Below are positions 1-64,000 of a stretch of DNA of 64,000 nucleotides, piece by piece. Position 1 is the first letter of the stretch; the number at the start of each line of letters is the position of its first letter. Origin of the DNA: Hyaloraphidium curvatum SAG 235-1 (Eukaryota; Fungi; Monoblepharomycota); contig JAIVFI010000004.1 of the NCBI GenBank assembly GCA_025558095.1, positions 893,335 through 957,334 on the forward strand. Direction: 5' to 3'. The position numbers and the translations under genes are program-made. A model generated the notes under the pieces. That model was not told the origin of the DNA and searched no databases. It saw only the letters and a list, made by a program, of their open reading frames with translations.

Positions 1-448
1 GGGATGTCGCCGGGGCACCGATTGGGCGCGAGCCCTGGGAGTTGCCGGAAGGGTTGCTGGGCAGCACCTTGTCGGTACCGACGAGCCAGAGCGGGGACTC
101 CTCGTCGGCGAAATTGCACGCCGCCACGTCGGGGAGCAGCCAGCTCTGCGAGCCGCGGAGTTTGAAGCTGCGCACACCCGACGCCGCGACGGAGCCGTCG
201 GCGGCGGCGATGTCGTCCTCGGCCGTCGCGGCGCCGGGTTCGCCGTTCAGGGCGACTGCGCCGACGGCCGCGATGCGGCCCGCGATGCCTTGCGGCGGCG
301 TGCACGGCGCGAGCGCGTCGAAGCCAAACTCGGGGGCGGTGTAGTTGCGGACAAACGCCACGCGGAGGCCGACGGTGGCCGCCGTCGCCGGCATCGCCGC
401 CAGCAGAAGGACGGAGAGGGTCGCCAGCCCTGCAGATTCGCGATGCAT
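1..448 (-). CDS. 5' part of a putative secreted protein, truncated by the window edge
   Basis: ATG at 448 opens a stop-free frame to the edge: MHRESAGLATLSVLLLAAMPATAATVGLRVAFVRNYTAPEFGFD... It has a hydrophobic signal-like N-terminus and GC3-rich codons. It is absent from the ORF track because there is no stop in the window. Confidence 0.6.
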   Translation of the reverse strand, partial: MHRESAGLATLSVLLLAAMPATAATVGLRVAFVRNYTAPEFGFDALAPCTPPQGIAGRIAAVGAVALNGEPGAATAEDDIAAADGSVAASGVRSFKLRGSQSWLLPDVAACNFADEESPLWLVGTDKVLPSNPSGNSQGSRPIGAPATS

Positions 449-722
449 AACAGAGATTCTCGTGGTGAGGTGCAAGAATGCCGTGTGACTCCGTGACTCC
501 GTGTCCCATGCCTTTCGAGCACAGCCCCCCCCCCCCAGCCGCAGAGACCGGTTCGACCCGGCAGGATGCATCACGAGCCTGTGGAGGAGAGCCGCAGTGA
601 GCTGGAAGCTGGTGGTGCTATGGACGGCGGGGATGGCGTTTCGGCAGGTTGCTGGCTGCGTCGTGCACGACTGCCGATGAGGTGAATGATGCGCTCTCAT
701 GGGTGGAAATGACCGCCACATC

Positions 723-1827
723 TCATTCCCACTCCATCTCCCTGCTCCTCACGGGCTTGCTTCCCACGCCGCGCTCGAAGCCGTTCCACATCTTCACCTC
801 CGCGGCCACCCTGTCCTGATAGCCGACTTCTTCGCCATCGACCCCCGCGCCGTACCCGCGCCCCAAATAGTACCCCAAGTCCGGCGAGCCGATCATTTCG
901 TCCCACTCTTCGACGCGGACCCAGGCAAGCCGGCCCAGAGATCTGCGGAGGTCGGCCAGCTCCCCGGGGCCGAAAACGCCGGTGATTCCCATGCACTCCA
1001 CCTCGAGCACGCGCAGGTTCGGTGGGAGGCCGTCGGCCAGGAAGCTGGAGGCGAAATCGCGCAGGTAGAGCTCCTCGAGGTTCTCGCATTCGCACAGGGC
1101 CAGCCAGGTGCCGCGGGGTATCCCCTGCAGATGCCTCTGCCGCACCACCGTCGGATCGAAGGCGCCCGTATTCAGCAGGTTGAGGAGATCGGTGTGCTTG
1201 TTGGATTCCCAGACCTTGATCTTGCGGAGGAAGTCGTGCGAGAGGCGGTGGAAATGCGAGGGTTCATCGTCAAGATCGGAGTAAACCATGTGGTCGGCCT
1301 AGCGCTCCACGCGCTGTAGTGCCGGACAGGCGCGGTCGAGGGAATTCACGACGGGAACTTTCGCCAGCCCGCGCAAGATGAGCGTGCGGAGCGAAGGCAT
1401 CACGAATCGTTGCGGAGAGAACCCCCGTAGAGGTGGTCCGGGGAAGCGGAAGAAAACTCGACGTCCAGAAAGACCAGATGATCGAGCCTGAGCCCGTCGA
1501 AGAGGGCGGTAGTTCGGTGTCCGGGTTCAGCGCCTGCACCGAGAGCACCTTCCGGTCGTGCGGGAGCAGGAGCGAATGGTAGGCGCGGCACGCCAACATG
1601 AGCTCCACAAGACTCCACGTTTCGGGCCGGAGGAACTCCCCGATTCGCAGGACGAGCTCGGGAGGGAAGGTGGGACCGTCGTCGCAGTCCGAGCCCGCGG
1701 AGGTGGGCGCCGTGCGAACGCGGGATCTGAGCCGGGCGCGGAGCTCCGCATTCTCTTTGCGCAGTTGCGCGTTCTCAAGCCGGAGGCGTTCGAGCTCTGC
1801 CGCGTCCGACGGGGAGAGCGTGTTCAT
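723..1827 (-). pseudogene. Degraded paralog of the coiled-coil/F-box-like/LRR gene at 21763
   Basis: N-terminus ELERLRLENAQLR...GPTFPPELVLRIGEFL...LVELMLACRAYHSLLL matches ELQRLRDENAALR...GPAFPPELILKIGRFL...LVELLLCCRAYHALLL of 21763. Homology continues across three frames, with an in-frame TAG at 1299-1301 (ACPALQRVER*ADHMVYS). C-terminus GYQDRVAAEV resembles GHRDRVRAEL. Confidence 0.75.
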
Positions 1828-2008
1828 CTTTGAAGAGTAGGTCCGTCGCGAGCGCCAGCAGGCAGCTCCAGACCGACTCTTTTGACCCCACAGACAAATC
1901 ACTGCTCACACAGTGCATTGCAAATATCTAGGTACAAATGGACGTTTCCATGACCAAGTCCTCAGCATTCCACGCGGCTCAACGGCACTCCACCATCGCG
2001 ATCTGCAT

Positions 2009-5000
2009 TTACGGGTTCGCGTTCTCCGGCTCCTCGGGCACCTCCAGGAAGTCGAGCTCCGAGAGGTAGAGCCCGCTCGTGATGGTGATGTTGTAAAAGT
2101 CGACGGCTCCCGGAGCGGTGACCCATCCGAGGGGTTGGGCTGGAGGAGGGGCAAGGTCAGCATCGGCAACATCCCGAAGCCTGCGCGCTCAAACTCACTC
2201 TGCTGCACGCGATAGTTGCCCGGGGGGATCATCGTGAAGTTGTACCACCCCGTCTGAGGGTCCGATGCCACGAAGAAGAGCTGCTGCTCGCCGAGGTAGT
2301 TGGTCCCCGTGATGGCGATGCCGACGCCGCCGATGGGGATGTCGAGCGGGTCGCCGTCCCACAACCCGTTCTCGTTCTTGTCGAACCACACGCGCCCGGT
2401 GACGCCGCCGTCTTGCAGGGGCGTGGCGGTGGCGGTCCGGCTCGAGGAGGTCCGGGTGAGGCTCGACGTGGAAGTGAAGCTCGTCGTGGAGGAGCGGGTG
2501 AACGAGGTCGTCGCCGTGCGCGTCGCGGTGGTCGTGACGGTCGAACTGGTCCAGTAGCCCGCATGGCCGAGCTCGGGGAAGTTGTTGCGCGCGATGCACG
2601 CGGCGGTGAGGTCGATGTTGGACACGACGGTGGCCGTGCTGCTGGCCGAGGCGTTGCCGTTGAGGTAGCCGAACGGCTGGGTCTGCGTGACCGTGTACGT
2701 CCCGGGCTTGAGGCCGTTGAAGTAGTACATGCCATTGACGTTGATTCTGTTGCTGCCGCAGCTGAGGTCCAGGCACAACGAGTTTGTGCAGAAGGTGTTG
2801 GAGCCGCAGGATCCAGAGCTGCAGCTGTAGCTGTTCATGGTCCGCGAGACTGCAGCCCCGTTGACGTCCGTGCCCGTGAGGGTGAACACGACGTTCGAGA
2901 TTCCGACCTCCGTAACGGGATTAAAGATGTCGTCGGTCGGGGAGATGTCGACGAACGTGCGGCCCGAGACCACGAGGTTGGTGGCCGCGCCCGACGAGAT
3001 GGCGTCCGAGTCGCAGGTCAGGCCCCACCACTGGAAGGGCACGCTGTTGGGCCCGCGCACGGCCACGGTAGTCGTCGACTGCAGCACGCTGTTCTGGGCG
3101 TTTTTGAAGCCCGACGGGTTGATCTTGGTGATGGTGTAGTCGCCCGCGTCCACGTTGGCGAAGGCGTAAGCGCCCGTGCAATCCGTCACGGCCTGCGTGG
3201 AAACCGCCACGCCGAAGAGGTTGGTGCCCGTTGCCTGGATCGTGACGGATCGGATGGGCTGCTCGCCGTTGGTGAAGGCGCCGTTGTCATCGGCATCGAA
3301 GTAGACCCTGCCCGTGATCGAGGCCCGCGCAAACGTCGTCGTGCTCGTGGTGCGCGAGGTGGTGCTCTGCGTGGTCGTCCGCGTGCGCGTGCGGGTCCAG
3401 GTGACGAGCTCGCCAAAGTTGTAGTCCAGGTCGAGCGTCCCGCCGACGACGATGATGTTGGAGATGAGCGTGCCGGGCCCCAGCGAGTCGAACGTGCCGC
3501 TGGGCTGGTACTCGCGCACGGTATAGGTCCCGGGGCGCAGTGCGAGGAAGCGGTAGGTGCCGTTGGGCCTGGTGATGGCGAGGCGGCTCACGCGCACGCC
3601 CTCGGTGGTGTTGCCCGACAGGCGGATAACGGTGCCCGAGATCGGGGTCTCGCCCTCCTGGTAGACGCCGTCCTGCGACCAATCGACATAGACGATGCCG
3701 CCGATGGCGCCCATGGGGTTCGGGTTGACGTCGGGCTGAAGGAGCGTAAGCGGGAAGTCGTTGCCTATTGCGCACAAGGAGATCGGGTCAGCGGAATCCA
3801 AGTAGGCGCAATCCAGGCAAAATGCTCACCAGACCACAGGAACTTGGAGTTGGTCACGTTCTCGAGCCGCGTCTCGTACCAGCCGCTCGCCGGCGGCACC
3901 GTGTAGCCCGCCGGCACGTCCCGCTCGACGAGGTACTGCTTGCCCGGGTCGAGCGGCGCGAACAGGTACTGCCCGAACTCGTCCGTGACGGTCGTTGCCA
4001 GGGCGGAGCCGACCTTGTTCCCGTTCCCGTCCGTCTCGAAGATGCGCACGGTGACGTTGGGCACGGGGAACTTGTCCTCGGTGTAGATGCCGTCGCCCGT
4101 CGGCGAGTCGACAAAGACGATGCCCGAGAGCGCGACGGCGACCTCGCCAAAGTCCTGGTTCAGCAGGACCTGGCTCTCGCCCAGGGTGGGGACGGCGATG
4201 ACGGTGGCTGGGCCCAGGGGCGAGTTTGCGAAGCCGGCGGGCTGCACCTCGGTGATGGTGTACCCGCTCGTGGTGCCGCGGAGGTCGCCAAAGGCGTACA
4301 GGCCGGAAGGGTCGGTGGTGGTGGTCAGGTTGACGGATTCGCCGCGCGAATTGGTGCCGGTGAGGGAGAGCGTGACGTTTGACAGGCCGAGCTCGCCGTC
4401 GTCCCAGACGCCGTTGGAGTTGCTGTCGATGTAGACGCGGCCGGCGATGAGCGCGTTGGGGCGGAGGGTCGTCGTCGTGCGGGTCTGCGACCTCGTGCGG
4501 GTGGCCGTCGCCTGTAGGGGAGGGGATGCGTCAACCGGGGCGCCACGGCAACCGGAGGGCAAAACACATACGCTGCGCGTCGTCGTCAGGGTTTCCGACA
4601 GCGTGGTGGTGGGCTCCGCAGTTTGCGTTTGCGACTGCGTTTCGGTCGGCAACTCGACGGTGGTCGTCTCCGCAGCCTGCGTTTGCGTTTCGGTCGGCAG
4701 CTCGGCGGTCTGCGTCGCCGTCCAGGCCGTCCAAGTCGTGGTCACCATGATCTCGCCAAAATCGTTGTCGAGGTCGGAATCGCCGTCCACCAGCACCTTG
4801 GAGAGGATCTGGGTCGCCGGCCCCGCGGGCGAGTCGAGGTACCCGGCCGGCTGCTCCTCGTAGATGCTGTACGTCCCCGGGCGGAGGTTCGGGAACAGGT
4901 AGGTGCCGTCGGCGCCCGTGGTGGTCGTGAGGTTGATCGCCGCGCCGAGGTCGTTGGTGCCGAGCAGGTTGATGACGACGCCGGGGATGGCGACCTCGCC

Positions 5001-7293
5001 GTCGTCCACGCCGTTCAGGTTCGCGTCAACGTACACTCGGCCGCCGATCTCGGCGCTGGGGTCCGTGGGCGTGGGGGGGACGTAGCCGTCGGGCTGCTGG
5101 CACGACTTGCCGACGATCGAGGCGTGGATCTGCACGTAGTACCCGCCGGGGCACGAGGGGAAGCTGCCGGAGGAGGAGACGACGAAGGGCGAGCCGCCGT
5201 TGCCGGCCGCGACTATGGGGTACTGGCCGGGCGCCGTGTTGCCGACGGGCTGTGCGGTGGGGCGGGTGAGCACGAATGCATGCATGCGCGCAGGGGGGGC
5301 GGGACGCACCTTGGTGCACGAGTAGAGCACGTGGCCGTCGGTGATGTTGTTGCCGGTGAAGGGCGCAAAGGTGACCTCGATGCCCGTCCCGGTCAGGCCG
5401 ATGTAGGCGGACGCCATGAGCTCGCCGCAGTTCTTGCCCCCGGCGGCCGCGCCCGTCCCGGGCCGCGCGCAGGTCGAGTTGTCGCCCCGCGCAAACGCCG
5501 AGGCGCCGACGGCGAAGAGGGAAGAGTAGTTGCCGGGCTGGATGGGACCAATGATGATGCCCCAGCGGGTGGCGTCGGACGGGCTGTAGGGCTGCCCGGG
5601 GGACCAGGCGAAGCCGGTGCCGCCCGAGCCGGCACAGGGTACCACAGGGGTCGGGGTGGGGGTGGCGTCGGGGTAGCCGCAGCCGTAGGTGGCCGAGGGT
5701 TGGGCCGAGACGAAGCACTTGCCGTAGCCCAGCTGGCATCCGGCGCCGCACCAGGCTTCACCCGAGTTGCCGCCGTCGTCTGCAAAGGGGGCGGGGTCAG
5801 CCCGTGCATGCGGCGCGCATGCGATGCAACGCACCCTGGCAGAAGCCTGCTTCGGAGCAGCAGACACCGCGCCTGCACCGCTTGCCGTTCTTGGTCCCGC
5901 AGCACCCGTCCACCGACACCTCGTAGTTCTGGCACGCCAGGTACACCGGCGTCCCCGCGCTCACGCTGGCGCGCATCCCCGTGACCGTGGTGCGGCTCCA
6001 CGTGAGCGTGGTCCTCGTCATGCGGGTGCGCGTGGTGGTGGTGGTGACCTCGGGGGCCGTGTCGGGGCAGGTGAAGGACTCCTGCACCGGGCCGGAGCCG
6101 ACGAAGCACTTTCCGTAGCCGAGCTGGCAGCCGGTGCCGCACCAGGGCTCGCCGGAGTTACCGCCGTCGTCCTGTCGCATGCAAAGTGAGCTAGGGTGCA
6201 CGGGGGATGCGGGGGTTGCATGCGTACCTGGCACACGCCCCACTGCGAGCAGCACAGGCCGGGCGGGCACCGCTTGCCGACGTTGGTGCCGCACTTGTAG
6301 TTGTCCGAGATGGGGATCCTGGTGCAGGCGTTGTACACGGGTGTGCCGCGGGATACGCGGGTGAGGGTGTGCGTGGGCTCGGTGCCATCGACCTCGGCCT
6401 CGCGGGTGGGGGCCGAGGGCGGGGCGGTGGGGCAGGTGAAGGAGGTCGAGACGGGGCGGCAGCCGACGAAGCATTTGCCGTAGCCGAGCTGGCAGCCGCC
6501 GCCACACCACGGGATGCCCGAATCGTCGCCGTCGTCCTGGCACCAACCCTGTGCACCGCAATCCGTCAGAAAGAGCCCGTTGGGCCGACAATGCGCCCGC
6601 AACCTACCCATTCCGAGCAGCAGAGCCCCTCGGGGCACTTCTTGCCCCCGCTCTGCACGCCGCAGCGGCCGTCGGTGGTCACGTCGAGCGTCGGGCAGGC
6701 CATGTAGACCGGCACGCTCTTGGACACGGTGGTGAGGGTGTAGGGCGCCGGGCCCGAGGCGGTGGGGCACACCGAGTCGGGCAGCCGCCGCCTGTTGGCG
6801 GGGATGTGGCACTTGCCGTAGCCGATCTGGGCGGGGGGGTCGGGGTCAGCCGCCGGGCGGGGGGGACGGCCGTCCGGCCGCGCGGGGGAGGGGGGCCCAC
6901 CTGGCATCCGGCGCCGCACCAGGCCTCGCCCGAATCGCCTCCATCGTCTTGGCAATAACCCCATTGAGAGCAGCACTTGTTGTCCGGGCAGCGGGCGCCC
7001 CCGTTAAACCGGCCGCAACGCCCCTCAGTCGAAACAGCCAGCGTCGCGCAGGCCGCGACCACCGGCGTGCCGGCCGACACGGTGGTGACCGGCTGCGGCG
7101 CCGCCACATCGCGGTCGGCGTAGGGGCCCTCGGCGGCGAGATCGCCGAAGTCGACGTGCCCGGCCAGTTGCCGCCGCCTGAGCGAGGGAGCGACCGTCGG
7201 CCAGCAGCCGCCCGGCGCCGCGACAGCCTCCCCGATGAGCCCGAATGCCGCAAAGGCCGCCGCGAGCGCCGCGAGCGAGATCCGCGGGCGCAT
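2009..7293 (-). CDS. Large secreted multi-exon protein: signal peptide + 4x hevein/CBM18 chitin-binding + unknown domain + 7x SdrD-B-like repeats with Thr-rich linkers
   Basis: Signal peptide MRPRISLAALAAAFAAFGLIGEAVA. Four repeats CG...C...CCSxxGxCQDDG.DSG..WCG.GCQ.GYGKC at about 5700-7050. Seven repeats of type G.V(Y/F/W).D....G....E..I..V...L.G......T...G.Y.F..L.PG.Y...E.QP.G at about 2010-5055. The last exon after the GTGAGT...CAG intron reads TQPLGWVTAPGAVDFYNITITSGLYLSELDFLEVPEEPENANP-TAA (2009). Confidence 0.85.
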
Positions 7294-8085
7294 CGGCGGT
7301 TTTCGTGTGTTTGGTGTGGTGTGGTGTGCAGTGACCGCTCCGCCCAACGCCGAAAGTGATTCCCGCGTCTAGGGACCAACATTCTAATCGAAGCGTTCGA
7401 TCTCGGCCACCAGGCGCCGCTGAGCCGCCGGGACACCGCCAGACACCTAAGCAGATTCAAGAGAAATCGCAGAGCCGTCCGTGGCCCCCTCGGTGGCCGC
7501 CGGCGCCGAGGAAAGAAAGTACCCTCTTTTCCCTTGCCCAAAAAAAGGAAGGGTCCTCCGACGTCCTCCGATGCCCGCCGTCAGCGCTGCCCGCCGTCCG
7601 CTCCGCCTTCTGTACCCTCGATCGCCCTCCCCGGGCCTCCATTTTTTGCTCAAGGGGCCCGCCGACCCGCCGCCCGCTCCCGGCGGGGCGATCCGCGGGT
7701 GGCCGGTCGGACCAATCGGGCCGCCGAATCGGCCGCGCCGGCAGCACCTCCGCAAGCCTGATCCCGTCACGCAAGGGTGCGGTGGGATCACTGTCGGTGG
7801 GATCGAAGTCGATGGGGGGATCCGGAGTTGGGCGGCCGCGCGCCGGTGGTCCGGGGCCGGGGCATCGGAGGGCGGGGAAGCCCTGGCGGCCGGCGGGGAC
7901 CGGCACAGCACGAAGCGCGCACAATTCCACAGCACGAAGCCTGCTGACGTTGCATAGGCCTAGGAATGAGCCGGCCGTAGACTGCTTGATGATCCAAGAC
8001 GATACTCTTTTTGGAAGGGCCCAGTTACGGCACCCCGTCCCATCTCATACGACCTTGGTGGCGTAGGCGACCGCGGCCGGCATCG

Positions 8086-8720
8086 TCAATCCCTCTTGGA
8101 GCACGTCTTGCCCAGCACCTTGTCGTAACAGTACGCCCGGACCTCCAACCACCACTCCATGTCCGGCACGGCAAAGGTCTCGATGCAGCTCCCGCCCTCG
8201 CCCCCGCAGTTCTTGATGAAGACCTCGAAGCACCGCACGCTCAGGTACGCCCCGCCGCCGTCGTTCGACTTGAGGACCATCGGGTCCGTGACCTCCTGCG
8301 CGCGGCATCCGCCGTCAGCCAAGCCCCGTCCCGGCGGGCGGGGGGATCCCGGCCCATCGGACCCACGTTGCTGATCGTCATCAGGCTCCCCGGCAGCCCG
8401 CAGACGCTGTCCCACACCTCCAGCGTCGCCCGGATGCCCGCCCTCTTCCCGAGCCGGTAGCCCCCCGGCATGCCCGAGGTGAGGTGCAGGAAGTACTTGT
8501 CCGCCCAGTCGATCCGCACGGCGCAGCGGACCTCGCCGCGGCCGTAGGGGCGGCAGTGCGAGGCGTGCTTGTTGGCGAATTTGAGGCGGGGATCCTCGCC
8601 GTACGTGCGGCCGGGCGGGAGCATGCCGGCGCCCTCGACCTCGTCGCCAAGGGCGCGGGGGGCGGAGAGCAGCGCGGGGAGGAGGCAGAGGAGGAGGGCG
8701 AGGGGCGGAAACCGTGGCAT
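8086..8720 (-). CDS. Small secreted Cys-rich protein of unknown function (2 exons)
   Basis: Signal peptide MPRFPPLALLLCLLPALLSAPRALG. The GT-AG intron 8296-8366 joins ...LMTISN to EVTDPMVLKS...KTCSKRD*. Confidence 0.7.
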
Positions 8721-10420
8721 GTCGCGGAGCAGGCGGCGCGTTTCTTTGCTTTCGCCGCGCGCGACGGTCGGAATCCTGCTCCTGGGGAAACACGGGCCGG
8801 GGAGGCAGCGGAGGGTGAGCGGGTGCAGCCGCGCTCGAGTCAACACCGCCCGGGGACCATTCAGCGCGATCCCACCCGAGCCTTGCCCACAGTTTTCCGG
8901 CGCAGAACGCGGGGCGAATCGCCTCCGACGTCCGGACGAGTCCGAGGCCATGACGAGCGGTGATCGATCGGCGCTGGCCGGTACATGCGTCCAACCCGGC
9001 CGAGTCCACCCACCGCGAGTCCCACGCGATCCGATCCCACACTCCGGGGCGATCCGGCCGCCCAAACAAAGCGGTGGGAAAGAAGGCCCGCGGGGAGTGA
9101 CCTGGTGGGCGGAAGAAAACAAAAATCAGCGGCCGAGCACGGCACCGTCGGAGAAAGCGGCAAGCGATGCGGCCTATCAGAAACACGAGATTGGCGCCAT
9201 GTCCCGGCGACGGAGTACGCAAGATAAATCCAAAGCAAGCAAGCATCTTGCCGCACATGTCGGGTAGCTCCTCCGATGGGGATTCGTACACGTACCTGCC
9301 CGACTGGTGTTGCCGCCTCATCATGGCTTATTCCGTCGACGACCTTGGTTCGGGGCCAGATCCAGCCGTTCCGCGACCCGCCATCAGCCGAAGGCAAATG
9401 AACTTGGCAAGCTGTCTGTGAGCGAGGGGATCGCCGATCTTCGGGGAGGAGTGAGCTGTTGGGGAGGCAGGGAGTAAGTAAGCCAAAGAGTAGAGGGGCT
9501 GCGAGAGAGAATAGGCCCTTCAGCGATCAGAAGTACGATGTGCCATATCATATACGATGAGCGATGCTCACGGATCGAATCAGGTCCTGCATGCTTCATC
9601 ATCTCGCAGAGCACGCAAGGCTCGCTGCAGCCTCGCCTCCTTACCAATTGAGCCCGAAAGGAAGGAGCGAATTGGTCCTGTGAAGGAGCACCGATTAGTG
9701 GCCGAGCGAGCGTGTTCAGCGCTTGCGAGTTGCACCAATCGGCGATCAGAAACAGGGTTGTGCGTCACTTCCAGCGGCGGACATCCGCCCCCGAATCCGA
9801 TGGATGCCGATGATTTGATCCATCCCGTCGCCTTTGAAAACTCAGTCTCATCTGGAGTGATCACGCACCAGACACCAGGTTGTTCGCCCGCTCTGACGTC
9901 CGAAAGCCTCCCCGGACCGCCACGCCATCGCGGTCTCTCCGTCCGTTCCCCGCAGGCGGATGCGGTCGCTCGTGTGCCATGTCAAATTGAAGGCGCGGAA
10001 GGTTTCCAGGCGTGTTTTCCGAAGGTCCCGGTTGAGGGCCAAAAGTGCGATAAAGCCCGTCCGCGGCGTCGGGCCGTCCCTGGCGCCCATCAATGACCTC
10101 AGACACGCCCATGCTGCACCACGTTCCTCGTTGTAAACGTGCGCTGAGGAATAATGAGAGGCTCCGTGGCGCTGGCTATCGCTATCGCTGCTCGGTGATG
10201 GTTCGTGCAGTCGCTGCTCGTCCGCGTACGCTGGAACAGGTTCGGCGCCTTGCGGGCCGCCTCTGAGAACTCCTCGAAACCCCCTTTCCCGCGTTACAGG
10301 CCCTCCATTCCCGCCGCAAATCCGCCTCGCTCCTGCTAAGAACTCTTTGTCGGCTTCTGTGTTTGGACATTCCGCTTTTCCCCCCTCCGCGGCCTCCACA
10401 TCCCGCCGCAACTCGCCGAA

Positions 10421-11405
10421 ATGTCTCCCAAGACCGCCCTTGTGACCGGAGCAGCGGGAGCCTTTGGCCGCTGGATCTCCCTCCGCCTGCACGAGCGTGG
10501 CTGGGACGTGGTCCTCGTCTGCCGGCAGAAGGCGCAGGCCGAGGAGGCCATCTCGTGGATCCGCGAGACGGCCAAAGGCGACGGGCAGCTCATCGCCGAG
10601 CAGTGCGACCTGGGCTCCTACCGCGGGATCAAGGCGTTCGCGGAGGCGTACGTCGCGTCGGGGAGGGACCTGCACTGCCTCGTGAACAACGCGGTGTCGT
10701 CGCCGCGCAAGAGGAGCGAGACGTCGGACGGGCTGGAGGTGCAGTTCGGGGTCAACGTGATGGCGTACGTCTGGCTCGCCAGAGGGCTGTGGCCCGCGCT
10801 GGTGAGGAGCGGGAAGCAGGGGGATCCGGCGAGGATTGTCAACGTGGCGAGCTGGTATGCCGGGGGCCTGGACGTCGCGGATCCTGAGTTCAAGAACCGG
10901 GCGTACGAGGCCAACAAGGGGTACACGCAGAGCAAGCAGGCCAACCGGATGCTGACGACCATGTTTGCCGAGAAGTACCCGGAGTTCAAGGAGGGCAACC
11001 TGTGGATCTGCTCCGTCTACCCCGTAGGCCTCTCGTTGGGGTTTACCGTTGCCTCAAACTAATCAACATCCGTTGGATGCCGTGTCCCGCAGGCCTACTC
11101 GCCCTCCAAGCTCACCAAGGACCTCGGCACCTCCTCCGGCGCCCCCGACGACCGTGGGTTTCCCGTTCGTCGATTCTTTGCCCGAACTCACGCCTCGACT
11201 CGCCTCAGCATCGCAGGGCGCGGTCGCACCCGTGTGGTGCGCGACGGACCCCAAGCTCGCGCGGCCCGAGACGGCCGGGTACTGGGTCCCCGATGCCGGC
11301 AAGTCGGAGCCCGAGGAGTACGCCAAGGACCGCAAGGCGATGGCGGCGCTGTGGAAGTACGTGGAGGAGACGACGGAGAGGCTCGAGAGTGCGGCTTCGT
11401 TGTAG
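10421..11405 (+). CDS. Short-chain dehydrogenase/reductase (retinol dehydrogenase/WWOX-like), 3 exons
   Basis: TALVTGAAGAFG Rossmann motif, CDLGS, LVNNA, IVNVAS and catalytic YTQSK (YxxxK). Two GT-AG introns lie between about 11024 and 11208. Confidence 0.9.
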
Positions 11406-11621
11406 AAAGCTGGGGACAGAGAGTTGATTGCGTTACATGGGTCGACTGTCTCTCGTCCTTTCGTCTGAGCCCGCAGAGACAGAGAATACCGGTCCCTCCT
11501 TCATCAGCAACAATCGCTCCGCGATGAGGACGGGTCGTTCCTTCATCCAGAGTAGTAAACGGTGCTCCCAAGGAGTCCAACAGTGTCCTTGGAGTGCCCC
11601 CTTCCCCCGGTCTCCTCGCCC

Positions 11622-12011
11622 TCATGCGGCCACCTTCTCCCACACGAACTCGGCCTTCATCGACCTGCCGTTGACGATTTTGGTCTGCGAGAGCACCATC
11701 CGCCCATCCTCGATAGTGAAGTCGCGGGCCTGCTCGCCGCGGATGTTGACCAGGTCCGACGTCCCGTCGACGCCCGTCACGAAGCTGCGGCCGTCGCAGC
11801 GGTACCTTCCGGTGTACGCCATGAACGGCCGCTGCAGCGGTGGCATCGGGCCGTCGCTCCCGTCGGTAACGCAGAACATGACCCGCGTCGCGGTGAGCAT
11901 CGCCACGCCGGTGGCAGTCGCCCCGAATGGCGGCGGCGCGGGCGTGCCGTCAGAGTACGAAGCGCGCGTGGCATAGAGCTTGTATGTGCCGACGAGGTTT
12001 GGTGCCGCCAT
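11622..12011 (-). CDS. Lipocalin-like domain protein (bacterial Lipocalin_5 type), intronless
   Basis: MAAPNLVGTYKL...PPFGATATG...FMAYTGRY...VDGTSD....GEQAR.F...MVL...EFVWEKV fits the LVGTWxL / F.AY.G.Y / G..Q.R / L.W.K pattern. Confidence 0.75.
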   Translation of the reverse strand: MAAPNLVGTYKLYATRASYSDGTPAPPPFGATATGVAMLTATRVMFCVTDGSDGPMPPLQRPFMAYTGRYRCDGRSFVTGVDGTSDLVNIRGEQARDFTIEDGRMVLSQTKIVNGRSMKAEFVWEKVAA

Positions 12012-12797
12012 CGGTCGCGGAAATGGAGTTTGGAGTGGAAGTTGCCACGGGTCCCTGGCCCCCGGAGCTCCGGTGACTCGGCCATTCAGGGACCTGGACA
12101 TCGCGCCTTGAGTTGGATCGGAGACTTGGATGGGTTAAGGAAAACAATGTCTCGAGGTAACATGATGTGGGAAAGAGAGCTACATCCGCAGGCTCTAGCG
12201 CGAAACCGACCCCAGCTTGGCCGAAAGCTGCTCCCTCCAGAAACGAAGTGCCTCTTCAGGGTCAATGCCGAGTTTTTCGGGCTCGAGGTCTGCGGGCACT
12301 TCTAAACCCGGGAGCTGGCCCGGCTCGTCCGGATGGCCGCTGTATCCACCAGTCAGGCGGCGGATCACGATCCGCTTCCAGATTTTCATTCTCCCTTCCT
12401 TGTCGTGCGTCTAGAGATGACATGCAATCAATTCTCCGTCCATCCATCTGAATCGCTGCTGCCGATGGCGAGGAATGGGAAGACGCAGGCGGATCGGCGG
12501 GAGTGGAAGATCCTGGAGCTGCGCCATCCGCACAGCGAACACGCGGTTCAACCGCTTCAAAAGGAGGACTGGTGCGGGATCCGGCGCCGCAGAACGAGCG
12601 TTGATTTAGTCTACCGCCGACTTTGCTCTTTCTGGCGCGTCATTAGCGCGTGTCTCGTCTGCAGCGAACGTTTGCGCGGGCTCCGGCGGACGCGTTTCTC
12701 TCGCGCTCCCACCGCGTTTCTGATCCGCAACCGGACATCTTCGAGCACCGACGGACGCTTCTTCCTCTCCTCTGCCTCACGCTCCCCGGAACTCGCA

Positions 12798-13091
12798 ATG
12801 AGCGCCGCCCCTCCTTCCGAATCTGCCCCCGCATCCCTTCCCACCCTGTTCAAGGTCATCTCCCCGAAGGACGAGGTCATCATCGGCCTCCCTGAATCCG
12901 ACCTGGCAGCTGTCGCCGGCAAGCTGGCCGCGGACGGCACCCTGGTCGCGCACCAGTACGCCACCCGCCGGGCAAAGGACGGCAGCCTCGAGGTCGGGCC
13001 GCTGAAGAAGGTGGCGATAATGAAGAACGATGCGCTGAGGATCGAGGAGCACAGGGCGGCGCAGCCCGTGGCGCCGCTACCTGCGGAGTGA
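12798..13091 (+). CDS. Small conserved hypothetical protein resembling an alphaproteobacterial family, intronless
   Basis: 97 aa: TLFKVISPKDEVIIGL...VAGKLAADGTLVAHQYATRRAKDGSLEVGPLKKVAIMKNDALRIE. Strong coding bias; family resemblance is recalled, not searched. Confidence 0.65.
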   Translation: MSAAPPSESAPASLPTLFKVISPKDEVIIGLPESDLAAVAGKLAADGTLVAHQYATRRAKDGSLEVGPLKKVAIMKNDALRIEEHRAAQPVAPLPAE

Positions 13092-13558
13092 TGGTCGATT
13101 GGGGAATGGGGACTCCGACGAGTGTGCTGCGGAAGCGTGGCGAAAGGCAGGAGGGCTGATACAGACATTGCTGCCTTGTCTGTAGCATGCTGGCAGCCAT
13201 TTGAGAAGATTTCAATAGCATATTGCGCTCTCGTTCGCCCTCTTGTGCTTGGAACCCGATTCGCTGAGCCTCACTCGCCGCTACCCCACAGCGTAATGCG
13301 CAGCTGATCTGTCGACCCATCCACCGTGATTCCCGAAGCATCAGCTCCAACGCAGCCTATGTATGACGCGAGAACCAGATGGCGTTGCGTCGGGTTGCGG
13401 AGCGGACGCCAAGAGCGGAGCGGATCGGCTTGAGTTGACGCGCAGAGCCGCGTTCTCCGATTCACCGCTCTGTCCCCCACGCGTCCCGCCTCCGACTCCG
13501 ACGCGGCAAGGAACTTTGATTTTCTTTGCGTGCTTCACATTTCCCGCCCGCAACCGCG

Positions 13559-14547
13559 ATGCCGCTCTGCACGCTCCACCTTGTCCGGCTACGCACCGGA
13601 GCCTCGCCCGGCGCATTCCTGGGCGCCGTCAGCGCCTCCAGGCCCCTCGTCTGGGCCGGAAAAGTATTCGAGGCTGTCGTGTACGACGGCGACCTCGATC
13701 GGGGCAAGCTGGTCGGGGAGAAGTGGGACGTCGGCGTTCTCATCGAGGGCGGGTCGGAACTGCCCCCCGCCGCCGCCTCGCTGGCCGAGGCCACCTACAC
13801 CGTCTCCGCCGGCGTTCCCACCCGCGTGCTGGACGCGTACCCTTCGCTGAACGCCAAGCTGTTCGGCCCGCCGCCGGCGAGGAAGGTCACGAAGGACCCC
13901 GTCATGTCGCCCGACTCGAGCAAGCTTTCCGTGTCCAAGCCCATGCTCGAGTACGCGGACCGCGTGGAAGGGACCGGGTACCGCGGGCCCGTGAGCCAGA
14001 TCAACCTGCTCTGCTTCAGGAAGACCGAGGGGGCCAAGGAGAGCTACGGCCGTTACGGGCAGGGGTTCCAGAAGGTCGGGGGCAGCCACGGGTGAATAGC
14101 TACATGGCGCGCCTTGCTCTTGGAAGTGCTGACGTGCTCGTTGTTGTCGCCTGCGGCTCCAGAGGGTCGGCCAAGATCGTCGGCAACGTCGTCGAGCCTC
14201 CGAAGGACTCGCCGGACTCGAGGGGCAAGGCCCAGCCCCAGGGCAAGTGGTGGGACGAGATCGCAATCGCACAGTGGGTGGATTGTATTCCTGTCGCCGT
14301 TCCGTTCTGAACCGCCTCCGTCCGCAATGAAGGTACCCGACCGTCCGCCACGTAGGCCATCTCCATGTCGCTGTTTTCCATCTCACTGAGCCAACGCCCG
14401 TTCCAGTTCGTCGACATGGCCTCCGACCCGGCCTACCGCGAGATCAACACCGCCCACCGCCTGCCTGCGCTCGACAGCACGGTGATCGTGTCGACGCGGG
14501 ACATCAGGCCTGACGAGGAGAAGGGGGTCAAGTGGGCGAGGCTGTAA
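13559..14547 (+). CDS. DUF1330-like dimeric alpha/beta-barrel protein (fungal type), 4 exons
   Basis: MPLCTLHLV... INLLCF...KESYGRYGQGF...GGSAKIVG...WDEIAIAQ|YPTVRH|FVDMASDPAYREINTAHRLPAL. Includes a 19-nt micro-exon and ends in ARL, a PTS1-like tripeptide. Confidence 0.75.
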
Positions 14548-14772
14548 GATGATCTTTGTTGATGACATGCTTCTGATATCGGAAAGAATGGAAAGAATGT
14601 AAGAATGTTCGATTGCTCATCCGCCGGTGGTGGCGGTGGCGGCGGCAATCCTCGGCCTGAGCCAATCGTTTGGGCGATCTTTATATACGAAAAGCGAAGC
14701 CCTCGTTTCCCGCCTTGTCCGTCCCCACCCTCTTACCCTCCTTCCCCCCTACTCCCGTCTCTTCTCGTCGAA

Positions 14773-17419
14773 ATGCCGGCCGGCACCGCGCCCGTTGAGC
14801 CGCGGATCGGAATCCGTGCGTCCCGCGCGCGGGGAGACACCGGCGACTTCTCACTGGCCGCCCAGTTGGTGGAGGCCTCGCGGGCATTGCCGCCGCGGTC
14901 TACCTCAGGGATAAACTTGGTCTGAGCCTGGACAGCGTGAAGGGATTAGAAAGGAACCCCGGTATGTGGTGCCGCAGCGGAGGTGGGCACGGGTTCTGAC
15001 TGCTCCTGCCGACAGACTTTGGCGGCACCTGGTGGGCCAAAGTCTTCATTGGAGGCTGTTCGGGCAATCTCCTGACACATCGTTGTCGATAGGCTCGAGA
15101 ACACGTACCCTGGATTGTCCTGCGATGTGCCCGGTATGTCTTTCTCCCTCCTCCAGTAGTCGCGGCCCAGGCTGACCTCAGGTCCTTCCATCCCCCCTGC
15201 AGCCCACCTCTGTCGGTGCCAACGGCATTGCTGACCCGGAAACTCCGCTGATCCGCCCTCCAGATTCTTTCAGCTGGGCCATGAACCCCAACTGGAGCCG
15301 CCCTTACGGTGATCACCGCGCTCACCGCCCGCGCCGCCCGCCTGACCGCCTTCCGCGCGACCAGTGCCCCAGCCCGAGCTGCTGGATTACATCAAGAGCG
15401 TCGCCGACGCCTTCCACGTCCGCAAGTCCTTCACGTTCAATATCAAGGTGACCCGGGCGGCGTGGGACGACGAAAAGTCTTCGTGGACCGTGTGGTACAA
15501 GGACATGAACAAGGTAGGCACTTCTGCGGTTCTCCATTGGTCGTCTTGCCGACGCTGCCCGCCAGGTCGTCTTGCCGCCCGGCACCACCGTCCCGATCTG
15601 GCGCGCCCTCACGGACCCCATGCGCGACGTCCCCGGCGCGACCGCCGAGGCCGACGAGGAGAAGGAGATCGTGCGGCTGGTCAACGCGCTGCCGGAGGAG
15701 AGCTTCGAGTGCGACTTCCTGGTCAACACGACCCGGTTCACGGGGAGCCCTGGGCTGCCGCGGATCCCGGGGGCGCTCGAGGGCGCGTTCAAGGGGGACC
15801 AGTGGCATTCGATGAGGTGGCCGGAGAACGGGCTGGAGAGGGTCAAGGGGAAGAGGGTGGCGATGATTGGTTGCGCGGCTGCGTGGGTGGACTGCTGGAA
15901 GGGTATGCCGAGAGCTCCGCTGACTCCTTTTCTTGGTTTCCCAACCACAGCGCCGCCCAGCTCGTCCCCCAGGTCGTTCCCCTCGCCAAATCCTTCGACC
16001 TGTACCACCGTACCCCGAACCACTTCATGCACCGCCCCAACGACCTCTACCCCGAGGACCTGAAGAAGAAGTTCGCCGAGAACCCGCTCTACTTCAGGAT
16101 GTGGCGTCAGGATCTCGACCGCAAGTTCTGCAAGAACTGGTGGGAGACCGGGTTCCTGGACGGCGAGGAGCACAAGTGGTGGGTCGGCACCGCGGGCGGC
16201 GTGCCTCTCCGACAGCTGATCGACGCCGGCAGGTCGACCGAGGACGCCAAGGCGAACCTCTACGAGAACATCAAGGACGAAAAGCTGCGCGAGGCCCTGT
16301 GGCCCGACTTCCCGGCCTGGTGCCGGCGCGTCTGCTTCCACGTGGGCATCGGCCGCCTTCCTTCGCGTCGTCGTGGTGCTGACGGTTCCTCAAAGAACGA
16401 CTTCTACCCCGCCCTGGCCCAGCCCCACGTCACGGTCATCCTGGACCGCATCGTCAAGATGGACGCGACGGGCATCGTGACGGCGGCGCAGAACGCAAGG
16501 GAGGAGAAGATCGACGAGTCGGCGCCGCAGACGCACCACGACTACGACGTCATTATTTGTTGGTGTCTCGCTCCTGTGGCATATGGTCGACATTTGCTGA
16601 CCGAACGTCCTCCCAGACGCCACCGGCTGGGCCGTGGACGGCAACAAGGAGCCGCTCGTGACCATCACTGGCCGCGGCGGCGCCGATATCGTGCTCAAGT
16701 CCAACAACATCAAGTTCCTCGGCATGAACCCCGACGGCACGCCCAACCTCGACATGTCCGAGTTCGGTCCCTTCAGCTACTTCGCCGGCATGGTCGAGGA
16801 CATGCCCAACTACTTCTCGCCGGGCTCGCCGCCGATTGGGCTCTGCTCGGTCATCTCGGTCATCGAGGACGCTTCGGACTACATGATCAAGATGTACGTC
16901 GGTTTCCGCTTTGTTCGAGCCCGATTTGACCGTCGCCCTCGTCGCAGCATCAAGCACTGCCTCCACCACAACATCAAGGCCATCTCGCCCAAGCACGAGG
17001 CCATCGCGCAGTTCTACGAGGTCGTTGACGAGCGCTGCAAGAAGGCGCCTTACTACCGGTGGGCCCGGCTGCTTTGTTGGCAAACAACTATGTGCCTCTG
17101 ACCCGCGGATCCGTTGACCAGGGGAACCCACCACACCTACCACAAGCAGTTCCGTCCGGACGGGTAGGTTGCCCTTTGCCTGCTCACCTCGCCCGCTCCC
17201 GGCTCATCGTCCCGCCCTCGCAGCTCCTACGTCACCCGCATCCACTTCCCCGGCAGTCCGTGGGAGTTCGCGGAGCTGCAAAAGTACCCCGTCTTCGCGA
17301 ATTTCGAGGAGGTGCCGAAGGCCGGGAACGAGCCCAAGTGGGCGATCCCCACGGAGCCCGTGGGGACGCCGTGGGACGACGTGTACAAGGCCGTGCACGT
17401 GGTGGCGGCCAAGAACTAG
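14773..17419 (+). CDS. Flavin-containing monooxygenase, Baeyer-Villiger type, many exons
   Basis: Spliced IGI|LGGGLAGIAAA (FAD GxGxxG), DFGGTW|LENTYPGLSCDVP|AHL|YSFSW, fingerprint FKGDQWHSMRWP (FxGxxxHxxxW), and DVIIYATGW-like motif. Stop TAG at 17417-17419. Confidence 0.85.
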
Positions 17420-18592
17420 GCGAGTTCGGCTGGATAATGGAACGATGTCGCGAAACTAGATGTAGAATCGGCCAGCAAGATGCTTCATCCTTTTCCCAAC
17501 TCTAGGGGTAGACGTGCGCGCCGAACCCCTGGCACAGGGCTATCTCCGCCTCCAGGAGCGACTGGTACTCGGGATCGTCCTATCGTCCTCGTCTCCGGCG
17601 AGATGTGGAGCAGCGCAGGCGCGGCGGATTGCAAGCCAGAAATCGGCGTTCTGATCTGCGTTCTCATACGACAAACATCATCCCTGCGGAAGGGAGAGCG
17701 GAGAAGCGGACCCTACTACGCCACAAGCCTTTGCGTCCCTGATCGCCCGAGCGGAGGAACGGGGCGCTGCGGACTCTCCAACCGGCCAAATTCAAGGAAG
17801 CTATAGTGGGGAGATCGTGATCGGAGAGACGGGCCGCGGATGGGTCGGAGGCCGGGTGGCCGCCGGTGATCGGCAGTGCGCGGGCTGGGCCGGGAATTGT
17901 TGCCGGCAGCGCACCGATCGGCGGCCTTCCCGTGCAGCTCCGCGGGCACGGGGCCGGACCCGGGGGGCGGGTATCGCTGGATCGTGACACATACCCCTTC
18001 TAGTCGTCGCCGCAGCGCAGGTCAATGAGTAATGAATTGCTCGGCCGGCGCCTAAACTGCGGGCGCCGCAGTCGATTCGGCTGACTAAACCTCGGCCTTC
18101 CTGCCGATGGCCCGCCCATCCGCGGTCAGGCCCAACATCGGACAAATGTAGGAACTGGATTCCGTGTCCCCCGTCCTTCCGAAAGCCCGCGTTTGGTTTT
18201 GGAGGCTCTGCTGATGATGTTCGAAGATCTTCCACCACCGAGGGCTGGTGAGGCTCGGGGGTTCACGTCGGCAATCCGCCTGCGGCGACTGCTGCGGGAA
18301 TCCCCCAGTCATCAGAAGTCCCTGCAGCGAATCTACTGCTGCTGAGGCGGGCCGGATCCCGCCTCGCCGAATTCCCTTCGACTCAGGATTTCTGGCGCGA
18401 GGCGCACGCTTGTGGCGCTGCGGCGGCAAGGCCGCAAGGCTTAGCGCCCGCCCTCGCGACTCACCCACCTCACCCACCGCCTTCTCCCCCTTTCTCGCCC
18501 CGGCGCACCCGCCGGGCGCCTCTCGGCCTTTTTGCCCTTCTCACCTGCGCGTGATCCCGGCAGCGGAGCCCGGTGCTGCCGCCGAAAACGCC

Positions 18593-21483
18593 ATGGCCGG
18601 CCGGATCCCACCCGCACCGTCCCCCTCTTCGAAACTCCCCAGATCAATCATGATCCTCGCCTCCCTCATTATTGCGCTACTCTGTGCACTTCCGGCGATG
18701 GCCTGGCCCGGCGGACTCCCTGGCGGAATCATCCCCGAGCGCGTTGCTGCTCTCGGCGACTTCGTCTCGGACTTTCTCTGGCTCGACGACGAGCGCCTCA
18801 TCATCGCCGGCAAGCGCGGCCGCCTCGTGCTGTTCCGGAACGGCCAGTGGTCCGCCACGCTCCTCGACATCTCGGGCCGCGTCGCCCCGGCCGCGGGCGG
18901 TGGGTCGCCTGCCGTTCGCACCCCGTCTTCACTCGCTGACCGCCCAGAAACACAGATCGTGGACTCATGGGCATCGCCATGGATCCCGGCTTCTTCCGTG
19001 GGCGCCCTTACATTTACGTCGCCTACACCGTCGACCCGAACCGGAACGGAGGTGCGGCAGCACAGCACCGCCGGCCGCCCCCCACACTGACCGCCTCCCG
19101 GCCCCGTCCAGGCATGAACTATAACATGCTTGCTAGGTTCACGTACGCCGGGGATTCGCTGCAGGACGAGAGGCTGCTCATGGGCGGCGGCTGCAACCTG
19201 GACGGAAGCGTGAGTGTGATTGCTCTTTAGGGTGACGGCACCGGGCCACGGAGGCAGCTGCGCCCGCACCTGCACTTGCGGTGCCGTCCATCCGGCGAAA
19301 GTTGTGTCGCGGGGCGGCCCAGTTTGCGGCAGGGCACCCGATCCTCCGTCGCGGTTGGGGGGATCGTGCCCTTGCGCAGCGCTTGTCCCTTGTGCCCTCC
19401 CGCGGTTCCCGCGACTTCCGACGCACCTTGCTGACCGCATTTTCCATCACCTACAGTGGCAGTACAATGACAACTGCTCGCCGATGCCCGGCACAACCCA
19501 CTCGATTGGCTCCCTGTGGTTCCCAGGCGACGGCTCCCTCTGGGTCTCGGTCGGCGAGGGCAACATCCACGACGGCGCCTTCTGGTATGACACCTACGGT
19601 ATGGGATGGGTAGACCGCGCCTTGGCCATGGACCCCGACTTCCTTGGCGGCAAGATCCTCCGCTTGGACCCCGACTCGGGCGCCGGCAGGGCCGACAACC
19701 CGTTCTGCGGGGGCGGCAGCATCTGGTCCGCCAGGTGCAAGGTCTGGGCCGTCGGCCTGCGCAACCCGTTCCGCTGCTCGGGCGGGCCGGGTGCCGTGTA
19801 CTGCGGCGACGTCGGGTGGTACACTTGGGAATCGTTCAAGGTTATCTACAGGGGCCAGAACATGGGCTGGCCATGGTGGGTTCCGCGGCGCTTTCCCCCG
19901 CCGGCTTTGCTCACGCTCCGCGTCTTTGCAGCTGGGAGGGCAACAACATCCCGCCCGGGCAGAACCCCGGCACGCCCATCTGCCAGCGCATCTACAACGG
20001 TGACAACCCGTACCCAGGCATCCCCGGCTCCCGCGGCGTGGTGTTCCAGTGGAACCACAACGGCGCCTCCGCTGCAGCCATCGGCGGCGTGCAGATCCCC
20101 TCGTACTACCCCGGCGTGGGCGGCCGCTGGATCATTGCCGACTACACCTCGGGTCAGGTCTGGGCCGTCACCGGCGGCGGCGACGTCATGACCTTCTTCT
20201 ACGGCGGCGAAAACCCCGCCGCGTTCCGCGTGGGCACCGACGGCTGGCTCTACTACCTCAGCAACGCGGGCGGCGTCGTCATCCGTTTGCGCATCTCGGG
20301 CTTCACGCCCCCGCCCAACCCGACCGTGCCGCGGCTCACCACCGCCCGCCCCGTGCCGACCACCTCCAAGCGCCCCCCGGACCCGCTCTGCGAGCCCACC
20401 GGCGCCGCCCGCATCGTCGTGCCGACCTGCACCGCCGGCGTGGGGCAGCAGCCCATCGGCGACCTGACCTTCCTTTCGCGCGAGGGCTGGCCAAGGAGCA
20501 GGCTGCGGTTCGTCCGCAACGGCAACTGGGGTCCCGTCGGCCTCGACGCCTCGGTAGGGAGGAGGAACAACCAGACTTCGGGGAGGACGCTCAACATCAA
20601 CAACCGGTGGTTCATCACCGGCTGGGGTACGCACGCGCTGAGGTGGGCTCAGGTCGATGCAGGGCGAGTTTCTGGGAGCTGATCGCCCCTTGCTTGTCAG
20701 CCAAATCGACGTGTTGCTGAACCAGTGCTGCTATCGTGTCACGGGCACCGTCGGCGTCGACGAGGAGGTGCGGCGGTTCTACCCGCAGTGGGGCTACAAC
20801 GACACCGCCTCCCCCAACGCCGGGAACGTCTCGGGCTCGTGGACGATCCGAACCGTGGACAACAACCGCGTCGTGTGGAACTCGAGCACCATCCGCCGGA
20901 TGAACCTCGGGTCCAACCCGCTTGCCTTCGATATCCGCAACCTGCACCGGTTCAACCGCGTGTCGCTCCAGGCGGCGGTCGCGCCCGGCCTGGACACGCG
21001 CCTCGCCAACGTCTGGACGCCCTCGCACTTCAACTGGGCCGAGGTCAAGGCCTACTGCGGCCCGCGCTCGCCGTACGCGCCGATCGTGACCATGACCCAG
21101 CCGCCCGAGGGCCTGATGGCGCGTCCGGACACGATGGTGCGGTTCGCCGCCACCGCCACCTACTGGGACCGCCGGACAGCCATCCCTGCATCCATGTTCC
21201 AATGGGATATCAACTTGGTGCACTGCCAGGGGTTCCTCTGCCACCAACATAACCCTTTCCGGTTCTCCGGGGTGCGTTCTGGCTCGTTTAACGCGAGTTC
21301 GCATGCAGATACGGACCAGCAGTGTGGGTCCCTCCCCTTGGGTCGATCGGGCGCCGCAGCCGTTGACTTTTGCCCTCCGCAGACTACTATTACTCTGTGC
21401 AGCTGACCATCCGCGACCGCTGCGGCAACACCGAGGTCATCCGGCGTTCCGTCTCCATGCAGGGTTTCCAAAACATGCCCTAA
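18593..21483 (+). CDS. Secreted PQQ-type glucose/sorbosone dehydrogenase-like beta-propeller + NPCBM/NEW2 + C-terminal Ig/PKD-like segment
   Basis: Signal/hydrophobic segment MILASLIIALLCALPAMA. Propeller motifs DRGLMGIAMDPGF, THSIGSLWF..DGSLWVSVGEG, GKILRLDP..G....DNPF, AVGLRNPFR, GDVGWYTWE, NMGWPCWEG. NPCBM-like WGPVGLD.S.G...GRTLNIN...GWGTHAL|SQIDV.L..CC...GTVGVDEE. C-terminal WDINLVHC...CHQH...SGSF. The start could instead be ATG 18650. Confidence 0.85.
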
Positions 21484-21762
21484 AAGTATACCTCTACGGA
21501 CATTATAGAGCCCGCGCCGGCGCGCGGGCACCGAAATCGTACGTATTCGGGACACGCCGATATGCCTTGCCGGATTGTAGATTTAGGCCCGACCGGCACC
21601 GCGGCGACCACGGGAATCGCCGGACGTGTAAACAATATGGGGCACCTCTAATATGAATGGAATGCGTTTTGAAGCATCGCTTGTGGTTGTGGCTGCGGCG
21701 CCGATTTGGTTGTTGACGTGAAGCGTCGGGCCGGGGCTGTGTTCACCAAACGGTGACCTACA

Positions 21763-22965
21763 ATGGACTCGCTCCCCGCATCGATGGCTACCGAGCTCCA
21801 GCGGCTCCGCGATGAAAATGCGGCGCTCCGAAAGCTCCTCGCCGAACGCGGCATGCCGGTGCCTGCTCCTCCCCCGGCGATGTGCGACGCGCCATCGGGC
21901 TCGGCAAACGAGAACGGCCCCGCGTTTCCCCCCGAACTGATCCTGAAGATCGGCCGCTTCCTCCCGCCCGGATCCCGGACCCTAGTCGAGCTGCTCCTCT
22001 GCTGCAGGGCGTACCATGCTCTGCTGCTTTCCCACCACCACAAGTACCTCGAGGTCGCCGCCCTCCGCCACGAGCGTCTTCTGGGGGAGCAGCTGGCCCG
22101 CATGCAAATCTCGGGCGCGCTGGACGACGTCGAGGAGCTCCGTGAGGATAACTGCATGTGGCAAACGCGCATGTACCATGCCCTGGAGATCGCGGCGCGG
22201 TGCCCGAAGCTGGCACGCCTCAAGTGCAGCGCCGAATCGGGGATGGACATCCTGAAGCTCCAAAAGACCGCGCTCGACAACCTCGTCAGCTTGGACATCA
22301 CGATTCGTCCGCGCCACCACGTCGACGGCGTCCTGTTCTTGCCCCGGCTCAAGGAGCTCACCCTGCGCGGCTGCCCGTCGCTGGCCGTGGGCCGACTGTT
22401 CGCTGGAAAAGGCTGCCCAAAATTGGAGAGCGTGGAACTGGAACTGGACAGGTTCATGGAGACGCCCCTGGCGACGGATTGCGCCCGCCTCCCCGCGGCG
22501 TTCGTGCGGAAGATCAAGGTGCTTCACTGGAGCTACAACGGGGATCTGGAGTCGTTCCTGCGGCTCCCCGCCTTCCGACCTTCGTCTTTGCTGCACGTCG
22601 GATATACCGGCATCAGCGGGGCCACCTGGAAGCGGGTCTCGCAGCTCCCCGGGCTCGCAGAGCTCAGCATGGCCGAGCTTCCCGCGTCCTTCCTCCTCAC
22701 CGCGCTCCACTCCGTCGGCTGCGAGCTGAACATCGATCGCCTGTTCGTCGCTGGAACGCTCAACAAACCTGCGATCGCCATTGTCGCGGCGAACCTCGGG
22801 CGCCTGGGCGCGCTGGACATCCGCAGCGTGGAGGAGCTGCCCGTGTGCGACCCGGAGTACGAGTACTACTGGATGTACGGCGGGGACGAGGGGATACCGG
22901 GGCACCGGGACCGCGTCCGAGCCGAGCTGGACTTCTTCGGTGGCATCCGGGACCGCAGCGCGTAG
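21763..22965 (+). CDS. Coiled-coil + F-box-like + LRR protein, intronless
   Basis: 400-aa ORF. N-terminal coiled coil, FPPELILKIGRFL (F-box-like LPxE(L/I)), and LRR-like LPRLKELTLRGCP and CPKLESVEL. Paralog at 723-1827. Confidence 0.75.
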   Translation: MDSLPASMATELQRLRDENAALRKLLAERGMPVPAPPPAMCDAPSGSANENGPAFPPELILKIGRFLPPGSRTLVELLLCCRAYHALLLSHHHKYLEVAALRHERLLGEQLARMQISGALDDVEELREDNCMWQTRMYHALEIAARCPKLARLKCSAESGMDILKLQKTALDNLVSLDITIRPRHHVDGVLFLPRLKELTLRGCPSLAVGRLFAGKGCPKLESVELELDRFMETPLATDCARLPAAFVRKIKVLHWSYNGDLESFLRLPAFRPSSLLHVGYTGISGATWKRVSQLPGLAELSMAELPASFLLTALHSVGCELNIDRLFVAGTLNKPAIAIVAANLGRLGALDIRSVEELPVCDPEYEYYWMYGGDEGIPGHRDRVRAELDFFGGIRDRSA

Positions 22966-23323
22966 AGAGCTGGCGGGTCCTCGACGCCGTGTCCTTGTAC
23001 TGGAACTCGTATATACGCATCCGCCGCGGGCTCTAGCTCGTCGGCTTTAGACAGCGCGATCCTTGGGCTCGACCCGTGGCAAAGGGAAAGCGCCTGTAGA
23101 CGATAGTGCGCGGATCGGGGGCTCATCCCGGACGGCCTGCGGCGGTGGCATCTCCAAGCACGTCTACAGTCCCGTATCTCTGGAGTTTCCACTCACTCGG
23201 TGCCTGAGGCCCGAATGTCGGCGAGGCGGGGCAGGAATGTGGGTCCTGATTCGGCTCGATCAGCTGGACCCACGAAGCCGCCACCGCCCGACGAGGCCGC
23301 CCTTCGCCCACCCGCGGATCGCG

Positions 23324-26004
23324 ATGCGGGGACGCGTTTTCGCGCTGCTCTGCGCGGCGCTGCTCGCGCTCGTGCTGTTGGGGCGCCGGCCGGCGCGGCG
23401 GAGAGGAGGCCGAGGGTGGGGAACGCGCCGACGGTCGGCACCGGGCGGAACCGAAACCGTCCCGCAAACAACCCCGCGCCCAAGGACAAGGAGAAGGAGG
23501 AGGAGGGCGATGGCGGCGAAGGGGGCGAGGAGGTGGAGGAGAAGAAGCCGGCCCCGAAGCCGAAGCCGAACAGGAATCGGAATCCGAAGGACAAGGAGAA
23601 GGAGGACGAGACCCCGCCGCCGACCACCGGCCGGAACAACGGGGGATCCAACAACAACAACAACAACAACGGCGGGGGCCAAGGCGGTCGCGTGGTCAAC
23701 GGCAAGGGCCGGGTCATCGCAGGTGCGGGAAAGCAGCACGGGATCCCGCAATTCCGGAGCCAGTTCATCAAGCAAAACGACGTCAAGATCCTGAAGACCG
23801 GTGCGTCCTCCGCGGTCGCGGGGCACGGCGGCCGGGGGGACTGACCGTCCCTTTATCGGGCAGACCTCCTGGACGTCACCAAATGGAACCTGAACGAGAT
23901 TGCAAGGGGTGGCCAGGGCGTTGTCTCCATCGCCACTCTCCTGGCCGATCCCAAGAAGAGCGTTGTGGTCAAAACCGAGCTCCTGCCGCGACTCAATGCC
24001 GGCGCTGGGCGGGAGGAAACGCAGCAATTCAACACGGAAGACCGCGTCATGGCCGACGTTTGCGGCCTACCCTTCATCGTCCACTGGCTCGGATCGAGGG
24101 CTTCCGACTTCCAGAGGCAGGTCAGTCGCGCTCTCGGCTGTGGCCCGAAACGCCGGACTCAAGCGCGGACCGGCGCCAGATACCCGGCCAAATGTTCCTC
24201 ACCAGAGCCGAGGGCAACCTGGAGAACTTGGTCCTTGCAAAGGGCGGCATTCGCACCCCCTTGAGCCCCAAACGGCACAAGTCGCGCCTTCTTGTCGCCC
24301 AGATGATTGTGGCGTTGGACGTTTTCCACTCGAAAGGATACGTGGGTGGTGTGGCCACCACGCGACCTCGGACGGCGCTCACCATACATCCCTACTAGAT
24401 CCACCGCGACATCAAGCTCGGCAACTACCTCATCGGCGAGGACGGCAACGTGCGCCTCACGGACTTTGGCCTCGCGATCAAGGACGACCCCACGCTCATC
24501 ATGAAGGACGCCCTGGGGTCCACCGCCGTGATCTTCAAGCGGAAGAAGAAGAACAGCGAGGAGTACAGCATCGACACGTTCGAGGAGCCAGCCGAGGCCA
24601 ACCCGCTCTGGATGGACGCCGCCATGTACCGCGCGCCCGAGATGTACTTTTCTAAGGAGGTGTCCGCCTACTTTTCGAACATGCTCGGACCCACGGTGTA
24701 CGCTCGTTTGGACGGGATCCGGGCCAGGGCCGCGAAGGACAAGAAGTACAACGAAAAGATCCTCGCCGACGACCGGACCTACTGGGATCAGGAGTACACG
24801 AACTGGATCTTGGTCAAGGAGAAGGGGCGTTTGGATCTGGCGAGGGACCAGTTCCGCAAATTCGCATCCCGCTTCACCTACGGCAAGTGCTCAGACTTCT
24901 ATGCGCTAGGACTCAGCATCTACGAGTGGGTGTCGCCTCTCGTCGCAGAGTCTCATTGCTGACCTCTCCGGCGGTTGTGCGACCAATTGCTTTATTGCGC
25001 AGTCTCTTCACGGCCATGGCAGCGCAAGGGAAAGTCGGCCATCCCTTCCCGCATATTGGCATAGATGCAGACCTGAACATGGTGCCGGACGACACCTACT
25101 TCAAGCAGTACGTCGTGAACGACCCCAAGGCGCAGCAGCAGACGTGGCAGCTCATCTCGGCGATGATCCAGGCCGACCCGGCCCAGAGGTGGGTCCGCAC
25201 CGGTGTTTCGAAGCTCGCACTGAACGTTTAAACCCCGTTCAGGACGTGCGACGCGATGAAGCTGCTCGAGCTGCCCTTCTTCACCAGCAAAGGTCTCGTA
25301 CCGGCGACTCCGATGATGTCGGACTATGTCTAATCCCCAGCATCAGGTATATATTACGACGAGGTTCTACAGATGGGAATGAAATCCGCGCTCGCGGACA
25401 ACGACGAGCTGGTGGTGGGTGTCGCGCCCGCATCCGGCGCGATCTGGGCGCCGACTCCCCGCCCGCACAGCCCCATGCCATCCCCCGCAGGGCCCCTCCC
25501 GCCAAGGTGAACTGGGCCTTTGCCGACAAGACCAAGTTTGCGGACAGGAACCGCATCAAGGTCCTCTCCCCGGATTGGGCCAACAACCCCCTCCGTGCCA
25601 ACGCCAGGGGTCCGCTCACGTGGGTTGCCCCCGTCGACGCTCAGTGCAAACGCCTGCTGACCTCCGCGGACAGCGACCGCAACCCTCTGGCTCCCAAGGA
25701 TCCCAACACGAAGGAGGCGCCCGACGTGCCCCCGCTCCCGGAGCTGGACCCCACCGTCGTCACGGACGTCGAGAAGAAGGTGCCGGCGCTGAGGGCGATC
25801 CGTCTTTCGCAGTCGGGCGGGAAAGCTCCCGGCCAAGGAGGATCCAGCGAAGATGGCGAGGGCACTGACGAGGAGGGCACTGTCGAGGAAGGTACCAGCG
25901 AGGAGGGGAGCGGGGATGGCAGCAACGACGGCACTGTGGACGGAGGCGACGTGGAATCCGAGGGGTCGGAGGACGGCAGCGACACCGGGGTCGAGGACTT
26001 CTAG
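23324..26004 (+). CDS. Ser/Thr protein kinase with apparent signal peptide (needs a 1-nt frameshift at 23380-23383) and an acidic tail
   Basis: IARGGQGVV, VVVK, EDRVM..VCGLPFIV, IHRDIKLGNYLI, TDFGLA, YRAPE, SDFYALGLSIYE and MIQADPAQR across several GT-AG introns. Poly-Asn at 23650-23670. Stop TAG at 26002-26004. Confidence 0.85.
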
Positions 26005-26008
26005 AACT

Positions 26009-26616
26009 TCACTCCATCCCCCACCCCTGGTTCCCCTTCCACACGTTGCCCACGACCTTGGGCTCCTCCTTGAGCTTCTCGCCGCATCCGCCGCAGCTCG
26101 CCTTGCCCGATTCGACGCTCTCCCTCCACCCCTTCCTGCCCACACCTCTGGCGACCCACGGGGCCAGCGCCAGCGGCTTCCACACGGCGAAGAGGAGCGC
26201 GGAGGAGACGATGGCGGCGGGGAGGGGGATGTGGTGAGGAGGGAGATTGTCGGCGCCGCAGCTTGCGTGGGACAATCGTCAACATCGGGTGCACCGGGCC
26301 GGGGGCGACTATGCGGACGGTACCTTCCGCAGTGGACGGCGGTCCTGGTGCTTCCGATGCACGCCTCGTGCGCGCGGGAAATGGGGTCGCGGCGGTCCGT
26401 GTTTGCCACGACAACGTTGCGCGGCTGCTGGACGTTGCCGTGCGGCTGAACGTCGCCGCCGTTGGGGAACCAGCTAGGGTAGGCCGAGGGCGGGTATGGG
26501 TACGGCCAGGGCTGCTGGTAGCCGGGGTGGGCGGGGTGCTGCTGCGGGGGGAACGGGGCTTGGGGGGCCGGGGAGGCGTCGCCGGGCTTGGTTTCGGTCG
26601 GGGGGATGAGAGACAT
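26009..26616 (-). CDS. LITAF-like zinc-ribbon membrane-associated protein (2 exons)
   Basis: Pro/Tyr/Gln-rich N-terminus (QPWPYPYPPSAYP), then HCGS|CGA, a hydrophobic stretch (AAIVSSALLFAVWKPLALAPWV) and SCGGCG. This is the CxxC-hydrophobic-CxxC layout. Confidence 0.65.
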
Positions 26617-26974
26617 CTCTGGCTGATGATTGATGTTGGTTTCGATGCGATGATGGATCGAAGGAGGCAACGAGGCGTCCTTTTGTCCCCTGTGGAGCTC
26701 AGCAAGCCCGTTGCGTTGCCGGGATTCGGGACGGGTGGAGGAATGTTTGGATGCGCAAGCGGGGGACGGGGGTCACACCCGGCCTTCCCCGGCCTTGCGT
26801 GGTCTGGACGAGATGGCTGATCCATCGATGACAGTGGCAAAGACGGCAAACAGATTTGTTGGAAGGGGTACCTTGGCCAGCTTTAGGAATGCTCTTGTGC
26901 GAGGGAATGGACTGGGCTGCTGGGCTACCTTCCCTCCAAGGGAATGGGCGATCGCATTGGCCGCCATCGGCGCC

Positions 26975-29415
26975 ATGCCTTTCCGCTTCCGCGCCCTGCT
27001 GCGGCTCCTGCTACCGTTCGCGGTGGTAATTGCGGGCTTCTATTTATTTGGGGGCGGCGGCGGGGCACCATTGCCGGCGGAAGAGGCCGCTGCGGGCCCG
27101 GGCGGGACCATTTCGCGACGCGACGCGGACGCCCCGGCTGTCCCTCGGGAGGAGGTCGCTGCGGGCGGTCAGTCGCCTGGGAAAAGACTGTGGACGTTCC
27201 GGGACGCGGACGAGGACGGGGACGATCCGGACGGAAAGCAGGACGCGGGGCGAAAAACCGGGGAGCGGTCGGACGCGTCTGCGGGGCAGAAGGAGGACGT
27301 TAAGGCACCTCCAGGGCCCGGTTTGGACCAAGACACGGGAAACGACATTCGTGTTGATCAATATTCGCGGGATTCAGTGTCTGTTGGCGCTGAGGAGGGC
27401 GGGCCGGACTCGGGAAGGGAAACCGGGGCGGACGCGCGCGAGAACCCCGCCGTGCCCGGCGACAGCTCGGAGCGGACACCGGAAGATGAGCCGCAGGAGC
27501 CGGCGAATGAGTCGGAGGAGGAGCCGGCGCCTCCAGCCCCCCCTCCGCCCCGCGACGCAACTCTCCCCCCTGCCCGTCGGCCGCACCGGCCCAACCAGGC
27601 CCCGCTCGAAGACTCCCCTCCCCCGAAGAACTGCCGCTTCCCCCACATCGCCGTGGCCATCAAGACCGGCCGCGGCGTCGCGCACCGCCGCCTGCCCCCC
27701 GCGTTGTCGACCTACGCCTCGGAGCTCTGCAACGTGATGCTGGTGACCGACGCGCTAGGCGAGTACAACGCCTCGGAGCTGGACCCACGCTACGCAGGCT
27801 CGGATTTCTACGACGCCGACGGGCCCAGCATCACCATGCTCGGCACGGGGGTGAAGGACTTCGTGGCGGTGGTCGGGGGGCGGACCTACCGCGCCCGCGA
27901 CGTCATCGGCGCCATCTACTCCAAGGCCGAGCCCGACGCGGCCGACCCCGACGCCGACCCCATGCTCGTCGCCAAGATGCGCATCTTCCACAAGGACCGG
28001 TGGGAAGCCGGCGCGTTCGACCGGGCGAAGGCCCGCGCGGACGACCTGGCAAAGGCCTACGCCGACGCGCGCAAGGAGGAGCGGAAGAAGGAGCGGCTGG
28101 GGCAGAACAAGCGCCGCCGGCGGCTGCGCAAGAGGGGTGAGGGCGGTACACGCGAGGGCTGGGCGCGCGACGCGGACAAGTTCATCCCCGCCATTGCCGA
28201 GATGTGGAACCGCTTCCCGGACGCGAGGTGGTACTTTCTCTTCGACGACGACTCGTACGGCTTCGTGCCGGCCATCTACCACCACATGGTGACCTTCATG
28301 CCGTGGGCGGAGCCGCACTACGTGGGCAAGGCGATGCTGTTTTCGGGGTGCCATTGGGAGCCGCGGCAGGCGGGCGAGGAAGTGCTCGGGTTCGCGTCGG
28401 CAGCCGGGATACTGATCTCCAGGGGGGCGATGCTGCGGGGGATGCCGTACGTGCAGGCCGCGGAGGAGAAGACAAAGACGTGCTGGGCGGGGGACGCGAG
28501 GGTGGCCATGTGGTTGGTTGCTCCATGGGTTTCGCCAGTTCTGGGCTGACGAGTCTTCTGGGGACCAGGTTCTATGACGCCGGGTTCCGGCTCGACTGGC
28601 CGGGCGAGATCACGGGCCGCATGCACGTCGGCCCGCAGACGATGTGGCACTCTTTCGGCCGCGCTTGCGACCCCGTGCTGGTGTACCACCTCATGCCGCC
28701 GGCCAAGTACGAGGCGATCTGGGCGGTGCAGCGCTCCCCCGGCTCGGCGGGCGGCTTCGTGACCAACGCGGACATGTGGCACATCTTCCACGACCCCAAG
28801 GAGGACGGCGAGCTGGCGGAGCTCGAGGGCGGGTTCGAGTGGGACACGAACCGCGGGGACATGGACTTCCTCGCGCTATCCAAGCATCCGCCGGGAACGA
28901 CCGAGGCTGCGTACGTGGAGATGGCCGACGCCAAGCTGCAGGAGGTCCTCGACATCTCGCACCCGCCGCCGCACCTGAAGAAGGCGCTCGTCGCCATCCG
29001 CGCCATGGGGAAGCGGTCACTCGCCCCGGGCTCGTCGAACCGCACCCGGATCGCGCTCGCCCTGCGGTGCCTGACCGCGTGCCACGCGATGGCCGGCGTG
29101 CGCGACTTCCCGCAGGCCGTCGCAGACCCCAAGCAGCCCATTGCCACGTCCGACAACCGCACCGGGACCCCGTGGAACACGCTCGGCAACAGATCCCCGG
29201 CGTTCGGACCGTGCATCATGTGGACGCTCAATCCCGAGAACAGGTGCTTCCTCAAGTCGGGGTTCTCGGCGGCGCCGCTGGGCGGGGCGCCGGGCCACGT
29301 GTCGGGGATCGTGGGGGGCGCCAAGGCGCGGTACGAGGCGATGGCGAGGAAGGGGGCGGCGGGGGAGAAGTGCGGGTGGGGGGTCGGGAGGTCCGCAACC
29401 TGGGACAGGGATTGA
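26975..29415 (+). CDS. GT31 (fringe/C1GALT1-like) glycosyltransferase, type II membrane, possible C-terminal PAN/apple-like domain
   Basis: N-terminal TM LLRLLLPFAVVIAGFYLF, acidic stem, IAVAIKT, GWARDADKF, WYFLFDDDSY (DxD), YVGKA, FASAAGILISRGAM, AGDARVAMW. One intron at about 28512-28569. C-terminal C..AC...CIMWT...CFLKSG...HVSG. Confidence 0.85.
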
Positions 29416-29741
29416 TCGGGTCCGCGGGGGCGGAGGACTGGTTTACTGCGCACTTCTCATGCGCGATGAGGCTTGCGGCGATCGAATCGAGGCGTATCCG
29501 AGGACATCGCAGCGAGCCATCAGGCGATCGCGTCAGTTCGAACACAATGACGGCTAGTGCACCTCCTGGCTCGCATACCGGTGCCGAACTTGCAGCTTGT
29601 CGGGGTCGGGGAGGGGGTGGGGAATGGCGCGGCATGGCGCGGCGGATCGGTCGAACAGTTTCCGCGTTCCGTCTCGAAGTCAACCAACACCCCGCGAATC
29701 GCCGCCCAACGGAGCGCCCGATCCCGCTCCATCCCTCGGAA

Positions 29742-31573
29742 ATGACGTCTTTGGAACTTGCGAACGGCGGCGCCGGGTCGGCGGACCCGCAGGCGCCGTC
29801 TCCCGCGCCCGGCGCAGCGCCCGCTGCCCCTGCGCAGGACGCCCTCGCGGGCGGATCCCCGGCCGCCGCACCGCCACCGAACCCCTCGAACGGGCATGTT
29901 GACTATAATATCGCTGCGAACGGGGCGCCGTTGCAGGACTCGGGGAACGATGTCGTTGCGGCAGCGGCCACTCCGCCCCCGCCGAAAAAGGAGCTCTTCA
30001 TCTCGTCGGACCCTGACTCGTGGATGTACAAGGTCGCCCACTCGCCGAGTTTTGCGGTCGCCGTAGTGGCCGCCGCCGTGGCCGTGGACACGCTGGTGTA
30101 CTCGATCGTGATACCGCTGCTGCCCTTCATCTTCGAGCGTCTGGGATACCCCATCGACACCTCGGACGGCAAGGGCTCGTCGGCACTCATCGGCGTGCTC
30201 GTGGCCCTGTTCGGCGTCGGCATCCTCGTCTCGTCGCCGGTGTACGGCTGGGTCTCGGACCGCTACAGGAACCGCAAGTGGCCCATGGTCGCCGGCCTGG
30301 CCGTGCAGCTCCTGGCCATCGTCATGTTCATGCTGGCCAACTCGCTCGGCCTGCTGTACTTTGCCCGCTTCCTGCAGGGCGTCGCCGGTGCCGCCATCTG
30401 GACCATCGGCCTTGCCTTTATCTCGGACCTGTTCCCGGCGCACGAGCTCGGAAGGGCCATGTCGACCGTGTTCCTGGGGTTGAACGTGGGCATGCTGATC
30501 GGGCCCGTGGTCGGCGGCATCCTGTTTGAACAATTAGGGTACTACGCGCCCTTCATCCTCAACATTGTGGCTATAGCTGTGGACATGTTCCTGCGACTGA
30601 TCGTCGCCGAGCCCGACCACACGCTCGACCGCGCTTCCCGCACGGGCTTCGGCACCACCGCCCGCGCCGACCCCGCCCAGACCGCCGCCATCGCCGCCGC
30701 CGTCGAGGCCGCCGATTCCTCCCCGCTCCCCTCGGAGCCGCCGGAGCGCACGCTGCACCGCACCAAGCTCAACTGGACCGTCCTCCGCACGCCCAACCCG
30801 ACCTTCTGGCAGCTCTGCGCCGACCCCTGCGTGATGATCATGTGCTGGCTCGTGACCGTCGCCGGGATCGGGATCGGATCGATCGAGGCGGTGATACCGC
30901 TGCACCTCGCCAACGAGCCGTTCGCGGCGAATTCGACCACCATCGGGCTGGTATTCCTCGCTTTCGTGATACCCAACTGCATCGGGGCCATTGTTTCGGG
31001 CTGGCTCAGGGACAGGTTCGGGAGCAAGTGGATCCTGTACGCCGGCCTGGTCATCTCGGCCGTAGCGGCGCCGCTGGTCGCCGTGCCGGGTAACTACGCA
31101 GGGTTCTGCGTGGCGCTCGCCGTGTACGGCTGGGCGAACGCCATGGCGACCGCGCCAGGGCTGCCGGAGCTGGCGCTGCTCGTGCCCGAGAGCGCCGCCG
31201 CAAAGGTGCGCTGGTCCCGCCCGGACGTCCGATTCCGTTCTGACTTGCCCCGCCCGCCCCCCGCCAGGTGTTTTCCATCTTCAACATCTTCTTTTCCTGC
31301 GGAGTCATCGTCGGCCCCCTCATCGGCGGCGCCCTGTACGGCGCCTCCTCCTTCCCCGGTCTCCCCGGCATGGGCAAGCTCATGGGCCCGATGCTGCTCG
31401 TGGCGGCGTTCAACGCCGTGTCGGTGCCGCTCATGGCGGGGTACTTCTGGCTCAAGAGGGAGCGGGACGAGGTGGAGGCGCAGGAGAGGTGGGAGGGGGA
31501 CATGGTCAAGGTGGAGGCCGGGGATGCAGTGACGGGAAAGAGCAATGCGGACGTCAAGGCCCAGGAAGTGTAG
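29742..31573 (+). CDS. MFS transporter (DHA1/SLC18 vesicular amine transporter-like)
   Basis: DTLVYSIVIPLLPF, motif A GWVSDRYRNRK, ARFLQGVAGA, GPVVGG.LFE.LGYYAPF and a second GWLRDRFGSK. One intron at about 31206-31268. Confidence 0.9.
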
Positions 31574-31988
31574 TGCTGATGAGAATGCTTCACGTGGTGA
31601 AGGATGCCAAAGCGATCGTCCGGCTGATCATCGGGATGATGCGACTGTCGGTGTTTTGAATACGTCGAACACGAGGTCAGGCCGCTCACGCACCGTGCAC
31701 CGTGCAGCGTCATTTATCACATTCTTCGTTGCGCAACGTCCACCCGCGTGGCTTTCAGAAACCGGGCGTGACCGGCGAGGCCGAAGCTCCGCCTCAGCCA
31801 TCCGGCACCGACAACCGCCCGCGTCCATTCCGCCGTCCGCCGCGGCCACGCCCTGAACCCGAATTCCGCCCGCATTCCACGTGAGTCTCGCGCGCGGGGG
31901 ACGCCGCGGCGCAGGCGGCCCGGGAACGCGTCGCCGATCCCCCCGCACTCCGCGGACGCTCACGAACCGCCCGCAGCAAACAAACAAA

Positions 31989-33716
31989 ATGCTCCGTGGT
32001 GGCCGCCGCGCCCCGCGCGCCATCGATGACAAGCGCTACAAGGTGCGATGCGGGGCGGGGCCTTCCCGGGGTTGTTCGCTGACGACACGGCGTCGCGCAC
32101 TCCCCGCACCTTGTCCCCCCTTGCACCAAAAGATGCGGCAGAGCCTGATCTCCATCGGGGACGATTTCTGGATCGAAAACATGCGGGGACAGAGAATGTG
32201 GGTTGCGCGGCTGGCCGCCGGCCGGGCTGACCTCTCCCACCAACGACGCAGGTTCCGGATCAACGGAAAGGTTCTCACCCTGGGTGAGCATGCCCGTCGG
32301 CCCGAAGCGTAACTCATGATCTGATCATTCGCACGTCCATCCTCGTTGCCAGCAAACACGCTCGTCTTCGAGACCCCCCGCGGCGACCCCCTCTGCCAGA
32401 TCCAGTCCCGCATCCTGACCATCCGCCGCACCATGGACATCGAGCGGTACAGATCCCACGGCCCGCCGTTCGCGACGGTCAAGAAGGACCTGATCAACCT
32501 CGTGCGGGACGAGTACGACGTGGACGTGGCGGGCAAGCCGCCGCTCAGGGTGAGGGGCAACATCTTGGACCACGAGTACAAGGTGCTGGGGCAGGGCGGC
32601 CGCACCGTGGCCGAGATTTCCAAGCGCTGGCTGGCCCTGGTGGACACCTACGTGATCGACATCGACGACGACAACGACGACTACGAGGATTGGTGGGCCG
32701 CTGCACCCCGCCGCCGAGAAGCCATCTCACCGGCCGTCCGGCCGTCCGGCCGTCCGACCAGGCTCATCCTCGCCATCTGCGTCGCCGTCGACCAGATGTC
32801 GCACGACAAGCGGGTCGACGAGACCCCCGGCGTGCACACCGTCAGCCAGGGCAACCACCTCGGCGGCGCCGTCGCCGCGGGCGTGGGGCAGGCGGTGGTC
32901 AACAACCCCGTCGCGGGGGCCGGTGGGCATCCCCTTTGCTGCACGCGGATCGAATCCATCTGACGGGCTCGTGCGGTCGGACAGTCGCCGTCGGGGCCGC
33001 AACGGGCAGCGTCACCGCCGGGATCGTCACCGCCGCGGTCGCCACCTCGGCCCAGCAGCAGCAGCAGCAGCAGCAGCAGGCGCCCCCCCAGCCGTACTAC
33101 CCTCCGCCTCCCAGGCCCCCTCCGGTCGCGCCTGTACCCGCGGCGCTTCCTCCGGGGTGGATCCAGCAGCAGGACCCTGCGAGCGGCGCCTGGTTTTTTG
33201 TCGACACCACGCGCGGCTTCACGACCTGGGTCGGTGCCGTCCGATCGAGGTCCGCTCACGCTGATCCCGTCTTCCCTTCATTATGCCGTGCAGGACGATC
33301 CCAGGACCGCAGCAGGTGGGTCCGCCCCCGCACCCCGTCTTCCTCCTCCGATCCGACCCGCCTCCCCGCAGTCGAAACCGGCCCCCTCCCCCCCGCCCCC
33401 GTCGCCCCTCCTCCGCAACCCGTGTACGCCCCGCCTCCCCCCGTCGCCGTTCCGCCCCCGCAGCAAACCTACGCCCCCGCCGCCCCGCCCCCGCAGCAGG
33501 CCTACGCGCCGCCCCCGGGCCCGCCGCCGAAGCAGAAACCGGGGCTTGTGGCGACGATCGCCAAGGGGGCGCTGGTGAACGCCGGTGGGTCCGGTCGCGG
33601 GCGCGCCGTCGCGGGTCTGTTGAACCACGACACCGATCGCAGCGTTGGGGGGCAAGGGAGGCGTCGGCGCGGCGCTGGTCACGGGGTCGGTGCTCAACGC
33701 CGCGCAGAGGAAATAG
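31989..33716 (+). CDS. LURP-one-related/Tubby-C (scramblase-like) domain + WW domain + Pro/Gln-rich tail
   Basis: RYK|MRQSLISIGDDFWIEN..G...FRINGK, VRGNILDHEY, VAEISKRW..LVDTYVIDI, LILAICVAVDQM. WW domain LPPGWIQQQDPASGAWFFVDTTRGFTTW|DDPR. Poly-Gln CAG run at about 33053-33079. Confidence 0.85.
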
Positions 33717-33829
33717 CGCGGCCGGACGACGGGATCGAGATGTACACTGGCGGCGATCTTGTATTTTCAACACGTCACATGGTACCGGATCGCGGTCCCG
33801 CTCCCAACACGCGCAAACGAGCGGCTGCC

Positions 33830-35383
33830 TCAAAGCCTGCCCGAACCTGCGGAAGGCAAAGCGTTCAGCTCGGGGCCCCACCCAGCAGGCGCCCGGCACC
33901 CACCCTTTCTGACACCGTAGAAGGCGTTGCCCGGGTTCGGCACCGGGAACTCCTCGAAGCTCGTGGCGCCGGCGTCCCTGCAGAACTTTTCCGCGCGCGC
34001 GGGTCCCCAGGCTGTCCCCATTCCTCGTCAGCAGGACGTCTCCGCCATTTGCCCGGAGGACGACCCACCGGCACCGAGCCCCAGCCCGCCCTGCGCGAGG
34101 CTCTGCGTCATGCAGTGCATGCACGACACCGAGTACAGGAACTGCCCCGCGGAGCCGATGTTCTCCTCGAGCCGGTTGCTGCAGCGGGGCTCGACCATGA
34201 TGTACAGGCCCGTGGGCTTGAGCGCGGCCATGATCTCCTTGAGGCCGCGGAGGGGGTCGGGGAGGTCGTGCACGACGTCCTGTTCCGACAAAGGCCGAAG
34301 TCAGTGGGTCCATTTCGGCCGCCGCATGCCGGTTCGGGCAACCCACGAGGGTCATGATCACGTCGTACGCGTCCCGCTCGCCGAGGTCATACACCGACCG
34401 CACCTCGGGGTGCATGTTCTTCCCCAGCACCCCCGCCTTCTCCGCGTTGGCCTTGGCGTGCTCGATCGAGAGCTGGTCCAGGTCCACGCACACGAACTGC
34501 GAGTTGGGGAAGGCCTTGGCCATGAGCACGTCGGCCGAGCCGGCGCCGCAGCCGACGTCGAGGACGCGGATGCCCTTCTCGAGCTGCGCGACGAGGCCGG
34601 GAACCGCGGGGAGCCACTTGCGGACCAGAAGCGCTGTGGGAGGCGGGCAAGGACCATCGGCGTCAGTCGCAGCACGCGCCTAGTCCGTGTGACTACCCAC
34701 CGTGCTGCCCGGCGTGCGTCCTGGCCATGCCCCTCACAACTTCAGGCCCGAAATCCTTGAACGCCACCCCGCCCCCCTCCTTGAACGCCTTGGCCACGCC
34801 CGGTACGACGCTCCAGTACGCCGCCAGGTTCTCCAGCTGCCCGGCAAAGAACAGCGGGTGCGGCGTCTCCTGGGCCTCGTAGTTGTCGCACAGGATCAGC
34901 GCGTGCTCCTCGGGCAGCTCGAACTTGCCCAGGTCCAGAGACTGCGGGTCGGGGTGGGGGTGGTACAGCACGAAGCCCGAGGCGGCCATGGCGGCGAGGG
35001 ACTCCTTGAGGTAGCGGACCTGTGTTTGGGAGGCACCCGAGTGAGGTCGTGATTCCCGGGTTGCGGTAGAGGGCAACGCACCTGCAGGCCCGTCTCGGTG
35101 GCGATCTCCTCGCACGAGACGGGGCCCTTGTGCCGCATGGCGCGGAACACGCCGACGCGGTCGAGCACGGCGGCGACGGCCATCATCGTCGTGTGCGTCT
35201 GCAGCATCTGTCTCCCCGGCACGGGTCAGACTCGGAGCACGCGTCCGGCAACACCGTCGCAATTCCCACGTTGAAGTACTGGAAGAACGGCCGCACGTCG
35301 GCCTTGTTGGTCGGCGTGCCGGCCTTGGGCGGCGTGTACCGGGCCTCGGTGAAGCTGTTAGCGGGCACGAGCTGCTTCGACAT
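33830..35383 (-). CDS. Class I SAM methyltransferase with N-terminal winged helix (Rv2258c-like)
   Basis: LDRVGVFRAM..KGPVSCEEIATETGLQ|VRYLKE.L, FELPEEHA, AFKEGGGV, RVLDVGCGAG, CVDLDQLSIEHA, DVVHDLPDP, LYSVSCMHCMTQSLAQGGLG. Multi-exon; 3' end approximate. Confidence 0.85.
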
Positions 35384-35464
35384 GGCGGCGGCTTGATGGG
35401 GGAACGCGGAGGAGGCGGAACGACGGGAGGATGGGGGGCGCGGGCAGGGGGAGACGTTGCGGAA

Positions 35465-35573
35465 CCTGGAGACGCCGCGTTCCCTTGCACCATCCTGCCT
35501 CCGATCGCTTTGTCATCCTTGAAAGCAATTCCCATCAGCCTGGAGACGCCGCCGCGTTCCCTTGCGCCATCCT
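35465..35573. repeat. Imperfect direct repeat (32 and 35 bp) between ECM29 and the methyltransferase
   Basis: cctggagacgccgcgttcccttgcaccatcct (35465-35496) versus cctggagacgccgccgcgttcccttgcgccatcct (35539-35573). Confidence 0.85.
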
Positions 35574-35589
35574 CGTACACTACACTCAT

Positions 35590-38500
35590 TCAATCGACCA
35601 TGGCCGCCTCGATCTCCTTCCGCAACTCCACCTCCTTCGCTTTGATCGACTGCAGCCCCTCCCGCGGCGCCAGAACCTCCAGCTCCGACACCACCGCCTT
35701 CTTCCACGCGGCATCCATCGCAGGGGTGCCCTTGATCGCACCGAACAGCTGCCCGAGGCAGCGCAGTGCGTTCTCCCGTACCGCCGAGTACTTGTAGTCC
35801 GCCAGCGCGCGCAGCAGTCCCCGCGCGAGGCGCAGCGCAGACGCGGGGTCCATCACCCGCATCCCGTCGTTGCAAGTCGCCAGGTCGAGCTTGGGCAGGA
35901 AGATCTCGAGGGACTGCAGCACCGCCTGCCGAAGGTTCCACGGCTGCAGCTCGTCGAGGCTGTCGGCGAGCAGCCCGGCCAGCTCCTTGGCGTGCTCCTC
36001 CTGCGTCGCCTTGGCCGTGCCCGCGGGCACGAACGCGGCCCCGTTGGCGGTCCCTTTGGCCTTATCCGGCGGCGCAACCATGGCGGGAAAGGCCTTGACA
36101 AGCGCTTTGTACGACGCCGCGCGGATGAGCAGCGAGAGAGGCGACACCCGCTTGCCCGAAATGGGCTCCCCCCTCGCGTCCTTCATCTGCACGTCCTCGT
36201 CGTCGTCCTCGTCGTCCCCCGCGTCCTTGGCCGCGTCGAACGACACCTCGCGCACGGCGGCGTACCAGTCCCGCCCCGGGAAGGCCTCGAGAAAGTTCCC
36301 CCACTGCTCGATGGCCAGGCGGCGGTATGGCCTGTTGTTCTTCTTGGCCTCGCGCACGAGCACCTTGAAGATGGCGTCGAGCTTGGCATCGCCCCCGGGC
36401 CCGGCAAACGATTCCTTGCCCGCCACCACGACCCCGACCAGGCCCTCGAGCACGGCCTCCTTGCCGTCCCACGTCCGGCCCGCGATCGCGTCCGTCATCA
36501 CCTTGACCAGCCCGTCGACGTGCTGCCCCAGCGGGTTCCCCGACGACCCCGCCAGCGCCTTTGCCAGATCCCGCACCGTCTCCCCCGCCTGCCTCTTGAC
36601 CCCCCAGCTCGCGCTTCCCCCCACCAGGCCCCCGAGGAGCCCCACCGTCTCGGCCAGGTACATCCGCAGCGCCGACGACGCCCCCGCCGTGTTGTCCTCC
36701 CACACGTCCTTCCACGCCCCCGCCACCTCCTCGTTGGGGTCGTGCATCCCGTAGTACGCCAGCGGCAGCGCGACGTCCAGGCAGCGCGACTTGAACGCGT
36801 CCGAGGAGTGCCGCGAGAGCTCGCGCATGGCAAAGGCGGGCACCAGCCCGGCGTCGGGGTCCTCCCCGGCGGCGGGGCCGGCGTACATGCCCCTGAGGTC
36901 CTCGACGAGCTTGCCCAGCGCGGCGGGGGAGCATGCCGAGCCGAGGTACCCGATGCTCACGGCGTAGGCCTTGCGGAGGGTCGGGTTGCGGTCGGAGACC
37001 ATGCCCGCAAGCACCGCACGGAGCAGCGAGTCCGCGTCGGCGGGCTGGATCAGCGAGGGGTGCCGCACGACCAGGGTGACGATGAACCGCGCGCACCCGG
37101 CCTTGGTGGGCAGGCCGACGCCCTTGCGCGCGATCTGGGCGAGCTTGGGGAGGATGGCGCCGATGTTGGTCCCGTCGACGTGGTCGACGGCGCCCTCGAG
37201 GGCCTGCATGACGGGCGAGCCCTTGGTCGCGCTCAGGCGGGAGCTGTCCAGCTGGTCCTGCGTGACGCCGTACTTGTCCGCGTTGAGGGCGAGGTAGTTC
37301 ATCATCTGCGGCTCGAGGTCCGAGAGCGACTCGAGCAGGACCGTGACGAGGTCGGCAACGTGCGGCCGGAGCAGGACGGCGCCCTTCTTGCAGAGCTTCA
37401 TGATCGTCTGCAGCGCGAACGACCGCACGTCCTTGGCCATGTTGGTGAGCCCCTTGTGCAGCATGAAGGGCAGCACGATGTCCATGATCTTCTGGCCGTC
37501 CTTGGGGCTCGACACGGTCGGGTCCGCGAACTTGACCGTCACGCTCGTGAGGGTCTTGCAGGTCGACAGCGCCGCGGTCCGCACGGTCTCCTTGATGTCG
37601 TCCAGGCACCGGAAGCACATGGTCCAGACCTCGTCCAGGTACGGCTGAAGCTGCTCGATCGAGCGCCCGTTCATGAGCTCGGCCATGGCTGAGCAGCTCG
37701 CCTCGCGGGTGCGCCACAGGCGGTCGCCCATCCCCGCGAGCAGATCCCGCGCGATGGCGTCAAAGTGCGCGTCGACGGCCTTCTGCGGCTCCTTGACCAG
37801 GGCACGCCAGATGTTCTGCATCGCCTCGGCGACCTTGGGATTGGCGTCGAAGCGGTAGCGGAAGAGCTTGGGCACGAGCGTGGGGAGGTACTGCGAGAGC
37901 TCCTCCTCGGCGGCGGCCATGATGGAGGCGATGCCCATCGACGCTCCGCGCCGCGAAGACCAGATGGCGTTGTGTGAGGCGAGATTCTGGTGAGGGACAG
38001 TTCGTTAGTCAACCAATCAAGAGTGCGGAAGAAGGTACTTTCCATAAAGCGATACACGAGCTCAGGATTGTTCAAATCCGCGGCCAGAGACAGCACGGAC
38101 TGGTATGTCGAGATTGCGCCGCCCGAGTCGCCCGGCGCTGACCCCAGGCTGGTCTCGAAAAGTTGCGTGTCGCCCGTGAGAGTGCCGCCTTCGCCTGCGA
38201 CCCGCTTCTTGGTGTCGACGAGGGTCCCCATGAGCCCGCGGACGAGCTCGGAGCGGGTGTCCTTGTCCGCGAGCTCGTAGACCAGGCCGATGCCCTTGGA
38301 AGCGACCTCTTGCGTGAACTCTGTGGGTGAAGGCGAACCATTTCGTTACAGCTCGTAGCTGCATTGGCGTGAAAAGTCACCCACCGTCCCGATCAGTGAG
38401 AAGGCTCCTGAACGCCGAGTAGAGCCGTGGCATCCGCTTGCCAAACTCGGGCATCCCCGAGCAATGCCTCACGACCGCCAGCAGCCACACGCACACTGCC

Positions 38501-41500
38501 CTGCGCGCAGCCGCCCCGCCCTTGCTCATGATCCCCTCGAGGCTGGCGAAGATGCCGTCAAGCAGCGCCGGGTCGCGAGCCGTCCGGTCCGGAGGGGGGA
38601 AGGCGACGTCTGGGAGGTCGAGGTGCCGCGCAGCAGTGCTCGAGGACCACCCGCCCGCGACGGCGGCGATCCCCTCGCCGACGGCGAACTGCGACTCGAC
38701 CTGCTTCGGGAACAGCGTGGCGAGGGAGTAGAAGAAGTCGAGGACGCGGCTTGATAGAGAGGGATCGCCGAGGGTGAGGTCGGCGAGGGCAGCAACGGCG
38801 GTCTCCTGAAGCCGCGGCTCCTTGGCCTTGCGCACGACTTCGGCGAGCTTGTGCACGACCTCCTCGCGCGGCGTCTTGGGCTTGGGCGGCGTGCCGTTCT
38901 CCTTGGCCGCCGTCGGAGTGGCACTGTCGCCGTTGGGCGCCGCAGAAGCCGCTCCGTCTGCGTCCTTCGCCACCTCAGCCGCCGGTTCCTCCCGCTTGCC
39001 CTCCTCCCCATCGACCTCCATCGCATCGCCCCCTCCGACGGGCAGCGGCACGTAGCGCCCCAGCTCCGCCACAGCCGCCACGCTTCCACCCTGAAGCATC
39101 CCCGCACCCGTCCCCGACGCATCGAGCCCCGCCACCGCCGCGCCCGAAAGCTGCGCGACAAGCTCCGCCGGCACGTTCGCCGCGGCGCCGCGGTACGCCG
39201 TCCGGGAGTAGAGGTACGAGGCGGCGAGCAGCGCGCCGTGGCGGTGCTCGGGGGTGACTGTCTTGTCCTCGGCCGGGGTGCGGGCGGTGTCGACCAGGCC
39301 GCGAAGCAGGCCCGAGAGGGGTTCGGGAGGGAGTCCGGAGGCGAGCAGGCCGAGGAGGTGCGCGGCCGAGGTGCGGAGTTGTATCCGTGTCGATTGCAGG
39401 AACGGCTACAAGGACGTGGCGAGCAGCACATGTCAGCGAAGCTGCGTGACGCCAAGACGCCCCAACCTACCATCAACCAGTCCGCCGCCGATCCCGCCGC
39501 CTTCTCCACCTCGTCCCTGATCCCCTTCCCACCCAGTGCCGTCATCTCCAGCAGCACGGCCGCGCAGGTAGCTTGCAACGGCTCGTCCGCCGTCCGCGAG
39601 AGCATGGGCCCCTCCAGCAGCGAAATGTACCCCCTCACCCCCTCTGCCTCCTCGCCCTCGAGCGCCCCGGCGAGCCACTTGCCCGCGGCCTTGCCGACTT
39701 CCGCATCCGGCGCCGGATCGTCCGCCTCCAGGCTCGGGTACTCGGCCGTCGCCTTGCCCGGCGCACCAAGGTGCAGCACCAGGCAACGGCCCCAATCCGC
39801 GGCGGCTGCGTAGAGCTCCACGGTCCACCCGCCAACCGTCTTGCCTCGCGCCCCGGGGCCGGACTTGGCGTCGTTCAGCTCCACCAGGAACCCCCTCAGC
39901 GTCGGCAACCCGCGCTTCCCGAGCTTCAGGCAGGCCGGCCATCCCCTCCTCCCTGATCTCGGGGCGCGCGTCGGTGGCCGCCACGAGGCACCGCACCCGT
40001 GCCCAGGCGTCTTCCGGGGGGTACAGCCGCGCGGCGTACTTGGCCGCCGCGAAGCGGGCCTGGTGCGCCTCGGAGGCGGCGGCGGCGAGGATCGGCCCGC
40101 GCAGCGCGGCGAGCTGCGCGGCGGGGAGGCAGGAATAGGCGGGAGCGAGGACGGAGAGGAGGTCCAGCACGGATTGGCGTTCCGCGGCAGGGGTTTCGGG
40201 GGCAGAGAGGCGGGCGAGGAGGCGCGGGGGGAGGGCAAGGCCGGCGGGGGTGGTGGAGAAGAGGGCGGGAATGCGGGAGCAGAGCAGGCCGGCGGCGTCG
40301 TAGGCGAGCGACACGAGGGCAGCGCGGGTGGCGGCGTCCTTGCTCCCCGTGGCGTCGTCCTGCGGCTCCTCGGCGACCTTGGTGAAGCCGCCCAGAAGGA
40401 CGCCCCCGACGCGGTCGTCGAGCCAGCCGCCTGCGGGCTTGAGCTTGGCCGCGCGGAGGCACCACACGGCGAAGCGCATCCCTTCCAGGCGGAGCTTGGC
40501 GTCCGTCGACGCAAAGAGGGCGTCGAACGAGGCCTGGAGCAGCTGCGGGAAGGTGTTGGCCGCCAGCACCGAGCGCGAGAGGAGCTGCAGCAGCTTGGCT
40601 TTAAGCTGCGGCGGCAGAGGTGTCGCTCGCTCGGCGGCGGACGCCTTGTCCTGCTGCGAGCCCAGGAAGTAGAGGCCGTAGTAGTATGCCACGGCGTCCG
40701 CGGCCTCGAGGTCCGCCCGCCCAATCTTCTTCATCCCGTCCTCGCCCCGCGACGCGACCTCCGAGATGCCGTCGACCGAGGCGACCAGGAAGCACCAGTA
40801 GCGCTCCTTCGTCAGCAGCTTCTGGTCCGGAAAGGCCAGCGACGACGCGAGAAGCCTGACCGCGGCGGCCTTGGTGGTCCCCAGCTGCGCGGCGTGGAGC
40901 GGGCCGCCCGGGGTGAGGTTCTTGTAGGTCCGCGAGCCCTCGGCGCCCGAGGGCGTGCCGAGGAGGAACAGCAGCTCGGGCTGGGACAGGCCCGGCTGGG
41001 GAGTGAGGGGGTCCGGGGCCGGTTCCGGGGCGCCCCGCGAGGCGAGCAGCTCGGCCTGGGTTTGGTTGGCCTTGGGCTTGGGCGGCGGCGGCGGGTGGTA
41101 CAGGAGAAGATGGGCGAGGCGCTGGCAAACGAACAGCGCGTCGGGCTCGGCGAACGCCGGCGCGGCCGAGGCGGGAGGGGTCAGCGAGGTCGGCGGGGCG
41201 TACGTCGGGAGGAGCTACACCAAAATGGCGCACGGAATGACATAATGAGGGTCAGCAGGGTCGAGATCACGGGGAATGGCGGTGGCCCACCGAGAGAAAC
41301 ACGCCGAACGCGGCCATCTTCCACGCGCCCCTGCCCTCCCCGATTCCGCGGACCAGCAGCGGCACCAGCCTGCTCTGCGCGTCCTTGTCCAGCCTGCCGA
41401 CGCCAATGTCCACAAAGACCATGCCCATGGTCCGCAACAGGTCCGACGGCGGCCCGGTCTTGGGTGCCTTGGCGAGGTCGCCCCACAGGTCCAGGATGCC

Positions 41501-41928
41501 CTCCACGGGCACCTTCAGGGAGGCCTCCGACCTCGCCCTCTTTGCCAGCGAGCCCAGCACTTCGAGGGCCTTCTGGCGGACGGGCGCCGACGAGTCCAGC
41601 TTGAGCAGGATGGCCGGGAGGAAGGCGGCCAGCGGCCCCGCGAGGTCTGCCGTCGGGGTCAGCGCGAGCTTCAGCTCGGCGCTCTCGAGGAGAGCTGAAC
41701 GCGGAAAGAATATGCGAATTAAATCAAATGGGGGAGATTAGAGGAAATGGAGTCCAGTAGGGAACGGTGGGCGGGGAGAACGACGCGGTCAGATCTCCGT
41801 CGCACGCGGGCATTGCGGCGGCCGAGCGCGACGGGGCGCTCCGGGAGCCCGCCGGCCACTGAGCAAAACGTACCGAGCTCCTGCTGCGCGCCGGCGTCCG
41901 GCGTCACGGCCGACATCGCGTTCGCCAT
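35590..41928 (-). CDS. ECM29: Proteasome adapter and scaffold protein ECM29 (HEAT repeats), with an apparent 4-nt frameshift at 39927-39934
   Basis: N-terminus QQEL|ALLESAELKLAL...FLPAILLKL. Later EFTQEVASKGIGLVYE, STYQSVLSLAADLNNPELVYRFM, LVPKLFRYRFDANPKV, WRTREASC, FRCLDDIKETVR and LLESLSDLEPQMMNY. Confidence 0.92.
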
Positions 41929-42339
41929 AGCGTGTTCGGCGAGCGCTTGCGACGCGTGGGCTGCCGCGCCGCCGGCCGGGCGTCGCTCACCTTCGATTGC
42001 ACGCCCCGGACCTCCCCGGGCCCATAGCAGCTCAATGCTTCGGGAGTCCTCCCCTGGGTTAACGTCTCATTAGCAGGATCTGCCACCTCGCTGGAGGATG
42101 GAGCTCTGACTCTCTGACGTGCATTCACCGTGCCTCGATACTCTCATTGGGACAGAATCAGCGAAGGCCGCCGATGCCCAAAAGGGCTCGTACACATTTT
42201 GTCTGCCAATACGAAACATGCAAATACTACTCTTGAACCAAATCCAACGTCCTCCCCAGCCCGCCCCGTCCCGGCCGGCTCAGATCAGAGGGACTTCCAC
42301 CCCTGGCCCGGACCCGTGTCGGCAGGTGACCGCGGAGAA

Positions 42340-42938
42340 CTACGCAGGACACGTTGAGGCACCTTTGACCGAAGTGGTGGCAGCGGCGATGGTCGTCCAG
42401 GAGCTGCACGAGTCGTGGAGGGTGCAGCGGGAACCGTTGGGCCTGTAGTTGGCGATGGTGCAGCCCGCCTTGGCGTCGCACAGACTGCGGCAGTCCGCGA
42501 GCGACGTTGCGGTGGTCCTTTCCTGGTTGGCTCCGATGGAGCATGTGGCTTCGGCGGCACAGTCCGTGTACGACGTGTCGGCCGGCACTTCCGGTACGGA
42601 GCGGCGATCATCCCGCGCTCTCGGCCGTGTCACGACGGCCGCGACTCACCGCCGTACCGCCGGTAGAGCTCCCGGGCGTTGGCTTCGACCTTGACGCAGG
42701 CGACGTATCCGTCGGGGGTGCCTGGGTAGCCGAACTCGCTGGTGCGGGGACCGCCGCGGCGGATCAGTCTCTGCACCGGGAGCGTGCGGAGCCGGGGGAG
42801 CCACCAGAAGTTGCCGGTAGGGCAATACACGCAGGAGCGCGCGAACACCTTTTGCGGGGCCGGGGCCGGGGCGGCGGCGCAGGCGCCTGCGAGGGCGAAC
42901 AACGCGAGGGCAAGGAGGAGGGCGGAGGGGCGCGGCAT
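42340..42938 (-). CDS. Small secreted protein: unnamed 4-Cys module + PAN/apple domain (3 exons)
   Basis: Signal peptide MPRPSALLLALALFALAGACAA, then KVFARSCVYCPTGNFC|EFGYPGTPDGYVACV...LYRRYG. PAN-like SLADCRSLCDAKAGCTIANY....SRCTLH. Confidence 0.8.
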
Positions 42939-44000
42939 GGCGGAGATCAGCAATGCCGGCAGTTGTCGATCCAATGTCTTGCGTGTCGCGTTAATCGCCC
43001 CGCCAGGGTCCTGACGATCGGGGTCTGACGATGGCCGTATAGCGGCGGCAGGTCCCATCCCTACTCAATGGTCCCTCACATCTTGGCGCAGCAGCGGAGG
43101 AAAAACCCGGCCGTCGGCCTGCTAGTGCATCACTTCATGTCTACTTTTGCAATAGCTGTTGCCCCGTTGCACTTCGCGGTGCGAGCGGCAAGCGGTCGTC
43201 GCGCGGTTCCCGCCCGCCGATCACACCCGAAATGGGTCCGCCACCCGGAAGCCGCCCGGCGCATCGGCGTTTTGCTCAGATCCGGACGGTCGAGAAACAA
43301 CAAGACCTACCTAGCTATCTCCCCCGGCACGCGACTGCAGCTGGCCGCTGGCCGCTGCCGATCAGTTTCCGCGCGCGCTGTCAGCAACGCCAAGCCGGCC
43401 ACCAGCCTGTGGCCGGCGGAGTTTCTCTGGCCGGGGATCGGGTCCGCCGGGCGGCATCGTCGACGATTCGCACGCCGCAACCTAATATCAGGCTGCTTGG
43501 CAAAGTGCCCTCTCGCAGCACTGCAGCACGGACGGGGCCGGCAGGTCCCGGGCGGCGCCCGGCAGAGCAGGCGACGGAGGAGGGATGCCCAGCGAGGTTG
43601 AGGCTTCAGTCGTCGACCTCTGCACCGTGTTGCGACGCTGACATGTTTCATCATGTGTTACGGTACTATGCGGTGAGTTTCCTGGGGGATCCATTGATTT
43701 CGGTATGTTCCCGGTAGGGGCACAGTTTTCGTGCGGGGTCTGGCCTAGGGGTGCGCGCGGCCACACGGCGCTGTTGCGACACCCTGACCGCAATTCTCGC
43801 GGGTCTAGGAGCGTCAACGAAGGAGTGGTAGGATCTCGCGGCCCGGCTCGCCCCCCAGGGCGAACCGTTTCCGAGACATACATCAACGAGCACTGTTCCC
43901 CAACCACAACAGATCCAAAGCCCTTGGCAAGACCCGGAAGTCCCAGCAGAACGATTCCAACGCACCAAAGAGGGTCCCGCCCCGCCCCTCCCCGCCCCGT

Positions 44001-44171
44001 TCACTTGTGCAGGTTCGCGTCGTTTGGGAGGGTGACCTCGCCGATGCCCTTGACGACCTCGGCGCGCGACTTGGTCATGTAGTTGACGCAGCTGCTCGTC
44101 GCCCAGAAGACGGACCACGCAAAGGCCGCGCCGACGGCGGCGGAGGCGGCGGTGGCCAGCGGCGCGGCCAT
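44001..44171 (-). CDS. Putative 56-aa single-TM microprotein
   Basis: MAAPLATAASAAVGAAFAWSVFWATSSCVNYMTKSRAEVVKGIGEVTLPNDANLHK*. GCCATGG start context and nearly all codons end in G/C. Shorter than any ORF listed in the track. Confidence 0.6.
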   Translation of the reverse strand: MAAPLATAASAAVGAAFAWSVFWATSSCVNYMTKSRAEVVKGIGEVTLPNDANLHK

Positions 44172-44647
44172 GGCAGCAGACCGAGACGGCGCGTAGAATC
44201 TGGGGGAGACGTTTGGGAACCTCTCTAGGACGACGCACCCTTGGGCTGTCTGGTCTGGTCTGGTCTATCCGCCGGCGTCGCACTACCTGAGTAACTCGAT
44301 GCCACTCGGGGAGGCAGGCGTTCATCCTCCAGCATTGTCGAAGGATCCTGCCGCTTAGGGAAAACCCCCAACAATTCGGCGGCCACCGCTCGATGTCCCT
44401 GCGAATGTGCCTTTGTACGGATTGCATCGCGATGCTGCTGAATGCTTTGAACAATCTAGAAAGGATCGAATCCAGGATTTGCGGTCCTCAACGTCGGGCT
44501 TCATCTGACCTTCGCTCCGGGGGCGACGCAGGCCGCTTTCCTTTCAATATACGTGCAGCGGTATTGTTCGCACGTCTCGAGGCGATGGTATAGAAGATCA
44601 CGTCCACCGGTGCTACACTAGTGCCCGACCTGAGTCCCTCTCGCGCG

Positions 44648-45242
44648 CTACTTGCTCCCCGGGATCACGTACGTCCCGTCCACCACCTTCCCCACCCTCC
44701 CATCGATATCGACGTGTTCCGGTTTCCCCACGAACGCAGTCCGCCCGTCCGCCCCGACCAGGAAGCACATCGGCAGCCCCAGCCTGGCCTTGCCGGCGGC
44801 CAAAAAGGCGTCCGCGAAGAGCCCCTCGACACCGCCCTCGGCCGGCGGCGCGTCGACTGCCACGGGGTACGTCATGCCGTCGCCCTTGGAGGCCACGAAC
44901 TTCTCCACGCGCTCCTGGATTTCGTCGGGCTCGCCGGCCTCGCGCACGGCGACGGCGACGATGCGCAGGTCGGGGTACTTGCGGTGGAGCGCCTCGAGGT
45001 GCGGGATGTTGGCCTTGCACGGCGCGCACCTGCGAAAGCAAAAGCAGGATAGAATGAGAGGGAATAGGGAGACAGAGGGAGAGAGATTGGGCGTCAGAAG
45101 AAGCGGGAGCGGGTGGGCAGGCAACGCACCACGTCGCCCACGCCTCGCACAGCAGCGGCCCGCCCGGCGCCGGCGGCGCGCCCCGGATGTACGTCAGCTC
45201 GGGCAGGGCAGGGAACGGCTCGTTGAGCTTCGGCGGCGGCAT
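44648..45242 (-). CDS. TlpA/ResA-like redoxin (thioredoxin fold)
   Basis: EAWATW|CAPCKANIPHL (WCxxC split by an intron at about 45030-45127), MTYPVAVD, GLPMCFLVGADG and FVGKP. Confidence 0.85.
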
Positions 45243-46168
45243 GGCGGCGAGCTGGGTGGGTCCCCGTTTTCGGGGTCTGCCGCAAGGGATCGCGGGAGGC
45301 GTAGGGACCGGCCGCCGCATCGCTTCGCCAGTTCGCAATCTTCTTCCTGACCTGACATTCAGATACGAATCAATCCATGCCAAAGATTCTGTATGATCCT
45401 CTCAGTGCCCACCGCGCGGAGCCTCCTGTAACCTGGCTGAGGCAGCCTCCGCAATCGGTGCTCCGACCGCGCACCCCGCGCCCGGCGGCGAGCTCTTCTT
45501 CCTCCCTTCATCTGCGGTCAACGCTGTTTTGATCATGCAGCAGATCCCGAGAGATCCTTTCAAGCGGCGCCACGCCCTCCACTCCGGACAGCTAAAGAGC
45601 GCGGCGTACAGTACCACCGCGACCACGCCGGTTGCGCTTCGCAAGCACGCTCCGCGACATTCCTGCGCTGCCTTTCCTAGTCTTTAACAATCCGCCAATT
45701 GGTTGTTCAGATCCTGGGACATCCTTCCAAAGCATCCGTTCGAGGCCGGCATCCATCAAGCGAGTGGCCCCAAGTCCAAACCGAATCCGATCGAAGTCCG
45801 GCTGGAACTTGAAACCGTGCAGGAGTCAATGAGGCCCCTTGGCATCCCCAGTGTCACACGATGCCGGCGGGTCAAGTGTGAAAGTGAGAGGGGGAGGCGC
45901 AGACGGCGAACGAAAACCGCGCCCGACGGATGACTCTTTGCTGGGTTTGGCCGAGGGCCGGTGAGACAAGTCCTTGCATCGGGCGACATCGGAAGCTCGG
46001 AGTGGGGAACACCAGCGCAGCGATACGGGCCCGCGTCCCGTCGCCGGGTTTGTGAGTCACAGAAGGGGACGCAGGGCTCGGAACCGAGGCTGTGCCCGCA
46101 TCCTCAACCAACCAAGTCACAACGCACCCGCTCCGAAGAGCGCGTCCGAACCTCCAAAGCACCCGGAA

Positions 46169-47228
46169 ATGGCGCGCGCTATCTTGCCCGTCGCCCTCGT
46201 CCTTCTCGCGGCCGCGATGGCCGCGGCGTCGCCGGCTCCGTCGGTTGCACTGCCTTGCGAGTCATCACGTCGGGCTCACTTCCCTGCTCTGGACAGGCAC
46301 GCGGTGTTCAAGCGCTCGTGCGCGGAGTGTTCCGACGAATATTATTGGTGAGCATACCCGGGGCCCGTTGCCCGGTTCCCCGAGGGCCGCCCGCGATCCG
46401 CCTTGTGGAAACACCGTCTGACCCGCACCGTCCCCGCTTCTGGCGGGCAGCGAATTCGCCTACCCCGACGCGCCCGACGGCACCGTCGCGTGCGTGCGCT
46501 ACCCCGCCGGCCGCCGCCTGCTGTACCGGGCCTACGCCGCGCCGTGCGACGGATCGAACCCGTGCCAGAACGGCGGCACCTGCAGCTCGGGCACCTGCCT
46601 GTGCAGCCCGCCGTTCGAGGGGTCCAACTGCGAGGTGTGTTTCACCTGACCACTTTTGTGACTCCTCGAAGTTGACGACGCCCTCCTTCCGGGCACGGCA
46701 CGAAACAGACCTGCAACGCCGCGCAGTGCCAGAACGGCGGCACCCAGGTCCTCACCTGCGCGCAGGGCATGGGATGCCAGTGCTCTACCGGATGGTCCGG
46801 CCCCACGTGCGAGGTAGGCCCGCTGCGATTGCAACGCCGGGCCGGATCCGGGCACGCTGACGCCCCATGCAGCAAGCGATCGTCTGCGCCAACCAGCCGT
46901 GCAAGAACGGGGGCACATGCCAGGACTTTGGGACCTACGCCAGCTGCGCGTGCCCGCAGTATCTGACGGGGCCGACCTGCGAGGTTGGTTCGGCCGACGC
47001 CCGGTGCCTGCCGCCTCACCAACGGGCCTGACCTCGCGACCGTTCATCCGATCCAGGCCGTCGACTGCTCCGGCTCCAACCCTTGCTACAACGGAGGAAC
47101 CTGCTCGGGCGCAAAGTGCCTCTGCATGCCCGGCTATTCCGGGATCCTCTGCTGGGTGGGAGTCGTTCGTCGCGCAATGAGGCCGCTAGCATCTGACCGC
47201 CCGCGCCGTTCCGCAGACCCAGACCTAG
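46169..47228 (+). CDS. Secreted protein: unnamed 4-Cys module + 4 EGF-like repeats
   Basis: Signal peptide MARAILPVALVLLAAAMAAA, then HAVFKRSCAECSDEYYC|EFAYPDAPDGTVACV. EGF repeats NPCQNGGTC...CLCSPPFEGSNCE, QCQNGGT...CQCSTGWSGPTCE, QPCKNGGTC...CACPQYLTGPTCE and NPCYNGGTC...CLCMPGYSGILC, separated by introns. Confidence 0.85.
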
Positions 47229-47543
47229 AGAGGCTCGCGCGACATTGCCATTCGAGATTCCTGTACACTAGTATCATTGTTCCTCGCTTTCGATAAGTTG
47301 CACTGGGGAAGCTCTGCCTCGTTCGCGGCAGACGTCATCAAGTGGGCTAGCCTTAGTCCAACGCGGATCCGCATCCGCTATCGAGCTAGGATTTGAAGAT
47401 TGTAGCATCCCGCATCATCGATCCATCCGGGATGCGGACGATCCTCGATCGCCGATAGAGCTGGCTCTAGCTCTCCCCCGCCCGCAAGCGAACCTCCGCC
47501 CCGGACCCCGCCCGGGCGCGCATCGCGTCCCTCCACGCCGGCC

Positions 47544-49662
47544 ATGGCCCAGAAAGGGACGCCCTCGCCCGTCGGCGCGACGCTGCGCGACGGCGGCGCC
47601 AACTTCTCGCTCTTTTCGCGGTCGGCGACCAAGGTCGAGCTCGTCCTGTTCGACGGCGACGCGCCGACGGAGACGATCGAGCTCGACTCCAACGAGAACC
47701 GCACGTACCATTATTGGCACGTCTTTGTCCCCGGCGTGAAGCACGGGCAGCTGTACGGATACCGCGTGTACGGCCGGAGCGACCCCGAGCGCGGGCTCGC
47801 GTTCAACCCGAGCAAGATCCTGCTGGACCCGTACGGGCGGGGCGTCCACATCCCGGACTCGTACGACCCCAAGCTCGCGACGGGGGACGCGGACAATGCC
47901 GCGGCGGCGATGAAGTCGGTCGTGGTCGACGTGTCGGGGTACGACTGGGGCGACGACGCGTTCCCGCGCACCCCGGCCGCGCAGACGGTCATCTACGAGA
48001 TGCACGCCGCGGGCTTCACCAAGAACCCCAACTCGGGCGTCGCCGAGGAGCTGCGGGGGACGTACCGCGGGATGATCGAGAAGGTCCCGTACCTCCGCGA
48101 GCTGGGCGTGACGGCCGTCGAGCTGCTCCCCGTGCACGCGTTCGACCCCAAGGCCGCGCCCAGAGGGGTCAACTACTGGGGATACCAGAGCATCGGGTTC
48201 TTTGCCCCGCACCCGCTCTTCGCCGCCGACAAATCGCCCGGCGGCGCGGTGGACGAGTTCCGCGACCTCGTCAAGGCGCTGCACAAGGCCGGCATCGAGG
48301 TCATCCTGGACGTGGTGTTCAACCACACCGCCGAGGGCGGCGACGACGGCCCCTTCCTGTCCTTCCGCGGCATCGACCAGGCCGCCTACTACATCCTCTC
48401 GCCCGAGGGCAGCCACACCAACTACTCGGGCTGCGGAAACACCTTCAGCGGCAACAACGCCATCGCGCGGCGGCTGATCGTCGACTCGCTCGTGTACTGG
48501 GTCAAGGAGCTGCACGTGGACGGTTTCAGGTTCGACCTGGCATCGATCCTGACGAGGGACGAGTGCGGCCACCCGGTCGACAACCCGCCGGTGCTGTGGG
48601 ACATCGAGACGTGCCCGGAGCTGGCGGGGACCAAGCTGATTGCCGAGGCGTGGGACGCGGGGGGGCTGTATCAGGTCGGCTCGTTCGTGGGGGACTACTG
48701 GCGCGAGTGGAACGGGAGGTGGGCCGGCGTGCGGCAAATGCGGTGCCGTGGGGTCCTGATCGTCCCCTCCCCGCGCGTGCAGATTCCGGGACGAAGCGCG
48801 CGACTTTTTCCGCGGCATGCCCGGGGCCGTGCAGCGCTTCGCGGACCGGCTGCTTGGCAGCGTCGAGATCTACGCGCACGAGAACCGCGAGCCGGAGCAG
48901 TCCGTCAATTTTGTCGCCTGCCACGACGGGTTCACGCTCAACGACGTGGTCACGTACGACAACAAGCACAACGAAGCCAACGGCGAGGACAACAGGGACG
49001 GGTCGGACGACAACAAGTCGTGGAACTGCGGCGTGGAGGGCCCCACGGACGACCCCAAGATCGAGGCCCTGCGCAACAGGCAGGTCAAGAACTTCCTCGC
49101 CGTGACCATCATGGCCATCGGCCTGCCGATGATCTACATGGGCGACGAGGTGCGGCACACGCAGAAGGGCAACAACAATTGCTACGCCATGGACAACGAG
49201 CTGTCGTGGTTCGACTGGGACGACCTGGCGAGGCACCCGGACGTGCTGCGGTTCACCAAGCTGCTGATCAAGCGGCGGGTCACGCGCACCGTGGAGCACG
49301 AGCGCAGGCGGATGACGCTGTCGGACCTCATGTCGCGGGCCAAGATCACGTGGCACGGGGTGGAGCTCAACCAGCCGGACTGGTCGCAGTCCTCGCGCGC
49401 CGTGGCGCTCGAGCTGCTGACCCGCACGGGCGGGTTCAACGCGTACATGATCTTCAACTCGTTCTGGGAGCAGCTTGATTTTGAGCTGCCGCCGGCGCCG
49501 GCGGACAGGCCGTGGAAGCTGTGGTTCGACACGTTCCTGCCGACCGGGGAGGACATTGTGGACTTTGAGGCGGCGAGGCCGTTCACCGGGAAGGAGTACC
49601 CGGCGGGGCCGCGTTCGGTGGTGTTCCTGTTCCACGACCTCGAGCCAGAGTCGTTCGAGTGA
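47544..49662 (+). CDS. glgX: Glycogen debranching enzyme/isoamylase (GH13, bacterial GlgX type) with one spliceosomal intron (48719-48782)
   Basis: GANFSLFS, YGYRVYG, LLDPYG, IYEMH..GFT, NYWGY, DVVFNHTAEG, DGFRFDLASIL (catalytic D), IAEAWD (catalytic E), WNGR|FRD, NFVACHDGFTLND and GNNNCY..DNELSWFDW. Confidence 0.95.
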
Positions 49663-49948
49663 TCTTTTTGGGGCGGGCGTCACATATCGACTATTTGCGA
49701 GTGTATATGGAGACCAGGGATGGGCAATGAAAGTTATCCGAGGCGCAAGGTAGCTGTTGATGAATGACTTACTATGATTCGAAACTCCGGCATCCCGCAT
49801 CCGGCGGCCACAGGTCCGGGCGGGGAGGAACCCGAGCGTTCATGGAGTTGCTCGATCGCGCGATCCCGGCCGGCCAACTCCCCGCCTCGCCGACGAACGG
49901 CGCACTCAACGCGCCCGCCGCCTTTCCCAGCCGCCTCTCTCGCTCGGA

Positions 49949-52900
49949 ATGGACGTCAGCGTGTCGCCCGCGGCGGCGGCCGGCGGCGCGGCGGCGCCCT
50001 CCGCGGCGCGGCCCGCGCCCGTCGTGACGTTCGCCGGCGATTCCGCTTCGGAGGACGAGGCGCCGGAAAGACGCCCGCTGCTGCGCAAAAACCACGCGAC
50101 CGCGCCGGCGCGCGTGCGGAGGCCGTCCTCCTCTTCACTGAGTGCCCCGGTGCTCCCCGAGAAGCGCCCCGCGTCGGCGTGGCAGATCGTCAAACTGGTG
50201 CTGTGGGCGACCGGCGTGGTGCTCACCGTGCTGCTGCTGCTGCTGGCACTCAGGCTCGGCGCCGTGGCCGGCGGCGGCGGGTCGGGTGGAGGCGGCGGCG
50301 GGACTTCGCCGGGAGGTGCGTTCGCGGTTCCTGCACAGGGAGACGCGTCGGTTGACCGATCTTTCTCGTGATTTCCTCTCCAAAAATCATCAACTTCCCT
50401 CATTTACATCTGCAACGCATCTGCAGACCCGGGGGTGCCCGCCGGCCCGTGGTTCCCGCCGGGGCACAACCTCTCCACTGCGCCAGTGGCCTACGACGGC
50501 CGCTCCCTCTTCATCGACGGCGAACGCGTCATCCTCATCTGCGGCGCCGTGCACTACCCGCGCAGCCACGAGTCCGAGTGGCGGGGCATCATGAAGGCCG
50601 CCAAGGAGGTGGGCGGCAGCCGCGAGTGCCACGCCCTCCCAGGGAGCTCACCCGCCGCCGTGCACCTTTCCAGGGCGGCCTCAACTGCATCGAGACCCTC
50701 GTCTTCTGGAACCTCCACGAGCCGTCCTACCGCGAGTACGACTGGCGCACCGGCAACCGCGACCTCGCGGGCTTCCTCCGCACCGCCCAGGAGGAAGGCC
50801 TGTACGTCGTCCTCCGGCTCGGGCCGTACATCTGCGGGGAGTGGAACTACGGCGGCATCCCGGCTTGGCTGCTGTCGCGGAAGCTGTTCCCCGACGGGGT
50901 GCAGTTCAGGACCTACAACAAGGCGTGGATGAGCGAGTCGCGCACCTTCATGGAGGCCGCGCTGGCGGTCGCAAGGCCGTTCCTGCGCACCGAGCGCGGC
51001 GGGGGGCCGGTGGTGCTGCTGCAGATCGAGAACGAGTACGGGTGGCTGGAGGACTTCAACGGCGAGGCGGGGCGGAAGTACGCGGACTGGTGCGCCGCGA
51101 CGGGGAGGGAGATGGTGCCGGAGCTGCCGTGGTTCATGTGCGCGCAGGACAACAGGGAGGACGTGATGAACACCTGGTGGGTGGCGGCCGGGCTCGTCGG
51201 AATCTCACGAGGTTCTGACTACGTGCTCTACGTCATCGCACAGCAACGGATTCTATTGCGACCAGGTACTGCGTCTGCCTTGCCGTTCCGGAGCCCGCTC
51301 ACCGCGACCGTCCCGCAGTGGATCAACGGCCACCGTGCGCGGCACCCGCACCAGCCTCCCATCTGGACCGAGGCCTGGTCCGGCTGGTTCCAGAAGTGGG
51401 GCGAGCCCAAGCCCGTCCGCCCCGCCGAGGACCTCGCCTTTGCGGTCGCCAGGTGGTTCGCCTACGGCGGCGCGGGGATCAACTACTACGTGGGTCGCCC
51501 GATCCGCGCGAACGCGCCTTTGCTGATCTTCCCGCCCCTCATCTTCCCGCCCGCGAACCAGATGTACTACGGCGGCACCAACTTTGGCCGCACCGCCGGC
51601 GGCCCCCTCATCACTTCATCGTACGACTACGACGCCCCCATCCGCGAGACCGCGCACCTCCCCGCGGTCCCCAAGCACGCGCACCTGGCCGCGCTGCACC
51701 GCCTCGTGCAGGCGCACGCGCCCGCGCTTCTGTGGTCCCCTCCGGCGTCGCCCAAGGGGGAGATCGTTCTGCTCAGCGCGCAAGGGCACGGCAAGGAGGT
51801 TTACGGGAACTGGCTCGAGGTGCACGTGTTCGGGGACCCGGCCGAGGAGTCGCAGACGGGGCAGGTCGCGTTCCTGTCCAACATCGCGGCGGACGGGCAG
51901 GCCGAGGTCGAGTGGCGCGGGGTCAAGGTCAACCTCAAGGCGTGGAGCGTGGTCGTCCTGACCCGCGCGGCCAAGGGCCCGTGGACGGTGCGGTACGACA
52001 GCTCGGACGCCAAGGAAAAGGCCGACAAGAAACCCCCGCCGCCGGCGAAGCGCACCCCCTCGGCGGTGTTCTCCGCCCCCGAGCCGGTGGTCGGCCTGCC
52101 CGAGGGCTACCCCCCCGACCCGCGCAAGCCGCGCTCGCGCACGATCCGCAACGCGGAGCAGGTGCGCAACACCCTCGACGCGAGCGACTACCAGCTCCAC
52201 CGGCTGCTCTACACCCCGCCCGCGGGCGAGCGGCGCGGGCTCCGCTTCGAGATCACCCTCACGGGGGTGGCCGAGCTGGGCTACGTCTACGTGGCCAACG
52301 GGACCTGCGGCGGGTGTTCGGGCGGGGGCAACCTCGCGTGCCGGTGCCATGTGTACGGTCCGGCGGCGCTGGCGAGGCGGCAGGAAGGCGACGATCCGGT
52401 GCCGGTACCCCCCGAGCCGCGGCCGCCGTCGGACGTGCCGGCCGATGTGGGGGTGCTCACCTGCACGGTCGGGCTGGACAACTACGGGGCCAGGCTGGAG
52501 GAGGTGGCAAAGGGGATCACGGGCAAGGTGGAGGTCGACGGGGTGGACGTGGGTGGGATGGAGTGGAAGGTCTACGCGGGGCTCTACGGGGAGGCGATGC
52601 AGGTTGGTGGTGCTCTGGGATGTCGTCCTGTCCCCTCGCTGACCTCCCGGATTCTCCACCAACAGTTCTACGACCCCGCCAAGTACCCCATCCTCGCGGG
52701 CGCCCACGCCAACCGCACCTTCAACCCCTGGCTCCCTCACCGCACGCCCTACATCCCCGGCCACCCCCCCGCCTGGTTCCGCCTCTCCTTCCCGCCCCTG
52801 CCCGCCAAGCCCGCCGACGCACCCGTCTTCCTGGACCTCTCGGACATGGGCAAGGGCTTCGCGTGGATCAACGGCCACCCCCTGGGGCGCTACTGGAACG

Positions 52901-53217
52901 CCACGAGCGCCTCGTCGTTCGCCGTGCCCGCCCAACCGCTCGGGGAGCGCGAACGGCTGGCCTGGCGCGCGGCGCACGGGTACGACCTCCCGCCCACCCC
53001 CGACGCGCAGGCCGCCACGAAGCCCGGGCCGGCGTGCGACTACCGCGGCCCCTTCGACCCGTGGAAGTGCGCCCGCGGGCGGGGGCAGGAGTCGCAGGGG
53101 CTGCTGTACGTGCCGCGGGCGTGGGTGCAGGGCGGGGCCGAGGTGGTGCTGTTCGAGGAGGTGCCGGCGGGGTTGGACCCGGGGAGCGTGAGGATGCAGG
53201 TGGGCGAGGGGGCTTGA
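49949..53217 (+). CDS. GH35 beta-galactosidase, type II membrane-anchored, multi-exon
   Basis: TM LVLWATGVVLTVLLLLLAL. Motifs YDGRSLFIDG, GAVHYPRS, FWNLHEP, RLGPYICGEWNYGG, QIENEYG (acid/base), NT|CNGFYCD, WTEAWSGWF (nucleophile), MYYGGTNFGRTAGG, SYDYDAPI and MGKGFAWINGHPLGRYW. Confidence 0.92.
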
Positions 53218-53404
53218 TTGGTTGCGTTCGGGCGCGGGTGCGCGGGGATCGGGGACCGGGGCGGCATTGGAGGCGGGAGCGCGGGCTCCGCGGTGTATAC
53301 CAGTGGGTTGGGTAGACGGACCGACGGCGATCATCGTCCGGACGCTGGTCGGTTGGCGTGTGCATGTTCGCTGCCGATAAATCCGCCCAGGAGGCACGAC
53401 GGAC

Positions 53405-55071
53405 CTAGGCCACCGGGCACGCGCTCTCGAGCGTGACAAACACCCCCAGCCCCCGCAGGATGCCCCACAGCCCCACGACGACGGTCAGCGCGGTGAAGAG
53501 CAGCGTCCGCAGCGCGGAAAACGACACGGCGAAGCCCATGAACCGCGCCGTGAGGCCCGGATCTCCGACGAAGGCGTCGATCGCGGCGAGGTGAGTGCGC
53601 ACGCGGCCCTGCGCGTCCAGGTCGTGCGGGGACGAGGCGGGCGGGGCGGAGAGGAGCAGGTCGCGGAGGGAGGAGGCGGCGGTGCGGTAGAGGTCCGCCA
53701 CGGCGTCGGCCTCGCGGTTGGCCAGCGCCGTCTGCGCCAGGTCGTGCGCCAGGACGGCGAGCTGCCACGCCCCGCTCGCGAGCCCCCAGAGCGGGATGCA
53801 TCCCGACGCGGCGGCGCAGACGATGCCGACGAGGAAGACGTCCGCGACGAGGGTGACGGCGACGACGGTGCGGAGCGAGGCGGCGCCGCGGTTGCGCGCG
53901 CGGACGTGCGCGGCAAAGGCGCGGGAGAGGCGTGCGTATTCGAGGTCCGCGCCCGGAGGTTCCGAGGGCGGCAAGTCGCCGCGGTGATGCAGGGATGCGG
54001 CGCAACGAGAGACGAGGTCGTCGAGTGCCAGGGAGGCGGCGCGGCGGCGGAGGCGGAGGTCCAGGCGGATCGGGACGAGGTTGAGGTGCCAGAACCAGAG
54101 ATTGAGGTAGTTGGATGTGAGCACGGCCACCTGAATGGCGACTGCAAAGAGCATCGCGTGAGAGTGCACCCGATCGCGCAGTGCGACGGGCACCCACGTC
54201 CCACGGAGGCAAACGCCGCCGCCCACCACGTCGCCCAGAAGGCGCTCCCCAGGGTCACCCACAGCGTCCAGAACCTGGCCACCGGCCAGACGTACAAACC
54301 GATGGGCACCTCGAGCGCGATGCTGAGGGAGCGCAGGATGCCGTCCGTGCGGGGGTAGGTGCCGCAGCATCCGGGGCGCGGGCACGGGCATAGCGGGTCG
54401 CGAGGCTGGTGGCGGACGAGGGGCGGGGAGGGGTCGGGGGTGGCACCGGTGCCGAGGCCGGTGAGGAGCATCCAGCGGAACAGGCCGCCCAGGACGTGGT
54501 CGTCGAATGTCTGCTCGGGGGCCGCCGGGGCCTGTCCTTTGCCGAGTTCCTCGTCCTTGCCGGCTTCGCCCTGCGCGCCCTCGGGGTCCGCGGAGGTACC
54601 GCCACCATCCAACGAGAAAAGGCGGAAGCCGGTGACGCTCCAGTCCCAGATGACGCAGTCCGCCGCGAACGCTGCGGTGGCTGCGGCCAGGCTCCCCGTC
54701 GAGAAGCGCCCCGTCGGCGGTGCAAAGTGCCACAGCAGCCCCCACATCGGGATTTGGATCGCGTCCCACGGCAGCCGGTGGTACGCCGACACGGGCAGCG
54801 TCAGCCGCGCGAGCCTGAAGAAGGACCGCAGCGCGCCGGCGCGGGCGGCTCCGAGGATGCGCAGCGCCGCGGAATACGTCAGCGGGGCGGCCTGTCGTGC
54901 GGCCGCCCCGCGATCCATCGTCCGATCGTCGGCGGAAGGCGGCGGGAACAGCGCCGCCCATTCGGCGGGCGAGAAGCGGAACGGGGCGTCGGCGTCGGCC
55001 GCTCGCAGAGGTAGCAGCTCCGCGTCATCCCGGCCGTCCGTGCCTTCCGCATCCTCGGCGGGCTCCACCAT
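53405..55071 (-). CDS. Multi-pass membrane protein, candidate 7TM ion channel/gustatory-receptor-like
   Basis: Two ORFs join in frame through intron 54142-54197 (...FASVG|LAIQVAVL). Several hydrophobic helices, a Cys cluster PLCPCPRPGCC, and C-terminal LTARFMGFAVSFSALRTLLFTALTVVVGLWGILRG. Confidence 0.7.
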
Positions 55072-55545
55072 GCTCAGGCCAAAGAGTTACGTCACGCTAC
55101 GCCCGCGGGTCGGGGCTGTGGAAGCGCGCCACCCCGGAGGCATTTGGTTGTCCTCAGGCTCTCCCCCGGCCGATCGGGCAGAAGCTTCCCCAATCGCCCC
55201 GATACCTGCGTGCCCATCCTGTTCCATCCGGTCCCGAAGTAGCAAAGCGGATGGCTTAAAGCCTGCTGGCTTGCTTTTGTCCCGTTGCCGTCGACTGGTC
55301 CCGGCAAACCCCGAGGTGGAAGGAGGCATCGGGGAAACCGGCATCCGGAGTTCAATCCAGGCATCGAATCGCATCCAGCACTTAATCATCCGTGTCGTTC
55401 CGAACGGGTCTCCTTCCGGATAGTCGGATGAACGGGGCCAGGCCCGCAAGCGAAGCCCCGATCCCGCGATCGCCGCGCGCAAGGCCAGCGCGGTCAGGGC
55501 CCCCTCACAAACTCCGGAATCGGCGCAACAGGGCAGCCAACGACG

Positions 55546-56180
55546 ATGCCGACCGACCGTGGGTCTCCACGCATGAGCTGCGTGCGCCGGCTGACGCGAT
55601 TCGCTGCCCGCGGCCGTTTCGGGGCTGCCTCTCCCCGGCGTGTCTCCCCCTCCGGACGCGCCCCTCCGTTCTCCCCGCGCCCGCTCCCGCTCCCGCCGAA
55701 TAGTGGAAGTCGCCAACGCGTACTTCAAGTGCCGCCTGGCCAACGACGTCAACGGCGCGCTGGCGCTCGTGACCGACGGTGGGCGCCGAACGCACCCTGC
55801 CGGCGAACGGAACAGCGGGCTGACCCGCAGCGGCAGACGTGGTGCTCGAGTCCTCGCGAGACGGCAAGTTCTCGGGCAAGGAGGAGCTCAAGAGTGCGTC
55901 CCCGCCCGGCGGCGCCGAGGCCCGGAAGGCCCGCTGATCCCGTTCCGGCAGAGTACCTCGAAAAGACCCCGCCGACCGGGACCTGGGACGAGGCAGCCAC
56001 CCTCGAGGTACCTCCGCTGCTGCCGATCCGCCCGATGGCCGGTTCGCTGACGACGGGACGCAGGACGGCCACCCGGTGATCAAGGGCAAGGTCAAGTTCA
56101 TGTTCATCCCCGTGAGCGTCAAGGCGACCTTCACTATCCGGGACGGCAAGGTGGCGCACATCACCATCGGGCAGGCTTGA
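55546..56180 (+). CDS. Small NTF2/SnoaL-like protein (5 exons)
   Basis: Spliced: MPTD|LEVANAYFKCRLANDVNGALALVTD|DVVLESSRDGKFSGKEELK|KYLEKTPPTGTWDEAATLE|DGHPVIKGKVKFMFIPVSVKATFTIRDGKVAHITIGQA*. First exon is least certain. Confidence 0.7.
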
Positions 56181-56638
56181 TGTGGGATACGGATTGGGAG
56201 GAGGGGTGGGGAACGGGCGAGTGAGAGGTGGGGCGCGAAGTGCGGTGGTGGGACGGGGGCGTAGGCGGGGGAAATCATCGGCCGCGACTCTTTAGGGTGG
56301 TGAATCCAAGTGCCACCCCTCGAAGCAGACCACATCGGGGGCTCATCCTCGTCGAGGAATCGACTCGGTCGCCGCGCCTGACCAGGTTGCCGGTCTTTGG
56401 CCATCTCCGCCTCACCCCAGATGCCGTCGCACCCGCCAGTTGCGACGCTGCATGCGCCGGAAGCGGAGCTCGCAATCATAGTTAATGGAGAGTGGCAGTC
56501 TGCAGGCGATGCGATACCGCGAGCGGGCTGGCCGGGGCTGGTGTTTCCGCCGAACCGACTACGGCGGTGCTGCTTCCCTGAACGTTCCACTCCGTCCACC
56601 GACGCCCTCCATCGCCGACGCATCTCATCGCTCCCGCC

Positions 56639-57228
56639 ATGCCCTCCCCGCCGCCCTCCGCCGACGACCGCGCGCTCGCCTACGCGTGGGCCGGCCTCGC
56701 TTCCCTCGGCGCGCGCCTCCCCGCGTCCGTCACCTTCTCGCGCATCCGCGCCGCGCTCTCCCCGATCGCTTCCCGCGGCAACCGCTGCACGCTCGAATAC
56801 GCCGTGCCCCCCTCCGAGGACAACGGGTTCGGCGCGATGTACGGCGGGTCGACGGTCTGCCTGGTCGACTACGCGACGTCGCTGGCGCTGCTCCTGGACG
56901 GCGCGGGGCACGCGGGGGCCAGCCTCGACATCCAGGTGCAGTTCGTCGGGTTCGCGAGGGTGGGGGAGGTGCTGGTGGTGAAGGCGTGGGTGGACAGGAA
57001 AACCAGGACGGCGGCGTTTGCCAGGTGCGAGGTCAGGAAGAAGGGTGGGTGCGCCGGGGCGGGCCGCAGACGGGATGCGAGTTGACGCATCGCGATCGTG
57101 CCGGTGAAGGTGTGGAGGGAGAGGCGGTGCTCGTGGCGACGGCGAGCCACACCAAGGCGATCATGAACACGCCGCAGGTGGAGCCGGCGGAGTGGTACCG
57201 CGGCCCGGGGAGCAAGGCCACGATGTGA
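56639..57228 (+). CDS. Hotdog-fold acyl-CoA thioesterase (PaaI/ACOT13-like)
   Basis: NGFGAMYGGSTVCLVD (N..G.(L/M)HGG.....D), GASLDIQVQFV..AR.GE.L and LVATASHTK. One intron. Confidence 0.85.
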
Positions 57229-57650
57229 TACGCCGAAGCGAATCATGTACAGAGTCGATACCAGCAACTCGTTCTGCACCTTCCCGAGAACCGAGGCGCT
57301 CGGGTCCCTCCCTCGACCGGCACCTTGGGCACTTCCCGCGCGGGCGATGGCTCCTTCTGCGTCCCAAATAACATCGTCTGCCCCTTCCGAAACCCCACCT
57401 TCCTAACCGTCCCGCTCCGCAGCCGCTCGTCCGCGATCCGCACCGCCCGAGGTGCCTCTCCCAACACTCCTGCCGGCCGGAGGACGCCGAGACGGGTTCT
57501 CGGGCTCCAGCCGTGCAATCAGTATCACCTTCTCGCCATTCGGTAGCGCCGTTTCCCTCCCCGGTCGCTCCAGCTCGGGAGATTCGCCCATGATGGTGGT
57601 CGGGCCAGCGTCCGCTCTCAGCACCAACCGCAACCTTTCCCTCCCCAAAC

Positions 57651-59948
57651 ATGGCGCCCGTGCGCGTCGTCGAGCCCATCAAGGTGGCCGTGCGCGTGCG
57701 CCCCGCGCTCGGCGGAGAGGACACCGAGGGCTGCGTGGTCGTGGAGGAAGGCGGGTGGCCGCCGGCGCCGGGGACCGCCGTCCCTCACCGTCCCTCCCGC
57801 AGACGGCAAAGTGGTGCTGCACTTCCCCTCCAACCCACTGGTGCCGCCTTCGCCCTCCCAGGCGGCGGCAAGCGCGGGGACGGGCGTCCCGGGGGGCACG
57901 GCGTCCAAGAGGTTCGCGTACGACCGCGCGTTCGGGCCCGACGCGGGGCAGGAACGGGTGTACGCCGAGCACGTGGCTGAAGTCGTCGACGGCGCGCTGG
58001 AGGGCTGGAAGGGGACGATCATCGCCTACGGGGCCACGGGCAGCGGTGGGCTGCTCCCGACCCGGACCCCTCGATTTTGATCCGACCCCGCTTCGCCCCG
58101 GTTTAGGAAAAACCCGGACGATCCTCGGGGACGCCGCCGACCTCGCCGCTCTGCTCGACGACTCGTGCCCCTTTGCGGTCGGCGACGCGCTGGGCATCGT
58201 GCCGCGCGCCGTGCGCGACGTCTTCCATGGCTTCGAGCTCAGGGGGATCCGCGGCGGCGCCGTCGGCCTGTCCTACCTCGGTGCGCTGGTCTTGCATACA
58301 TCCGACGCCGCTGACCTCACCCACGCCGGCAGAAATCTACAACGAGGAGCTGCTGGACCTCCTGCACGACCCCTCCGCTGGCCCCCCGCCCGCCCTCTCC
58401 ATAACCTCCCTCGGCCCCTCCCCTTCCGTGACCAACCTCTCCCAGGAGCTCCACTCGCACCCCCGCACCCTCCTCCGCTCCATCGTCGCCGCCGCCGCGC
58501 GCCGCAGGCAGCGCGCGACGGACCGGAACGCGCAGAGCAGCAGGGGGCACACGTGGTGCGTCCTGGAGGCGCTGGAGCCCAGGCACGGCGGGGAGGCGGC
58601 GAGGAGGGAGGACTACTTCCAGCTGGGCAAGCTGCAGTTCCTGGACCTGGCGGGGAGCGAGAACGTGGCGAGGAGCGGGGTGCAGGGGCAGGGCGTGCGC
58701 GAGGCGGGGAGCATCAACAAGTCGGTGGGTGTCCCTCATGCAGGCGCCCGTGGCTCCCCCCGCACGACATCAGCCAACCGCTTTCCCCCACGACAGCTCG
58801 TCGCCCTCGGCCGCGTCATCCAGGCCCTCAACCGCAGCGAACCCCACGTCCCGTGGCGCGACGGCTGCGTCACCCGCCTCCTGCAGGACTCGCTGGGCGG
58901 CACCGCGCTGACGGCCTTCATCGCGTGCGTCGGGGGGGACGGCAGGCAGGCGAGCGAGACGTTCAACACGCTCGCGTACGCGGCGGCGGTGCGGCGGATC
59001 GAGAACAGGCCGCAGAGGGGCGGCGAGTACGTCAAGGTGACCTGTCGGGGTCGCTGCAGGCGCTTGTCGGGAGAGCTTACCGGGGTCCCGGGTGCGCAGA
59101 ACGTCGAGCACGCGGCGGGCAAGGTCGCCCAGCTCCGCACCCTGGTCGAGGAGCGCGACGCGACCCTGGCGCAGTACGCGGCGCGGGTGGCGCTGCTCGA
59201 GGGCGAGGTGCGGAGGCTGGCGGGGGAGCTGCGCGCCGAGCGGGAGGAGGTGGGCTGGCCGGCGCGGCCCGGCCTCCATGCGATCGCTGACATTGCCCGC
59301 GGCGGGGGACGCAGAACGCCGAGCGCGCCCGCGCCGCGCGCGCCGCCGTTTCGACCCACGCCGCCTCGCTGTCTTCCCTCCTCGAGGCCCAGCTCGCATC
59401 GTACATGGAGCGGTTCAACGCGGCCGTGGTGGGGTTCGCGGCGGGGCAGCAGGAGATCGCGGGGGCATTCGCGGGGGAGCTGGGGCGGGGGGTCGAGGAG
59501 GGGCTGCAGGTGCTGCGGATCGGGGTTCAGAACAACGACGAAGAGGTGGGCTCGGGATTGCAGCGGGCTTGGCGGGAGAAGGTCTGACCGGAGCCATGTC
59601 CAGGCCCTCGACGACGCTCCCTTGGACCCCCTCGCAGACCTCCCCGCGTTACCGCCCCTCCCCGACCCGCTTACCTCGGACACGCCGCCCAAGACCCCCA
59701 CCCCGCCTCGATCCCCCGTCGCTTCGACTCCCTCGCAGAACCCGCTGCTCTTCTCGCCCACGCGCAAGCCGCGCCCCGCGCCGGCCACGCCGTCGGGCCG
59801 CAAAACGCCCGGGTTCGCCTTCGGAACCGGGACGGGCAGGAAGCCGCCTCTGGCTTTGGCGACGCCGCGGGGGGTGCTGAAGCCGAACAACGCGGAGGAG
59901 GGGACGCCGAGCAAGAAGCGCAAGTTCGAGGCGGGGGCGGCCGAGTGA
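57651..59948 (+). CDS. Kinesin motor protein (kinesin-5/BimC-like, divergent, short stalk)
   Basis: IKVAVRVRP, FAYDRAFGP, TIIAYGATGSG|KT (P-loop), SYL|EIYNEEL.DLL, NAQSSRGH, GKLQFLDLAGSENVARSG, REAGSINKS and TRLLQDSLGG. C-terminal TP sites and SKKRK (NLS-like). Confidence 0.88.
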
Positions 59949-60158
59949 GGTCCGGTGGGGAGCGTGCGAGGGCGGGAGGGCGTGCGGATCAAGATGGCTA
60001 GCCGGATTATCTATCGATTTCGACGGGCGATTGCTGTTTGCGTCTTCCAAGTGCGAGGGATCCGGGGGCGAGATTCGGGGTCTCCTTGGGAGCCGAGTTC
60101 CCGCCGAGCGGACGACAGCCGTTGCCCCCAACTACAACGCGCCTCCCTTTAATCCCGG

Positions 60159-61077
60159 ATGCGGATCACCAACTTCCGCACGCACGCGTCGCTCCCCTCC
60201 CCCTCCCCCGCGGGCCCCTCCTCCGCCGCCCCGGCCGCGGTCATCGACACGCTCCGCGCGACGACGTCGATGTGCGCCGCATTGGCGGCCGGGTGCGACG
60301 GCATCGCGGCGTACGGCTCCCCGACGGACGTGGAGGCGGCGCTGGACGCCGATGGGGGGCGGTGGAGGCGGGAGAGGGCGGCGGGGAGGGCGGCCGTGTG
60401 CGGGGAGCAGGGCGGCAGGATGGGTGGGTGGCAGCCCGTACGTTGCCGATCGCGGCATGCACTCATTCCGATCGCGGTTGGTGTCGTCGGAAGTGGATTG
60501 GTTCGACCTCGGCAACTCGCCGGCGATGTTCACGCCCGAGGCCGTGGGCGGGAAGCGGCTCCTGATGGTCACGACCAACGGCACCGTGGCGCTGGGCAAG
60601 TGCGCGCAGCTGACCTCGGGACCCATCCTCGCGGCGTGCCTGCTGAACGCCAAAGCGGTCGCCGAGATGCTGCTTGCCGGCGGCCGGGGCGGATCCGCGC
60701 CGGACGAGGTCTGGCTGGTCTGCGCCGGCTCGGTTGGCAAGGAGGCCGCGGAGGACACGCTCACCGCGGGCCTGGTCGCGCTGCACCTATCGGAGGTACA
60801 CCCCGGCTGCGCACCGGACGCCGAGACGGAGCGGGCGATGGGGATGGTCCGGGACATCCGGCGGAACGGCGAAAGCTGGACCGGGGTCGGGCGGAGGATG
60901 GAGAACGCGCGCGCGCTGAGCGAGCTGGGGGAGCACTTCATGCAGGACGTGGAGTACTGCTTCGGCGGCGTGGGGCCGGCGGTGGACGGGCTGGAGGTGG
61001 TGGGGGTGCTGGACAGGCAAACGGGGCTCGTCGTGCGGGCGGGTACGTCCCGAGAGGCGATGCCGGATCGATGCTGA
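60159..61077 (+). CDS. comB: 2-phosphosulfolactate phosphatase family (ComB-like) with one intron (60424-60493)
   Basis: AVIDTLRATTSM..AL..G, CGEQGGRM|VDWFDLGNSP, MVTTNGT.AL, ACLLNAKAVA, LVCAG, EDTLTAG and QDVEYC. Confidence 0.88.
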
Positions 61078-61650
61078 GCTCATACGTACTTATCGGTCCG
61101 CATTAATCGACGGGAACGTCCAAGATCGAAACTCCAACTGCGCCATCGTCCGTCCCCCCGCCCGACCCGGCCGCCGTCCCCCGCCCGACCTCCCCGGTCA
61201 GCCCCCCAGGGAGAACTGGCAGTTGGCCCCGATGAACCCCGAAGCGCAGACGCACGTGTACCCGCTGCACCCGGCAGGGTTGCACGTGCCCTTTCGGGCG
61301 TGGGGGATCGCCTCGTCAGACGCCGCTCGCCAGTCAGCCGTTTCCCCCGTCAGCCTCCTTCCCGAACGGGAACAGGGCGCGGGCAGCTATGCTTCGCACC
61401 GCGCAACCGCGGAAAAACACCGACACTGCGTTTGCAACGCGCTGCGGCCCGGGTGCTCCGGTCGGACCGATCCTGGACCGCCGCGACGTCCGGCTGCTCA
61501 AGAACTCCCGGGCACCCCACGGCGGAGCAGCCCGCCGCATCACCACTACCGAAACCCGGACCGGCATCTTGCTGCGCAATCTCGCATGCTCTTCCGTGGG
61601 GCCGGCGTCCGATAACAAACAACGGCCGCCTGTCAGTGCCCGCGTCCCCG

Positions 61651-63120
61651 CTAGCCGGCCGGAGGCGGCCTCGCCTCGAGCCACCGCAGCACCGCCTCGT
61701 TGACCACGTCGGGCATCTCGACGTGCAGGAACGACCCCGCGCCCTGCACCTCCTGCGGAGCCGCGTCAGCGCACCGCCCAAGGGGCCGACCCCGCGCGCG
61801 GGGACACCCACCACGACCTCCAGGTCCGGCACCAGCCTCCGCATGTCCGCCCTGTACGGCTCCCCCGAAAACACGCCCAGCTCCGGGGCGACGTACAGCG
61901 CCGGACAGAGGATCTCGCGGCGCGTGCCGGGGGGGAGCACGGCGTTGCCGCCGCGGATCCACTGCAGGGGGCCGGCGATGCCGCCGATGGAGCGGAAGAA
62001 GGCGACGTAGGTGGAGACTTCCTGTGAGGTGGGAGGGGGCGTCAGCGAGCGCGCGGGGTGGAGGGAGCGGCGGCGGACTGCCCACCTCGGGGGTGAGGAT
62101 CGTCGACGGCCCGATGGCGGCGGCCAGCTCCGCGAACGGCGTCCCCGGCTTGAGCGACGACATGGCCCTCAGCATCCCCCCCGTCTCGGCCCCGCGCCTC
62201 ATGGCGACGTGGAGCATGGCCTCGGGGTTGGCGTTCAGGTCCGCCGCCGCCTGCGCGGAGGCCATGTAGGTGCGGTAGCTCGTGAGCGGGACGGTGCGGG
62301 CTTCGAGGGCGGGCGGGATGAAAAACTCGGGCGGGGGTTGGTACGGCTGGCCGATGAGGATGAGCCGCGAGACGCGGGAGGGGTGGAGGAGGGCGAGGCG
62401 GGTGGCGACGGTGCCCCCCCTGCGGGGGCGTTAGCGGGAAACGAAAGCGGGGGTGCGGGCGGAGGAGCCCACAGGTCCTGGCCGTGCCCGACGACGACGG
62501 CCCGCGGCACGCCGGCAATATCGAGGAGCCGCACCAGGTCCTCCACGGCCGAGACGTGCGAGTAGCACGCGGTGCGGCCTGCGGCGTCGCCCGGGTCCGG
62601 GTTGGGGTCGCCGAGGTTGAAGCCGCGCACGTTGGGCGCGAGCACGCGGTACCCCCGCGACACGAAAAAGGGGATCTGCTTCCGCCTGGCGGGCGGCGGG
62701 GCACGGGCGGGTCAGCGCCGCGGGATGCGGCGGGACGGCGGCCCACCATCCGTAGCAGAAATCCAGCAGGCCGTGCACCAGCAGCAGCACCTCCCGCGGC
62801 AGGCCGGGCGGCGCCGCATCGACGAACGCTGCGCGTGGCGCGTCAGTCGCCGGCCCCCGCGCGGCTCTCCGGCAGTCGCGCCCACCCATCGCGAGTCCGT
62901 TGACGTGCGCCGTGCGGTTCGGCAGCCCGTCGAGCCCGGTGCGCGCCGCCGGAGGGGGCGAAAGCGGGCCGCCGGCGGGGGGACCCGCGGACCGCAGAGG
63001 GGAACCCGGCGGGGGCGCGTGCGCGGCCGCGGCCGCCGCCCAGTCCTGCTCCCCGCCGAGGAGGGAGGAGTCGCTAAAGGACGACACGGACACCGATGAG
63101 GCGTCGGACACCGCGGACAT
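61651..63120 (-). CDS. Alpha/beta hydrolase, epoxide hydrolase-like, multi-exon
   Basis: LLLVHGLLDFCYGW|RKQIPFFVSRGYRVLAPNVRGF, VVVGHGQDL|GGTVA.RLALLHPSRV and GSFLHVEMPDVVN. Confidence 0.82.
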
Positions 63121-63842
63121 TGCTCGGCGCAGTGACGTCGGCGGCGGCTGGCGTTCCCTTCGACGGAAGGGTCTGCGAACGAGTCAGCGCCGCGGCAACT
63201 ATCCCCATCGCGAATCCAGGGCCGCGAAGCGCTAGTCTCGCAGCAATGGCATCTCAATGTCTCGCCGGCATCGGTCCGCCGCCTCCGCCGAAGTCTGCCC
63301 GGGATGCGGGGTCGCGGGCGATGCTGCCTCCCCAGACGCCGTCGCGAAGCGCAAACTGCCCCGCTGCGCCGGCCCCTCCGTGCGAACGCGTGCTGCGATC
63401 TCGACAGGATCAGGGCAGTCGGCAGGGCACCCGCCGATGCAGCGCCAGGAATCCGCTTGGACCACGCATCGCCGCGCGACATTGCCCGGCCGTGTCAAAC
63501 AGGCCGCGTTTCCGGCCGGGTTGTGGCCCCGCCGTGTCCCCAGGCGGTTGCCGCGTCGCGTCGTCAATCCGGCCCGGCCGACCTTTTCGGGGGCGCTCTG
63601 CTCGTTGTGGACACGTGCTGGCCGGGGCTGGCGGGGCTGCGGCACCGCAGTCCCTCCGCGCCTTGCTCGTCGATAATGGTCAGCCACGCACGCGTTCCCA
63701 GGCGCCGGTGCACCCCGCCGGCTTAACCTAACCAGGCCAGCCTCTTCCCGGCGCCTGATCCCGGCGGATTTAGACCCGGGTCAGCCCATCCCCAGGGCAG
63801 AACCCGTGATCAAGCGGGTGTCCAAAAAGGAGGGATATGCGC

Positions 63843-64000
63843 TTAGGTTAGGTTAGGTTAGGGTTAGGTTAGGTTAGGGTTAGGTTAGGTTAGGTTAGGT
63901 TAGGTTAGGTTAGGTTAGGTTAGGTTAGGTTAGGTTAGGTTAGGTTAGGTTAGGTTAGGTTAGGTTAGGTTAGGTTAGGTTAGGTAGGTTTAGAGTTAGG
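63843..64000 (+). repeat. Telomeric array (TTAGG)n with two proximal TTAGGG units
   Basis: 27 perfect TTAGG units, TTAGGG at 63858-63863 and 63874-63879, and degenerate TAGG/TTTAGAG at the very end. The G-rich strand runs 5'->3' toward the sequence end, as expected for a right chromosome end. Confidence 0.95.

What the first reader, a model, noticed from the sequence alone, without database searches (positions are those of the whole stretch)
2009..7293. Chimeric surface protein: four fungal chitin-binding domains fused to seven bacterial-type SdrD-B repeats
Seen: a signal peptide, four intron-interrupted hevein/CBM18 repeats each with an atypical DDGGxSG insert, then seven Asp-rich repeats (e.g. 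GRVYVDANLNGVDDGE..., GRVWFDKNENGLWDGD...) separated by Thr-rich linkers. There is no C-terminal TM or GPI-like tail. Known: SdrD-B/Cna-B repeats are Ca2+-stabilised stalk modules of bacterial adhesins, while CBM18 is eukaryotic. Inference: the protein tethers to a chitin wall by its N-terminus and projects a Ca2+-stiffened rod, the reverse polarity of sortase-anchored adhesins. This suggests a horizontally acquired adhesin stalk re-anchored to a fungal wall. I do not recognise this architecture from characterised proteins.
Basis: partly seen in the sequence, partly recalled or inferred. Interest (0 to 1): 0.82.

Follow-up and report, generated by a model that had tools for sequence, protein, structure and literature searches.

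The report
Chitin-binding fungal protein with SdrD-type stalk
An early-diverging fungus (Hyaloraphidium curvatum) expresses one large secreted protein that joins four chitin-binding modules and an unknown domain to seven calcium-loop "stalk" domains otherwise typical of bacterial adhesins; the gene was pieced together from gene families already living in that genome, not freshly borrowed from a bacterium.

Summary
On the minus strand, 7293 (ATG) to 2009 (stop), there is a nine-exon gene of 1598 codons. It encodes a signal peptide, four CBM18/hevein modules with a 5-residue insert, an unnamed ~180-aa beta-sandwich ("X"), and seven SdrD_B domains joined partly by Thr-rich linkers. There is no TM or GPI tail.

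Spliced RNA contigs remove all eight GT..AG introns. One contig links the last CBM18 half, X and all seven repeats. The organism is Hyaloraphidium curvatum. Its deposited model (851 aa) is truncated and lacks the CBM18, X and repeat-1 parts.

The gene is an intragenomic mosaic:
- The CBM18x4+X cassette is shared with two paralogs that carry other C-termini.
- Repeat 1 matches a tandem array on another contig.
- Repeats 2-7 are collinear with a paralog that has a different N-terminus, and with a gene in a second eukaryote.

SdrD_B units occur on at least seven contigs (50 matches). Their nearest outside relatives are bacterial at ~30-36% identity, and a single origin of the eukaryotic units is not rejected.

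Chitin anchoring and a Ca2+-stiffened stalk are plausible but untested. First readers of this scan noted SdrD-B repeats on other pieces of this genome.

The parts
2009..7293 (-). Whole gene: 9 exons, 4797 coding nt, 1598 aa. Exons: 7293-6901, 6826-6608, 6548-6228, 6171-5835, 5779-5310, 5249-4572, 4511-3830, 3764-2199, 2139-2009.
   Evidence: Spliced RNA contigs of run X1 skip all introns at GT..AG. Sequence reading. Exon frames and lengths sum to 1598 codons plus the stop. The 3' three introns agree with the deposited model P0001.
7216..7293 (-). Signal peptide (26 aa; basic n-region, Ala/Leu-rich core, AVA-A cleavage-like site), followed by a short stretch with RRRQ. The paralogs have KRQ at this point, so it may be a kexin-type propeptide site.
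   Evidence: Read from the translation. The same N-terminus is present in paralogs L014 and L015. No signal-peptide predictor was available, so this is inferred.
6809..7020 (-). CBM18 unit 1, split by intron 6827-6900. It has 8 Cys and Ser/Trp/Tyr/Trp at the hevein sugar-contact positions.
   Evidence: Pfam PF00187 33.4 bits, above the cut-off of 27.8. WGA alignment E 1e-15 with a 5-residue insert.
6471..6667 (-). CBM18 unit 2, split by intron 6549-6607. Ser/Trp/Trp/Trp at the contact positions.
   Evidence: Pfam match to the N-half alone, 25.8 bits. Intron joint in RNA. Reading.
6106..6296 (-). CBM18 unit 3, split by intron 6172-6227. One aromatic residue is replaced by Val.
   Evidence: Pfam match to the N-half, 22.0 bits. 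Intron joint in RNA. Reading.
5715..5904 (-). CBM18 unit 4, split by intron 5780-5834. The first aromatic residue is replaced by Ala.
   Evidence: Eight-Cys pattern read from the translations. No Pfam hit to either half. 77-81% identical to unit 4 of the paralogs. The intron is supported by matching loose ends on both sides.
5094..5681 (-). Domain X, ~176 aa, split by the in-frame intron 5250-5309. It is an unnamed Cys-containing beta-sandwich.
   Evidence: No Pfam, NCBIfam or PDB sequence match. Only 18 relatives among 1.84 billion representatives. AF2 model of the paralog's X has pLDDT 80. No convincing fold match: Foldseek found none, VIA best Z 5.3, Atlas best TM 0.53.
4749..5045 (-). SdrD_B repeat 1. 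Of the type found in the C2 and C7 arrays.
   Evidence: Pfam. 74.5% identical to the tandem units of G000:C2 and 55% to those of C7. Groups with them in the tree.
4572..4748 (-). Thr-rich linker (about 40% Thr). The deposited truncated model starts at a Met here. Intron 4512-4571 follows.
4140..4445 (-). SdrD_B repeat 2, with a complete 12-residue EF-hand-like loop (D-x-N-x-N-G-x-x-D-x-x-E).
   Evidence: Pfam. Aligns to S. aureus SdrD B domain at E 3.9e-9. AF2 pLDDT 96. TM 0.79 and 2.7 A to 4jdz SdrD B1.
3750..4127 (-). SdrD_B repeat 3. Its last strand lies beyond intron 3765-3829. The Ca-loop motif is degenerate.
   Evidence: Pfam SdrD_B and SpaA. Motif table.
3406..3702 (-). SdrD_B repeat 4.
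   Evidence: Pfam. Pairs with a unit of the second eukaryote, SH-aLRT 100.
3019..3315 (-). SdrD_B repeat 5, preceded by a Thr-rich linker.
   Evidence: Pfam. Pairs with units of L016 and of the C34 paralog.
2569..2967 (-). SdrD_B repeat 6, with a degenerate Ca loop and a ~35-aa Cys-rich insert.
   Evidence: Pfam. Reading.
2039..2400 (-). SdrD_B repeat 7, split by intron 2140-2198 and preceded by a 63-aa Ser/Thr-rich linker. The protein ends 9 aa later in an acidic tail.
   Evidence: Pfam. Intron joint in RNA. Same C-terminus in P0001.

Best explanation
SHOWN
- This is one expressed nuclear gene of the fungus Hyaloraphidium curvatum (Monoblepharomycota).
- It encodes a 1598-aa secreted modular protein: signal peptide, four CBM18 modules, a lineage-restricted beta-sandwich (X), then seven SdrD_B immunoglobulin-like domains. 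Most of these keep the EF-hand-like D-x-N-x-N-G loop and the D-x-x-G-x-Y-x-F motif of the staphylococcal B domains. Thr-rich linkers are interspersed, and there is no membrane, GPI or sortase signal.
- The gene is a mosaic made inside this lineage. The [SP-CBM18x4-X] cassette is shared with two paralogs. One repeat is of the C2/C7 array type. The six-repeat stalk is shared with a paralog on contig C34 and with a gene of a second eukaryote.

INFERRED (mechanism)
- After secretion the CBM18 block, possibly helped by X, binds chitin non-covalently, most likely in the cell's own wall.
- The O-glycosylated linkers and Ca2+-loaded SdrD_B domains then form an extended, protease-resistant fibril projecting outward.
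- In this reading the N-terminal cassette is a general wall-targeting module and the C-terminal part is the variable displayed part.
- The SdrD_B family as a whole probably entered this fungal lineage from bacteria long ago and then expanded and shuffled.
For: Gene and transcript:
- All 8 introns are removed in RNA contigs. One 3586-nt contig spans 1961-5780. Joints or matching loose ends cover every other intron.

Domains:
- Pfam; WGA alignments with the insert.
- SdrD by sequence at E 3.9e-9 and by fold, TM 0.79 at 2.7 A.
- Ca-loop and DxxGxYxF motifs are present in 5 and 6 of the 7 repeats respectively.

Organism and truncated annotation.

Mosaic:
- X has two further genomic copies, each just downstream of CBM18 clusters.
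- Exons 1-5 plus the first 66 aa of exon 6 are 60-87% identical and collinear with L014 and L015.
- Repeat 1 is 74.5% identical to the C2 units.
- Exons 7-9 are collinear with the C34 gene at 47-56% and with L016 at 46-56%.
- The paralogs end in other modules: a second X, or an unknown 300-aa domain.

Family history:
- 50 PF17210 matches on 7 contigs.
- Apart from H. curvatum's own proteins and unnamed records, every named hit is bacterial, at ~26-37% identity over long alignments.
- The Atlas neighbours are all prokaryotic.
- Holding all 29 eukaryotic units as one clade is not rejected (p-AU 0.92) and gave a better likelihood than the free quick search.
Against: - No experiment or localisation data exist. 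Nothing shows binding to the cell's own wall rather than to foreign chitin.
- CBM18 units 3 and 4 have each lost one aromatic contact residue.
- The distal (C-terminal) end carries no recognisable adhesive tip, so it is unclear what the stalk would present.
- No single RNA contig spans the whole gene. Contig depth falls from ~1130 at the 3' part to ~110-500 at the 5' exons. Shorter transcripts from an internal start therefore cannot be excluded.
- Ca loops are degenerate in repeats 3 and 6.
- The domain tree has only 110 columns and is poorly resolved. No donor can be named, and neither vertical descent nor several transfers is excluded.
Confidence: 0.5

Rival explanations
1. Released chitin lectin or bridging protein. 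The protein is not held on the producer's wall. It diffuses or coats foreign chitin (exuviae, other fungi, some algae and diatoms), either shielding or cross-linking chitin or helping the plankton cell stick to chitinous particles. The SdrD_B and Thr-rich parts act as a spacer or a self-associating part.
For: - Four tandem CBM18 units give multivalent binding to any chitin.
- There is no covalent wall-linkage signal.
- H. curvatum stands out among non-chitinophilic chytrids for carrying CBM5 genes, which hints at dealings with external chitin (PMC12115818).
Against: - No catalytic domain and no second binding module for the cell's own surface was found.
- The cassette is reused with unrelated C-termini. 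That fits a common targeting function better than three different bridging functions.
Confidence: 0.25
2. A bacterial adhesin stalk was transferred horizontally and fused directly to a fungal CBM18 gene, creating this chimera as the product of the transfer.
For: - The nearest non-self relatives of the repeats are bacterial (Gemmataceae, Chthoniobacteraceae and others).
- No other fungus appears among the named hits.
Against: - The repeats have paralogs at six other loci.
- Repeats 2-7 are collinear with a paralog lacking CBM18 and with a gene in a second eukaryote.
- Three spliceosomal introns lie in the repeat region.
- GC content is uniform with the rest of the gene.
- The best long alignments to bacteria are only ~30-36% identical.
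- A single clade of all eukaryotic units is not rejected.
Confidence: 0.05
3. Two genes, as in the deposited annotation. An SdrD_B-only protein starts at the Met in the first linker, and the upstream CBM18/X exons belong to a separate or untranslated transcript.
For: - The deposited model P0001 starts there.
- RNA contig depth is higher over the 3' part than over the 5' exons.
Against: - A single spliced contig runs through that Met without a break, from 1961 to 5780. It covers repeat 1, X and half of CBM18 unit 4 in one open frame.
- The P0001 start lacks a signal peptide, although the protein is made of extracellular domains.
Confidence: 0.07
4. Bacterial contamination or an assembly chimera.
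For: The domain family is mostly prokaryotic.
Against: - There are eight GT..AG introns of 55-74 nt, four with CTGAC branch-like sites, all removed in RNA.
- The gene lies inside a 957-kb contig with eukaryotic neighbours.
Confidence: 0.01

Closest known systems
Staphylococcal Sdr proteins (SdrD, SdrC; also UafA): B-repeat stalk of MSCRAMM adhesins
   Same: - Same domain family (PF17210) and same fold (TM 0.79 to SdrD B1).
- Same EF-hand-like loop and DxxGxY motif.
- Tandem arrangement as a spacer between two functional ends.
   Different: - No A-region ligand-binding domain, no Ser-Asp repeat and no LPXTG sortase signal.
- The MSCRAMM_SdrD model scores 41.5 bits against a cut-off of 2500.
- The presumed anchor is N-terminal and non-covalent.
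- The gene is eukaryotic, with introns and Thr-rich linkers.
Multi-CBM18 'lectin-like' secreted proteins of chytrids and other fungi, and plant hevein lectins (WGA)
   Same: Tandem 8-Cys hevein modules behind a signal peptide, with the Ser/aromatic sugar-contact residues conserved in units 1 and 2.
   Different: - A 5-residue acidic/Gly insert before the last aromatic contact residue.
- A conserved extra Cys pair in each spacer.
- Fusion to X and to an SdrD_B stalk, which was not seen in any hit list or paper searched here.
Bacterial fibrillar adhesins (stalk + adhesive domain + anchor; Monzon et al., bioRxiv 10.1101/2021.12.07.471604)
   Same: Overall logic: a long stalk of repeated Ig-like domains (SdrD_B is a listed stalk domain) with a binding module at one end.
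   Different: - Eukaryotic host.
- The only recognisable binding module (CBM18) would serve as the anchor, and no adhesive tip is recognisable at the far end.
Fungal GPI- or Pir-linked wall adhesins (Als, Flo, Epa)
   Same: Secreted, Ser/Thr-rich, repeat-containing surface proteins that project a domain from the wall.
   Different: - No GPI signal and no Pir repeats.
- The stalk is made of folded Ca-loop Ig-like domains.
- Polarity is reversed.
In-genome paralogs: C38 and C39 (SP-CBM18x4-X-other) and C34 (other N-terminus + SdrD_B stalk); P0005 in Logan SRR23967301
   Same: Collinear at 47-87% identity with the corresponding halves of this gene.
   Different: None of them combines the two halves.

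Membership tests
CBM18 / Chitin_bind_1 (PF00187) | Profile match above the curated cut-off | tested here: met
   Unit 1 scores 33.4 bits against 27.8. Units 2 and 3 are split by introns and match by their N-halves only (25.8 and 22.0 bits). Unit 4 gave no Pfam hit. WGA matches at E 1e-15.
CBM18 / Chitin_bind_1 (PF00187) | Eight-cysteine hevein pattern | tested here: met
   All four units show C..C..CC..C..C..C..C across their two exons.
CBM18 / Chitin_bind_1 (PF00187) | Ser plus three aromatic sugar-contact residues | tested here: inconclusive
   Complete in units 1 and 2. One aromatic residue is replaced in unit 3 (Val) and in unit 4 (Ala). The insert lies next to the last contact residue.
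CBM18 / Chitin_bind_1 (PF00187) | Binds chitin or chito-oligomers | not testable with these tools
   Needs a pull-down or ITC experiment.
SdrD_B (PF17210) | Profile match above the curated cut-off | tested here: met
   131.5 and 125.6 bits against 29.7; seven units.
SdrD_B (PF17210) | Fold of the SdrD B1 domain | tested here: met
   Repeat 2 model has pLDDT 96. The best PDB matches are SdrD B domains: 4jdz TM 0.79 at 2.7 A, 8vdk, 10ps.
SdrD_B (PF17210) | EF-hand-like Ca2+ loop D-x-N/D-x-N/D-G ... D/E | tested here: met
   Present in repeats 1, 2, 4, 5 and 7; degenerate in 3 and 6. Aligned to the SdrD loop.
SdrD_B (PF17210) | Ca2+-dependent folding or rigidity | not testable with these tools
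   Needs CD, DSF or proteolysis with and without Ca2+.
MSCRAMM / sortase-anchored Sdr adhesins | A-region (N2N3 dock-lock-latch), SD repeats, LPXTG sorting signal | tested here: not met
   NCBIfam MSCRAMM_SdrD scores 41.5 bits against a cut-off of 2500, over the B region only. The C-terminus has no LPXTG or hydrophobic tail.
Fungal GPI-anchored wall proteins | C-terminal hydrophobic GPI-attachment signal | tested here: not met
   The last 42 residues are acidic or polar and end in ...ENANP.
Fibrillar adhesin (functional class) | Stalk of repeated domains plus an adhesive domain plus a surface anchor | tested here: inconclusive
   A stalk is present. One binding block (CBM18) must serve as either anchor or adhesive end, and no second one was recognised.
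Horizontally transferred gene (recent) | Nested within a donor clade, high identity to donor genes, no native paralogs or introns | tested here: not met
   About 30-36% identity to the best bacterial proteins. Paralogs at six other loci. Three introns in the repeat region. One clade of the eukaryotic units is not rejected.

The most novel reading that the evidence does not exclude
Hyaloraphidium and its relatives may use a mode of surface display not described for fungi. A reusable N-terminal cassette (four CBM18 units plus domain X) docks proteins non-covalently onto wall chitin and presents interchangeable C-terminal payloads. One payload is a Ca2+-rigidified stalk built from a domain family of ancient bacterial origin that has expanded to dozens of units in this genome. 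This would be a eukaryotic analogue of bacterial fibrillar adhesins with reversed polarity.
Probability: 0.3. Interest if true: 0.7.

Novelty: new variant of a known kind. Interest (0 to 1): 0.55.

Why it matters
Wall and surface proteins of early-diverging fungi are almost unstudied. The known fungal display systems (GPI, Pir) come from Dikarya.

Here a full-length, expressed gene that the public annotation truncates shows two things:
- a chitin-binding cassette reused on three proteins;
- a large in-genome family of SdrD-type Ca-loop domains, otherwise known as bacterial adhesin stalks.

If the cassette anchors proteins to the wall, it gives a simple, testable display principle and a possible protein-engineering tag for chitinous surfaces. 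If the domain family came from bacteria, it is a worked example of a transferred module being domesticated, gaining introns, being amplified and being shuffled.

The practical point is that gene models for such repeat-rich, GC-rich genes in this assembly need RNA-guided correction.

Tried and rejected
- Assigning domain X. Pfam, NCBIfam, a PDB sequence profile, Foldseek/PDB, VIA-align against 48,161 chains (best Z 5.3) and the ESM Atlas by shape (best TM 0.53, to a Bacillota hypothetical protein) gave nothing convincing.
- The only sequence link outside this fungal lineage is weak: a Bacteroidota T9SS protein with three X-like copies (E 9e-7).
- Naming a bacterial donor. The tree of 134 units over 110 columns is largely unresolved. 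The AU test only shows that one eukaryotic clade is acceptable.
- Finding the same architecture elsewhere. There was no PF00187 among the 59 hits or the 120 best listed of 700. No CBM18-X-SdrD_B protein appeared. These searches are limited by length and by shared words, so absence is not proven.
- Papers. There was no paper with SdrD plus chytrid, and none with Hyaloraphidium plus CBM18.
- The 300-aa C-terminal domain of the C39 paralog gave no family hit.
- Frame choice by absence of stops failed in this GC-rich DNA. It was replaced by phases from the RNA joints.
- The spliced full-length protein was never joined or sent to any tool. Every search used single exons, or stop-free stretches, by reference. 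As a result no whole-protein search, fold or architecture query was done.

Full report
WHAT IS THERE

The gene lies on the minus strand. The first ATG of the frame is at 7293. It is followed by a typical signal peptide.

Pfam finds Chitin_bind_1 (CBM18) in the upstream exon pieces and SdrD_B in the two long open stretches. SdrD_B scores 131.5 bits with three units in window:3768-5867:- and 125.6 bits with four units in window:1909-3801:-.

A public run (X1) holds the stretch as contigs that lack the introns, so it is cDNA-derived. The joints are at:
- 6826/6901
- 6547/6607
- 6170/6227
- 5249/5310
- 4510/4571
- 3763/3829
- 2139/2199

All joints have GT..AG ends on the gene's strand. The remaining intron (5780-5834) is covered by loose ends on each side that match the other side.

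One 3586-nt contig runs from 1961 to 5780. That covers the 3' UTR, all seven SdrD_B units, the unknown domain and the second half of the fourth CBM18 unit.

With the cut positions checked against the sequence, the nine exons add up to 4797 nt, or 1598 codons plus the stop at 2009-2011.

Two introns (5250-5309 and 4512-4571) are 60 nt, in frame and free of stops. They cannot be seen from ORFs alone.

As required by the operators, I never joined the exons. Every search used one exon, or one stop-free stretch, by reference.

THE DOMAINS

CBM18:
- Unit 1 aligns to all four domains of wheat-germ agglutinin (E 1e-15).
- All four units keep eight Cys.
- The Ser/aromatic contact set is complete in units 1 and 2. 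It lacks one aromatic residue each in units 3 and 4.

SdrD_B:
- The units match S. aureus SdrD B domains by sequence (E 3.9e-9).
- A model of repeat 2 (pLDDT 96) has SdrD B1 as its best structural match, TM 0.79 at 2.7 A.
- The EF-hand-like loop is present in repeats 1, 2, 4, 5 and 7. It is degenerate in repeats 3 and 6.
- The DxxGxYxF motif is present in six of the seven.
- Repeat 6 has a Cys-rich insert.

The protein ends in an acidic tail without a hydrophobic stretch or LPXTG.

Domain X:
- Between the CBM18 block and repeat 1 lies a ~176-aa domain with no Pfam, NCBIfam or PDB relative.
- It has only 18 relatives among 1.84 billion representative proteins. These are other H. curvatum proteins, proteins of one unidentified eukaryote, and distantly a Bacteroidota T9SS protein.
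- Its model is a beta-sandwich (pLDDT 80) without a convincing fold match.

ORGANISM AND ANNOTATION

The best database hit is named as a hypothetical protein of Hyaloraphidium curvatum on a 957,334-bp contig, which matches the window's contig. H. curvatum is a monoblepharomycote fungus.

That deposited protein (851 aa) starts at a Met in the first Thr-rich linker and uses the same three 3' introns. It therefore lacks the signal peptide, the CBM18 units, X and repeat 1.

A search focused on X found no deposited H. curvatum protein of 385-1225 aa that contains it.

HOW THE GENE AROSE

X has two more copies in the genome, each directly downstream of a CBM18 cluster. Reading those loci shows two paralogs with the same signal peptide, four CBM18 units and X, but other C-terminal parts:
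- On C38: a Thr-rich linker and a second X-like domain.
- On C39: a Thr/Pro-rich linker and an unassigned ~300-aa domain.

Exon-by-exon tblastn gives:
- Exons 1-5 and the first 66 residues of exon 6 are 60-87% identical and collinear with these paralogs.
- Repeat 1 is 74.5% identical to the tandem units on C2 and 55% to the 12-unit gene on C7.
- Exons 7-9 (repeats 2-7) are collinear at 47-56% with a gene on C34.
- The same exons are collinear at 46-56% with a gene on a Logan contig of SRR23967301. That contig has GC ~55% and eukaryotic neighbour genes.
- The C34 and SRR23967301 genes both have a different, unassigned N-terminal domain and no CBM18.

The gene is thus a three-part mosaic of families already resident in this lineage.

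THE SdrD_B FAMILY

PF17210 gives 50 matches on seven contigs of this 31.9-Mb genome. Several lie in long arrays.

Outside H. curvatum and the SRR23967301 organism, the named hits are all bacterial (Planctomycetota, Verrucomicrobiota, Actinomycetota, Chloroflexota and others). They reach ~26-37% identity over long alignments. None lists PF00187. The Atlas neighbours are prokaryotic.

A tree of 134 units is poorly resolved. It pairs repeats 2, 4 and 5 with units of the second eukaryote (98, 100 and 90 SH-aLRT) and pairs repeat 1 with the C2/C7 units.

Holding all 29 eukaryotic units together is not rejected (p-AU 0.92) and was even more likely than the quick free tree.

PF17210 proteins are also reported as numerous in a thraustochytrid transcriptome (PMC8917795), so the family is not confined to prokaryotes.

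My reading is an old origin, probably bacterial, followed by expansion, intron gain and shuffling. It is not a transfer that created this gene.

MECHANISM

Shown: the composition, the expression and the history above.

Inferred:
- The protein is secreted.
- The CBM18 block binds chitin.
- The Thr-rich linkers are O-glycosylated.
- The SdrD_B domains bind Ca2+ and form an extended stalk.

The same cassette heads three proteins with unrelated C-termini. That is the best argument that the cassette is a targeting or anchoring module and that the C-terminal part is what gets displayed.

Against it, no adhesive tip is recognisable, and binding to foreign chitin is equally compatible with the sequence. 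I put wall-anchored display at about 0.5 and a released chitin-binding or bridging protein at about 0.25.

COMPARISON AND NOVELTY

It works like a fibrillar adhesin or an Sdr B-region stalk. It is not an MSCRAMM: there is no A region, no SD repeats and no LPXTG, and it scores 41.5 bits against a cut-off of 2500. It is also not a GPI wall protein.

It is a bona fide carrier of CBM18 and SdrD_B domains. I found the combination in no hit list and no paper. Those searches cannot prove absence, and an InterPro architecture query could not be run.

I rate it a new variant of known kinds. It is of moderate interest: an unusual and expressed architecture with a clear evolutionary story, but with function untested.

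First readers of this scan noted SdrD-B repeats on other pieces of the same genome. My one search confirms that independently.

Noticed in passing
L015:3912-4841 (-) and L015:2546-3157 (+) (G000:C39:450000-459999): The C39 paralog (SP-CBM18x4-X) ends in a ~300-aa domain with no Pfam or NCBIfam hit. A near-copy of that domain sits in inverted orientation in the neighbouring gene, behind a long Ser/Thr-rich stretch.
   Followed up: partly
L018 (G000:C2:1103000-1112999); matches at C2:1107983-1113738: At least six tandem 781-bp units with identical PF17210 scores. Each encodes two SdrD_B domains separated by an intron-like stretch. This looks like a recently amplified or homogenised array.
   Followed up: partly
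L016 and L022 (Logan SRR23967301): A second, unidentified eukaryote (GC ~55%) carries two related genes. One is a collinear counterpart of the SdrD_B stalk with another N-terminal domain. The other is a protein with two X domains, preceded by an SdrD_B-like start and a Big_6 domain. X and SdrD_B-type modules therefore co-occur there in another order.
   Followed up: partly
window 7045-~9190 (-): An RNA contig of 2147 nt (depth ~108) runs unbroken from about 1.9 kb upstream of the ATG into exon 1. This is either a very long 5' UTR or an overlap with the transcript of the small upstream ORF at 8086-8720. It could not be followed because only one read-laying run is allowed.
   Followed up: no
window 2009-4748 versus deposited protein P0001: The public gene model (851 aa, DFJ74DRAFT_655748) is truncated at its 5' end. 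It starts in a linker and has no signal peptide.
   Followed up: yes
P0069 (bacterial, 3.2-Mb contig): A Bacteroidota T9SS-sorted protein holds three copies of a domain distantly like X (shared RWG...APGQYP...HG pattern). It is the only non-eukaryotic sequence link found for X.
   Followed up: partly
window 6608-7020, 6228-6470, 5836-6105: Each spacer between CBM18 units keeps two extra Cys (F/Y-x-C-P... and ...TPVY-x-A-C). This suggests a small disulfide-closed connector that extends the repeat unit beyond the Pfam CBM18 model.
   Followed up: no
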